Source of the DNA: Basidiobolus meristosporus CBS 931.73
Lineage: Eukaryota > Fungi > Basidiobolomycota
Length of the DNA: 64,000 nucleotides
Direction of reading: 5' to 3'
Assembly: GCA_002104905.1 (NCBI GenBank)
Contig: MCFE01000483.1
Coordinates: 1 to 64,000 of the forward strand
The notes under the pieces were generated by a model. It was not told the DNA's origin. It made no database searches and saw only the letters and a program-made list of their open reading frames with translations. A program made the translations under genes and the position numbers. Each line of letters opens with the position of its first letter. The first letter of the stretch is position 1. Of this stretch, positions 1 through 64,000 are shown one piece after another.

Positions 1-1091
1 CCAGTGTACTCTGGGATACTGCCTTAACTTTAGCTTAGATTTATTCATATTCAACTTAGTGTTTACTTTGGGAATTTTCTATTCCCAGCTGGCTTCTTTA
101 TTTGTAGTTAGACTTGTCTGAAATCAAATAAAGATTTCACCTACCTTGGTGACTTTCCCTCCCCCTAAGAAGAAGATTCCCAGTCAGCCCTAATACCCCT
201 CCCACTGCCAACTGGGCTCTTTGCTGCTTCAGAAATGCTGGTTACCTCCCAATATCAGAGCAATGAAACTACCTCAAGGACCTAGGCATTCATATGCCTA
301 AAATTATCACCATTCAGTGCCTTGCCAGGGATCTCTTGGAAGTTATTCTTGACAAGGATATTGTTGAAGATTTTACAGAAGAAGTCAAGAATATGCTGGA
401 TTGGGAGCTCTCAGAGCACATATTCAGACATCATTCTGACAGTCCACTCTTTGTGCCATTCTCTCTGGAAAAGGAACTCCTCAAAGATTTACCAGCTTGT
501 TGAAAAACTCTCCTTCACTTCAAGTCACAAACTTCCTCAAGAAATACTACAGTGAGCAAGCGGTCTTGCCACATTCTCCTCTAGACTTTGATATTGAAGA
601 TATTTGGGAAACAGTAAAGTCCAGGTTTATCTTGTAGGCTTTCTGCATTCCAGATATCCATATTCCAATTTGGCTGCTACATTTATGATTTAAATAAAGA
701 TTTCACCCTTTGGTGATTATCATCCCCTAACGCAAATTGTAAGTGATTCAGATTCTTTACCACCCACTGGCGTAACATAAATTTGTATATCTGTGATCAC
801 TGTATAATTGAATTTCTATTGGATCAGGTTATGATACAAAGAATGCGTGTATTGCTCGAACTTATTCATGGTTTTTTAACTTCTACGGCCGCACCTGGAC
901 AGGTATTTCACTCAAGTCAGATTCTCAAAAAGCGATTGGTTAATACTCATTTATTGTGTATGGCTGTTACATCTGTATTATCAACGACGACCAGTATATT
1001 TCCCCCAAAAATGGAGTAGTGGCTACAAATTCAGGATATTATAGGGGTATTTACAATGATTGGCTATTGGGGAACTCTTGCTGGTGATGAG

Positions 1092-1370
1092 CTAAAGGTC
1101 GGCGTTCGCTGGTGCTGGGGATCTTTCAGCACATGATGCGGTAGTGGATGACCCAACAGTAAACATCACACATACTTGGTCGTCAGGGCATGAGTAGTCA
1201 AGCACCCTTCCGCCTGAACACCTGAACATCACGCCAGAGTGACCTTCATAGAGGCAGTGAAGCGTGGTATCTAGGTTCTCCTTACAGTACTGTGGAAAGT
1301 TTTCGAATGGTAAGGCCAGGATGGTAGTGGCAAGAATCAAGCCAGCGGAAACGGATGTTGTAAACTTCAT
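1092..1370 (-). CDS. Small secreted cysteine-rich protein (92 aa), copy 1; CBM19-like Cys spacing
   Basis: ATG at 1370. Hydrophobic signal peptide MKFTTSVSAGLILATTILA, then 6 Cys spaced C-x9-C-x11-C-x9-C-x5-C-x12-C. TATAAAT about 60 nt upstream. Close paralog at 2558-2836. Confidence 0.85.
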   Translation of the reverse strand: MKFTTSVSAGLILATTILALPFENFPQYCKENLDTTLHCLYEGHSGVMFRCSGGRVLDYSCPDDQVCVMFTVGSSTTASCAERSPAPANADL

Positions 1371-1430
1371 TGTAGGGTGATCGATATGCTACTGATAGCT
1401 TTTTGAGTTTTGCATGAAGTACTCCTTGGT

Positions 1431-1437
1431 ATTTATA
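1431..1437 (-). promoter_or_regulatory. Putative TATA box (TATAAAT) of secreted protein copy 1
   Basis: TATAAAT on the minus strand 61-67 nt upstream of ATG 1370. The same motif lies upstream of copy 2. Confidence 0.5.
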
Positions 1438-2557
1438 CCTTAATTCACATTACTTCACTGGTGGGCCAATGCTCTCGACCGGCAGTAGCTTCCAATCTTG
1501 GCAAATCTGGAGCACGTCTATGCTACCCGGTAGAAATACCGATTTGACGTGTGGTGGCAGCATACGCGAACACGTCCACCAAAATTGGCATCATCAACTC
1601 GTTTCGGGAAGTAAGTCGATATTAATAATGGTATCTCGACCATAGTGGATTAGATTCACTCGGAGCCAAATTCCGGTAAACCATAAATGTACAACCATGA
1701 TCCTCACACGTCTTCCATACCATATCGAGATCACCACCGATTAAATTCGATCCACGCGGTTTTGATCTTTTCAGGCTGGTTGGTTTGTGTGGTAATCAAG
1801 ATATTCAGGCCGACTTCGCCAGGTGGAGATACTAATTGGAAAAGGGATTGAATTTATCAGAAGAAGCGGCATTTCCAGCGGTGAGATTCGAAAAAAGCAA
1901 CATATTCCCCATCTCGGCTCTGCGGTATGCACTCTCTGTCAAAAGTAACTGATGATGCCTCTTCTGGGAAAATCTTTAGAAGCGAATGACCTTTCCTTAG
2001 CAGAAATAGGGGTGAATATTGCTCAAAATTTATGACCCAGAATGGCAAAGCGGATTTTAGATATTCATAGTCACCAAAATGGGGTTAAATTCATTATTTC
2101 ACTCCTTACCAGGCAGTTCATTACAATATGCACATGAATAGAAAGCGAAGATGCTGCCGCGGATTATTAGTGGCGATAATCTCCAGAATTGTAGGTGCTG
2201 ACATGTTTTTGAGGTCGGAGTGGAGGAAAGTTGTGTTACAAACTTCGTTGCTTGTTGAGCTTTACCCATATTGTTGTGGGGTGCGTGAATATATGACCGT
2301 TGAGTACATTGAATAGGCGTAAAAAATTTAAAACGAGATATCCGCATATTCTAGATAATGGGTCACATAACCGCAGCATTTCTATGGCAAATATATATCA
2401 GAGTTAATATGGTATTTATTGTACATATGCTCATGAGTCGTCTGTATCATTAGCAATGAAGGGGGAATATTCTAACTCAGGCCAATAGCGGTTATAAGTA
2501 ATATATGTACAATTTTCGATCATCGCTGACCATTGAAATATTCGACAAAGCAATGGG

Positions 2558-2836
2558 TTAATCACTGGCACTCACCGGTGCCGGGGATCTTTCAGTGCAC
2601 GCTGCGGTGGTTAATGAGCCACTAGTGGACATCACACATACTTGGTCGCCAGGGCATGAGTAGTCAAGCACCTTTCCACCCGAGCACCTGATCATTGCCC
2701 CAGAGTGACCCTCATAGAGGCAGTGAAGCGTGGTATCTAGGTTCTCCTTACAGTACTGTGGAAAGTTTTCGAATGGTAAGGCCAGGACGGTAGTGGCAAG
2801 AATCAAGCCAGCGGAAATGCTTATTGTGAATTTCAT
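2558..2836 (-). CDS. Small secreted cysteine-rich protein (92 aa), copy 2
   Basis: The true start is the ATG at 2836 (MKFTISISAGLILATTVLA), matching copy 1. The ORF-track extension to 2905 runs through the TATA box. All 6 Cys are conserved. Confidence 0.85.
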   Translation of the reverse strand: MKFTISISAGLILATTVLALPFENFPQYCKENLDTTLHCLYEGHSGAMIRCSGGKVLDYSCPGDQVCVMSTSGSLTTAACTERSPAPVSASD

Positions 2837-2877
2837 TGTCTGTTGTATGGTGTCAGATACGATCGTCTTCGTGGGAT

Positions 2878-2884
2878 ATTTATA
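2878..2884 (-). promoter_or_regulatory. Putative TATA box (TATAAAT) of secreted protein copy 2
   Basis: TATAAAT on the minus strand 42-48 nt upstream of ATG 2836. Confidence 0.5.
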
Positions 2885-3938
2885 TGTTTTCATCCCCATT
2901 GCCAAGAAACCATTTCTTTCCTCACTGGCTCAGTGCTCTCATTCATACTATTTCAAGAACGGTCATCCGATGGCACCGTACGCCTATAATCGAAAATATA
3001 TTGATGATATATCGTTCAACCACCTGAGACAACAGTTCACTCTTGGAGACGATGATTAATGCAATGTTAGTTAAATAAGGAAATGAAAAAGAGCAGCCAA
3101 TTGGTGTATGTAGTACTTATTAGGCTAAAATCCCGAAATTTTGAGTATTTCTATGGAGTATAGTGCCGTCTGTGGCAGAGACAACTTAGCAGTGAGAATC
3201 TTGAAAACTAAAGGATAAATATGGATATCATCGCTTTACACTTCCCGAATTATCTGGCTCAGTATGGCAAAGCGGATATCATAATATCCTAGTTGAATTT
3301 CTATAAATGGAGATTAATGCTGCCTAATCTGGTTGGTCAACTTTCATGTTAACTCTTTGGTAACACCTATGTACCATTGAGAAAATGAATTTAACTATTG
3401 TCTGTAGCAACTAGTTTGCTACCAATATTCGGGCATTTATAGTGAAATATCAGTACCAATATAACCCCAGGCTTGGCACAAAGTAGAATCGGCGAGATTT
3501 AGGGAGGCTGATGCAAGGATGGTAACAAGTGACCAAAGCTTCAGTAATATAACCGAAATCATTGGATCATAGCCAAGACTAGTAAGGTAGGAAGGTAAGC
3601 ATTGTTTACTTTAATGGCCACTAATCGTTGGCTCACTCATAGCATGCCTGCCGAATATATATCTGAGTCCGGCAGGGGTAAGGGAAGATAATACGGAATA
3701 TACGAACGCTCTAGTTGACAAGTCATAATAGCCATACCGTTTCTCTAGTAAAGGTATCCAAGATGAGGATCGCAACAGGGTACTTTATTGTGTACATTAC
3801 ACAATGCCAATATCTTTAGCAAAAATTGATTTTCTTGTATAATGACGGGATATTCCCTCATTATAGCAAATGATAGATATACATATAGAAAGGTTGGCTG
3901 TGAATATTGGAATATGCCGTATAGCAATATGTTAATTA

Positions 3939-4210
3939 TCAATATTCAGTGGCGAAGGAAGATCGTTCGGTACATGCTGCAGCAATAGATGGCCAAACAG
4001 TGAGTATCACACACACTTGGTCGTCAGGGTATGAATAATTAAGTATAGTTCCACCCGAACACCTGAACATAACACCAGTGTGATGTTGAAAAAGCATTGA
4101 AGAGCAGTATATCGAGTCTCCTGACAGCACTACGGAAAATTTTTGAACGGTAAGGTCAGGACGGTAGTGGCAAGAGTCAAGCCAGCGGAAACGGATGTTG
4201 CATTCTTCAT
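3939..4210 (-). pseudogene. Pseudogenised copy 3 of the small secreted 6-Cys protein
   Basis: ATG at 4210 gives MKNATSVSAGLTLATTVLTLPFKNFP, then an in-frame TAG (plus-strand cta 4130-4132) where the paralogs have Gln. A 1-nt frameshift precedes HTGVMFRCSGG, and the fourth Cys is Tyr (YSYPDDQVC). Confidence 0.8.
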
Positions 4211-4552
4211 TGTGTATGGAGTAACACACATGTCACTCTATCCAACTTTTCTTACAATGAAATAGAGAGAATTAACAAAAAATTCATTTACATTATTCGA
4301 GTTGTTTAGTACAGATAATAGTTTTGACTAAAGCCTATGATTATCGCCTAAATAGCAATGTCACATGCTTCACTGCCCCCATCAACGGTTCCTCGTTATG
4401 TATTTGTGAATACAGAGGAGTGGATTATCGTTGAAAGCACTGTTACTCAAATGCACAAGTCTTTTCTACCGTTTGGTGTTTACCACAGGGACTATGATGG
4501 AAACATGAACATTATCAATGTGAAAGTAGTGAATGTTATAACTTGGGACCCG

Positions 4553-6420
4553 ATGCATTTCTGATTACTGTGAACAGGGCATGTAATTCAGTATGTTGAT
4601 GATATAAACAGCCATCCTTATATCTATCTAATAAATGCTAGGTGGTTCAGTTCTGTAACTGGCACCTGCAAGGCTGTTCAATAATGGGTGGTGCTTAACT
4701 GGTCCTTTTTTTAATTTCCACCAACTATCTGCATAAGCAACTACTAAACTTACAATCCCTAAGAAAACAAATTGGAAATGGCCTGCAGAATATCATCATA
4801 ATATCTGCTGAATTCCAGCTCTCTCAAAAGTGACAACTTTCAGTATCTCAGGTACTAACCTCACAGCAGACAAACAGATATCATCTCCAGGGGGAGACTA
4901 GGCCAACTAACATTCATACCAAACTTGGTCATCAGCTGCTCATTTCTTTCACCAGAAATTGAAACTGAAAATTTGGAGCAGAAACACCAGCTGAATACTA
5001 GCAGAATATCATCATCATATCAGCTAAAAATCCAATGAATCCCAACTTCCAGATTTTTCTTAGGGAATACAAGAGCAAATCAACCTATCAAAGCAATGCT
5101 AACATTCAAAGCCCTTACTATTATAGGTGCACTAATATTACATACTGACTTATTTGGAGCTTAGAAGTAGTTGTACATTATTTGACAACAGATTTTGGGA
5201 TAACTGCTTTCCTGTAAGACCAAGTAATGGACACAGCATGATGAAAGTTGTGGGTCAAGTATGTGGTTTTATATATTTTTCCAGTATCTTCAGAATGATT
5301 TGGAATACATCAACAAATGCTTAAGCTTAAAAGTGCTCTATGAAGTACATGTAAATGGGACTATTTCTCAATGGCTTTGTAAATGGACAGATCTGCAAGA
5401 TGATGCAATCTTATCACATCCTCATTCTCTTATTCTCTGATCAATATATTTTATCACCTTCCTAGGACCTAGATGCTTTATAGAGCACCTTAAAGCTAAT
5501 CAAGTGACTGTTGACAGTCCATGTTCTTGGAGAATGAGGGTTGAATATGATGCTATATCACTTCTATGCTAAGTACATTCTCCCATAGAATGGCATAGGC
5601 TATGAAGGACTGCTTCTGCAGCATTGATCTATCTGCAAGTTTTGATACACTAAGATTGCTGATTTATGCATTAACTGAAATAGTCAGTGTTGATATTTTG
5701 CACTTTTGTACTGTGATGTTTACAAGTTTTTAAGCCTGCCTGTTCACAAGGCTTCAGATACATTGCAGATGGGCTCATGTATGCTCAAAGATCTAGGCAT
5801 TAATGTAACTCAATAAACAATTTACTTTCTTGCTATAATTGCTTTGGATATCACATCATTTTTCAGAATAAGCCATAAAAATTCTTACACACTTTAAGAA
5901 TAAGCTAGGAATATTCCCAACTGCTGAGCATGATCAATGCAATTCTGGTAATATAACAGAATATCTGGCTGGCACTAGTCAGTAGACCTCTTTGCACACT
6001 AATTTTCATTTGAGTGTTACTTCTGCTTTTGTCTCTTCCTATCTTTATAGCTTTCTAGATTTGTTTTCAGAAATATATTACTCTGTGTAGTTAATTGCCC
6101 AAAAGCCATGCAGGAAAAAGAGTGATCTTGTGCTGATGGACAGCATCCTCCTTACTCTGGTTCTTTTCAGAGAATAAATCTTTTTGGGTCTCATTTGCAG
6201 TTATTTTACAACAACATCCTACAATTAGAGTTTTGGAGAACTTGGTTGTAATAGAGAGAACTGTTGTAAGTCTTGTTAAGATCACTTGGTCAAATACTCT
6301 TACTGAACCACTCATGATACAGTAGGTGATATTTTCAGAAAGCTATTAGCCTCAGTCAAATATTATTATTTTAAGCCACAATTAGACCTAGTCATAATTA
6401 GTTTTAGTCAGTTGGGAGCA
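4553..6420. mobile_element. Highly decayed transposon-like sequence, family not identified
   Basis: AT-rich, with no CG dinucleotide found by eye between about 4553 and 6611. The minus strand has stop-riddled coding-like frames (e.g. ENEDVIRLHHLADLSIYKAIE and NHILDPQLSSCCVHYLV). Abuts an LTR. Confidence 0.45.
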
Positions 6421-6421
6421 T

Positions 6422-6761
6422 TGTAGACTTTGTAGTTATATCCATGTATTCATTGACTTGGCCACCTAAATCATAGCTGATGATACTTGCAATATATTGC
6501 CTGAATTTTTGTTGGGACTAGCTTGTAATATTCTCACCAAAATATCTGGTAACCAGGACATGAGAAATCTCAGGGTGGACCAAGGGCCCCAAGCTTTACA
6601 CACATACCCTTCGGACCATCCTAAACTCATTATGCATATCCGCTCCACCAAGACTATGTAAAAGTATAAATACCACTTTTACATTCAATAAATCTCTAAG
6701 TGAACCACATCATCTACTTGTTCTCCTAATCACTTCCAATATCCCCAACACTCTTGAAACA
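6422..6761 (+). mobile_element. Degenerate solo LTR of the copia family
   Basis: Colinear with LTR 61352-61700, including GTAAAAGTATAAATAC...TTTTACATTCAATAAATC...TTCTCCTAATCACTTCCAATATC. Ends CTCTTGAAACA. The 5' boundary is approximate and no TSD is recognisable. Confidence 0.75.
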
Positions 6762-7962
6762 AGTAATTTGGATTCTCATCAATTGCCATAAGTGGTCTGA
6801 TATTCTGACATTAGTCTCGAGAATGCGCACTTGATGAGTTATTGAAGCATAAGCGAGATAATGTTATCTGGCCTCAGAGCAATGTTGATCCCACTTTTAT
6901 CATGTTATCTATATAGCGGTTTCTAAAGTCATCGAATCGTTATGAGTGATACGATCTAGACGATTAATTGACACTCTGAGATCGGTCAGCAGGTCAACTA
7001 ATTTATTACGCCTGAGTTAAAAACGTTCCTTATTTTACAATTCATCCAGCAATCTAGTCGAATGAAATCAATATCACGGCATGTATATCTAAGATTTTGA
7101 TGAATCCATGTAGGATTCATATAAGCCTAGGCTTCATTATCATAAGTCTTCCTGTGTTTCGAATCTACGATTGTCTAAGGAGCTGAATCATCTGTTGAGA
7201 TTTCACTCTATAAACCCAGACCCTAGTAAGCAATATCACCACCGAATCCAAGTACTCATCATTTGCGATCACGTATACAAGCATCGAATTTGTTCCGAGC
7301 ACTTACCTGGAATCCAATACTAATTTAGCTTGATGTTACCATTCCTTTACCAAATGGAAGGCTTCGCCCAATGGCGCCCATTTCTTAGCATCCAGACCAA
7401 GTGATCCGGTAGCTGTAGTATTTATTGAAAAATTTTCCGAAATAGCAGGGAGGCTTTTATATATTAACAATGGTATTCCATCCTTTGATTTCCTTCAAGT
7501 ATTCGATCAAACTCTCGTGCGATTGGCACGCTTAGTGTAACTGAGCACCCTTTTCATTACCTTTAATACATCACCGAGGTCCAGCCATCTGGATTATGCT
7601 GTCAAAGAGCCCACACGTGCAAAGCAAATTTGTATTCAGATTATCCAAATCGATAATCCTAACTATAATCAGTCAACTTACTGCAGGCTAGAGCGATGTG
7701 TGGGGTGGTGCTTGGATATATTCGAGCAAGATTTATGGAGATCGAAAAAGACAAGGGAAGCCATTTAGATTATCTTTATATCCCGCATGGTGCGTGACTT
7801 CGCTGACAACTATAAAAGTCTACTTCTGGTCAACGCCAACCGTACCTACTACTTACACATTCTCTACTTTGCGTTCGTTCAAAGATTGTAGCGGCGAACT
7901 GTACATTCAGATCGCTCACTAGACTTGCCATATATTTTGTATATATTGAAATTATATTTGCC

Positions 7963-8598
7963 ATGCATCTTCCTGGTCGCTTAAGCCCGCAGCGTTACTC
8001 TTGCGCTCGAAAAGCAGACCAAGCAACCGCCCAATTCACTGATTTTGCCGCGGATATTACTACCTTCTTGTGGCATTCGGACATCTACCCGTTGAGCAGT
8101 TGGAATGGAAACCAATTTCGAAATTATTGTCGGCACATCATTCACTCTACCAGAGTCTCGGCTTCTGTAGTTATATTAGCTCTGAAGTATATTTCTCGGT
8201 TGAAGCATCAACGAAACTACCACCAGCCTCGGCCGGGGTCTGAGTACCATATCTTCACAATAGCCCTACTTCTTGCGAACAAATTCCTAGAAGATCAAAT
8301 ATTGACCACCCAATACTGGTCTAAGCAAAGCAACATTTCCACGGCTCAGCTAAAGCTTCTCGAGATCGAGATGCTGAAAGGGACCGATTACTCGCTCTAC
8401 GTCTCCCAAGGGGAGTATCTGCATTGGCTGAAGCAGCTGGAGTACTATATCAACTTGCGCCACGCCTATCTGCAGCAATGCGAGAGTCGGGTTCTCCAGG
8501 CGCCTCAGTCAGAGCCCGAATCTGAAAATCCATATGCACCACAGTTGCAGACGTCAAAATCACTCTACACAGTTGACATCTACCCGATAATTGGCTAA
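7963..8598 (+). CDS. Pho80/Pcl-family cyclin-like protein (211 aa)
   Basis: Cyclin-box motifs FRNYCRHIIHSTRVSASVVILALKYISRLK, PGSEYHIFTIALLLANKFLED, YWSK and LEIEMLKGTDYSLYVS. Confidence 0.85.
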   Translation: MHLPGRLSPQRYSCARKADQATAQFTDFAADITTFLWHSDIYPLSSWNGNQFRNYCRHIIHSTRVSASVVILALKYISRLKHQRNYHQPRPGSEYHIFTIALLLANKFLEDQILTTQYWSKQSNISTAQLKLLEIEMLKGTDYSLYVSQGEYLHWLKQLEYYINLRHAYLQQCESRVLQAPQSEPESENPYAPQLQTSKSLYTVDIYPIIG

Positions 8599-10207
8599 AT
8601 CCAAGTAGACCTTGGGAGTGCAACTACCATGCCATTGCTCTTCATCCAATGCAACCACGGGCAGCACTGGAATTGGTAGTATCAAGAATCATGCCATCTT
8701 GCGATGCGATAATCAGGGAGCTCCTTTGAGAAGCCGATTCATACCAAGAGCGTCCAGATCCTGATCAACGTGTATTTGAAGATGAGAGTTGATAATCTTT
8801 TTGGATATGTAGTACAGCAGTTGGTCCACTACTGATCTGACATCCCTAGCCGTACACCATAGGCCACCTTGTGGAGATACTAGATTGTTGCATATTCAAT
8901 AAAAACTGATGCTTTCCAGGCTTGATCTACACATTTGGAATTCCAGTCAGAACAAACACATCCACCCGGTTGCACCATTCTACAAAGAGCGATGAGCGCT
9001 GCTACACTCATCATAGATAAGTCAACGCCCTTGAAAATAAGAGTGGAATTGCGGCACACCAAAAATGGAAATTCTAGATACTAATGTGGTTTCCGACCCA
9101 TGTTCGGGTGAACTCTCCTACATAATCCTGGAAGCTGCAGATGATGGATTTCACATCTTTCCCTTCCATAATCGAGCCGTGATAGGTACCAGCGCTATCA
9201 TAGATCTACGACCGCATCACGCCTGGACTACATCAGACTAATCACCAGAGGCTCCAATATGGGCCTTTGGGCGGACTTTTGGGATCTATGGTGTGCTGAT
9301 ACCATGGATCAGCAGTAGCTCCATCTGGGCTCTCTTTGGAACATCATTGGATGTACCAACCCTATCGTTGCAGGTCGTAAGATGGATCTGAGGCAGCAAG
9401 TCGCCAACAATCTAGAATAGATGTCCGATGGACCACCAATTATACACAACCGCTGCCATGTGGCTACCATTGAGCCTTGTTGTAATTTACACGATTTCAA
9501 TCTCCATCCCACACTGATGGGCGTCCATACATATTACCGTTGAATCTTACGTTTTCATATCCTTGATCCCAATTTATAGATGTTGCTGAAAATTCACAGA
9601 GGCACCCAGTAGAGCACATGTATGCATTGCAAAATAGTCGTCCAATGGATTCCATATTGCGGAGCTTTACTAATCTTACATCCCTTTGGCGCACTAGCTG
9701 CACAAAACAGTTATACCCTTTCTCTTCCCCATGCACAAAAATAAACGGTCTTTTACAGCGCGCTGGTGCATCACCTGGCGAGCAATATCAATAGAACAAA
9801 GCCGTCCCATTACCGCTAACCGCCCACCTGGACCCGTATTCTCACCACGGACAGCCCTGACGCTAAGATTACTATGCAGCCAGTTTATTGAGATTCCGTT
9901 ATGTAACTACCAGAGGCTCTTTGGTTGGTGTATTGTGAACAGCATAAGAGCACCATGCACCCGAAATCCCGATGAAATGGTTTCAAACCAACCAATTGCA
10001 GCGATGATCTGGTTGGGTTATTTTTTGACTTTCCAGAACCAAATGAGGTCTTGTCTCTTGCAGATATTTGTGCTGTTTCCGGTAACAGCTTGTGGAATAA
10101 TCATTTGGTGCGGGCCAATGGGTAGATTGACAAGTCTGAACGAAATCTATAAACCAATATTTATAAGAATGGGATCATAATATCTGGGATCCACATCGCT
10201 CCGGAAT

Positions 10208-11551
10208 TTAAAGATACTCTATGAACCTCTCCCCGTAATAGTTCGCGCTTTTTCCGTTCAAAAAGCTATCGAACTCCTGCTTCATCACGCCAAACCATGA
10301 GCCCGGAAGAATAGGAGTGTTCCAGTTGTTGTGCCAATGATAGGCAAACGCTCCAGGGAAGAAGTTTTCAAACGCGCGTGTGTGTGCGAAGTCCTTGTAT
10401 CCATCGAACTCACCATCGATCCGGTCCATTCGAAAAACATCCTCGAATTCAGCAAGGTTGGGATTGATCGTCTTTCCCGATTCGTATTTATCCACTCGCA
10501 GCCACAATGGATCGAAGATGGCTGATGGAAGCATCAATACATTAGGGGCTTCCTTGTAGGCACCATGGATCTTCGGGTGCTCTTTTGCCCAATCCTCAAG
10601 ATAAGTCTTGATATTCCGTGGATGGAATCCCATATTGTTCTTGATTGCTTTTTGCACCAGATACTTGCTAGTGGTAGAGTTGGCATGCATGCGGAGCACT
10701 GCAGTGTTATAGTTTCTCGTGTAGCTCCATTTATAAGCAAAGTCAACAGGAGTATGGTATAACGGGCGCATATCACGAAGGAGGAGCACATCTGCGTCAA
10801 GATACATCCCACCATGGATATGCAGAACCAAGAATCGCACCATATCACTATAACTGACTGTGCGTATATCCTTGACTTTGATGTTGGCGAAATCTGGGCT
10901 GGCCGATATAATGGTGTCTATATTCCAACGTCTGAATTCGATCAAAGTTGAGGGATATTTGAGGAGTGGCCCTGAAAATTCGTTTTCCAGTAATTGTTCA
11001 GCAGTCCCCCAGTTGTGAAGCCAAATAATTAGCTTAGAGCATCCCAAAGGTTGCGTGTAAAGAAACGATTTCACTGTCAACGCAATCTTATCACTAAACG
11101 GCCCTTTCCAATAGACATGGAAAAGCATTGGTGGTGCCTCAGGACTGCATATGTTCTCATTGTTTCTAGGCACCTCCGGCGAAGCGGCCAAAAGATATCT
11201 GTCTGCTGACAGATTCAGAAATTCTAGGCATTCGGCGGTAGAATGCTTTTTAGGGTTGCACTGGTCCATTATTACTTTTGTATCGGCAACGTAAAGGCCA
11301 GGTGGACGAGGGTGGCCCGGAAGTTCTGGCACATCCTGCGGCACATAATTATCAATAACCTCCTCCTCTCCCTCTAGTTCTCCCTCTGGCGGATAAACGG
11401 GTGGCAAGATTCTGCTAGGATCCTCTAGTTGTTCTTGAGAAGGTAAACTGTCGTACGAATCTCTTGACAACAGGGCATATAGGGAGATTAAGGATAAGCT
11501 GGTGACCAGAATGTATAGAACAAGTCGAGTAGGGATCCTTCCCGAGAACAT
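10208..11551 (-). CDS. GT32-family glycosyltransferase (DXD sugar-binding domain), type II membrane protein, 447 aa
   Basis: N-terminal transmembrane segment (LVLYILVTSLSLISLYALL). Motifs LFHVYWKG, SDMVRFLVLHIHGGMYLDADV and FAYHWHNNW. Confidence 0.85.
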   Translation of the reverse strand: MFSGRIPTRLVLYILVTSLSLISLYALLSRDSYDSLPSQEQLEDPSRILPPVYPPEGELEGEEEVIDNYVPQDVPELPGHPRPPGLYVADTKVIMDQCNPKKHSTAECLEFLNLSADRYLLAASPEVPRNNENICSPEAPPMLFHVYWKGPFSDKIALTVKSFLYTQPLGCSKLIIWLHNWGTAEQLLENEFSGPLLKYPSTLIEFRRWNIDTIISASPDFANIKVKDIRTVSYSDMVRFLVLHIHGGMYLDADVLLLRDMRPLYHTPVDFAYKWSYTRNYNTAVLRMHANSTTSKYLVQKAIKNNMGFHPRNIKTYLEDWAKEHPKIHGAYKEAPNVLMLPSAIFDPLWLRVDKYESGKTINPNLAEFEDVFRMDRIDGEFDGYKDFAHTRAFENFFPGAFAYHWHNNWNTPILPGSWFGVMKQEFDSFLNGKSANYYGERFIEYL

Positions 11552-12873
11552 GTTGGACTGTCAGTAGTAAGGTTTGAATAATGGAGCACAGAACCTATAG
11601 GGAAGTATTCGAGGGTGAAAGAGAATTCTGCTTAAAGTTAGGTATGCTTTTGAAGTTAAAAAGTCACGTTAAATTGGCAACATATATATTACTTTGCCAT
11701 CATTGCTATTTCAGTAATCCCCACATCATCCTGTTTATATAAATACGTATATATGATATACACATATGAAGAATATCGAGGACGAATGATCGGCCTTTTC
11801 AGCATCATAGATCAGAATTGCCCATCTGGGATCCGAGCCAGATCAAGAAAGCAGTAGGACCTCGGCATCAGGTAGGTGATGGAAGTTGTATACTACCAAC
11901 CGCTTTACCCGAAGGCTCTATATCTTTTGTGTCAGCCATATCTGATTAATTCATCACGATGACGATTTTGATTGTTCCTTTTATTGGTAGAATCCACAGC
12001 CTCCCTTGGCGATATGGTACACCAACAATGGTATCGGCCTTGCGTCGGAACTGGAAGCGTATTTGAAACCTGGTATCCCGATATGTAGCTAGCGTTTGGT
12101 TTTCAGTAGGTAGAGGTACATCGGAAACAAAACACCTTCATGAATATGCCACCAAGTTGCTGAAACTCCGAACCGGATGGCGGATGGAAAACCTATTCAC
12201 ATGTAGCCAATCGAATTGTTCTGTCAGGTGACCGAAATCACGGCGAATTTATAGGTTTCCCAACCACACCCGTGATCACGCTGGCGAATTCACCTGGGCA
12301 GTGGTCAGTTGACACAGTCTGCCGAGTAGTAGTCTACAAGGCATGGATGAGACCCGTCAGAGCAATGGAGACAGACACTACGCATTCGATAGATGTACAA
12401 TCTTGTTGGAAGTAAATTTGGCAACAGACATAATATAATACAATCCGAAATAGCGCCAGAAATTTGAGAAACTATTAAAGAAGAGCCAATAGTGGGAGGA
12501 TCCAGTTGGGAATCACCAGAGTGTGATGCAGGAAATGTAGGTTCCACCCGCCACCAAAGCGAACGTTCTTGAAGTGGCCTGGATGGAAGCCGGTAAGGGT
12601 TTAACCAGTTCTCCGGGTGGAATGTCCTGCTCCAAATTTATCGTACAAATGCGGGAACCCTGTATACTGATTGTCGTTTCTACGAATCGTCCACCATTTG
12701 TATTGAAGTGTTGGAGCTGATTCACAGGAGAGCACACATTATACGTCGGATCCCAACAAGCGGTATTAAAAGAAAATATTAACAAACTCGTGGTATAGCG
12801 GGGTATCAAGATTGCACATATAGCGAAGAAAGGCTCAGTGTTAGATATCAATCCACGCTCATGAATATCTGGT

Positions 12874-13239
12874 TCAAATAAAATACAGTTCTGATTTGTG
12901 CTCTTCAAGGAATAATCGGATCTCCTCATCATTCACCCAGACTCGATAGTCAAGCAGCTTGAGGAACTCCTTCTCCATTCTGCTAACCTCGGCTGGATTG
13001 AATACGCCTGAAGCCTCAGAGATGCTCCTAATCCCCAATCCCTCGGGGCCGTAGAGGTACTTTGAGGCAACCAATATGCTAGCTAGAAATATCCGGTGCG
13101 AAGTGCCATACTCCCCTTGAGCCTTTGCTGGGAGTCGGGCCTTCAATCGATATAAATAGATCAATGCTATGATTCCAGTGAAGATACTAATCTTCGATCG
13201 CTCAGATACTCGGGTTACAAACAACAAGAGCTCGGGCAT
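12874..13239 (-). CDS. Short, divergent Pcl1/2-like cyclin (about 121 aa; an upstream exon is possible)
   Basis: Motifs ALIYLYRLKARLP, HRIFLASILVASKYL and EVSRMEKEFLKLLDYRVWV. First in-frame ATG is 13239; the ORF track starts at a TTG at 13275. Confidence 0.7.
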   Translation of the reverse strand: MPELLLFVTRVSERSKISIFTGIIALIYLYRLKARLPAKAQGEYGTSHRIFLASILVASKYLYGPEGLGIRSISEASGVFNPAEVSRMEKEFLKLLDYRVWVNDEEIRLFLEEHKSELYFI

Positions 13240-16200
13240 CCGTGTATGGCGGAGTGGTCGCTGCTTGCAGTTCAAGATGCCACATAAGAATTCAGTGGTA
13301 AAATCTAGACGCGAGGGTTAATTAGGATGTGCTGGACGCATTGCATCGGTTAATCCGGTGGTCACTTACTTATAAGCGGATCCGGGAATGGCCTATAGAT
13401 GACGGTTTGTTGGGCTGAAAGAACAGTGCAAGACATCTCAGCAGCACTCAGATGTTACCAAGTATTATGAACAAATAGCTCGAATGAAATCTCGAAGAAG
13501 GTAGATGCTTAGGTTGTTCTAATGATGCTATACAAGGTGTCAGTGAGGGGATTCAGCCTTCTTCGAGATTTGTGAATTGGGGGTGTGGGCAAGTGTTCAG
13601 AGTAATTGATTCCACTCCAGGCTGGTAGATAGGTTATATAAGATACGAAAGAGTCACGAGTCACGACTTGATCTAGCGCCCACACTTTTTCATGCGTTTG
13701 TTCCATACATGATGTACAAATTTGTAGAGACACCGCTTTCGTTCAACTGATATAAATGATCTGCTGACCAATTGAAGAATCATATGAATTTACTAATTTG
13801 GCTTAGGATGTTAGGGTTGGAAAGATGGGGTGGTCCAATTTCCTGAGCGAACTCAGCGAAGCAATTTATTTAAATGAAGTGATTATTACAAAAGGCCAGA
13901 TAGTCATTCGAAACTTCGGATTCTAGAGTGATACAGGTTTCTTTTGGAAACGAACAATTGCAATTAAGATATGTGGACACCCACTCGACCCTCTGCTCGA
14001 TACCACCCCTCTAACTCTAGTGACCTGTATCCACCTATCTCTCACACAAAGCCATCCACCACCCTCGTAAGGGAAATAGCTAGATCATACGCAGCCACTG
14101 GTAATATTCGCCACATCTATCATGTCACTTGGGACTGAGACGCTGGTATTAAGTCAGGATACATTAAGTCACAAAGCGTTAAGCTCATATTAAATCAATT
14201 TATCTCCAGATCGCATGTTCCTGGACTATTCTCGGCAGAAATAAGAATCTTGATTTATTTATGGTAATGATCCTGAGATAAGGCCATATTCGGTAGCCAA
14301 AACCCATTAGCTCATAGCCGAGGAGTTATTTCCTAGCCCATGGTTAAGAACCTGATGAAGAGTGTACTCATTAAACCAGTTTCCGTATTGCCTCATCGAA
14401 ACCCTACCCTCTTGAAAACCCATCCTTTAGATGCACCAATATTGGCAGCCTGCCTCAATTAATCCCCAATATTGCCAGCCATAGTCTCTATGGGTTACTA
14501 CAACGTTTATTTTCGGAATCCCAGAAACCGCTGATTTCTGTGGGTACGCATTGGTTGGTCAGGTATGAACGGATTCATTAAGATTCTTTTGGTCGACGCT
14601 TATCTATTGGTTGCAAGTATGCTACTTCGATTACGATCAGTTGTGAGGTGCTGGTCAAGTGAACACTCGTGCGAATTCTATTGCCATCAGAGGTTAATAT
14701 ACACTGAAGGTAATACAATGTACACTACTGGCCGTTTGAGTATTCGTAAGATGTAGTGAATACACACTAAATAATAAATCGATTAGTTGCATCGGCTCCT
14801 GGTGGCCAGAGCCGTAGGAGGAGGTGTATCGACTCAATTTGACGAGGTCTCCTCGTCACTATGCCTCAAGGATAACATATGGTACATTTGGTGATCGGTC
14901 CTCATATGAAGACCTCTTCACCCATAGTGTGGCATGTCAATCCTAAGAGCGGGGAGGGAGTACTTCAAGGCCCGCTCAATCTGATTGCTCAAGTGTTGGT
15001 GAAGGATCTGCTATTCAGGACCCGTATTCTAACCAAAAACTACTCATAATATATCTATATCATATTCTTATACTCCAACATACAGCCAATGAGTTGCGCT
15101 ATGTACCAACAGGTTTTCCATGCGATGGTAACATGCCCTGTTTTTTGAGTTCTTCGAGGATATTTAGGGCAGTGTAAGCAAGCTTGCATACGTGTGATAT
15201 GATTGGCGTGGTGGTAACAAACGAACTATATGATATGCACGGCAATGCATTAAACCCATTGGTCTCACTTACCGCTGAACCAAATAGCATTGTTCCGCAT
15301 GGTGGATAGTACCTTCTGGTGCTGGTAGGTAACCTCAAGCCTTACACAAGCTAGACGAGAGGCCTCAAAGCATTACCAGCGGTTTGATTACTGGAAAAGC
15401 AAGAAGCGCCTACTTCAATCAATAATAGATAGGCATCCATGACTAGAACGAATCTGGCCTGTAATATGTCAAATGATCATATAGCACGGAATTGCCCATT
15501 GTATTAGCCAATTATGTATATTAGTCAGGTTAACGAAACTGTATTTAGTCATATCTAACCTGATAGGATTGTTTGGATGAGCTGAGGGTCCACCCGAAGA
15601 CAAAGAACCGTGAGGGATGCAGTTTATCGCGGCATTGAGCCTGAAAGCGACGTCATGTTATAAATCGAATCCATTTGGCTGATAATTCATTGCTGATAAC
15701 ACGAGAGGTTCTCTACGATTCCGGTGGTGCAATCGATTACACAGGCTGATCCCTTTTGGAATCGTCTGTCTGATTTCTCGTGTAGCTGGGTAAATCTCAA
15801 AATTTCCCATGGTGTACGCTAAACTTGTCTCCGAACCCAAGAGGCCAGAATCGAAACGGGTTCTACTCCAATGGGCATCGTTGCCGAAATGGCGGATTAC
15901 CGTGACATCACCGTTTCTAGGGATTCTCATTGACCAAAAGAATCATTTTTCAGGGCGGACTCGACTAACAGACGCTTGCTGATTGGCCTTGTAGCACCAA
16001 GTGTGACAGAGTGATCCATACTTGAAATAGTCCTACATGGCCAGCTACATAGCTTGCGAAAAATGGGGATCAGTCTGAGGGTGGTTACACCGCACTGCCG
16101 GTCTTATGGTTGGCCAAGCTATGAAGCACAAGGGCAGCCGTTTTCTAGCCAGACACTCGCCTTGGTGTTATCCATAATGTGGGAACTAATCAGCACGCAT

Positions 16201-18175
16201 GCATTTTCAACGCCCGCATCTAAGATAGGCTCAACTGGTCAAATAACCATTTAGCCTCTCACATATAAAGCGTGGGGTAACCCAGCTTGTCCACTAATAT
16301 TGACTACAGGCAATGCCAGGCTGATGATGAATGCTCGCAAAACCAAACATATGTCTGCTTACAAGCGTTTGTAGCTGGATCCTTCGCTTTGTACCACAAC
16401 GAGCTCTGTAAGGAATGCTTAGTTATTTCGCTCAAGCTAGCCTCGTCACACATACTTCATAGTGCAAAGCTGATCCACGACTGCTGGTCTTGCCCTGAGG
16501 TACATTAAGCAGTTTGATGACTGATGTCCTATCAAATCTCTGAGTTCGATGGGTGTCAGTATCATCGGAAATCATTCTGTAAATGAGGGAGAATGCAGGG
16601 TCATCGATTTGACTCCATTGCCATCAAGTATCTATGAATTTCCTGCTCCCTGATACAAAATGAAATCATACAACAATCATTCGTTTAAAGATCAAAATGA
16701 TCCGATGAAGATGTACCGCACATGGTGGCTGTTCTTGATGTACATCTTGATTTATGCTAATATAACCAGATGAAGTAAAGCTGATGTGGAAGATTGATTA
16801 AAAGATACTGTTGTTCGATCCGGAATCTCCCTACTGCTATGTTTACCTTTTCCCTCAGCCAACTTGGGGTAATCATATGGGTGCCCACAGCAAGTTTACC
16901 CAGTATATAGTACAATAAATACTCATCGCTTACAATGGCACAAGATATAGATAATCCATGGTTAAGTAATCTGGTACCATCAAGTCCAACTGAAATATCT
17001 CAGATGTATCATCCCACCGAGCTGACAGGTTACTTTCAAACGAGTTCAGCTAGATGCCAATGATAACAGACGGCCAGACGCCAGAAAGCTTCTAGTGCTT
17101 GCTTCTAGCCGAATTTTTTCAAACACGGGAGCGCTTCCTCTATCTGTCCTGAATGCAAGACCCTTGAAGAATGGCAACCTAATGGCTTCGATGGCTTCTT
17201 TATCTGGTTTGCTGCGGAAGACTCCGTACTGATACTAGATTTGAAATTTACGAGGCTGCTGGTTGGTAAGAGCTTGCAAAATATACTTGCAGAAAGCCAG
17301 TGTTTTGCTGGATGTTGTCAAGCCAATGAACTCCGTGTAATGTCTAATAAAAGAATTGTTTGCCGTAAACACACTTGTTTTATTCTTTGGAAGTGTAACC
17401 AGTACGATGTTGTAAAGTTGCTCCGGATGTCGCAATGTAAACTGCAGTTTCAAATAAACTGCTCAAATTGAATACAGTAGTACAGTCGGACATGAGATGA
17501 GCAATTTGCAGAAACCATTGGTGGACTAGACTTTTTGGTAGAGATTGAACTCAACTGGTTTAACAAGCTAATGTGAGTTTATATTTGCCAGAACCTTGGA
17601 TTATTAATAAGATGCTCCTGCTGCTAGGTGCATGGTAGAATACCACCTGAGTATTAGAAAGAATTCAAATCTTGATATTCTCACCTCTATAGTCAACACT
17701 TGATAATTCAACAAGCAACTAGTTATGAGGTATAATAACTTATAATTGCAAGAGAGGGGCCCATGTAAAAAGACGGAGATGTTTGTAAAAGTAGTAATGT
17801 GTGTGTTCGAGGATGTTGTCAAGGATAATATTCTTCAGTAACTTTCTGAACAAGTTTCCTCAATCAAAAGCTGCAAATATCAAACTTCAATCAATCCAAA
17901 GCTTTCCAATTATGACTATTGACATCTATATTAAAAAGCAAAATACACAACTAGCATTGGTGCTCAAGTGAATCAAGCTTGAGGTAGTAGACAAGCTTGT
18001 TGTAGCTGGGGTGGCAATACTGACAATCAATGCAACTTACTGTAGTGAACACACTCAGGTATACATTATTGCCACAGCAGTAGAGCAATGAGTGGACTAA
18101 AAAAACTGCATGTAATAATTTGCAACTGTTTTAAGAGTTCTGGACTTGAGGTTGAATTTACACCTGTATTGTTTA

Positions 18176-18483
18176 TAGTCATCAGGGCTTTGGAGATATT
18201 GGAAGTGTTTGGGAGAACAGATATATTCTTTGAATTTCACTTCAAGATTATTGAATGTGAAAATAGTATTTAGAACCTGACAATGCAGGTCCCAAAAACA
18301 TGTATGCCAAGTCTGGGGACTCTTACACAACCTTGAGAGATCTTGTGCTCTGGTACTAAGTAGTTTGCTCCAAGTATCCTAATTAAGTCCCAACAAGAAA
18401 GTTGGGCAAAATACACAAAGGATAGTGGACTTTAATCTAATTGACCAAGTGAATATTTTGGCGTACTCACAGAATTGACAACA
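18176..18483 (-). mobile_element. Degenerate solo LTR in inverted orientation
   Basis: Reverse complement begins TGTTGTCAATT and contains TTCTTGTTGGGAC, TTCACATTCAATAA and TGTTCTCCCAAACACTTCCAATATCTCCAAAG. The lower boundary is approximate. Confidence 0.7.
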
Positions 18484-18489
18484 GTATTT

Positions 18490-18834
18490 TGTTGTAAAAA
18501 GTTTGCAATTACATCTAAATACTCACTTAGTCTCTCAGATCACTACCCGCAAATCTTAGAGAGCTCTGACTAAATTCCTTGTTGGTATTTACTGAGAATA
18601 TTTTCACCAAAATATCAGGTACCTTGAACACTAAATTTTGATAAGTGGTCTAAGCAGCCCCTAGCTTAGTACACATGCTCTTGCAACCTTCTTAAACACA
18701 TTTTGTGTGTTTGTTTTGCCAAGGCCATGTAAAAGTATAAATACTGCTTCTACATTCAATAAATCATCAGGTGAAAATCACATAATCTACCTGTTCTCCC
18801 AATCACTTCAAATATCTCCAAAACTCTTACAACA
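18490..18834 (+). mobile_element. Solo LTR (345 bp) with near-perfect TSD
   Basis: TGTTGTAA...TTACAACA termini, flanked by TATTT (18485-18489) and TATTC (18835-18839). Confidence 0.85.
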
Positions 18835-19016
18835 TATTCACCCCTGAGTTTTTCATTGCCCTGTAAAATATGACTGTAATGATCTTTACAAAACTGAAAT
18901 CATGTGACTGAGAGGTAGTGATGCAATTAGGACCAATATAAAAGCCATAAGGATTACACCTCAATAGTCTCTAAGTTGATTTTGATTTGCTCTATGCTGT
19001 TTCTCTCACTTCCTGA

Positions 19017-19349
19017 TGTTGTAAAAAATTCGTATTTCCACCTAAATATTCACCTAACTTAGTCACTTAGATCATCACCTTCAAATCCTAGAGAATACTG
19101 ACCAAATCCCTTGTCGGGATTTACTTAGAATATTTACCCAGAACATGAAAATTAGATAAGTTGTCCAAACAGCCCCAAACTTTGCACACATGTTCTTGGG
19201 ACCTTCCTTAACCTATTCTACGTGTTTGTAATGCCAAGACCAGGTAAAAGTATAAATACTACTTTTACATTCAATAAATCATTAAGTGAAAACCACATAA
19301 TCTACTTGTTCTCCCAATCACTTCCAATATCTCCAAGACTCTTACAACA
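19017..19349 (+). mobile_element. Solo LTR (333 bp) with perfect 5-bp TSD CCTGA
   Basis: TGTTGTAA...TTACAACA termini, with CCTGA at 19012-19016 and 19350-19354. Very similar to the 5' LTR at 61352-61700 apart from a 17-nt internal deletion. The ORF track gives the same peptide at 19222 and 61573. Confidence 0.92.
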
Positions 19350-19373
19350 CCTGATACTAGACACTCAATCTTC

Positions 19374-19720
19374 TGTTGTAATTTTTGTAATTACACCTAA
19401 ATATTTGCCTAGCTTAGCCACTTAAATCACAGTCTACAAATCTTATAGAATCTAGCTCAAATTCCTTGTTGGGATTTACTTGGGATATTTTCACCAAAAC
19501 ATCAGCCACCCAGAACATGAGAAATACCAAAGTTACTCAAACAGTCCCAAACTTTGCACACATGTTCTCAGGACCTTTTTAAGCATATTTTAAGTGTTTA
19601 TTCTGCCAAGGCCATGTAAAGTACAGATACTACTTTTACATTCAGTGAATCATTAAGTGAAAACCAAATCATCTACCTGCTGTCCCAATCATGTCCTATA
19701 TCTCCTAAATCCTTGATGTT
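19374..19720 (+). mobile_element. Degenerate solo LTR
   Basis: Starts TGTTGTAATT and is colinear with the family consensus. The 3' end is degraded and approximate. Confidence 0.75.
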
Positions 19721-22700
19721 CAAACTCAACCTAAAATCAAGAACTCCCAAAACAGTTAGAAATTACTTTGTGCTGCTTTTTTAATTCACCCATTGCTCTA
19801 CTGCAAGGGCAACACTGTGCATTTGAGTGTCTTTACCATGATTCCTGCCCTGTGCATACAGTCCCTAACAATGTTGTGCTGGCTAACAACCAAAAAATCT
19901 GTATTTCAGTGGTGAGGTTTTATCTGAAGGCACAGCGGAGTCCATATATTTGCAAAGCTACTATACATCATTGTTCTCTCTAGCCCTGTTTTTTGAGGGA
20001 TAAACGTTCTGCAATAACATTGAAAAACACAATGAGCAGTTGCTGCTTTCTGGAAGTATTTAGCCTTAATATTAAGCAAGTTTAATTGATCTAGTTCTTG
20101 ACTTGTTTACGGAATAGTTGGTAGTGCGCATACCGCTTTGTTTTACGAAATGATCCAGAAATATGAAGCTAGCAATGAATATCACACTCTTTATGAGATA
20201 ATTTAACCAGTGGTCAGATATTATACTACCTATGAGTAATCAACAAGCCGAAAGTCCCACACTCCATATATACATATTCATTGAGCTACACATTCCGGTA
20301 TTCATCTACATAACGTAATGTAAATTCCCTTACAGATTGCCACAGAAAAATCACGCATTGTTATAAGCACTCTGGACAGCTACCTAGCACCCGACCCTAC
20401 TCTCATATTTTGCCATGTATCTGAACGCTATGCACATAAACATAGATGGAAGCTGTAGACCTCAGAGACTCTTGAGCATACTTGAGTGATGAGCAATGAC
20501 CCGACTAGTATTAGCAGCGAAATGTATCCAACAAGTGAAACTGGGCATTTGTACATTTATGGAGTGCTGGGGGCATTCACAGGTTTCCATGCAGACATCC
20601 ACGTGTCAAAGCCCTGTGGAGGCACCTACCGAATCAATCAACAAAGGGTTACGAAGTTATATAGAGTTAGGGCTTTTGAGTGACTTTGATTGTGCTGACA
20701 CTGGTATCTTCATTCTCAGGGAACGTTCCAAAAATTCTCGAGATTTTAGTTTTCACGAATCCCAATTGATGTGATGAAGTTCGTAATCAGTTACGAGGTG
20801 CTATCAAAGCTCGTTACGGTATTAAAGAGATCGCCAACTTCTGATCTTACTACGTCGAAAAATCCAGATGGCCGGGCTTGAATCCTGCCAAATAGACTAC
20901 ATAGCTGAAGCTAAATCAAAGGTATTCAAATCAAGGATACAGTGACAAGAGGTTTAGGCAACATGGATGGAGAACGCTGGTTGATGAGTAACCCCGATGC
21001 AATAGATCAATATGTGATCGAATATCTGCAGTTGCTACATTTTGAGATCAAAAAATTCCCAACCCTAGCTCTCCAACAGAACCCATCATTGAGTCAACCC
21101 TATATCACAACCCCAACCATGCTGGTGGTACAAATGTCGAGGAATTATGAGCCACAGGATGGAATACCAATTACCAAATGCGTCGAACGACGCAGATGCT
21201 GAAGATGGATATTCGAGTGGCCCGAAAGCCATCGAAACTCTTACAAACCGATTCTTTGGAGTCGTTTATAGGGTTTTTCGCTACTCAATCTATTACTCCT
21301 GTATATGTTGCTGGAGGTTCGTGTCACCAAAAACGGTGCTGTCTTCCAAAAACCGTCTACAGGTTAGGAAAAGCAAGGAGTAGGCCAGTAGCCCACTTTT
21401 AGCATAATGGCATTGACTAGCGACACTATGTTGTATACTATTAATGCAAACGCATGGAACTGACGAAAATGTGACATGGTTATGATATGCTCAGTCCACC
21501 ATACCATGATGTAGGTATGCAACAACACTGAACAGCCTCAGAAGGCTTCATGTTTCTATCCAACTTACTTGTTGAGGGTGTGCTTGAAATAGATTGGTGT
21601 CACCGCGTAGAAAAATGGCTTTGATGCGTCTGCATTTGATTGCTTCCATGGTCTGGCTCTATGTAAGGATCTACTTCACGCACTAGCAGCCACAAGAAGC
21701 GGATATTTAATAGTTGATTGGATCTGTTCAGCGTGAAATCGCCGGCTGCATGAATGACATCATCGAGGACCAAAGGCGGTTTGGTAAGACGACAAGTACT
21801 AGAGGAGAGTGGCTCCAGGTACCTAGAATAAAAATATGGATTATGGCCATTCTTGTCCTCCAAATTATAGCTCAGTGGCAACGACAAGGCGGTGGCACAT
21901 GCATTGAGGTGGTTCCCTCATCTCCCCAAGCACGGGTGATCAGTGTCCAATGTATATAGTCTGTGAACAGTAAGTCATGTGGTGCAAGTACTGACGGCAG
22001 CTTCATAGATATAAGTTCGCATGATGGAAAGTAGCCAGTAGAGGAATAATCAGGCTATGAAAAGACTGGGAATGTCGGCTGATGGTGTACACATATAGAT
22101 ATATACATCCATTCTATGGTGGATGCTACCTCCCTAGTAGATTTAGTCAGCTTGGAAGATCTCAGGCAAATAAAAAGGTATACTTATGTAAATTCTGATT
22201 CAGGTGGCCCTCGTGAGTGTTACAATGTGTAAAATTAGGAAAAGGGGAATCAGCCGTGCTTGCATTCATATGATCCTGACAGGATGGTTTGTTTGTTACT
22301 GAGAAGGTTTCATCTCAACGCTTACTCTATGGAGTACTAGTCCAATGCATTGTAGAGCATGTGGCAAATGAAAGCTGCAACTCGTCAATATCTACAGCCT
22401 CCAGTGCTGAGAAGAGCCCACACCAGGCCATTTCAGCCAGTCTACTTTGCGAAGCAGTCTAACATGCCGTCAGTGGTACCCTCTTCTGCTTTGTGAAGGC
22501 TGTCTTCATGTATGCCCTCTATGGTGGTTGGTGAATGGTTTAGCCGTGAGATATATCATTCGCATAGCAACCTGTGTAGTCCAGAACCATTATTGAAATG
22601 CTGTAGAACTCGAGCAATTTAGAAGAGATATATATATGTAGTTTCAGTTTGATCAAGGGCCCAGCCATATATTAAGTCTTGGGAGTGGTGCAATGTGTTG

Positions 22701-23778
22701 GACTAATAAATGTAGTGAAAATTTATAGACCATATACTTAAAATGGTTATGGGTAATTTGGGTCCCAGCCCCATCCATGGCCAGGATCGCGCCGATTGTT
22801 TGGTAGTCGTTGCCATAGAATGGAATTGAATCGGATATGTAACAGCAGAGCTTAGCAGAACCCAATGTGACTGTTGCCACGGACAACACCCAAAGCCCAA
22901 CTCTACCTTATCGCTCGTCCGCACCATCACTGAACACACACCCCTGTCCATGCAACCATTCCTTATCACCTCGCCATTAATAGCACGCCATTGCTATTGG
23001 TTCATGCTCTTCAGAGAGTCGCTTGTATTTATCCTGTATAACCTAGATACTAGGAGCGCCTTTTCAAGTATGTTGTGGAATGAATCAAGTGGGAGACTTA
23101 AATTACAGTTCATGACATCGGTCTCCTTGAAATTTCGACCACAAACATGCTGCAAGTTGCACAATGGATTGCTTAAGATGGGCAAGCAGAAATTAAGTGT
23201 CACTTGGAATGAATTTCCCAATAGACCGTTGTTCACTATATATAAATTCATGCCCATATCCGGCCCTCCCTACCTAATATGTACAGTGTCTTAATGACCT
23301 CCTCGAATTCTCAAACAGTGAGTGGATGGAAATTACTTGGATACCATTATTAACATGGCCTATTGGGAGTTGCGCTGGCAGGTGCTGGCAGAGCAAATGA
23401 CTAGAGGCTTCAGGATATTGTATTTCGGTGGAATGCGGTGCAATATCAGCTCCTCTTCCCCTCGCAAACAATCGAATTTGGCATATTTTCCAAGGATGGC
23501 TCAAGATCAAGATGAAAATTGCTCCCAAACAAATTGTAACACAAGATTCATGCCGGTTTTCTAGGTTACCAGCTCCTCAATGGATAAAGCGAAAACATAT
23601 AAATCCTACCGATTTTCGTTCTCAAAACTTGTTAAAGAACTGCACAAGACATATTTCGGTAGGTAAGGTTCGCTTTCTCAGCCCTAGCCCGTCTCAATCT
23701 TCAATCCTTCCAACCTCTCCTTCTTAAGCTCTGAGTCTTTGAGAGACCTTAGCGCCGCCTTTACTTTCTACGTTTAAT

Positions 23779-26196
23779 ATGAGCAATTACCCGCAGCAGC
23801 CTTACTCGGATCATCCGTTGGCCTATGATGGCAGTGCCAATCATCCAGAGGACCCGTTTCAAGACCCACCCAACGCCAAACATCTAGAGGAGCTCTACAA
23901 TGCGAACATTGCCCCCCCTCCTGGGTCTCGAAGATATAGACAGTACATAGAGGATCGTCGTAAAAGTCTTCGTCATATCGAACTAACGTCGGGCAACTTG
24001 GTCATAGAGTGTCCAATTGCCGACAAGATTTTAGAGGGCGCCCCCAACCGAGGCGAAGAGTTCGATACGATGCGGTACACGGCGGCTACCTGTGACCCAA
24101 ATGACTTTCTTCTAAATAGATACACGTTACGCCAAGCAATCTACGGTCGCACAACCGAGCTGTTCATTGTCATGACCATGTACAACGAAGACGAGCAGCT
24201 GTTTGTCAAGACGTTCACCGGTGTCATTAAAAACATTCGTCATCTCTGCAACCGCTCCAAATCCAAGGTGTGGGGGAATGAGGGATGGAAGAAGTGTGTC
24301 GTCTGTGTGGTTGCCGATGGCCGCACCAAAGTCCACCCTCGAGTTCTCAAGGTCTTGGGTGCCATGGGCGCCTATCAAGAAGGGATAGCGCAGAGCTCGG
24401 TGAACGGGAAGAACGTCACTGCCCACATCTACGAGTACACCACTCAACTCTACATCGATGGCGATATGAAGGTGCATTCGATTACAGAGCAGGACTTTGT
24501 CCCGATTCAAATCGTCTTCTGTCTGAAAGAGAAGAATGCCAAGAAACTAAACTCGCATCGCTGGTTTTTCAATGCGTTTGCTCCGCTTCTCAATCCGAAT
24601 GTATGTATCCTACTGGATGTGGGTACTCGTCCAAGTGGAACTTCAATCTACCATCTATGGAAAGCCTTTGACCGCAACCCTAACGTTGGCGGTGCTTGTG
24701 GTGAGATCTGCGTCGAATTGGGGTCTGGCTGCTCCAATCTCTGGAACCCCTTGGTTGCGGCACAAAACTTCGAATACAAAATGAGCAACATCCTGGATAA
24801 GCCGCTGGAAAGTGTTTTCGGATACATCAGTGTCCTACCTGGTGCTTTCTCTGCCTACCGTTACGCGGCGTTAAAGAACACCTCTCCAGGGGTGGGGCCG
24901 CTTGCCTCGTACTTCAAGGGTGAGTCTATGCATGGAGCCGATGCCACTGGTGGCATCTTTGAAGCCAACATGTATCTTGCTGAGGATCGTATTTTGTGCT
25001 TCGAGCTGTGTGCCAAGAAGAACTGCAAATGGGTCCTGAAATACGTGAAGTCGGCCAAGGCTGAAACAGATGTACCGGATAATTGGCCAGAATTCATTTC
25101 ACAAAGACGTCGCTGGCTAAATGGCTCGCTGTTCGCTGCCTTCTTTGCCACGGCCCACTGGTTTCAAATCTGGAGAACAAATCATGGCATCTTCCGAAAG
25201 GCGCTGTTCATGGTTCAATTTATCTACAACGTGATCAATCTATTCTTCTCCTGGTTTGCTCTTGGTAACTTCTACCTCACGTTCTACTTCATGGGCCAAG
25301 AGAGCGTCAATGCGCAAAACAATGGCGAGCCGGATCCCTTCTTCGACCAGTCCAAATACGTGTACTCGATTGTGCGCGAGATTTTCCTTCTGGGCATCAT
25401 TGTTCAATTCGTCCTCTCGCTGGGAAATCGTCCACAGGGCTCGAAGATCATCTACCTCTTGTGCGTGTATTTGTTCGCCTTCGTGATGGCTATCATGCTA
25501 TACACTATTGGCTTCAATCTGACCATCTACTTCTCCGACCCCAACGTGTACAACAATTTGATGAAGCACCCGTTTACCAAAGAGACCGTGAATATCTTTA
25601 TCGCCGTTGCTTCTACCTATGGACTGTACTTCGTCTCATCGTTCCTATACTTTGAACCATGGCATATGTTCACTTCCTTCATTCAGTACATGTTCATCTT
25701 CCCATCCTATGTATGCATTCTCATGGTTTATGCGTTCTGTAACACCCACGATGTCTCCTGGGGAACCAAGGGTGATAACAACGCATCAGCCAATCTCGGC
25801 AATGTAACGTCGCTTACCAACAAGCAGGGAGTTGAGGTGGCCACTGTGGAGGTTCCTACTGAGAAACAGGATGTCAATGCCTTGTATTCCGAACTGCTCT
25901 CTGATCTTCAGGTCAAGCCAGAGCCGGAGAAACAACAAACGGATGCCGCAACCAAGCGTGAGGATTATTATCGTCTCTTCCGTACACGTACGGTGCTCGC
26001 TTGGATGTTTAGCAATGTCGTGTTGATTCTTGCTTTCCAATCGGATACGGTCAACGGTTGGATCAAGAGGCTAGCAGGTGACTACGTTAGCAGCCGGCCA
26101 TACCTTGATTTCATATTCTGGTCCATGGCTGCTATGTCAGCTTTCAAATTCATTGGATGCCTCACATATTTGTACCTGAGGATTATGTTTGGCTAA
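23779..26196 (+). CDS. chs: Chitin synthase, division 1 (class I/II-like), 805 aa, intronless
   Basis: Motifs [55 protein letters not shown] and SWGTKG, plus C-terminal TM helices. Confidence 0.97.
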
Positions 26197-26809
26197 GGTT
26201 GAGCATGCCTTGTTAATATATACCTCTTACCAGTAGCTTGATGTTATGATTCGGACCAGATACATCAAGGCATTACCGTCTCCCCATCAATCCACTCATC
26301 CTGCACCTCATATCCAACATTCTTCCACAATAACTTACGCATGGATTATATTTATTGGATTTCTGCTTAGCATATCAAAGATCTACAAAGCATCTGTAAT
26401 ATTATCCCTTTGTCGGGAGGAAGTGATTGGTTGTACTGATACCTCGAATAAATCTGCTCTTTTCTCTTGAGCCTGGCCCGACAAAAGCGAGCGCAATGAA
26501 AAGCTACGGAGAGTGCAAACGAGGTGAAGTCGGATTAGCTCGCACCACCTCAATGCACCATCCAATTGGCTCGGGGGAAGATAGGCTGGTCAAGCGCTCA
26601 GGGGATTATTCTGATTCCATGATTTGGCGGTTCGGATCCACTCAGGGTCATGAGAACACCCAAGTAATACAGCTTAGTAGAAAAATTCATTCCATGTGAA
26701 GGCCACGTAAATGTTCAAGTCCAGTGTATATGGTCGCATGCCATATAAAGTGACTTTGATTATTTTTCAGTAACCACCGTTCCTTAAGGCAGGTGGTTTA
26801 CTCTCCAAA

Positions 26810-27685
26810 ATGGAGCACACTTCCATACCCAATTTAGCCTGTTATTTTGCTCGACATGGAGAGCGTATAGACCATATAGATAGCGCCTGGGCCGAAACGT
26901 CGAGTACTCCTTTTGACCCGCCCCTAAGTAACGAGGGGTTTGTTCAAGCGAAAGCGACAGGGATACATATCGCAGACATAGAATACCGTTTGTCCAGAGA
27001 AGCCTCGTGCGAAGACCAACCTGTGACAATGCAATTCATCACTTCTCCATTCAAACGTTGTGTGCAGACTGCTCTCAGTATAGGCGCCGGCTTAATCCAA
27101 CGTAACAAGGAGCTGCTATCCCAAGGGAAAATCTCAAGTCTGCCAGTTGTCGACCACCTGCTAAATATCGAACCAGGGATTGGAGAGTGGATGTCGGAGG
27201 ACTATGCATTTATTCAGCAGGCTACATCAGCAATTGTCACTTCTAGGCAAACTGAGCTGCAGCGGGGCGTGTATACTGTAACGGGTCAGGAGAAGCCAGA
27301 GGCAATCCCGTTTGTGATCAACTGGGACTACAAACCGGCCAGAAGTGAACTCGCTGCTTTCCCGGAAACGTTTGGGAAAATGTGTAAGAGAATACAAGGA
27401 ACTTTTGAAAGTATCGTGTCGAACGTCGTGGGGGACACCGATCGTACCAACGCTTCCGTATCAATGGAGGGCCGGCCACGCACCATCTTGATATTTATCA
27501 CCCACGGGGCAGTCATCAAGCCGTTGCTCTATTATACAGTACACCAATATGCCTTACCCAACATACATTACTGTTGTTTATCCAGAGTTCATGTCGATGA
27601 TGTTGTGGACTCCGAAACCGCTGATTCGTTGGCCAAATCTTTATCCTGGAGAGCGGATCTACTCGTCACGACCTCACACCTTTGA
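26810..27685 (+). CDS. Histidine phosphatase (phosphoglycerate mutase-like) family protein, 291 aa
   Basis: RHGERID catalytic motif, TSPFKRCVQTA, EPGIGEW and ITHG. Confidence 0.88.
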   Translation: MEHTSIPNLACYFARHGERIDHIDSAWAETSSTPFDPPLSNEGFVQAKATGIHIADIEYRLSREASCEDQPVTMQFITSPFKRCVQTALSIGAGLIQRNKELLSQGKISSLPVVDHLLNIEPGIGEWMSEDYAFIQQATSAIVTSRQTELQRGVYTVTGQEKPEAIPFVINWDYKPARSELAAFPETFGKMCKRIQGTFESIVSNVVGDTDRTNASVSMEGRPRTILIFITHGAVIKPLLYYTVHQYALPNIHYCCLSRVHVDDVVDSETADSLAKSLSWRADLLVTTSHL

Positions 27686-28587
27686 ATTCTGGTACGCTGT
27701 GCCCCCTCTTCGCTTACCGAAGGGATAAATATAGATACCTAAACCTATACTAGTTGTATTGTTCTTGATTATCATTCGGATCATGTCGCTCATAGATTCC
27801 AAACCTCTCCGACGGGAGGGAGGCTTGTCCTTCGATGCTCTATTACCTGCCAAGTGGATGATTGAATGCCATGTCGAGGTACCAGTAACCCTTTTACATA
27901 AGGAAGATGGAATAAAGACATTACTATTGCTGAACACAAACCATGGTATGTAGACCAAATCATTGGAATTGCCGGATCCTGATTTTTGTTCCCCAATTCC
28001 CACCGCCATTGCAGCGAGTCTTCGCTCATGAAAGCTACACCAAACATCCAGCAAGTAAACCATTCCGTGTCGGAATAGTCATCTCTACTAGATTGTACGA
28101 AAGGTTTCGGAATTGTTAAGTGCACTGGTTTTATGTTGGTCAGTCAATCCCTAACTGGTGAGGTGACTCTTTGTGATACCACGTGTGAGCGCCCTAGAGC
28201 CCATCGGTATATTGCGAACCCATAAAGGAGGATTCCCTCACTCAAGTAACATCCATCACTGCATGCAGAGAATCATACATCAAGTTGGACTGTTATTTAA
28301 TTAGCGGATATACAAACGTTGCGTGTTTAACATAGAACTCTCGCGAAAAAGATCTCAGCAAATGGATGTACATACAACATGTGCAATGAAATCTTCATAT
28401 ATTAAGGAGTGGGCCGGCACCACCATAAAATGCAACGGACATCGCCGTGTCAATCAGGGATTGAACAGAGCGCAGCATAAAGCGTTCTAAGGGAAGAAAA
28501 GGTTGACAAAACACATATTACACAGGTACAAAAGCAACGAAATCAAAGTATTATATAATCTCCTTGCATTAAGTGGTTATGGAGCAC

Positions 28588-29492
28588 CTAGAGCGGGAGG
28601 ACCCCTCGAAACGACTCGGCCCTTCTTACGGTCATTGTGAAGTTCTGCCTGGCAAATTCAATCTCTTGTTCATATACAGAGTCATACTTGCTGGCTTTCC
28701 AAGTGTTCATCTTCAGCCCATGGATCTGAATCCGAACCGAACGAATTCTGCCGCCATAGCTGGAGTTCCTGGTGGCCATTTTGTTCTTGCCAGAGATCGA
28801 GACATAATCATTACATTCGTGGTGCGGCTTCTTCCCATGATCCCTGGCGATAAAGTGGTAGGCCTCGTTGAGAAGCTCCGCATTCCAAAACTCGTATTCT
28901 TCGGTGGAGACGTGAAGATGATACTTGATACAACCGAGAAATTCCAGCTCTAGATCATTCACCTGGGACAGTTCTAAATTAGTGTAACGAGCCCAATCCA
29001 TATTCAGTGGGCTTTTTTCTTGATGATATTTGGAGGCAGCTATCAAGGCTCCGATGAAGGTGTTTCTGGCAAAATATAACCGATCGTCGTGGTTGCAATT
29101 CATCAGGGCCAAGTGCGAGTCGAATTCATGAACATCTATCTCCTCAAACAGTGGGGAAGTCAAAGCCAGCTCTTCTAAACAGTATCCGCCGTAGGGATCA
29201 TAATATTGACCTAGCATATTGCTTTGGATTGTTCCACGTAATTTATACAGATAATACAGCGAGAGCACGACGGTGGATGGATATACTTGCGAGGCCTTCA
29301 CTGTCTCTCGAATGAAGCTACGGAATACCAGACGTTTCGTGCGTGATATTGAGCTCAACGGGTGCCATATGTTTTCAATCACATACTCCACTGCCTCTAT
29401 ACGAATCCGTTAGAAAACCTGGGTTGGTAATCGGTCAAGGCTCTAGGATACTAACCAACTAGCGACTCTAATCCACTTCCGGTGTAGTGCAT
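28588..29492 (-). CDS. Pho80/Pcl-family cyclin-like protein with an acidic insertion; 2 exons (29456-29492, 28588-29396)
   Basis: ATG at 29492 (MHYTGSGLESLV). A 59-nt intron 29397-29455 (GTTAGT...CTAAC...TAG) joins in frame. Cyclin box FRSFIRETV...LSLYYLYKLR...FIGALIAASKY...NMDWA...VNDLELEFLGCIKYHLHVS. Confidence 0.8.
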
Positions 29493-31131
29493 TTTTTTTC
29501 TTCCAACTTCGACGTGCGTGCTTTGTTCAAAGAGAGTTGAGCACAAAGGGTAAAACAAACAATTTCACCAAAGCGAGGGAAGGCCTTTTAGCTTTCTCTG
29601 CTCCTATGGAACCTTCACTCCTGGTGTTTGATGTGATGGACAGCCTCCAAATCTTCAGAAATACTTGTTGTCGAAGTGGCAAAGGCAGTAAAGTATCAGA
29701 ATCCGTCTGGGATGTGAGATGATTGAAAGGGCGTACTGGTGACTTGCTCCAATGAGGCCATTTAAATATGAGGCTGTGATCAAATATGCACATGTGACTT
29801 GGGAAATATCATGAACACGGAGTTCCTAATTTGGAAAGGATTCATATAATCCTTCAAAAGATTTAGAAAAGTTCTCAAACCAATGGCTATCTCATGGTCA
29901 TTCCAAGTATCATTCATCACTCGGCATCCGATTCGTCATCTGCAGCAATTCAGTAGTTCGTATTGCAAATGAGAAGATATGTAGATGATATAAGGATAAT
30001 ACAATGATGCCATCTGTCTGGAAATTAAGCAGAGCTATCCACGAATGAATCTGTCTGAATCTCTGGACCTTGCTGGGTTCAACCACTGCCAATGTTGGAG
30101 CATCGACAAAGACTCGTAAGCGCACCCCGTGAGTAGCATCCATTCTTGCAGTCTCAGACAAAGCTGGGAATGCGTGAGCCGGTTGGTAAAACCGGGTAAC
30201 CATTACGTAGCTGTTTACCAACGGCCAAATGGTGCTGCACATACACGGGCCTGGTAGTATTTCCACGCCAGGCGCAACCCAAGCGTCAAATACCCTATTC
30301 TCTATACAGCATGGTTTCAATCATTGTCCTCCGGCACGAGGCCAACTGCTGTCCAGATTGTGGAAAGTAGGGGCTGACCCAATCTGGTTATGCTATTTTG
30401 TTATGAACAGGTGTGATGTTTCCACAACCTGTTTCCTTTCCCCTTGAAGTTACGAAACCACCATTCCTGGAGTTTGTATACGATACATCACCTTGGCTGT
30501 TCCCTACGCCCTAGCGACTCCGGATCAATGAGCATGGCATTAAATCAACGGTCGCTTTCTTTGTTGATCAATCTGGCTGTAGCATGCCTGAATACACGAG
30601 TCGGCACATGGAATCAACGGCCAAGTGATGCCATCAGGTGTGAGGCTGTTACCCAAACCAAGTTAGCATGCAGAATTCTATTGTTCATTGAGAGTCCAGG
30701 AGGGTTGAACCGGTATCTGTACAGCAATCGATCAGGCCACTCCTATTCACAGATCATGACTGTTGAAAACATCAATGAAGCAAAATGATCCATCAACATG
30801 CCATTTGAGGCAGATCTGATTTGCTGATCCCCAAGAAGCCAGGTGATTTTTCAGTTCATTGCAGTCCGCATCAGCCAGACCCATGCCGATGACTCACCAT
30901 GCTACAATCCCACTCCGTTCTCAGTGGACTTGTGGGCATACATGTGTGCCATGGCACATACAGTATGTGAATTAGATACAATCTCCATCACACCCATATA
31001 TGTCAATCGACATGTTCTTAATGGTAGTTTATTTGATAGTTCCAGGAATGAGAGCCAGCGCCCTCTGGCTCATAAAAAGCAAAGTCGACAGGGAGACGTA
31101 CTCATATATAGCAAGATGAGCAATGGTAGAA

Positions 31132-31860
31132 TTAACGGTTGCCTAGACAATGGTTTGGTCAGTACAATGCGAATCACCCGGTTCACTCTTCGCCACTTAC
31201 TCTTTGCGACACGCTCCAACTCGTCCTTCTTCTTGATGGCGTAGCTGTTGGAGGAGCCCTTGGCAGCATTGATGAGCTCATCAGCTAAGCACTCGGCGAT
31301 GGTCTTGACATTTCTGAACGCTGATTCACGGGTTCCGGTGGTCAACAAATGAATAGATTGATTAACCCTTCTCAAGGGAGAGACATCGACGGCTTGTCTA
31401 CGGACGGTACCGGAGCTACCGATACGAGTAGAGTCTTCACGAGGTCCAGAGTTGATAATGGCATCGATAAGAACTTGAACGGGGTTTTGGTCGGTAAGAA
31501 GGTTGATGATCTCAAAGGCGTGTTTGACGATGCGAACAGCCATAAGCTTCTTGCCGTTGTTGCGGCCGTGCATCATGAGCGAATTGGTCAAACGTTCAAC
31601 AATTGGGCACTTGAATGATTCGAATGGTTAGATAAAAATGGCGGCGACTATCTGTATTGCTCCAATATCATTATACATACCTGAGCCTTTCTGAATTTCT
31701 TGGTGGCATATCTGCCAGCAGTGTGTGGCAAATACACAGGAGATCTAACCTGAACGTAGTCGGTCAGAGAAATATCCTTGATTTCAAGATCTTCATAAGT
31801 CCATTTGTTAAAAAGGAGAACGCTTTGTGAAGCTGTGGTGATTTCAGCAGGGAGGGCCAT
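31132..31860 (-). CDS. RPS5: 40S ribosomal protein S5 (uS7), 199 aa; exons 31681-31860, 31201-31609, 31132-31142
   Basis: Near-invariant eukaryotic uS7 sequence ([69 protein letters not shown]). Introns 31610-31680 (GTATGT..AAG) and 31143-31200 (GTAAGT..TAG). Exons total 600 nt. Confidence 0.97.
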
Positions 31861-32985
31861 ATTCCGTTTCACCTGTTAACAAGAGATAGTAATATTCAGC
31901 ATCAATGATACGTCTTGTGGATGGATGCATGCAATGCGAGATGGATTTCATGGCAGAAAATGGCAACATGAAACTAAAAATTGCGTACGCTTCAAAAACC
32001 GCACTAACCGTTGTATTGGATGACCGTTGGAAAAGAGGGTTCGCATTCCACGGGGCAGTGAATTTTGTTCATTTCTCGATCAATTCAGAACCAATGAAGT
32101 CTGATTGAATAGAATTGATTCAATAGGCGACAAAAGCGCAACCATCCATTAATTTGAAGTTCCTAATTATCCACGACTCATGCTGCCAAAAATGTGCGAT
32201 CGATATTTACAATATTTTATGGTTAAATCTTTGTCATTAGCAGGTACTGAGATTGAGATGCCTAATCCTTGGGTAGTCTATCAACCATGATTTCCGGATT
32301 CCATCGAGCGATACGCTATTGCACCTAGACATCCTGTGCACTGAATACAACAAAGCCTCCCACATCTGAAGATTGAAATCATTTGTTGCCGCAGTAGATC
32401 CCTCCAATTCAAATCCTCGAAACTCTATTCAATTAAATACTATGCAGGAAGGATGTACGATATCTGTAGTATCATGTAGTTCGGTTCATTTCAAGGTACA
32501 ATACAGTTCGATAAGCACATACTAAGTATACTTGCACTCGAGGGGAATTAGCTGCGCATTAGATGTTTTCTGAAGTTGGGTTTGGTTTTGCGGTGATACC
32601 TGCGAGTGGATCTGCAATACTGAAGAGATAGCCTTCACCATTGTGACCGTATAAACTTTGTTGATCCTCGTTGCATTCTTTCAGGGGGTCGGATGCACTA
32701 TGTTGTTTCAAGGAGTTAGGCAAAGGGAACTTCTACTTTATTGTCCATGTATGTATACCTGACTAAGTTCAACGTCTCATACACAGGGTGAGATCCAAAA
32801 GTACTATGGAATTGTGATACATCAGAAAATGGGTCCGATGTGAGGTCAGTTGCCTAGAATTTCATTATTAGTTGAGGAGTTTGATTGAAAAAACAATGGC
32901 TTCCTACCGTGATGGCGGAGTCGCACAGAGGCGTACTGCCATAGTCTGTGTAACTTGCAGCTTGTGATCTAGTTGTAAAACGCTA

Positions 32986-34245
32986 TTACCAAATCATCAG
33001 AGTCAGCTTGTCGTATACTCCTTCAGGAATACAGGCAGAGCTTACTTGGTAGGCAGTGTCATATATGGAGTAGGATGCTGATGTAGAACCATCGATGTCG
33101 CACAAATAACCATCAGAACCATCGAATGGTGGGATATCAGAATATAGCAAATACATATCATCCTCATCTATAATTGGCAATGTTTGAAGTTGATCAGTTG
33201 AGACAAAGACTTGAGCAGTATCTTCAAAATATGATAGTTCCCCGCCTGACTCCAACGGATCAGTAATCAGGTCGAAAAATGGAGAATACAGAGATCCAAG
33301 CTGCGTGCTGTATGGGTCACTAGAGCATGGACCTTCAATAAGTGGTCCTGTCTCGACGGTTGTTGGTGATATGGTTGCTTTGTGAATACTTGTGCTTGCA
33401 TGTGTGGTTTCCGCTTCGCCATGGCGATAAAAATGACTTCCGGATGTCTGTGCATAGCCACTGTGAGGCTGGACATGATACAAATTACACTCTATCAATG
33501 TATCTAGGTTCGCATGCTCAAATGTGTTTATACACCTTGCGTTATTGTCCTCTGATTCAGGGTTTTGGCACGTCACACTTTTAGAACGTACAATTGATTT
33601 ACTCTTATAGTTTGATCTACAGGATAGTAAACCAGGTTTCGAAACCCTGAATCTTGAGACTCCTGGTTGAGTATGCAATGGTCGACTTCTGCGTGATTTG
33701 TAGGAATTTTCTCTTCTAAAATCTTTCACACTGCTCCCGATAACAAGGTTTCGAGAAAGAATGACTCGGGCTGGTTCAGTAACAGCGATTTTCCGAAACT
33801 GCTTTGGATGTTTCTTTGAAGTTGGCATGTATTGTTTTTTGACTCTTTTAAAAGCATTCCCAAGTGCATGCTTCAATCCGTTGAGACTGTTGGAGCAACT
33901 TTTGTTTTCACCTATTGATGGGTGTAAGTGTTGAGGTGGATACTTGCTCGGAATGCCTGGGCTAAGTCTCTGTGACCGAACACCAACCGATGAAGCAGAC
34001 GAGAGAGTACTGTTCTTCCCCGATTTCCCTTCATCATTGCGGTGTTGGATCCTATTCCGGGAACACCGCTTTACAGTATGTTTTCGTGGAGGTTTCGAGC
34101 TATTGTGATAGAAGGGCAGGGGTACTCTTGGATTAGGGATTATAAAGCTGCTTCTTCTGCTGTTGGTTTTAAAAGGAGAGGTAATTGGCTCGATTTTGCC
34201 AGTGGAAGCTTTCCGATCAGCACTTTTGATGGGGATATGTTCCAT
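32986..34245 (-). CDS. Hypothetical protein (419 aa) with a basic Ser/Arg/Lys-rich N-terminal part and an acidic Asp/Tyr-rich tail
   Basis: 1260-nt ATG-initiated open frame. No recognisable domain. Confidence 0.55.
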   Translation of the reverse strand: MEHIPIKSADRKASTGKIEPITSPFKTNSRRSSFIIPNPRVPLPFYHNSSKPPRKHTVKRCSRNRIQHRNDEGKSGKNSTLSSASSVGVRSQRLSPGIPSKYPPQHLHPSIGENKSCSNSLNGLKHALGNAFKRVKKQYMPTSKKHPKQFRKIAVTEPARVILSRNLVIGSSVKDFRRENSYKSRRSRPLHTQPGVSRFRVSKPGLLSCRSNYKSKSIVRSKSVTCQNPESEDNNARCINTFEHANLDTLIECNLYHVQPHSGYAQTSGSHFYRHGEAETTHASTSIHKATISPTTVETGPLIEGPCSSDPYSTQLGSLYSPFFDLITDPLESGGELSYFEDTAQVFVSTDQLQTLPIIDEDDMYLLYSDIPPFDGSDGYLCDIDGSTSASYSIYDTAYQVSSACIPEGVYDKLTLMIW

Positions 34246-34734
34246 ATATGCTGAGGAAGGAGTGTGGATATTCGCCGTCGAGTTTTCAACTTTGCTTGGG
34301 GGTTATAATACTAGTAGTAAAAGATGGAGGCTTTCAAACCCAAGTGTCAGGCTAGGACTGGGTATAAGCAAGGTCAACATCCAAAAATGTGGTAAGGACG
34401 GTCCAACCAATTTCGGACACTGTCCCGGCTCGTGGAATCACAGCTTTTGGATGATATGCCACGATGGGTGATATATACTTTCCACCAATTTCATTGGATA
34501 GATTCCGAATATTGCTCAGCATGCAGATGCTGCGGTTAGCCCGCCATCTAGGATAACAGACCGGATGCAATTAAAGAGATCATGATCAAATAATATCAAC
34601 GGCTAAGGATCTTGTTTCAATGCTCAGCAAGAGGTTTATTGTTTGAATGCTTGGGCTATACTAAAGAAATAGGCTGGAATATGTATACATAAGGTGGAAG
34701 ACTTTTTGGTGATCAATCATTGAATAGTACAAGT

Positions 34735-37700
34735 TTAGGCAGAGGCAGGGATTTGACCTCCATAGATTTCCTCCAAATCCAATTTAGGGTCTCCGATCAA
34801 CTTGAGACCGAACTTATCGGAGAGGATTTTGACGGCACTTGGTCTCAAGAAAGCAGGCAATTGGGGTCCAACACGGATATTTTGCAATCCAAGGGAAAGT
34901 AGCGAAAGAAGAACGACAACGGCCTTCTGCTCGAACCATGAAAGTACAATGGATAATGGAAGATCATGAACAGTGCAATTCAACGCCTCCGCTAAAGCTG
35001 AGGCAATTTGAATAGCCGCGTAGGAATCGTTACATTGTCCCATGTCAAGCAATCTAGGAATGCCGGAATCGCCAATGGTCTTCCACTGCAAGGAGTTGAT
35101 TCTGAATTTACCACAACCGGCAGTAAGGACCACTGCGGATTCTGGAAGCATCTTAGCCAGGTCGGTGTAGTAACTACGTTCGCCTTCGTAACCATCACAG
35201 CCACCGATGACAAAGACCCTGCTGATGTCCCCAGTTTCGATGGCCTTCAAAACGGTTGGAGCAACACCGATAACAGTTTCAGAACTGAAGCCAACTTGAT
35301 AGTTGTCAGTAACAGGGGTGAAGCTGCTAGGAGGATACTTGAATTCTGGAGTATCTTCGGTGAAGCCGGGTGATTCCAGAGCAACCTTAATGACTGCACT
35401 GAAATCAAGATCATCTCCAATATGAGCGATGTTTGGCCAGCCCACCACACCAACAGTGAATAGGCGACCCTGGTAGTCATCCTTGGGTGCAGTCAAGCAA
35501 TTGGTGGTCATCACGATAGCCCCAGGGAAGTGAGGGAATTCAATAGATTGTCTCTGCCAAGCGACTCCGTAATGTCCTGCCAAATGCTTGTATTTACGAA
35601 GCTTAGGATATCCGTGAGCAGGCAGCATCTCACCGTGAGTGTAAACGTTGATGCCCATGCCCTCGGTTTGTCTAAGCAAAGCGTCCAGGAATTTGAAATC
35701 GTGTCCAGAAACCAAAACGCATTTGCCAGGACGTGGCTTGAGAGAAACAGTGTGAGGCGACTGAGCGCCAAAGGTGTTGTTTGCATTGTGCAATACATCC
35801 ATACAGATAAGATTTACTTGGCCAAGCTCCATCAAATATCCCAACACTTTCTCCATGTCTTTCGAATCCTTGGTGGTTAAGAAATGGAAGGCACGGTGGA
35901 CATATTCGTAGATGCGACGATCCTCATGGGCAAGAACTAAAGCGTGATCTGCATATGCACAGAGGCCCTTGAGTCCATATACGATCATTTCTTGCAATCC
36001 CACGAGTGCATCGTTCTTGGTAGCTCTCATACGGCTAAGAATACCAACTTCTTTGCCCTTGGAAACCAACATATCCTCGATATCTCCAACTGACCCGGGG
36101 GTGCTGTCGAGAATATCCGAGACACTTTCTGGAATTGGGCATTTCTTGGAGCGCGTTCCGACTCTCTTGCAAAGAGATTGGTATTGAACGCTTAAACGTT
36201 TGGTAAAGTTTCTGCATTCTTGGTGGAATTCAAGGAATCGGCTGTTGTCGAAGTTGACGTTGGTTAGAGTAGAGAAGGTTGCCTTCAAAGTGTAATGATT
36301 CACTTCCGGGTATTCAACTTCGGACTCCTGGATTTGATTAGGATGCTCTTGATGCAACTGACGAAGGTTATAGGCAAACCAAGAGAGACGCTTGAGACAT
36401 GTAATAAGAAGATCCTGCAGGGCAGCAACTTCAGGGGTTTTACCACAAACACCAATAGTAGTGCACCCGCGGCCTTGGTAAGTTTGCTCGCATTGGTAGC
36501 AGAACATCTTGGCATCTTCATACAAGGTAGCAGTAGGGACTCCTTCGCCATCAGCATGCCCGCCTCTCTTGAGAATAATGCTCTTGAGTGCATTTTCTTC
36601 GTCTACACTCTTGGCGTAGGCTTCGACTTGCCAACGGTTCTCCTTCTTCAAGTTGGCAATGATCTCCAGAGATTCCTCATAGGAGATCTGCTTATTAGCC
36701 TGGAGGCACTCGCCGACAGTGATCTCCATAGCACCAGGAATGAGCCCACCAAGTCCGCAATACAAATAAGTACCATTATTGTCCAAGTAGTCGGCTACCT
36801 TCTCAGGGAAGTCCAACATTCTGACGGCACAGTTTTTCTGGTGATCACGAGAGGCAGCATCGATTACCTCTACGAGCCCCTTGCGAGTGAAATGGTCCAA
36901 TTCGTCTTGGAACAAGAACTCATGCTCGTAATATCTCATACCATAGTAAAGTCTGATACGAGACAGCTCGTGACCTTGTTCGAGTAATACTTCGCGATGT
37001 TGAAGAATAGAACGGAATACACCGATACCACTACCCAAAGCCACACCTAAAATTGGGGTGTCAAGGCGCTCGGGGAGCTGCACCAATCCAGAATGAATCT
37101 TCATGTGAACGTAAGGATCAGCGCAGTTGGGAGATTTGTTGGATAGGTAAGTTGACGCTAAACCCTGGAATTTCCCGCCATCTTCAGTCTTCCACTCTTC
37201 GACGAAAAATACAATATCAATCTTGTCTTTAGCGACAAGCGGAGAAGATGCAATAGAGTAGTATCTGCTGGTCAGTTTAGGAACGTTGCTGATGAATTGC
37301 TCCAGAGATATCTTAACGGATGGATAGCGCTCAAGAACATCCACAATGCTGAACACAGTGGAGTTGGACAACTTCATATACATGTTCCCTGCCAACATAT
37401 CGGATGCCAAGCTCTCGAGGGCTTCTTGTTCATGAGCATCGGTAGCAAGGCAGCTAAATCCTTCGATGAGTGCACGGCTAGGAATAGAGCTGATATCCAA
37501 GTAATTTTTCAAGAGTTGACGAACGGTGGCCAATGAAGGAAGTGAAACCGAGTCATCAGTTGGCTGGATTTCAACAACAGTATCAAGATCAGCATTCAAA
37601 AGCCTGGCCGCTCTAGCAACCAACTCGTCCGGATTTTCGGGGACAACTTGGATGTGGCCCGCAACATCGTACTCCAATGATGTCTGGCTAATATCGAAGG

Positions 37701-38328
37701 TTATCAGAGAACCAGTTCTCTCATAATCGGGTGCAGTAAGTCGCTTGTTGCTGGAGACAGGAACTCTAGTGTACCCCTCGTGAGTAACCTCAGGTGCAGC
37801 CCTGTCAGACTTTTGAATCTTGACCGACACAGGCAGAGTCATTTTCACATCTGATCCGGTTAATTTAGTCCATAGAGCCTTTAGCCAAGGACGGAAGGCT
37901 GTTTCATGGCCGTTTCCATCATACTCATCACCCAAACCTACAGGCAAAATGTTGAACCCGCCGAGCTGGCTCATACGCTCATCCAAACTTTTGGCTGCTT
38001 TGTTGAAGTTCTCTTGCAAAGTGCGGTTTCCAAAGCCAAACACAGCGTATCTGGTCTTGCGGAAGAGGTCGGGGGAGTGGTCTTGACGCTTTAGATACGT
38101 CCAGAGTGGAACTGCCGAGTCGGGGAACTCACCATTGTAGAAAGTACAAGTGAGAAAGACTATGAGGGGCTCGCTGGGAAGTGTGGCATGGTCAATCTCG
38201 TCCATGCGGCACAATTTTACGTCAAAGCTACGGATTCTAGCGAAGGTCTGCACCACTTTAGCATAGCCCTCAGTGGTACCAGTCTGAGTACCGTACAAAA
38301 TCAGCATCCGTGGCTTTTCTGTCGACAT
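34735..38328 (-). CDS. hcp: Diflavin (FMN-FAD-NAD(P)H) reductase fused to hybrid-cluster protein (HCP/prismane), about 1197 aa, intronless
   Basis: Reductase part (36616-38328): ILYGTQTGTTE, TCTFYNGEFP, YAVFGFGN, RYYSIASSP, GLASTYL, GSGIGVFRS, LYYGMR, ASRD, YCG, RWQVEAY. A 36-aa linker follows. HCP part (34735-36507): MFCYQCEQ-x6-CTTIGVCGK, TLTNVNFD, YGLKGLCAYADHA, SGHD, YTHGEMLPAHGYP, MTTNC, GGCDG, AGCGK, GQCNDSY, LSWFEQKA. Start set at ATG 38328 because the ATG at 38397 lies only 3 nt from a TATA box. Confidence 0.95.
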   Translation of the reverse strand: MSTEKPRMLILYGTQTGTTEGYAKVVQTFARIRSFDVKLCRMDEIDHATLPSEPLIVFLTCTFYNGEFPDSAVPLWTYLKRQDHSPDLFRKTRYAVFGFGNRTLQENFNKAAKSLDERMSQLGGFNILPVGLGDEYDGNGHETAFRPWLKALWTKLTGSDVKMTLPVSVKIQKSDRAAPEVTHEGYTRVPVSSNKRLTAPDYERTGSLITFDISQTSLEYDVAGHIQVVPENPDELVARAARLLNADLDTVVEIQPTDDSVSLPSLATVRQLLKNYLDISSIPSRALIEGFSCLATDAHEQEALESLASDMLAGNMYMKLSNSTVFSIVDVLERYPSVKISLEQFISNVPKLTSRYYSIASSPLVAKDKIDIVFFVEEWKTEDGGKFQGLASTYLSNKSPNCADPYVHMKIHSGLVQLPERLDTPILGVALGSGIGVFRSILQHREVLLEQGHELSRIRLYYGMRYYEHEFLFQDELDHFTRKGLVEVIDAASRDHQKNCAVRMLDFPEKVADYLDNNGTYLYCGLGGLIPGAMEITVGECLQANKQISYEESLEIIANLKKENRWQVEAYAKSVDEENALKSIILKRGGHADGEGVPTATLYEDAKMFCYQCEQTYQGRGCTTIGVCGKTPEVAALQDLLITCLKRLSWFAYNLRQLHQEHPNQIQESEVEYPEVNHYTLKATFSTLTNVNFDNSRFLEFHQECRNFTKRLSVQYQSLCKRVGTRSKKCPIPESVSDILDSTPGSVGDIEDMLVSKGKEVGILSRMRATKNDALVGLQEMIVYGLKGLCAYADHALVLAHEDRRIYEYVHRAFHFLTTKDSKDMEKVLGYLMELGQVNLICMDVLHNANNTFGAQSPHTVSLKPRPGKCVLVSGHDFKFLDALLRQTEGMGINVYTHGEMLPAHGYPKLRKYKHLAGHYGVAWQRQSIEFPHFPGAIVMTTNCLTAPKDDYQGRLFTVGVVGWPNIAHIGDDLDFSAVIKVALESPGFTEDTPEFKYPPSSFTPVTDNYQVGFSSETVIGVAPTVLKAIETGDISRVFVIGGCDGYEGERSYYTDLAKMLPESAVVLTAGCGKFRINSLQWKTIGDSGIPRLLDMGQCNDSYAAIQIASALAEALNCTVHDLPLSIVLSWFEQKAVVVLLSLLSLGLQNIRVGPQLPAFLRPSAVKILSDKFGLKLIGDPKLDLEEIYGGQIPASA

Positions 38329-38400
38329 ATTGGGACTTGCTTCAGAAATGCAATATAGTTGTAAGCCTGATTTATTATTTGGATGCATGGAGCTCATGGT

Positions 38401-38407
38401 ATTTATA
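38401..38407 (-). promoter_or_regulatory. Putative TATA box of the reductase-HCP fusion gene
   Basis: TATAAAT on the minus strand, 73-79 nt upstream of ATG 38328. The spacing is similar to that of the other TATA-bearing genes in the window. Confidence 0.5.
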
Positions 38408-39534
38408 TGTTTACCATATTTGAGTCCAGACAGTCCAAGGAACCCAGAAAATTCGAAGTAATCTCGAAATTGCCATCCTCAGTTGCGTTTGTAATCCCGT
38501 CCAAATTTGGAGGGATTTTTGATTACCTAGCGTAGGGTAAAACCTTCTTTCGGGTCATTTGATTGGTGTAGCTGATCTTTCGCTGACGAGCGTCACCTCA
38601 CCATGCAGAGAAATCAAAGAGGCTGACACAAGTAACGCTGCTCAAGAGCCAACCTAACAGTCAAAGTTCATTAGATTAGTGCGGAGCACCAGGTTTGTTA
38701 AAAACCCGCTGGTCGGTTGGTGAGTGGGTGTGGTTCTCACTGGTATTTGAGGTGGACAACAAATCAGCGATGGACTCGGCCGTGCTATGTTCCAGGCCCG
38801 CTGTTTGTTTTGACTGAAACCATTGGAGAGGGTCAATCCAAACGAGTACCCTGAGCTCCTGATCATTTTTCAGCCACACCAGCGTGTTAATTGGATTACG
38901 CATCAAGACATTCAATTGTATGGTTTTGTGCCCTTTAAGGATTTGGATCTGAATGCACCAGATTCAATAGCAATAACTTCGCAACTGGCCGATTGGAAAC
39001 AGAGCTGATTCAGCACACTCCCGGTGTCCGCATAGCAGATGGCACCCATATAAACGGTAAAATGCTGAACTCATGACTTCAGCCATTCGGCAAACGTAAT
39101 CAACCCAATTGAACGTTGTGATCCAGTGCTTGGATTCACGACGCCTATTGGCCATCACCCCACCAAGATATGGGCCCACTTGTTTCTCAGTAGCCCTCTT
39201 CACCGTGTATTCCCATACTATTGGGACTGATCTTGGCCGGCAGAGATGCAGCTGTATAAAAAAAGCAAGCTTATATGCTAGCCCTGAATGGAGATCAGCC
39301 ATTTTTATTGCTCCAGTTGTCATCCCCATCCTCCTGTCTCCAAACCATGGCTAGGAAATTGGTTGTAATGCTAAAATCCATGATTTATTCTACGCCAATC
39401 AATTGGTTTAGCTGGAGATCCAAGCCCGATTTGCTTCGTCATATAATAAAAAAGTCAACTATACAATAGATTGCCCGTCGTTAAATGCGACCCAGTTGTT
39501 GCTTAAACGCAAGCTACATACGAACAGCACTTGA

Positions 39535-41165
39535 CTAGTGGATCAGTCCAAGTCTGACGCTGTTTGGAACTTGACGGTCGTTATCCTTCGCCTCACTCTT
39601 AGTAGTTGTGGGCCCTACTTTACATTCCGTGGTTTCATCCCGAGCCGTTTTCAAAAATGGGATCAGGTCAGTTCCACCGGTTCCTCGAACCACATCCTCC
39701 TTATTAACTGTCCTAGCGATGCCATGAGTGTTTGACGGCTTGTTAAGGTTGGTAGAAATGGTGGTCTTTGGAGCATCCGCAGCCCCGCCGACGTTCAATG
39801 GAGTGGTCATGCCCGACTGCCCTTTCTTCGCTGGGATTACAATATACCGAGTAACCATTTGGATATGGGCGTTTCTGAATAGTTTCAACTGTTCTAAACA
39901 ACCATCAAACGCCTCTAAAAGCTCCTCCTGCTCGAAATCATCAATTTCGTGAGGGTTTCCCACTCCGTTGACGGACATATCTTGCACATATTGGCGAATG
40001 CTAGGGGCGTTCTCCAGCGCTTCCAGGAAACGGCGATGCTTACCAGGCATATACTGCCGCATCTCTGCAAAGAAGCTAACTGGCCTGTTTTTCTTCAAGG
40101 GGGTGTTCTCGGCATCCCCAGGCTTGGAGTCCCCGGTGGCGGTATGCTGAACACCCAAAGCAACATCCAGACTGTGTATCAAAGCGCTCTGACCAGCGCT
40201 TCCGCCGGCGTATTTGCGATAGCGGGAATACAGCTCCTCTTGATCGGCATAGGGCTTTACATCATCCACTCCTTGGTAGAGGATTCCGTGTGGTAGACCA
40301 GCTTCGGCCATATTTTTCCAACCGGCCAAGTAAGTCCGGATTTTCCAATAGAAGAGATATGGATCACATTTATCATACATCTGAACCAGGATTCGCTCAA
40401 GCTTCTGAATGGTTTCAGATAATTTCTGTAGCCAATACACAACTTTTCCTGGGGAATTATCGACGACCGCCTTCATAGCGTTAACAACTGCGGTGAGTGC
40501 GCGACCACCTTGAGCCTCAATAGCTGCGGTAATTAAGTAAAACCAAGCTTCGTCATGAGAACCGGTAAACGTGTGCATCATAGCCAAGTTACTACGTTTT
40601 CAAGTTATAAAACAATCAGTTCTTCCAATTCAATCTCTAGCAGCCCTTGGTATTGATGTTTACCTCAGGTCTAAAGGACCATCTCTATCTAAGAGTCTCC
40701 AGTTCCAGATGACAATGGAGGCATTGCACAATACTGGGCTCATGTCCAGAATGCTAGCCAGTCTCGTGAATGGAACAGCAACACAAGGTGGTAATACTTG
40801 TGATACGGGCTCATTTTTGCCCCAAATAAACCCATGAGTGAACATGGAAAGGATCACGAAGCCTCTCTGCTGCTCAGCCTCAGTTTTCAGATGGCTGATC
40901 TCTAAGATAGGTAACTGAAGTTGATTCGTATTAAAACCACTGGTGTAGGAGAATCACATAGAAACGAATTCTCTCAGGATGGTGTACATACTTGGAGGAT
41001 TTTTTGGCGAAGCTTGCCGGCCAAGAGCAACTCCTTGAGGTCGTCCATAATATATTCCCAAGGCTCGTAGTAAGGATTTAGAAGACGTCGTAGGGGACCA
41101 TTGGGAGGAAGAAATCCAGTTTCGGTAGATATGCCAAAATCTTCTAAGCGAGGGATTCTATTCAT
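39535..41165 (-). CDS. BNA2: Indoleamine 2,3-dioxygenase, 493 aa; exons 40992-41165, 40664-40914, 39535-40591
   Basis: Motifs TGFLP, FTGSHDEAWFYL, GGSAGQS, MRQYMPGKHRRFL, FRNAHIQMVTRYI (proximal heme His) and GTGGT. Two GT-AG introns (40915-40991, 40592-40663). Exons total 1482 nt, in frame. Confidence 0.95.
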
Positions 41166-44100
41166 TCTAGCTAATGTGACGTGATATAACAGATGCAGGG
41201 ATGGTGATTGTGAGGAAAAATAATTCCAGTGAAGCCTTTTGAATTTTGCCTCTGTATGATGTTACGGGTGAAGTGGGGACCTCTGATACGGACAAGGGAA
41301 ATCCTGACCTAATTACCTAGGTTTATATACTGTCATTTGGATGATTTACAACCCGAACAACATCTTGTACTCCCCGACTGCTTTTTCAATATCCCAATAC
41401 CAACCAATAACAAGTCTCGATAAGCACGATACTTCACGGTGTTTAAACTAGATTAAAAAGGAAATACTCCTGATGGTTGTGATGTGAACTATTTTCTACC
41501 TTGTCTGCCCGACCATCACTGCGGGAAGGAATGGACGCAATTCGTGAATTCCCCTGGATAATCCCTAGAAGATGCATCATAATTGTGTAGATGTGTAAAC
41601 CAGAAAGCTGCCGAGTGGTGAAGAGTATGTCGCCATTGAAAGAGTGGTGTTTGTTAGTAGTCGGCGGGAAAAAGAGTATGGTGTGACAGGATATCACACC
41701 ATTCGACCAATGGCCCAGGCCATGTCATCTTGAAGAATTGAGCCAAGTATAAAATGATGGTCGCTAGGCGGATCTTTCCCATTGGAAGGTACGATAAATT
41801 AATCCGAACTTTATTGTGAAAGTCAACCATCTTGATGACTGATGGAGAAGGTGATCTTGCGAATTAAACTCCGATATCATCATCTGGTAACTTGACAGGA
41901 TAGCCCAGACACAAGTATTGACCGCAAGGCAGGCCCCTCGTTTTCAACCGCTTTAGTTGATTTATAACAGCAGTAGTTACATGTGTTGAGCTACTTTGTC
42001 CCATCACCTTGTGATGCTTCATGACTAAGGATGCCATGCTGTTTTCAACTATTTCCAATGTCCGATATGGATTGGGGATGGACTGCCCAATCACAGGCCT
42101 GTGAAACGTCGAATAGGGCAGTGTGCATTGGCAAATCTAAATCGGAGTATCCAATGCATGACTTCCATACTGCCAAAAACGATAAGATAATCATTACCGT
42201 TGTCGCCAAGAGATTCATTCAGTCATTGCCTAAGGTCACATGTCCAAGTCGCAAGGGGAATTGCTGGTGTATATCCTTGTCACCTTGAAACAGTGGGCTC
42301 GGCCAAGTAAGTCAGGCTTACTGACCTACACTGGTGGCTATTAGCTCAAAGTCCTATGCTCAACTGCCAGGTAGAAAGGTTTCTGGTTAACAAGTCACGA
42401 GTATGCAATGATTGGATTTGGAGGAAGCCCCATTCCAGTTGATTGGGTTCCCTTAGATCCATAAAACATAACTTGGTGCAAAGTATTGACTGCAAATTGG
42501 CCGCCTATACACTCCTCAGCTAGTATGTAAGTTCCCTTTGAGTCGATTGGCTTCAAGAGTTGATCAAGTGTAGGGTGGGTTTATTCGTTGTCTAAAAATT
42601 AAATGGACTTGTATTATGGATCTGAACACACGTTTGCCTGTGCTCAACAAACCGATGCGATTTACAATAAAGAGTTATACACTGAGGATATTCTAGTCTT
42701 TGAGCAGATGGGTTAGGACGTAGACATTACCCCACCTGGGCACCTTGTGTGGCGGGCGAAAGGGGCGCGCGGGTGCCAGATACCAGGTGCAGGGCTGCTG
42801 GTCTTAATGATCCTTTTCTTGCCCCTGAGCAGCTGTACCCAGCATACCAAATAGTGAGGACTTTGGATATGGACTACGTGGTAGTTTACAGCTTTCTTTT
42901 ACCCATTTGACATCCTTAGAGAAAGATATAGACATAGTTGGCTTATGAGAAGAGTTCTTCACTCTTCCCATGATAGTACTTGGCCTATTGCTTTCAAGTC
43001 CTATGGTATGTGCAGTGGTGGACATTTTGAAGGAAGCAGTCGGTGTGGAAAAGGCGGAGTGGGTGTGATATCGGGAGCTAATCAGAATGTGCGCAGACCC
43101 AAGAATACAAAGTTAGGCACCAGTTTCAAGGGGAGAAATTAGAGTTGGAACAAGCGGCTAGGGATTAGCAGGTTATGGGATACTTGCGGCTTACCAGTGA
43201 CAAAAGGAAGAGACGTCTCAATATATAAGTCCAGGTTCAATCATGTGAGCCCGCATATCGAATAAACCAGAGGCAATGTTCTCTAATATGGAAAATGCGA
43301 ATTGGCCAAGGGGCATATTAAATCTCCGTGGCTTGGGCATTTGGAGCGGTTGGCATTACATGAACATCAATTATATGCATGACTCTGGTATTACATGATA
43401 TCATGTTTATGTCAAACTGATTTTACGGTCAATTGTTCTCAAGCCTGCAATCGCCTTTTAATCCACTCATAACATTGTACATCATTCTTGTGGAATTTGA
43501 GCCTATGTGATTTATGCCCGTTGCTTGAGAAGTCTCGATGAAATACGTATTGATATAAGGAAGGCTGTTATTCGTGAGATGTGTTGGTGCTGATAAGGAA
43601 GTGTGCTACATGAACAAGATTGTTCGGGTCCATGCTGAGAAACCAATTGCAATACCTTCAGATTACACGTTTCTGAAGAGCAGTAACACCGATCCTTTAT
43701 CTGAAGTACATTGTCAGCCCATCGTAATCCCGCCTTGGGGACGGTGCCGAGCGCATGTGCAAGGAGTGAATTCCTCCGGCAACTGAGCTCTTGGATTGGT
43801 TCAGCCCTTAAACATGGTTAATGCTATAGCGAGTTTACGAAGGGCAAAGACGAAATTTACTGTGATTCAGCCCCATGCATTTTTAATCTAATCTGAGGCT
43901 TGCTGAGGCTTTTCCGAAGTTGAACCGAGTGCGATGTATGAAATCTAAACGGTGAAGAAAGGTTGATTCGTAAGATTGGTCCCTTCATCGGTAAATTATC
44001 TCCAAGCACCAGGTCAGGTTTCCTGCATAAAGGGAAGTCGGCAAGAATACTGCAATGGTGAAGGCTCAGCATCTCATACCATGTAATCCCGATCTGCGAA

Positions 44101-46471
44101 ACTTGAAATCGCCCTGGAAGTAACCGGGATACATTGAGCTATCAGGGGGTGCCGAGCTTCATTAGCCTTCGCCTTCACCTTCACATTGCATAAGAACCAA
44201 ATCATTTTGATTTCGCAGCTTGCAATCGGATTTTCACATGAACAGATATGGTATTTGATGTATGGAGTTGTTCCACCGGTCTTGGCTATTTCCCACTTGG
44301 GATAATGGTTGGTTGGGAGGCAGCAGGCGATTCCGACTATATTCAGTAATCTACCTCGAAATTCCCTTCATCCTTATTCACCAAGCAACAAAGGCCAACG
44401 GGCTTGAGATACACGAGCGTGCATAATCTCAGCTGACCTCCAGTGTCTGCTCACCACAACGAGCCGGGAGAGGGCTGAGGCTTTCAGTGCGATTGGCTTG
44501 TGACAGAGACTCCGTTGATAGGTAATCTTCCTTTTCTCGTATAGCTTCGGCGGATACTGTACGTGTTGACAAGATGCTCTGGGCTGCATATGCCAAGCGT
44601 TTGGTTGTGGCTGATTCGTAGCGAAAACACATCAGTGTGTACGTAAATGACATTTCTATCAATCCAAGTTGAGGAACCAGTTAGTGTACAGGAGAATAAA
44701 CCTCTAACATTCAAACCACTGGAGTGTTGCTTAGCATGTCGGCCATTTTTCTGCTGGAATCGCCTGCTGGCATGACGACGGTCTTACAGCTGGATGAACT
44801 TATCAAACTGTAACAGAACATGACGTAGGAGAGAAGCATATTCCATCATCGTGGAGCTTGGTTTTTCGCCGCTACTCATGCAATGCATTGTGCATTGATC
44901 ATAAACATAGGCTCATGATCAAGAATGTTTCGGGGAATCGTTTTAGTGCTAGGTGGATTCCAATTGGGTCTCCTGCCATGCATTAGGATGGCATGAATTG
45001 AAAGGTAAGGGGTGGGGTTTTGTAGATCCATTGACCTGTGGGAATCCGTGAGAAATATCAGTGATGGATGGGGGTTCGTTCAGGAAACACCATCAGTTGG
45101 TTTGTGATCTAATATCAAAACAACCTACTGAACCCAGTGGCCAGTATGGAGGTTCATGGATTTCTAATGCGACTCCTTAGAAGTGCGCGCCCGGTTTGCA
45201 TGGCCGTAGGGAGAGCAAATCCCAACGATCATCCGGGGCGAGTTTCAATTGTACGTATAATAATATTGGTTTTCTGCTCTATATGGATCCCTAGGTTGAT
45301 GATATTGTGGTGGTCCTCTATGCTTTGGTATGCCAGGCAATCGAATTAAGGCATCCACATCTTAATATCGGCAGAAAAGCTGGTTTCCTAGGATCTCAAA
45401 ACCAATGCAGCCTCTGGCATTAGAGAGTACGCACATAACGCCCTCACTGCATAACGTTTTGGATACAAGATTATGGCTATGGCATCGCTACTTTGCCCTA
45501 CCATCTGTAACTAGCTTGTTTCTGACCGGATGATTTGTATCAACCCTCACGTGGAACTAGCCATGCAACTTTCAGTATCATGGGCCCAGTATATGACAGA
45601 TATCCACCACGTAAAGCAGGCAAATTATCCTTTCCTATAGGTACGGTCCTATGTTCGATCCACAAAGAGTATGTACCCTCTGACATACCAGTAAGATTCT
45701 CGCCAGACCTAAGCTCTCCCTCCGCATGGAGCCTGGGATCCAGTCAAGATCGAAGAAACAGAGTTATGCTGCATATAGGCAGACTCCCCGCTGCTACTTG
45801 GTTGTTAGGGCTTTTCATCAGGCAAGCATCAGAGAGCGTGTCCGCGACGGAATCGATACCTCTAATCGGCAGGCAAGACCGGAGAGAGCAGGCGCAGGAC
45901 CTAGGCATGGTGGCGAGGGACTAGAGCCACGATCTTCTGCAAATGTATTCAAGTAGATGTTTGATTTTTCTGTGCGGTCTAGTTGCAAGGGCAGTCGTCT
46001 ACGGCATCGCAGGTGAAGAGTGATCCACCCTAATTAGCGCTGTGTATGCACTCCAGTATTATCCAAACATGCTTCAGGCATAACTATGTGATGTTATCTC
46101 AGACATTAGAATATTAATGGATCATGCATTGTGTACTTTTCCAACCCAGTGATTCAATTGTACCCAGGAATCATGCAACTAACGGCAAACCTGACCATTG
46201 TGGAGACTAGTCATATGTATTAGATCGTACAAGGTGTGAATATTACAAGGATTTCTCCTGTGATTCTCACTTTGGGTGACTAGATGCTTTACCATTCCGG
46301 CCAAAACTGATAGGCTTTCGCAGGGAATTAGCATAGTTTAGCATAGTTAACCGTCCAACACCTTCACCTCGCTTATTTATGCTTACGGTGCTGTACATGT
46401 GCATGGTGATTTACAATTTTCTGAGATCGTCCGAATTAGGATCTAGGGCCCCAGAAACCCTCCGAGCATTA

Positions 46472-46478
46472 TATAAAT
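46472..46478 (+). promoter_or_regulatory. Putative TATA box of the cyclin gene at 46543
   Basis: TATAAAT 65-71 nt upstream of the ATG. Confidence 0.5.
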
Positions 46479-46542
46479 AGCCAGTAGGTTTGCTTTTAGA
46501 ACTGCTGGAAACCAACCCATCATCTTTGAACTTGACAGTACT

Positions 46543-47337
46543 ATGGTTAGTTACGCACTGCCTAGAAGTCTTCAACAGACACACATCTCCCTGCAACCTT
46601 ACTCCCGCCAGCTCCCACTTCATCCACATCCATCTACAGCATTTCTTCCTCTGGCTCACAATCCTTTACCCGAGCTTGCCAACACATCTAAGGGCCATGG
46701 AGCACAACTTTCTACTCCTCAGGACATAACACCCTCACGTTTCAACTCAGCCTTCGTCTATGACGACGAGAAGGGTTTACATGAACCCGCGGCAGCGGCC
46801 CTCGCTGTTTCATATTCACAGCCTGAGTTTGCATTTGACACCAATCCGCTACCTCCACAGCCAAGCTTCCTGAATGAAATTGACGTCGCCTCCGCCACGA
46901 TGCTCGCAATCTTGGCCGCCGACTTGACATATCAGCTATGGCATGGCCACCCGTGCGCATCCAGTCTTGAATTCCAGTTTTTTGTCCACCATGTTTTGAA
47001 TACCACCCAGATCTCCATGCCCACATTGACCCTGGCTTTGAAACTGATCCATACATTGAAGCTTCGTCAGCCCACCTTATGCGGGGATCCCGGCTCTGAA
47101 TGCCGTGTGTTCACGGTGGGACTGATACTTGCCAACAAGACGCTCGAGGACAATAACTTCACGAACAAGACGTGGTCTAAAGTGACCGGGCTTCCGAGCG
47201 CAGAGATCAACCAGATGGAGATGGAGTTCTTGGAGGTCCTGGAATGGCGTTGCTTGGTCAGCCAACAGGATTACCTGGAGTGGCGGTCTCTCCTGGAGAA
47301 CCACCTGCTCTCCTACAGCCTATCTTTGACAGCATGA
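46543..47337 (+). CDS. Pho80/Pcl-family (Clg1/Pcl5-like) cyclin, 264 aa
   Basis: Pro/His-rich N-terminus, then FQFFVHHVLNTTQIS...LALKLIHTLK...PGSECRVFTVGLILANKTLEDNNFTNKTWSKVTGL...INQMEMEFLEVLEW. Confidence 0.9.
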   Translation: MVSYALPRSLQQTHISLQPYSRQLPLHPHPSTAFLPLAHNPLPELANTSKGHGAQLSTPQDITPSRFNSAFVYDDEKGLHEPAAAALAVSYSQPEFAFDTNPLPPQPSFLNEIDVASATMLAILAADLTYQLWHGHPCASSLEFQFFVHHVLNTTQISMPTLTLALKLIHTLKLRQPTLCGDPGSECRVFTVGLILANKTLEDNNFTNKTWSKVTGLPSAEINQMEMEFLEVLEWRCLVSQQDYLEWRSLLENHLLSYSLSLTA

Positions 47338-48087
47338 GTGGCCCTGATCCCTCTGCCTTTAGAAGAAGTTAGGGCTGTACGAGTTGCAAAGAAACCCACT
47401 CATCATGGATGCACCTAGATATTCCTAGTCCTCTCGTTTGTCTCTCCCCTTTCATTCCTTCCGGGAAAAGCCACTGGATATCGGACGTGGTATAGAGCTA
47501 CCCACTGCGCCTGAGCAGTGCTGAGTCATGGCCACTTCGTACAGTAGCCCAAAGTGTCAGACACACCCAACACAACTTGTAAGTAGATATCCGCAATACA
47601 CTTGTCCAATGAAGGACATATACAGAGTCCATAGATAAAATGAGCGGCTACTCTCGATTCTGTACTGGAAACGTATCCTCGGTAATCGAGTTGAATCCGC
47701 CTTACACATACACTGGATGCATGTTCCAAGAAGCCTCATGGCTGCACATTACAACTGCTACGATGTTGGTTCAATGATATATTTTCTATTAGTTTGATTG
47801 CAACCAGGGCTACGTCTTCGGTAGTACCGCCTTTCATGCTTGAAATTCCATGAGAACCCATTCAAAATCTAATAAAAAATCCGGTAGAAAGAGAGGACTA
47901 AGGGCGGCGTGTAGGTGGGGAAGTGGGGGAGGGGTCATTTTGGAATTCGAAGTGGATGAAAGGCGACCAGGTGATGCAGAAAGAAGTCGAAAGGCCTTCA
48001 CAGGGAGGTTTTGGGTCAGGTATTCGAAAGTGAGACGTATCCAAAAATCATTCATAAAATGAAGCTTTTTGTGGATCTCAATTAGGT

Positions 48088-49664
48088 TCATTTCATTAAC
48101 TGGTTCAATAGCTGTTCGGCTGTGAGACAAGGCTGGGCACCTTGATGCGTAGGTGAAGAGGTCGTTACGGAGGTAGGATTGGTCATAATATAGTCAATGG
48201 GATGGGTTGGTGCGAAGAATAAGTCATCAAATGAAGGGATGCTTGCGGATATGGTGTTGGTGGTGACCATTGTAGATTCGGTGGGTGGTAGTGTTGTCTG
48301 GAGTAAGCCAGGAAGGTCTGGAGCGGAGTGGGTGTTGGATGACGATAATGGAATGGCTTCGGACTTGATCTTTCTGGGTCGAGGTTTCAGCTGAACGGTG
48401 TACTTTGATCGGTAAAGATCAAGAACCCGTTGAAGAGCACCTTTTTTACCGGCCAGAAGCTGCGGGTTTAGCCAGGCCTAAAGGGGAAGAACCGTTTAGA
48501 ATGCATCCTATTGAGCTTGAAGAGCGAGAAGTGAGTTGGCGTACCAGTTTCCAAGCAATCTCGTTGAAAATCACTTCGTCGGCTCGGTGAGCTTCCTCGT
48601 ACTGGTCTTTACTTGCGAAGGCGGATCTCGGAAATACGCTGTTCTTTTGCTTGAACGCATTATCAATCTCGCTTATATCCACATCATTTATGTTGATACG
48701 CACGACCCACGACTTCCCAGTGAATATATCCTGGTATACAAGAGTATCCGTATCTGGGATGGTCTGCGGACTGCCGGATGAAGATGACGAGGTGCAGGAA
48801 GCAGAGCAATCGACATTGGACGAGGACCCTCTTGGTTTACGCCGACGAAGGGTCCCGTTCATTATCTTCTCTTGGCGAGTCACTCTTCTGGAGCGTAGAC
48901 CGGGATATCGGTTACGATAGCTGTCTACGGCTCGCTGGATCAAGCCTCGCTTCCCACTAATCTGCTCAGGGTTGAGGTAGGCCAGCTTCCAGCCTAACTG
49001 GTTACATTCAGTCTCATAGGACCACCGGTTTCCCTTGTACTCTTCCTTGTTGCAGAAGGCTCGCGGATACACCTACATGGAGCAACTATTTAGCATATAG
49101 TCACCACAAACACTTCAAAGGCCAATCAACAATAAACAAAAATGGAAGGATAATTGGCGTACGGTGGTACAAAGGAAGAGAACAAAGCAAGTATGAAAAC
49201 GAAGAACAGATATTTACACAGTTTTCCTGCTGGAACTTGGGCTCCAACTTCTCAAGGTCGACTTTCTCGACGTCAGTACGGATTTCGTATTTTTGGAGGC
49301 GTCGGTTATGTGAATAGAAAAACGATACCCACTCGATGCCGTCCCGCATGAAAGTGGTTGGCTCCTTCAGGACCGCATTATTCTGGGTCGCTTTTTGAGA
49401 GGCCAAGTCCGTGACAAGCGGAACATCGAGTTTGACTTGTGTGGTTGCTAACTTGGTAATCCTGCCATCTTTTGTGTATTTCAATATATCTGTGCGCTGT
49501 TTCTTAACTTTCATCAAAGTCTTTTCGATCAGTTCGAGCTGTTCGGAGCTTAACTCCCAAAGCACTTGATCTGGATTAAACGCAGGATCCAGCAAATGAG
49601 CAATTGTTATCTCATGCAGACTTGAAGGAATGGATTGCGCAACATCATAGTAACCTTCGTCCAT
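48088..49664 (-). CDS. Fungal protein with two tandem copies of a domain of unknown function; exons 49218-49664, 48545-49072, 48088-48477
   Basis: Introns 49073-49217 and 48478-48544 have GT..AG ends and join three ORF-track fragments in frame. Repeat 1: ENCVYPRA..GNRWSYETECNQLGWKLAYLNP..GKRGLIQRAVDSYR. Repeat 2: KNSVFPRS..FNEIAWKLAWLNP..GKKGALQRVLDLYR. An acceptor-like TTCAG just before ATG 49664 suggests a possible extra 5' exon. Confidence 0.8.
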
Positions 49665-51917
49665 CCTGAAAGAGCACAAGTCAAGGCGAACAGATAATAT
49701 TCGGTTCTACACTACTAGCTCCCTATCAACTAACAGCAGGTCAAACCACTTGGATGAGGTCAGCGTTGGTGTGTAGTGGAATGGAACACAACTCAGGATT
49801 AGGAGTACCAAAGAGGTATGCAAAATCTGATTCTTGCCTATTGCTGAGGAACGCAATCGACACTATAAAATACTCAGATGCCGATTCCTGTGAGTACTGG
49901 GAGTAGGAAGCTATCCTTGCACGCAAAAGTCCTATTAATTGTTTTCTATATGATGCTGGATCCTATCGATGGGTGATAATTCGCCTGATAAGAAAAAAAA
50001 TCGCAAGAGAAAATCGGATTCTGGAGATCATATTCTTGGATGCTATACACAATCAACCCTATACTGACGAGATTCCGAGCTCAATCCTGTAATCCACTTG
50101 GGGCGATATCCCATATGTGTCTCGGTGCATCCCAAGAACAAATAAATAAATGCTTGGTGATTGAATGATTCATATTGACATTCGGAGAATGCGGACAATA
50201 GCATTTGAATCAAGGCAGATGGAGGCCGCATCTTTGCTTGTCCGACACATGCAACTAAATCTTGTAAGATCAGATATCACACCTCGGTTTTTCTGGTTAG
50301 AGGAGCCCCTCGGTGCGATGGAGAAGCTGAGATACCTAGTTCGGGCATTTCTAAGCCTAGACAATGGATTCAGACCTCAGGGCTGGCGGACGGTTGGGAC
50401 TCCTGGATTCTTCGAAGGAACGCAGATCAACGAGCCTTGCCATCTTGGGGCAGCTCACACACCCAATATGCGTTTTCTACGCATGCCTCCATGTATGCAT
50501 TTTATTGGGAGTCCCACTTGCGTCATTTGATTACCCATGATCATGTATATCATCTAAACACGATCATTTTTCAATTTCTTTATGCAGTTTATTTGTTCTA
50601 GATGAGCTGGTTTCCTCTTACGTTGACTATTAGGCCCGCTTCTCCACTTCCATGAGCGCAGGACAGAAGCAGATATTCTCCTTTCATCAAGAATTTAGCG
50701 AAGCGATCCTTACTAGAATCAGAGAGACGCAGACCAGTAAGCTTCCTATCAAGCCTCCCTTACTCACTCTTGGGGTCAGTAATCCTAACGCTCTCCTGTG
50801 TACTTACAAAAGTCAACGATGAAAATCTCCTTGCACTATACACCCTGTACAAAGATGTGCTACTTGAGGCCTTGAGATTACTAGACAGCAATTCAAGTAG
50901 GTAGATTTGAATTTCGCGTCCACATCCATCCTGTCCGGCATTTGGGGATGCGCAACTATCGGACGCCTAAAGCTGAGGTTAGAGGACAGCGAACTTATCT
51001 TTTGTGAACTGCAGTTAAAAAAATGGTCTGCCCATCTCAACGCAAGCTGTACCAGGTAGATAGAACGCGCCCTTGAATCTTCGTACCCTGCTGTTTAACA
51101 AGTGACAATTGGCAGATCGCAGATCCCGAAATCGAGGAATCAGTGCTCTATGAATATTGCAATTGCCCCACGTTTCTACAGGAAGGTACAGTGGAGCAGA
51201 AACTGGTTCAATCCATATGGTCCTTGTATTCACGTATTTGAAGTTGTTATATATAAGCGGGGCACTCTGGTTAGTTACTGTTTTGAATTTTGTCGAGCAA
51301 ATTTGCTTTCGAAGACTAATTCTCACGGCCTAGTGCAAACATTTATTGGCTATTCGTCTTTCGGAAGCACTAGGGAGCTGCAACGAGGTCGCTATATCGG
51401 ACAAAGAGTTCGTGGATATTTTGTGCGCTAGGCATATGGCTCGGTAGAAACAGGCAGTGATTGGTACTCGTCTGGTGAATTTTATAGCTCTTGTACATAT
51501 AGAATAAATTGCTTGGATCAATAGAGCTTTCGCTGCATCTATCGTGGGGGTACGACGACTGTAAACTGCATATCACAAAAGTACCTATTCTTGATGTAGC
51601 CAGGTACCATCGGTCGCTGGCCAAATCAATCTGGCATAAAAGAAAATGCTGTGCAACATCACTGAAGCCGTTCATGATACAGTTTGCATCGGGTAGTAAG
51701 CGCTATAAACCTTGGGAAGTTGAGTATCTTACGCCAACACGATGAGGATGGGAATTCCATTCTATCAAGGGACACACTATAGTCATGGTTTGGGGGGATG
51801 GATCTCAGTCCCGAGATTGGTTAATGCTCGCAACACACCCTGTTTCATAAACTCGACATCAAGTTGAACAAGCAATTTTATTCTTGATAAGTACCATCTT
51901 CGCCGTATTTGACAACA

Positions 51918-52479
51918 ATGTACGCTGTCGCTACTGCTTCATTGAAAGTATGCTTATTTTCTACCGTTCAGTTGTTTTTGCCTTAAGCGAAGTGAATGCG
52001 TGGCTAACGTCAATATCTGTGGCACCAAAAGAAACCCCTCTTCACCAATTCTGCTCGTGGGTTTTCTTCTCAAGCTGTCCAAATGAAGGGTATTTCCCTG
52101 ATATTTCCTGCTTAGTAAGACATGTCCTTTGACAATGGTATAAACAACAGACACAGTTCAAGAGCTCTATCTTAAGGTCTTGAGAGAGTATAAACCTAAG
52201 GCTCAGGTGTGTTTGGCACACTTTTGAACTCAATTTAGTTACAGGCCTAACTCAGCAATTCGATCTATGATGTGTGATACCACGCGCACATAGCCGACTG
52301 GTGCGGAAGTTGGTCAAGTCAAAGACCTAAAGCTCCCTCCACCACCACAGGTAAACATCATATGTTTTCCGCTACAGGTCTTAATGATTAACTTTTCGAT
52401 ATACTCCCAGGTCCCCAAGGTCAATGAAGATATTGCAGCTGAGCTTGCTGCTTATGATTCTGAAGCAACTGCACGCTAA
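51918..52479 (+). CDS. ATP14: Mitochondrial ATP synthase subunit h, 89 aa; exons 51918-51947, 52032-52089, 52151-52206, 52294-52350, 52411-52479
   Basis: Spliced product MYAVATASLKKPLFTNSARGFSSQAVQMKDTVQELYLKVLREYKPKAQPTGAEVGQVKDLKLPPPPQVPKVNEDIAAELAAYDSEATAR. It has a presequence-like N-terminus and the D-x-VQ-x-LYL-x3-YKP and EL-x-AY motifs of subunit h. Exons total 270 nt. Absent from the ORF track. Confidence 0.85.
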
Positions 52480-53387
52480 TAGTGTCGCCGTTAAGATCTC
52501 TCTTAGCACTGGGCTAAATCCCCCCGCTTATTCAGCCGTGTGTGCTGCGGCCTGTGTGCTATATCTCATTTCCTAATGGTTTGAGTAAAGCAGATGAATC
52601 AGCCAATCGTTCGATTATGCTATACATTCAACTGGATAGAATACGATTGCGTATACAAAGGTCTAACTTGCGATATTGAGGATATGACTGGCATAATGAT
52701 GACATATGCGGTCAGCCTATGTGTAGGGCAGATGCATTGAGATCAACACATTGTGCGCTATATCCAGCAACCAGCATCTGGCACTCAATATCCATTTATC
52801 CAGTGTGATCTTTATTTATGCAGCATTTGGGTCCTCTAGTGTGCATGTCTTTGTGATTGATTTACGCAATCATTTTCACGATCACTTATATTGAATCAAC
52901 GCTATTTTGTTGATCACGATACCTTTTGCTCTGACCTATCCATTTACAGGCGATCCAAGTACATAGCAACTATAGTCTGTTACCTGCTTGAACAAGATTT
53001 ACTTCTACCACCTTCTCAATGGTTAACTATCCACCAAGGCATGTCCGTGGTTCTTGCTGTTATGAGTCTTGTATGCATCTGTGTTTCGCAAGTCTAGACT
53101 AGCTTGCGTCAGAACCAAGCACTGAGTGAGCAAACGACATTAGGCTCGTGCTATGCTGGTATATTGTTTGCTCGGGCGAATCTGAAATATGCCGCGTTGG
53201 TAACTCGCTCATCTGGATTCCCTCGGATGAAACATGAATGGTGTATTTTAATCATAGCATTGAACCAAAAATGCCATCCCAGCCCATTAGAGGCAAAGGG
53301 TAACCTGTTTTCATGTCACATGATAGTTGCGTTGTCACTCTTTATAAGTTTTGCAGCCTCCCAGAGATAATAAACGTATTCCTGACA

Positions 53388-54411
53388 ATGAGCAACCACG
53401 ATTCTTCAAAAAACAACAAACCAGATAATGGACCCACAGACGAGCAAATTTTAGAATATGAACAGTCTATCCGCGACAACCAGGCCAAAACAGTTCCTTT
53501 GGTTAATGTCGACGAGGACATCTTGCAGCTCTTGGCGGAATACGCAGCAGGCTCCAAAATCTTTCAAACCAAGATCCAGGTAAATAGCACAATCCAGCAT
53601 ATTTCGTACTGGTCTATAATTCAGGAATTGAACAGCCTTTCTCATGGATAATAGAAACTGAGCGCTGAGTATGATCGCATACGCCGCTGTCGTGGCGATG
53701 GTAAGTATTTATGGACATATTATTATGCCGATAATTTGCTAACACTTTCCAACTAGGCAATTGTTTTTTTCGAGGTAAGTAAATATTTGGGCAGATGGGC
53801 GTACCTCGATTTGACTGAAGAAATAACATGCCTGCTGGTACATTATAGCCTTCGCTTATAGCTGGTATGAAAACATTATGCTGGCGAATGACCCTGACCT
53901 ACTGAACGAAGCACGTCAATTGTTACTGAAGACCTCGGATCTACTGAAGGACGCCAACTTCGAACCTCTAGCCTATGAGGACTTCTATGATGTAGCCCTA
54001 GAGACTCTGGACTCTCTTCCACAGCAGAACTCCTCAACTTTGCTTTCCATATTCCAGACTGATCATATTTCCAACGCGATTGTGGTGCACTTTCGCTTTA
54101 TCACTTCGGCGTATTTGAAATTACATGCGGAAGAATACCTCCCCTTCATTGATTATGCTGGAAGTATGGACCAGTTCTGCTCGCATTATGTGGAGGCGAT
54201 GGGAATGGAGTCTGACCAAATTCATATTATTGCGTTAACGAAGGTTCTCGACACTCCAGTGCAAGTGGTCTACCTGGATGGATCTAACAACACCGATTCA
54301 GTTGTGTTCCACAACTTCGAAGTCGATCATACCGAGTCCGCACTCTCCAAAAGATCCCTGGTTTTACTCTATCGCCCAGGACATTATGATATTCTTTACA
54401 AGAAGCAGTGA
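53388..54411 (+). CDS. OTUB1: Otubain-family deubiquitinase (peptidase C65), 272 aa; exons 53388-53579, 53655-53700, 53757-53774, 53849-54411
   Basis: Spliced sequence gives IRRCRGDGNCFFRAFAY, FRFITSA, VEAMGMESDQIHIIAL and LLYRPGHYDILY, so the Asp/Cys/His catalytic residues are present. All introns are GT..AG. Exons total 819 nt. Confidence 0.93.
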
Positions 54412-54963
54412 CTTTCAAGGACCACGTGTTTGTTTACTCTGGGAACGGATTTCCCGGTACCCGCAAGCGAAATCGGTTTCCAGTGACTATATACCTCCAA
54501 AATGACAAATAAATACATATATCTTGAGAGCACCGTTATTATCTTCAACGGACCCCTTGTTTTTCATCCACGCCGCTCTTGTCATCAGCATCGGGAAGAT
54601 TTCCCGAGAACCAACAGCATTCGCCGACGTAAGATGCGAATATTAGCGTGGTTGCCTCTTGGTTCAATTCACTTTATTCATACTTCACTTCAACAAAATG
54701 GTGGAGTTTCCATTGGGATCTTGCAGAATGGCACGGATGTGTAGACAAAGCAAAAACGATCCCTGGCTCGCCCCACTTCCAGCTGGATCCCTTCTGCACA
54801 GGCTACGGACATCCCTTAGGATCAAAGTACGAGTATAGTGTACCAGGCTAGGGACTTTTTTGATATTCACATGGCTCGCCCTGGTTCTACTCTATTGTTC
54901 GTGGTGCACGTTTGCGCATCACATGATGAATTGGGGTAACGGGAAGGTATGTAAGTCACTAAG

Positions 54964-57114
54964 TCAAGGGAAGCTGGACTTCATATCTTCCGAGGTTGAA
55001 TAGAACATTGACCCGGTGGACTTGTCCGCTGATTCGCTCCTACTCAGAATTTCCGAGGCGGTAGAGGAATTCCTTTCTGGACTCGACTCGACATCGGATT
55101 TGATCACATCCGTTGACGCTTCAATATGGATGTTGGACTGGTCGAGCGATTTGGTTGGGCTAGGGGCAAAGGAGACGGTTTGGTTTTTACTTGTGTAGCC
55201 CGCCTTCTCTTCCACAGTTGGCTTATCGTTGGTATCACCTGAGGGTTGCCGTTGTTGCTCTGTTTTGGCGATGCTTCTTTTCTTTTTCGCAGACTCTTTC
55301 AACTGGTCCCAACGATCACGATACTTGTTGAGCATCATACTCTGAGGAATAGTCATTAGCCTGGTGTGGCAACATTCGTTGTGATCCATCCAGTTACCTG
55401 CTTTTCGTTCTCCAATTTCAGCAATCGAACCTCCTCTTCTAGCTCTTGGATCTTTTTCTGGGGTGTGATCGCGGTGTGTGCATTAGAACTCACTAACGAT
55501 ATGGTCAGTGTCATCATTGAGTTGAGAAAACGATCCGATACCAACCATATTGGCTTTCGCCTGTGCTGTATTTACTTCCATAAATACGACTCAGCTCTGG
55601 CGCTAACCGTCCTTTCTTACCCTGCGGAGCGAGTTGTTACACAATGCATCAATGCTGCTCCAACTACCTTCACATACCTGCTTTTGGACGTCCTGCCTCA
55701 GCTGGATGATGCTGCTCTTTAGCAGGGTATTTTCTTCTGCTGCCTAAATCAATACTCTTCATTACTTTCAAACAATCACAATGGCTGGTTTTGCAATACA
55801 GAGCACTGCCTTACTTTTTCTAAAGCGTTAACCTGTCGGGATAGAATATCGATCGCCTTTTTCAAGTGCTGATTTTCAATGGCATATTCTTCAATCGTCT
55901 TTGTGGATCCGATAACCCTAGTAGCCGCCAAGGATTAGTACAGGGTGTGAATTCATGGTATTCGTGGAATGAATACTTCTGTCGGCTAGACTGCTTGCTC
56001 GCTCCCGGATGATTCCGCAGAAGACTCCTTGACGATTCGTAATCGCCTTCGACAGAATCTCTCTTGGTACTTTTCTGCTTACAGGATTGCTCCGGAACAA
56101 TGATAAAGGAACCCAATGTTTCGTGCAGGTTCGAGGTCTCTGGAAGTTCTGAAACTAAGCCTAAATGAAAATGGACTAGTCACCACGCCCTGTAATGCGT
56201 ATTCTTACCCTCGTTCTTCTTTGCGTATTGGCCTCGAATTTCCTCGATATCAAACTTCTCCATCCCTTCCAGTGGTGCGGTAGCAAATGCTATAGGGTTT
56301 GATGTATTTTGTATCAGAGCCTCTACAGCCTCCCAGAACCTGTCGAAGGGATCGGATTTATTCTCCTAGGGAAGTTTGGGGTGTTGGATTAGCATTCCTC
56401 TTTAACTATCCACGAACTCACGTCCCTTCACACCTCATCTTGTAAATTACTCTTCAACACCAAGAAAGAATCGTCAAATACGTGAGAAGGCGATGTACTC
56501 GAGGAGTGTAGTTGCCCTAGCCGGAAAATTTAGTAATAGAAGCAGCTATAGGCAGGAATGAAGACACTGACCACTACGAAATCTAGTGGAATTCGAAATA
56601 TATCTAGAAGAGAGGATATTTAAGGCTTTTGCAGTTGAGTTGGCCTTAGAAAAGCTCTCCTCGCCACCGTTGTCGGCAGAACTGCGCCTTTGCGAAGTAT
56701 TTTTGTTGATTCTACGCTCCATTTCAAGCCCTTGCCTTTGATGCGCAGAAGAAAGAAGTTGAAGAGTACGAATGACCTGTACGATGGGAAAAGTTTAGCC
56801 TGATAGCCAGTAGCATTCGAAACACAAACCGTACTTCAGCTTCAGAGGTGAATTCTATTGCCATTTCGAAATGCTCTTTTGTGGATAACAGATTCGTTAA
56901 CAACACGTCTTTAACTCGTAACACTTGGTTCACTTTTTACCAGCAGCATTGAAATGCTCCTTCATTGCTTCTTCCAGTAAACCTCTTGTCTCAAACTCCT
57001 CTGCCGCATTGGCATGTTGATGAGCCTAAGGAGCAAACAAACCATCCATGAGTCTATGCATCTCCCAAAATCCAAACGAAAATATGGTACTTTGTTGATT
57101 GGACTTTCCTCCAT
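54964..57114 (-). CDS. NRBF2/Atg38-like protein: N-terminal MIT-like domain plus coiled coils, about 12 exons
   Basis: Manual splicing gives MEESPINK|AHQHANAAEEFETRGLLEEAMKEHFNAA|EHFEMAIEFTSEAE|VIRTLQLLSSAHQRQ..., then DPFDRFWEAVEALIQNTSNPIAFATAPL, KTIEEYAIENQHLKKAIDILS, ENTLLKSSIIQLRQDV and KYRDRWDQLKESAKKKR, with a stop at 54964. The family assignment rests on recalled similarity of the MIT region. Confidence 0.7.
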
Positions 57115-57930
57115 GCCAAATATACGACTTAGTATCTCTCCTTCAAAGAATAAGTAAACTCACTTGCGTCAATTACGAGTGAAGCTGCTCTATTGAAATG
57201 GACCTAATCCGCCGTTCGCACTTAAGTAGTGACTGTTAAGGACATTCTCTCACGTGAGTATGCTCACTGAATCAATCAATTCGTGCACCCCTGATATCCA
57301 ATTCGTCAGGGATGGCGTAGTTGAAACGATCCAACCAATATTTGTTCGGAATTCATAATATTGGAAATGTCCTGAGCGGACCGAGTGGAAATCAAGGGAA
57401 CCGGCCACCCAATATCAAGCATACAGGCGAATTCCGAGGTACACAGGGAAGAATCGAGGTTGGATATAAAAAGCTGCATTGATCAGATTTCCCCAAAATG
57501 CCACTGGATTTGCTTCGCATCTGCATCAAAGCTTACCGCTGCAGCCAACGCAGCAGTGAATATACCCCAAGGATCCGAGCTTCCTCAGAGCCGCCCACAC
57601 TGCCCAGCTGGGATTCCCCGTTCTTGTATCTCGGATAGCCCACTTGAAGGAAGTGCAGCCTGCTCAAAGTGCCCGGTACCCAATGATCGGGACATTCCAC
57701 ATCTTACACCGGAACCAAGTAAATATCGGGACAATCAACCACATCCAAGAGCAATCGGTTCATGTTTATTTGAAGCTATATTTCAGTAAAGATTGAAACG
57801 ACCTATATCATCTATACGCATCCCAATCAGCCGATGCTACTTGACAAAATCGATAAAATAGGAAACCGTACATGAACAAATAAATAGAAATAAAGAAATC
57901 CTGTGCTGAACCATATGAACACGGGCCGAA

Positions 57931-58613
57931 TCAGCCCAAACCACCCCACACGCCACGAATACGTCTCGCAAGTTGAATATCTCTCTGCATGAGGGTGACG
58001 CGCTTGGCGTGAATAGCGCAGAGATTGCTAACCAGATCCACTTAGTACACGAACGATCGTCTCGATTCCCAACCAAAATAAAGTCCACTTACGCGTCTTC
58101 AAACAAGTGCACGAGGAACGCTTCGGTAGCTTCTTGAAGCGCCATGATGGCGTGACTCTGCCAGCGGAGGCCTACCTGGTCCTGGCTAAACTCACCCAGC
58201 ACATACTCGGAAGCGATCTCCCTCACCTAAGAAAAAAACATTGCCTGGTTGATGAGTGCGCGTAGCAAAGCCAGAGGAAAGAATCGTAGGTACCAGACGG
58301 GCAAATGGGAGTTTACGAAGTAGAAGATCGGTGGTTTTTTGGTAGTGACGGATTTCGCGAAGTGCCACCGTACCCGGGCGATATCTTCTGGTTTTGGTGG
58401 TTCCGGGGGTTCTTGGATCTAAACGTGGGAATTGAGTGAAAAGAAAGGTGGTGTAGAAGGCTGGAAGCTATTACTCTTGGGTGGTGTACGCCTGGTCCCA
58501 GGGAGAGTTTTGGAGGTCGATTTGGTGGGCGTTTGGATGGATTTGGAGGAGAACTTTTTGGTGGATTTTGCAGCCAGCATAGGGCGCTGGTTGGTGTGTT
58601 TGGTTCTTGCCAT
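57931..58613 (-). CDS. CSE4: Centromeric histone H3 variant CENP-A/Cse4, 159 aa; exons 58490-58613, 58294-58418, 58093-58226, 57931-58027
   Basis: Histone fold [36 protein letters not shown]...[36 protein letters not shown]. It shows cenH3 hallmarks: PFARL instead of H3 PFQRL, LRWQS instead of LRFQS, a lengthened loop 1 and a divergent N-tail. Confidence 0.92.
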
Positions 58614-58927
58614 AGTGTAGACCTTAGGGTTCAAGGTGCACACCAGGAAATTTGGGGGGTTTGAATACGCGTGAAAAAAAAGGGAAGAAAACCGAAGGAC
58701 TGGGGTGGTGGTGTATTCCACCAAGGTTGAAAGGTAAATGAAAGCGTCAAGGTAGAGTCCTCGAGGAGCTTTTAAATTGAGTGGATGGTGCTTCTTGCTG
58801 ATGATTGGCCAGATGAGATCCTCATTTGCCAGACCGCCGTAACTGAACAGTTAGACTTCGATTTTCATCCGCACTGAAAATTAGCGCAGCCTATGACAGG
58901 ATTGAAATCTTCCTCTCTGGACGCGAC

Positions 58928-59706
58928 ATGAATCAGATCTCCGGATCCAAGGCGCTTTACGCGTCGCCATTCGCTGATGTGATCAAAACAATCCCAATTC
59001 GAATTCGAGCGACTTCAGGAGTTGAGGAGCAATTTACTGGTTTTAAGCTCGACGCATCACGAGTATCAACCGTGTCCACCCACTCCGATGTGACTGGAAA
59101 CCAGTTGGCGCTGGACGGGCGATTTCCTTCCAGCCCTCAAAGGCAGTCCACTAAAGCACCGCAACCCTTGGTATACAACAGGCCTCGACGTGCGTGCATG
59201 GTGCAGTCCCGCAGGCATTCTCAGGAGATTGCTACATTCGAAACGCCCGCACATGTTCGCTCTGATACCAGAGGAAGTGGGCAGCGATTTTAGCAGTGGG
59301 AGTTGGCGCACACAATCATCGCAGTTCTTAGCGTGTTTGCTGGATGGGGAGTTGGCTGGTGTCCAAACCAATTTTATTCGGCCAGATGGCACTGGAAATT
59401 TCATGAAGGTGGTTGAAAATAATCCTGTTGGACCCGACACAAGTACTTATCTTGCCTATTGTTCTCAAGTGGTTTAGTGAGGCACCAACGCTCCATACGC
59501 TTGTTGCTACTTATGGTATAAGGTGGTTCGTAGCACGTTCTGTGGTGGTGGTACACAATCCTTTTCTGATAAGTATTGAGCAATACGTAACTTTGCTCCA
59601 TACCTGGGATGAGATACCATCTCAAACCTACGAGAAATACTGCTTTTACTTGGTTCGACGCCTAATATCTTCCCATATAATAAGTCTCTACTTGGCGAAT
59701 TCCTAA
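58928..59706 (+). pseudogene. Probable frameshifted gene relic of unknown family
   Basis: Three consecutive overlapping ORFs in three different frames (58928-59293, 59190-59477, 59413-59706). They read as one protein-like sequence if frameshifts are assumed near 59185 and 59474. Confidence 0.35.
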
Positions 59707-60192
59707 ATCGCAAGTTGACTAAAGATTCAGCCCACGAGAAATCCAATAATCTTTTGGATTAGTAAAACTCTTGAAGTGTTTAAACCAGTCCAAATTGATG
59801 CCTCGGTGTAGCTCCTAATGATCCATACAGATTAGATATTTAATGATGGTTGCAGATATTCTAACTACACCTTTGTCAAGGGAAACGTTTGTAGGGTTAA
59901 GGTTTAGCTTAGGACTGGTCAGTGTGATCAATTGGCCGAGAAGTAATGCAACTAATTGGTAGTATCTAATTATTTCCATGTGTTGGTTTAGTACTTCATA
60001 ATGAAATCACGATTCATTGACATGGAATTTGCTTGGTAAGATATTTGCTAATCCTTAGAGATAGTGGAAATACAGAGTTGCCAGATTTTCTATCTGACCC
60101 AAAAGACCCCATACTCTGCATTCAACACCAAGGTGTGTTCCTCAAAGCAACCTTATTATTATACTTATAGTACACATGTAACAACTCAATAC

Positions 60193-60484
60193 TGTGGTAA
60201 ATTTCGTAATTGCACCTAAATATTCACTCAATCTGGTCACTTCGATCATGGTCTACAAATCTCACAGAATTCTGGCCAGATTCCTTGTTGGAATTTACTT
60301 GGAATATTGCACCAAACTATCAGGTACCCGGGATATGAACAATTGATGAGCTATCCAAGCAGCTCCAAACTTTGCACAAATGTTCATGGGACCTTGCTTA
60401 GCATATTCTGCATGCTTGTATTGCCAAGACCATGTAAAAGTATAAATACCACATTTACATTCAATGAATCACTGATTGAAAAAC
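60193..60484 (+). mobile_element. LTR fragment (outermost layer of the nest), interrupted after GAAAAAC
   Basis: Starts TGTGGTAAATT and is colinear with the consensus up to the TGAAAA(A)C motif, where another LTR begins. Confidence 0.75.
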
Positions 60485-61127
60485 GGTGGTAAATTTAGTG
60501 ATTACACCCAAACATTCCCCTAACTTAGTCACTTGGATCATTACCTACATATCTTAGAGGAGCCTGACCAAATTCCTTGTTGGGATTTACTTGATATATC
60601 TTCACCAAAATATCAGGTACCCAGAACTTGAAAATTTTATAAGTTGTCCAAACTGTTGTAATTATTAAGCTGTCACCTAAATATTCATGCTAACTTAGTC
60701 ACCTATATATTACTCTGTGATTAGCATTCTGTCCTGACCAACTTTCTTGTTGGGATTTACCTAAAACACTTTCACCAAATTATCAGGTACCCAGATTATG
60801 ATCTCTCAAAATTGTCCAAAAGCCCCCAAACTTTACACACATATTCCTGGGACCTTCCTTAACCAACTCTCCATGTTTGCTTGCTCTATCTTATCAAAAG
60901 TACAAATTCCATACTTTTGATCAATTAATATACAAGTGAAAAACATGTATATCCTCTAGTTCTCCACATCACTTCCAATACTCCTCAGAGTATTGCAACA
61001 CAAACAGCCCAGAACTCTGTACACATGCTCTTGGATTTTCCTAGATATACCCTCTGGGTTTGTTTGACCAAGACCCTGTGAAATTATAAATAATACTCTC
61101 ACATTCAATAAATCATTAGTTGAAAAC
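60485..61127 (+). mobile_element. Second-layer LTR, split in two (60485-60653 and 61001-61127)
   Basis: The sequence resumes seamlessly (GTTGTCCAAAC | AGCCCC) across the inserted LTR. It is then cut again after GAAAAC at 61127. Confidence 0.75.
60654..61000 (+). mobile_element. Nested solo LTR (347 bp) with perfect TSD CAAAC
   Basis: TGTTGTAA...TTGCAACA termini, with CAAAC at 60649-60653 and 61001-61005. Confidence 0.88.
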
Positions 61128-61351
61128 TGCTGTAAGAGTCTTGGAAATTTTGGAAGTGACAGGGAGAACAAGGGGATTATGTGGTTTTCACTTATTGATT
61201 AATTGAATGTAAAAGTAGTACTTGTACTTTTACATAGTGCTGGCATTATAAGCACATAGAATATGCTTTGAAGGGCCCAAAAACATATGTGCAAAATATG
61301 TGGCTGTTTGGATAGCTTTGAGAATCTTCTTGTTCTGGGTACCTAATATTT
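61128..61351 (-). mobile_element. Inverted LTR fragment (3' 224 bp), interrupted by the copia element
   Basis: Reverse complement matches the LTR 3' part and ends GACTCTTACAGCA. It is cut at 61351 by the copia 5' LTR. Confidence 0.8.
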
Positions 61352-61700
61352 TGTTGTAAAAATTCGTATTTCCACCTAAATATTCACCTAACTTAGTCAC
61401 TTAGATCATTACCTTCAAATCCTAGAAAATACTGACCAAATTCCTTGTCGGGATTTACTTAGAATATTTTCACCAAAATACCAGGTACCCAGAATATGAA
61501 AATTCTCAAAGTTGTCCAAACAGCCCCAAGCTTTGCACACATGTTCTTGGGACCTTCCTTAACCTATTCTACGTGTTTGTAATGCCAAGACCAGGTAAAA
61601 GTATAAATACTACTTTTACATTCAATAAATCATTAAGTGAAAACCACATAATCTACTTGTTCTCCCAATCACTTCCAATATCTCCAAGACTCTTACAACA
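61352..61700 (+). mobile_element. 5' LTR (349 bp) of a Ty1/copia retrotransposon
   Basis: TGTTGTAA...TTACAACA inverted termini, internal TATAAAT and AATAAA, followed directly by the PBS and gag. Confidence 0.93.
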
Positions 61701-61712
61701 GGTTATGAGCCC
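61701..61712 (+). other. Primer-binding site GGTTATGAGCCC, complementary to the anticodon arm of initiator tRNA-Met
   Basis: Immediately follows the LTR CA end. Its reverse complement GGGCTCATAACC matches the fungal tRNA-iMet anticodon stem-loop (CAT anticodon), as in half-tRNA-primed copia/Ty5-type elements. Confidence 0.75.
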
Positions 61713-64000
61713 CGAGCTGTCACTCTCTGCAATGTCTACTACTGCTATTACTGGAATTTTTCCCTCTGCTGAAAAGTTGGATGGATCTAACTACCAAGTG
61801 TGGAAGGTGAAGATGAAGATGCTGCTACAAGAAAGAGGCCTTTGGGATATTGTCATGGGAGAAGAATGCCCTCCTAAAAACGTGGGAGAGGAAGCCTTGA
61901 AGTACCAGAAGAAAGAACAAAGTGCCTTTAACTGCATTTGCCTTAATGTCAAGGACAAATTACTAATTCAATGCTCAAGAGCAAAAACGGCAAAGAATGC
62001 CTGGAAGGCATTAGAAGACACCTACCAGTCATGTTCAGCTGCCAAGAAAATGTATCTGAGAAGAAAATTCTTTACTACAAAGATGCTGCCAGGAGAAGAA
62101 ATGAAAAATCTAATTAATAGAATTACCCTGCTGGTAGATGAGATGGAATCTGTGGGCATACCAACTACTGATGAGGATGTGATAGTTACCATCCTGAATA
62201 GCCTGACAGACGAATTTCAGGGCCTTGTATCAGCCCTAGAGTCCAGAACTGAAGATTTGACCTTAAATTACGTATATGGAAGGCTCCTGGATGAAGAATT
62301 AAGAAAATCAAGCGCCAATAAGAAGGAAGAAGAAAATGCTTTAATAAGCAATGATAACCAACAAAGGAGGTACCCAAGACCCTACAAAGGCAACAGCAAC
62401 CTATTTTGCAACTACTGCAAAAGGAAAGGACACACATCAGACCGGTGTTTCAAAAAGAGAGATTATCAGCAAAAGAAGCCTGATTATGGAAATGCTGCAA
62501 CAACTGAAGATAGACTATTCATATCTGCACTAAATATGACCACAAACAAGGATTCTCAGACGTGGTATATTGACTCTGGAGCTTCTCAGCACCTTACACA
62601 CCAAAAAGAACTTTTTACCCAATATCAAGAAATTGCAATTAAGAAGATTTTCATGGGTGACAATAGAACACTTGATGCAGTGGGAGAAGGAACTATCCAA
62701 GTAAACCTAAGAAGCAGTGAAGGAAGCCATACACTGACCTTTCAAGAAGTACTCTATGTACCAGAAATAGCCAAGAACCTACTCTCTGTAAGCAAGGCCA
62801 CAGCAGAAGGACTCAGTTTCAGTTTTGACAATTCTGGATGCAGAATCACTGATCAAAATGGTGCTCATATTGCTTTGGGCATCAGAGATCAGAATCTATA
62901 CAAGTTGACTTATATTCCATCATATCTGGAAGCCAATATAAGTAACTTAAATGAAGAAACACCAATGCTTTGGCATAGGAGATTTGGACACATCAATTTT
63001 GATTATTTGCGTAAAATGATCAAAGATCAGCTAATTTCTGGAGTAAAAATTGATCCCCCAGCTAATTTGGAGCACTGTGAAGCCTGCATATATGGGAAAC
63101 AAGCCAGACAACCGTTCAAGAGCTCTGGGTTAATCAAAACTAAGAAAAAATTAGATCTAATTCACTCAGATCTGTGTGGACCTATGCAAAATTTATCCTT
63201 GGGCGGGATGAAGTATTTAATCACTTTTATTGATGATTATACAAGATACACATGGGTCTACTTCATGGAGAGAAAGGAAGAAGCTCTGTCTAAGTTCAGG
63301 GAGCTTAGAGCCATGGTGGAGAGAGAAACTGGTGAAAAAATCAAGAAAATATGCTCTGACAATGGTGGAGAATATACCTCAAAACTCTTCATCCACTTCT
63401 GCAAAATTCATGGGATAAAGCAAGAGACTACTGTACTATACTCCCCACAGCAAAATGGAGTAGCAGAATGAGCTAACAGATCAATAATTGATATGGCAAG
63501 ATCTATGATCCATGATCAAAAATTATCCTATGATTTTTGGGCGGAATCAGTTGCCACTGCTGTATATCTTAAAAATAGGAGTTATAAGAGAATACTTCGT
63601 GATTCTACTCCATTTGAAGCATGGTATGGATACAGACCAAGTGCAGAACATCTAAGAATATTTGGGTGTACAGCATATGCCAAAAAACTGGCCGGAAATC
63701 AGTCAAAATTTGAGCCAAAAAGTGTAAAATACATATTTTTGGGCTACTGCAATGAGAGTAAGGCATACAGACTCTACAATACCAAAGCAAAGAAGCTGAT
63801 CAAGTCCAGGGATGTGTTGTTTGATGAAAATTCAAAATTTTCACAAAAAATGACATCAGATGATGACAAAAATTTGATCTCAAGTCCACCAATTGTCAGG
63901 ATTGAATCAGAGCAAAACAATGAGAATTTTTTCACTCCAGAGGACTCTACAACCGTGGTTCAGCCAGAATTAGTGCCCAGGAATATCCCAGAAGTGATTA
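61705..64000 (+). mobile_element. Ty1/copia gag-protease-integrase polyprotein with one nonsense codon, truncated by the window end
   Basis: Gag KLDGSNYQVW, zinc knuckle CNYCKRKGHTSDRC, protease WYIDSGASQH, LWHRRFGH...CEAC, integrase IHSDLCGP / FIDDYTRY / SDNGGEY / PQQNGVAE. TGA at 63469-63471, after which the same frame continues ANRSIIDMARSM...FWAESV...LRIFGC...SRDVLFDE. RT and RNase H lie beyond 64000. Confidence 0.96.

Follow-up and report, generated by a model that had tools for sequence, protein, structure and literature searches.

The window analysed here is a 64,000-nucleotide stretch of the Basidiobolus meristosporus CBS 931.73 genome. On its minus strand, at 34735-38328, the ORF list and translation place an intact, intronless gene of 1197 aa that joins, in a single frame, an FMN/FAD/NAD(P)H diflavin reductase (residues 7-571) to a hybrid cluster protein (HCP). 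The gene is a member of an old eukaryotic family that is widespread and biochemically unstudied. Our best explanation, which we regard as likely with all its parts taken together, is that this is a genuine, functional nuclear gene of the fungus whose product is a soluble single-chain NAD(P)H:hybrid-cluster-protein oxidoreductase, probably located in the cytosol, and that its family goes back to a single old fusion whose descendants were later spread, or sorted, through transfers between eukaryotes and through loss. The major features of the gene are as follows.

38400..38407, minus strand: TATAAATA box, candidate TATA, 72 nt 5' of the start codon (sequence read)
38395..38397, minus strand: upstream in-frame ATG, probably untranslated, 3 nt past the TATAAATA box; orthologues begin at the second ATG
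34735..38328, minus strand: fusion CDS, 1197 aa plus stop, intronless (ORF and translation); identical to deposited protein P0001; junction spanned by contigs of independent assemblies
37849..38310, minus strand: FMN (flavodoxin-like) domain, residues 7-160 (Pfam Flavodoxin_1 10-148, 97 bits); no signal or anchor N-terminal to the domain
37069..37782, minus strand: connecting and FAD-binding domain, residues 183-420 (Pfam FAD_binding_1 186-394, 168 bits)
36616..37068, minus strand: NAD(P)H-binding domain, residues 421-571 (Pfam NAD_binding_1 429-530, 22.1 bits against a cut-off of 22; alignment with syNOS and rat CPR; family conservation)
36508..36615, minus strand: 36-aa linker, residues 572-607 (translation and motif positions)
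34738..36507, minus strand: hybrid cluster protein, residues 608-1197 (Pfam Prismane 608-1185, 466 bits; NCBIfam hydroxylamine reductase equivalog, 650 bits against a cut-off of 367)
36445..36501, minus strand: N-terminal cluster motif C610-x2-C613-x8-C622-x5-C628, class I spacing; four Cys invariant in 53 fusion proteins
34635..34640, minus strand: AATAAA, candidate polyadenylation signal, ~95 nt past the stop codon (sequence read)

The ORF, Pfam and NCBIfam evidence agrees with a preliminary description of this DNA, in which one ORF runs from a diflavin module through a 36-aa linker to a full-length HCP. Counted from its first ATG, the minus-strand ORF would span 38397..34735, or 1220 codons. 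The gene's own TATA box, also described earlier and read at 38407-38400, lies only 3 nt before that ATG, so the second in-frame ATG, at 38328, is the credible start of the protein. This start yields the 1197 aa of the deposited P0001, and the N-termini of the Basidiobolus orthologues agree with it (MSTEKPRMLILYG / MLSEKPRMLILYG).

The surroundings of the gene are fungal, and include chitin synthase and cyclin genes besides the following.

31070-31872: RPS5/uS7, two exons, not the immediate neighbour of the fusion gene
32986-34245: Ser-rich ORF of 419 aa, between RPS5/uS7 and the fusion gene
39535-40587: IDO, plus one more upstream exon; upstream neighbour of the fusion gene

The gene had been placed between intron-containing RPS5 and IDO genes; this is accurate on the IDO side, while on the RPS5 side the 419-aa ORF intervenes. 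The earlier argument against bacterial contamination is borne out by these neighbours (chitin synthase, two-exon RPS5, IDO and cyclins), by a GC3 of 0.50 for the fusion gene and 0.51 for IDO, and by synteny with the B. ranarum orthologue, where IDO is followed by the fusion gene and RPS5 lies further along. None of the three Basidiobolus genomes shows an intron in the gene. That it is a single gene, a point on which the preliminary description had proposed a check, is confirmed by contigs of four runs that bridge the junction (one from another sample, one from a ~90% identical relative), by the Sphaeroforma gene, whose diflavin-HCP junction falls inside one exon, and by single transcripts carrying both halves in MMETSP and EukProt (Cyanoptyche, Papus and 'Hpha' entries). 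Measured against the B. meristosporus copy, differences at codon positions 1, 2 and 3 number 165, 59 and 648, four-fold degenerate sites are 66% different and the proteins are 86% identical; dN is 0.05-0.13 across every segment, linker included. Every segment is thus under strong purifying selection. That mis-assembly, bacterial contamination or a read-through model produced an artefactual fusion, or that the gene is a decaying pseudogene, is a reading of negligible probability: the number of RNA runs listed for Basidiobolus is zero, but this reading is contradicted by the unbroken 3.6-kb frame, the independent contigs across the junction, the orthologues of three Basidiobolus genomes, including the syntenic one, the single Sphaeroforma exon, the two-half transcripts of other taxa and the selection on every segment.

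The reductase half has the features expected of a diflavin enzyme. The FMN loops [ST]QTGT, ST[YF][GY]NGEFP and FGLGN are kept across 58 fusion proteins. The FAD domain carries R355-x-Y357-S358 and G389-x-x-S392, of which R355, Y357 and G389 are invariant, and the NAD(P)H domain contains A430-L-G-S-G-I-G, S493-R494-D495, C524, E569 and the stacking Y571, the last residue of the RWQVEAY sequence (565-571) that closes the module. In the syNOS and rat CPR alignment, C524 falls on the catalytic Cys, and E569 and Y571 on the pair of acid and stacking aromatic. S493-R494 aligns with S596-R597 of rat CPR, which bind the 2'-phosphate, although the residue after S493 is His rather than Arg in most family members, which makes a preference for NADPH insecure. 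The NAD(P)H motif is atypical in having no Pro, and the NAD_binding_1 match is barely above the Pfam cut-off. ALGSGIGVF (430-438) had been described as a divergent form of GPGTGIAPF; the motif is there, but it does not reflect local decay, as ALG[ST]GIG is a signature conserved across the fusion family. The proposed CPR/CysJ-type assignment leans towards its first part. Among PDB entries the half scores 201 bits against syNOS reductase, 195 against CPR, 174 against BM3 and 98 against CysJ, placing it nearer CPR and NOS reductase, and it reaches 199 bits of the 668 required by the cysJ equivalog. The FAD-shielding aromatic is internal, as stated earlier; the contrast then drawn with NOS on this point fails, since the NOS chain too continues past the aromatic in the syNOS alignment. 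The best stand-alone relatives of this half are 25-33% identical, and no close host-type relative is among them.

The first part of the linker ('DxENxLK') is conserved, with D576 and N579 conserved in at least 90% of members. An AF2 model of the protein (pLDDT 85, pTM 0.73) predicts a helix at 575-588 and a disordered linker middle, with pLDDT below 50 at 586-595. In this model the FAD/NADPH module matches CPR and BM3 with Z 34 (FAD domains, rmsd 2.3-2.9 A), and the HCP half fits solved HCPs at an rmsd of 1.6-1.9 A (Z 46-48). Its FMN domain deviates from closed CPR by an rmsd of 10-11 A and from open CPR-HO-1 complexes by 8.8 A, a displacement compatible with a shuttling domain. The AFDB model of the 86%-identical protein superimposes on the AF2 model with a TM of only 0.52 and rmsd of 21 A, and the predicted inter-domain geometry is unreliable.

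In the HCP half, the class I Cys spacing reported earlier is present, as are all seven hybrid-cluster ligands: H876 (SGHD), E900 (THGE), C944 (TTNC), C1044 (GGCDG), C1072 (AGCGK), C1099 (GQCND) and E1133 (WFEQK), each invariant or at least 90% conserved in 53 fusion proteins. The architecture and every residue-level statement of the preliminary description hold. The best PDB sequence match is E. coli HCP 7de4 (463 bits, 42% identity), although aligning this class II protein to the Cys motif needs gaps of 3 and 1 residues.

A one-polypeptide electron chain from NAD(P)H to HCP, as proposed earlier, is the natural reading of the confirmed architecture. NADPH would hand a hydride to the FAD bound in the C-terminal portion of that module, the reductase, and FAD would deliver single electrons to the FMN of the mobile N-terminal flavodoxin domain. 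This domain would then swing over to the HCP half and reduce its N-terminal [4Fe-4S] cluster, from which electrons would reach the [4Fe-2S-2O] hybrid cluster. There, NO would be reduced to N2O and/or NH2OH to NH4+, presumably in the cytosol. The fused module would do the work that in bacteria falls to separate donors, Hcr or ferredoxin, making the protein probably a self-powered NO or hydroxylamine reductase. If so, an aerobic or facultative eukaryote could run HCP straight off its NADPH pool and so counter nitrosative stress or detoxify hydroxylamine where oxygen is low, as in the herptile gut or decaying litter.

Which substrate HCPs in general use in vivo is still a matter of debate. The enzyme, even as a functional NAD(P)H-driven HCP, might instead protect against peroxide or oxidative stress, take part in protein S-nitrosylation signalling or act as a general NADPH-oxidising electron sink, a set of roles that we consider unlikely. 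Recent structural papers (PMC10210160, PMC10502027) describe HCP function as unclear or debated, most fusion-carrying organisms are aerobes or facultative aerobes, and no nitrogen-oxide genes are found near the gene in the window. Yet the ligands and fold are indistinguishable from those of HCPs with measured NH2OH and NO reductase activity, and the hydroxylamine reductase equivalog is passed widely. According to references quoted in other papers, bacterial HCP reduces NH2OH and NO with Hcr. The HCP of Acanthamoeba is induced by hypoxia and anoxia (PMC13632651).

The taxonomic survey suggested earlier finds the fusion widespread in eukaryotes. Clustering at 90% identity gives about 68 protein clusters of full-length fusions from chytrids, monoblepharids, ichthyosporeans, oomycetes, glaucophytes, Chromera, ochrophyte algae and euglenozoan transcriptomes; prokaryotes yielded no copy of the fusion, nor did any prokaryotic genome show the family-specific diflavin motifs. 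Algal members have an N-terminal extension that is absent in Basidiobolus. Each half finds its closest relatives in further eukaryotic fusion proteins (40-53% identity). The trees of the two halves both recover the fusions as a monophyletic clade (SH-aLRT 99 and 100) within a clade of eukaryotic HCPs and show the same A/B split, which indicates one old fusion event that predates Basidiobolus. The separate trees proposed in the preliminary description are thus concordant, and its claim of a horizontally acquired HCP, taken as a bacterial gene that entered this fungus and was then wired to a reductase, is not sustained. A recent bacterial uptake followed by local fusion to a host CysJ/CPR gene could be imagined, as HCPs are mainly prokaryotic, many bacterial xenologues of Basidiobolus are mentioned in published papers and the gene has no introns in three Basidiobolus genomes. 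It is very improbable, being contradicted by the trees and relatives of both halves (the best bacterial HCPs, at 48-50% identity, match the HCP half only), by the absence of a close host-type relative of the diflavin half, by the neighbour-like GC3 and by the motif search.

Any transfer into Basidiobolus would have involved a ready-made fusion from another eukaryote. Fungal copies, seen only in zoosporic lineages and Basidiobolus, fall in three places: the monoblepharids, Basidiobolus, and the chytrids, whose sister group is the ichthyosporeans, followed by the oomycetes. Constraining the fungi to be monophyletic lowers the likelihood by 277 lnL units (AU p about 1e-38), in a quick LG+G4 tree search with the tested group named after earlier trees had been seen. 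The non-monophyly points to later eukaryote-to-eukaryote transfer or differential loss. Acquisition by transfer rather than vertical fungal descent, which would leave the mechanism unchanged, is possible though not favoured: it fits the scattered positions and the contrast between the intronless Basidiobolus gene and the at least 17 exons of Sphaeroforma and the interrupted gene of Gonapodya, but ancient paralogy with differential loss would produce just such a pattern, at least two divergent copies are present in Gonapodya, and Basidiobolus sits in a polytomy within clade A.

Whether the architecture had been described before was left open in the preliminary description. Public databases already label such proteins "hydroxylamine reductase / hybrid cluster protein", and a footnote in a 2021 review, an algal Fe-S protein survey by Przybyla-Toscano et al. 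(PMC8003979), notes the Cyanophora paradoxa fusion; a biochemical study of any member was not found in the literature searched. The Cyanophora protein (P0004) is 52% identical over 99% of the length and groups with Basidiobolus in clade A. The footnote itself gives no analysis, phylogeny or biochemistry and calls the partner 'sulfite reductase', whereas the module scores nearer CPR and NOS reductases.

Like E. coli Hcp-Hcr, the fusion combines an HCP (fold match Z 46) with a dedicated pyridine-nucleotide-dependent reductase, but the E. coli donor is the separate Hcr and the Basidiobolus donor a fused N-terminal FMN and FAD diflavin reductase. Hcr is an FNR-type polypeptide with FAD and [2Fe-2S]; the title of a paper by van den Berg from 2000 reportedly bears on it. 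The class II spacing of E. coli HCP, Cx2Cx11Cx6C, also differs from the Cx2Cx8Cx5C of Basidiobolus. The class I HCPs of Desulfovibrio and Methanothermococcus (1gn9, 1e2u, 8cnr) share the Cys spacing, the seven ligands and the three-domain fold (Z 46-48, rmsd 1.6-1.9 A across about 537 residues), but are stand-alone proteins from anaerobes, 38-40% identical to the Basidiobolus half. We know of no established physiological electron donor for them. P450 BM3, NOS and the Euglena/Cryptosporidium pyruvate:NADP+ oxidoreductase (PNO) likewise supply a metallo-enzyme from a covalent FMN/FAD/NADPH module, and the C-terminal module of Euglena PNO ranks third among AFDB clusters. Their reductase follows the catalytic domain at the C-terminal side; here, as pointed out earlier in contrast with NOS and P450 BM3, it is N-terminal (7-571, then HCP at 608-1197); the acceptor is an HCP Fe-S cluster rather than haem or TPP/Fe-S, and the NADPH loop reads ALG[ST]GIG rather than GPGTGIAP. 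In CysJ-CysI, a diflavin flavoprotein with the same terminal stacking Tyr supplies a [4Fe-4S] reductase of an inorganic oxyanion, but from a separate subunit, and the fusion falls well short of CysJ in both the equivalog and PDB scores. Other HCPs joined covalently to an electron-donor module include P0330 (HCP, cytochrome b5 and b5-reductase-type FAD/NAD), A0A0V0QJA2 (HCP and a C-terminal FNR-type barrel) and P0101 (rubredoxin, flavin-reductase-like domain and HCP). Since they use other reductase classes, mostly at the C-terminus, they represent independent solutions to the same problem.

The fusion gene lies in a single frame, free of interruptions, that runs from 38397 to 34735 on the reverse strand of the window. 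Translation from the second in-frame ATG, at 38328, yields a protein of 1197 aa that is 100% identical to the deposited protein of this gene (P0001), and the N-terminus so defined agrees with those of its orthologues. Every motif quoted in the preliminary description is present at its place, which confirms that observation in detail, and the TATA box reported there was likewise found. Features of the gene, its surroundings and its protein are as follows.

38407-38400, reverse strand: TATAAATA box, 3 nt upstream of the first ATG and 72 nt upstream of the second
About 95 nt downstream of the stop codon, reverse strand: AATAAA, read from the sequence
32986-34245, reverse strand: Ser-rich ORF of 419 aa without a Pfam match, between RPS5 and the fusion gene
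Residues 10-148: Flavodoxin_1 (Pfam, 97 bits)
Residues 186-394: FAD_binding_1 (Pfam, 168 bits)
Residues 429-530: NAD_binding_1 (Pfam, 22.1 bits, barely at the cut-off of 22)
Residues 565-571: RWQVEAY, end of the diflavin module
Residues 572-607: linker of 36 aa
Residues 608-1185: Prismane (PF03063; 466 bits against a cut-off of 27, profile positions 1-544 of 546)
C610-x2-C613-x8-C622-x5-C628: N-terminal four-Cys motif with the class I spacing Cx2Cx8Cx5C
H876, E900, C944, C1044, C1072, C1099 and E1133: hybrid-cluster ligands, within blocks identical in the alignment to E. coli HCP (7de4)

The neighbours in the window include a chitin synthase, a two-exon RPS5/uS7, IDO (with its first exon further upstream) and cyclins. 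The gene had been placed between RPS5 and IDO; IDO does adjoin it, but RPS5 is not the immediate neighbour, since the 419-aa ORF intervenes. At the place corresponding to this ORF in B. ranarum, a 615-aa PHD-finger gene is called. Third-position GC content is 0.50 in the fusion gene and 0.51 in IDO. The B. ranarum locus is syntenic, with IDO, the fusion gene (88% protein identity and also intronless) and, further on, RPS5. The junction of the two halves is spanned by contigs of three origins: the source sample, a second, nearly identical sample and a relative of about 90% identity. Neighbours, matching GC3, synteny and junction-spanning contigs thus all agree with the earlier argument against bacterial contamination. 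Contamination, a chimeric assembly and a pseudogene were all rejected, and the fusion gene is a chromosomal fungal gene.

Two features of the read-level data concern the interior of the gene. At 37877-37986 the contigs of the source-sample assemblies break, and several short contigs (39-87 nt) of higher or unequal depth overlap, a pattern that suggests a short repeat or an allelic bubble within the region coding for the FMN domain. Nearly identical contigs from a run labelled as another organism (X3), listed as DNA by guess, cover only 34862-38159 without any flank; coverage confined to the interior of the coding sequence would fit a transcriptome. A search for RNA runs with the gene listed none, and one without that restriction gave only runs guessed to be DNA.

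The C-terminal half matches the curated models of the HCP family over their full length and above their cut-offs, scoring 650 bits with the hydroxylamine reductase model NF003658 (cut-off 367) and 621 bits with TIGR01703 (cut-off 361). C610, C613, C622 and C628 are invariant across 53 members of the fusion family, and their spacing falls within that by which class I HCPs are defined (Cx2Cx7-8Cx5C). The seven hybrid-cluster ligand positions are conserved among the fusion proteins; we take them to be the ligands on the basis of published HCP structures. Judged by these motifs and scores, the C-terminal half is a hybrid cluster protein, predicted to carry the Fe-S-O cluster and to have NH2OH/NO reductase activity. 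It differs from the class II Hcp-Hcr type, in which the Cys are spaced Cx2Cx11Cx6C and the partner is of the FNR type with FAD and [2Fe-2S]: alignment with the E. coli HCP requires gaps of 3 and 1 residues, and the partner here is a diflavin module.

The N-terminal half has the domain order of the diflavin family (CPR, NOS reductase, BM3 reductase, CysJ, MSR and NDOR1), with Flavodoxin_1, FAD_binding_1 and NAD_binding_1 in one chain, and matches its fold with Z scores of 32-34. The cofactor motifs of the family are present (the FMN loops; RxYS and GxxS/T for FAD; the S-R pair and catalytic Cys for NADPH; a final acid and stacking aromatic), except in the NADPH loop, which reads ALGSGIG and lacks the Pro of GxGxxP. 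At the end of the module, E569 and Y571 occupy the positions of the Asp and Trp of CPR. Against solved structures the half scores best with cyanobacterial NOS reductase and CPR rather than CysJ (the first two give 195-201 bits, CysJ 98 bits), and it reaches only 199 bits with the cysJ equivalog TIGR01931 (cut-off 668). The label "CPR/CysJ-type" therefore holds on the CPR side and is imprecise on the CysJ side. No N-terminal membrane anchor of the microsomal CPR type is present, as the FMN P-loop begins at residue 12, with no more than MSTEKPR ahead of the first strand.

An AlphaFold2 model built from 53 family members (mean pLDDT 85, pTM 0.73) matches solved class I and class II HCPs in its HCP half with Z scores of 46-48 and an rmsd of 1.6-1.9 Å over about 540 residues. 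The match to the class I structure 1gn9 (Z 47.6, rmsd 1.6 Å) covers 536 of 543 residues, while the class III structure 7e0l aligns over only 411; together with the Cx2Cx8Cx5C motif, this bears out the assignment to class I, with the three-domain HCP fold and without the class III deletion. The FAD/NADPH module fits CPR and BM3 with a Z score of 34 and an rmsd of 2.3-2.9 Å. For the whole reductase the rmsd is 10-11 Å to closed CPR and 8.8 Å to open CPR-haem-oxygenase complexes, and the poor fit to closed CPR reflects an FMN domain modelled away from the FAD domain. The linker is modelled as a helix at 575-588, after which confidence is low at 586-595. Compared with our model, the one in AFDB for the 86%-identical protein arranges the domains differently (TM 0.52, rmsd 21 Å).

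That protein, from B. meristosporus, is encoded by a gene with other neighbours (HSF, EMC4), and this gene and the one in the window may be a paralogue pair. Their DNA is 75.7% identical, with 165, 59 and 648 differences at the first, second and third codon positions. Since synonymous sites are saturated, NG86 dS could not be computed, and these counts were used together with four-fold degenerate sites, 66% of which differ, close to saturation; at the protein level 86% identity is nevertheless retained. For every domain, and for the linker as well, dN amounts to 0.05-0.13. In 53-58 fusion proteins the four N-terminal Cys, the seven hybrid-cluster ligands, the FMN loops, R355-x-Y357-S358, G389, G432/G434, S493/D495, C524 and E569 are invariant or nearly so, and position 571 is aromatic throughout or nearly throughout. 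The NADPH loop had been described as diverged. It does depart from the usual motif, but comparison of 58 sequences makes it a family signature, A-L-G-[ST]-G-I-G, in which six of the seven positions are kept in 50-58 of 58 and the last Gly in 39. S493-R494 of Basidiobolus aligns with the Ser-Arg pair of rat CPR that binds the 2'-phosphate, while most relatives have Ser-His; from this alignment, NADPH is the likely, though not certain, nucleotide donor of the Basidiobolus protein.

Collinear fusions covering 98-100% of the query form about 68 clusters at 90% identity, and clustering at 50% identity leaves about 7 representatives of the family among 1.84 billion proteins. Two other Basidiobolus genomes carry it at 86-88% identity, and more than 60 proteins from other genera are 38-56% identical along 98-100% of the query, apart from one truncated entry that covers 85%. 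The named carriers are all eukaryotes: the chytrids Polychytrium, Podochytrium and Siphonaria; the monoblepharids Gonapodya and Hyaloraphidium; the ichthyosporeans Sphaeroforma and Creolimax; the oomycetes Aphanomyces, Achlya and Thraustotheca; the glaucophytes Cyanophora and Cyanoptyche; and Chromera, Chrysophaeum and algae of the MMETSP transcriptomes. Further transcriptome entries come from Papus and from 'Hpha' in EukProt, which we take to be Hemistasia (the species is a guess). No relative of the reductase half was confirmed in 185,579 prokaryotic species genomes by a scan that used the clade-A alignment and rested on two motifs, and the ESM Atlas returned only generic diflavin reductases with scores beneath the meaningful range. 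The Sphaeroforma gene extends over about 10 kb and has at least 17 exons, with the linker and the Cys motif covered by a single exon; the Gonapodya gene also has introns. A metagenomic contig (locus L004:616-12807; JGI metagenome 3300056827, contig Ga0558118_18604) carries at least three complete head-to-tail fusion genes, each intronless, 3723 nt long and encoding 1240 aa (P0032), with spacers of about 510 nt; this array is reminiscent of dinoflagellate gene organisation.

The possibility that the fusion would prove widespread and already characterised had been raised in the preliminary description. The first part is borne out. As to the second, public databases name the diflavin fusion "hydroxylamine reductase / hybrid cluster protein", and a full-text literature search returned no functional characterisation of it and a single mention, in passing, in a footnote on Cyanophora (Przybyla-Toscano et al. 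2021, PMC8003979). The gene in the window is therefore one member of an annotated and footnoted family, not a unique fungal invention.

To trace its origin, separate trees were built for the two halves, as had been proposed, and they agree on one fusion clade. The tree of 153 HCP domains groups all fusion proteins in a single clade (SH-aLRT 99), along with a few short entries mostly from contigs of about 2 kb. In the tree for the reductase halves, which also includes CPR-like, BM3-like and CysJ-like stand-alone proteins, the fusion halves are monophyletic (SH-aLRT 100). Both trees separate clade A (fungi, ichthyosporeans, oomycetes and glaucophytes) from clade B (Chromera, algae and euglenozoan transcriptomes). 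Monophyly and the shared A/B split indicate that the fusion arose once and that its halves have been inherited together. The HCP was earlier read as horizontally acquired. On the origin this reading is mistaken, as the fusion is neither a recent bacterial acquisition nor specific to this fungus: in the HCP tree the fusion clade is nested in a broader clade that also contains stand-alone HCPs from green algae and Paratrimastix, apart from the nearest bacterial HCPs (of the Planctomycetota and Verrucomicrobia type, 48-50% identical), and recent bacterial transfer is rejected.

Within the full-length tree the fungal sequences occur in three places, and the oomycetes are sister to ichthyosporeans plus chytrids. 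Forced fungal monophyly was rejected (delta lnL 277, AU p 1e-38) in a quick LG+G4 tree, for a group picked after the earlier trees. This scattered placement requires either transfer between eukaryotes or old paralogy with loss. The reductase half is without a close stand-alone relative, its best matches being 25-33% identical: a word-based search found only proteins of 25-28% identity, and an exhaustive search found proteins of 30-33% identity from Kipferlia, a Muranothrix fusion and metagenomes. No donor could be named from either search. The Muranothrix protein (P0399, 1560 aa, from the M. gubernata transcriptome) is among the closest non-HCP relatives at 33% identity; it joins a glycerol-3-phosphate-dehydrogenase-like module (DAO, BFD [2Fe-2S], Pyr_redox_2 and DUF1667) to a C-terminal diflavin reductase.

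In diflavin reductases such as CPR, NOS, BM3 and CysJ, electrons pass from NADPH to FAD, then to FMN and on to the acceptor. In the bacterial Hcp-Hcr pair, a dedicated NADH oxidoreductase supplies HCP with electrons. By analogy, the fused protein should oxidise NAD(P)H at its reductase and pass electrons through FAD and FMN to the HCP half, which would reduce NO and/or hydroxylamine. The earlier interpretation is right as to the one-chain architecture and the likely chemistry. An NADPH module in place of ferredoxin or Hcr would, we infer, suit organisms that lack a pool of low-potential ferredoxin.

The Basidiobolus, chytrid, ichthyosporean and oomycete proteins start 5-12 residues before the FMN loop, and such short N-termini make a cytosolic location likely. 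Many clade-B proteins and that of Gonapodya have basic, Ser/Thr/Arg-rich N-terminal extensions of 20-95 aa (noted in the related proteins P0025, P0027, P0032, P0036, P0040, P0048, P0066 and P0069), which are absent from the Basidiobolus, Polychytrium, ichthyosporean, oomycete and Hyaloraphidium proteins. By composition these extensions look like mitochondrial presequences, in agreement with the HCP of Acanthamoeba, which is reported to be mitochondrial and induced by hypoxia (PMC13632651).

The carriers are aerobic or facultative (fungi, fish- and crayfish-pathogenic oomycetes, relatives of animals, glaucophytes and marine algae), suggesting that HCP chemistry extends beyond anaerobes and that it may contribute to NO tolerance or N2O release in eukaryotes. 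It is possible, although we consider it rather doubtful, that the family is the first HCP to be self-sufficient by nature: an NO reductase of high affinity, driven by NADPH, in oxygen-respiring eukaryotes, cytosolic in fungi, ichthyosporeans and oomycetes or mitochondrial in the algal members with presequence-like extensions. In that case eukaryotes would have an unrecognised pathway that detoxifies NO and forms N2O, beside P450nor and flavodiiron proteins, and the family would be a tractable single-chain model for electron delivery to class I HCPs and for their true substrate. The physiological substrate of HCP and the electron donor of class I are still debated after thirty years. The fusion is a good experimental target for these questions: a natural fusion with its own NAD(P)H-to-FMN supply has its donor fixed genetically and allows kinetics, spectroscopy and cryo-EM to be done on a single protein.

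Other HCP architectures were also encountered: HCP with cytochrome b5 and a b5-reductase-type FAD/NAD module (P0330, 902 aa); HCP with a C-terminal FNR-type barrel (AFDB A0A0V0QJA2, 968 aa); rubredoxin, a flavin-reductase-like domain and HCP (P0101, 715 aa); and flavodoxin with HCP, without an FAD/NAD module (P0069, 756 aa). HCP seems to have been joined to electron donors repeatedly and independently. Like the Basidiobolus fusion, the Hcp-Hcr system pairs HCP with a dedicated pyridine-nucleotide reductase, but as two proteins and with a reductase of a different class. A top AFDB match is the module of Euglena pyruvate:NADP+ oxidoreductase (PNO). This enzyme, P450 BM3 and NOS are covalent diflavin fusions too; in the Basidiobolus protein, however, the reductase is N-terminal and its NADPH loop is altered.
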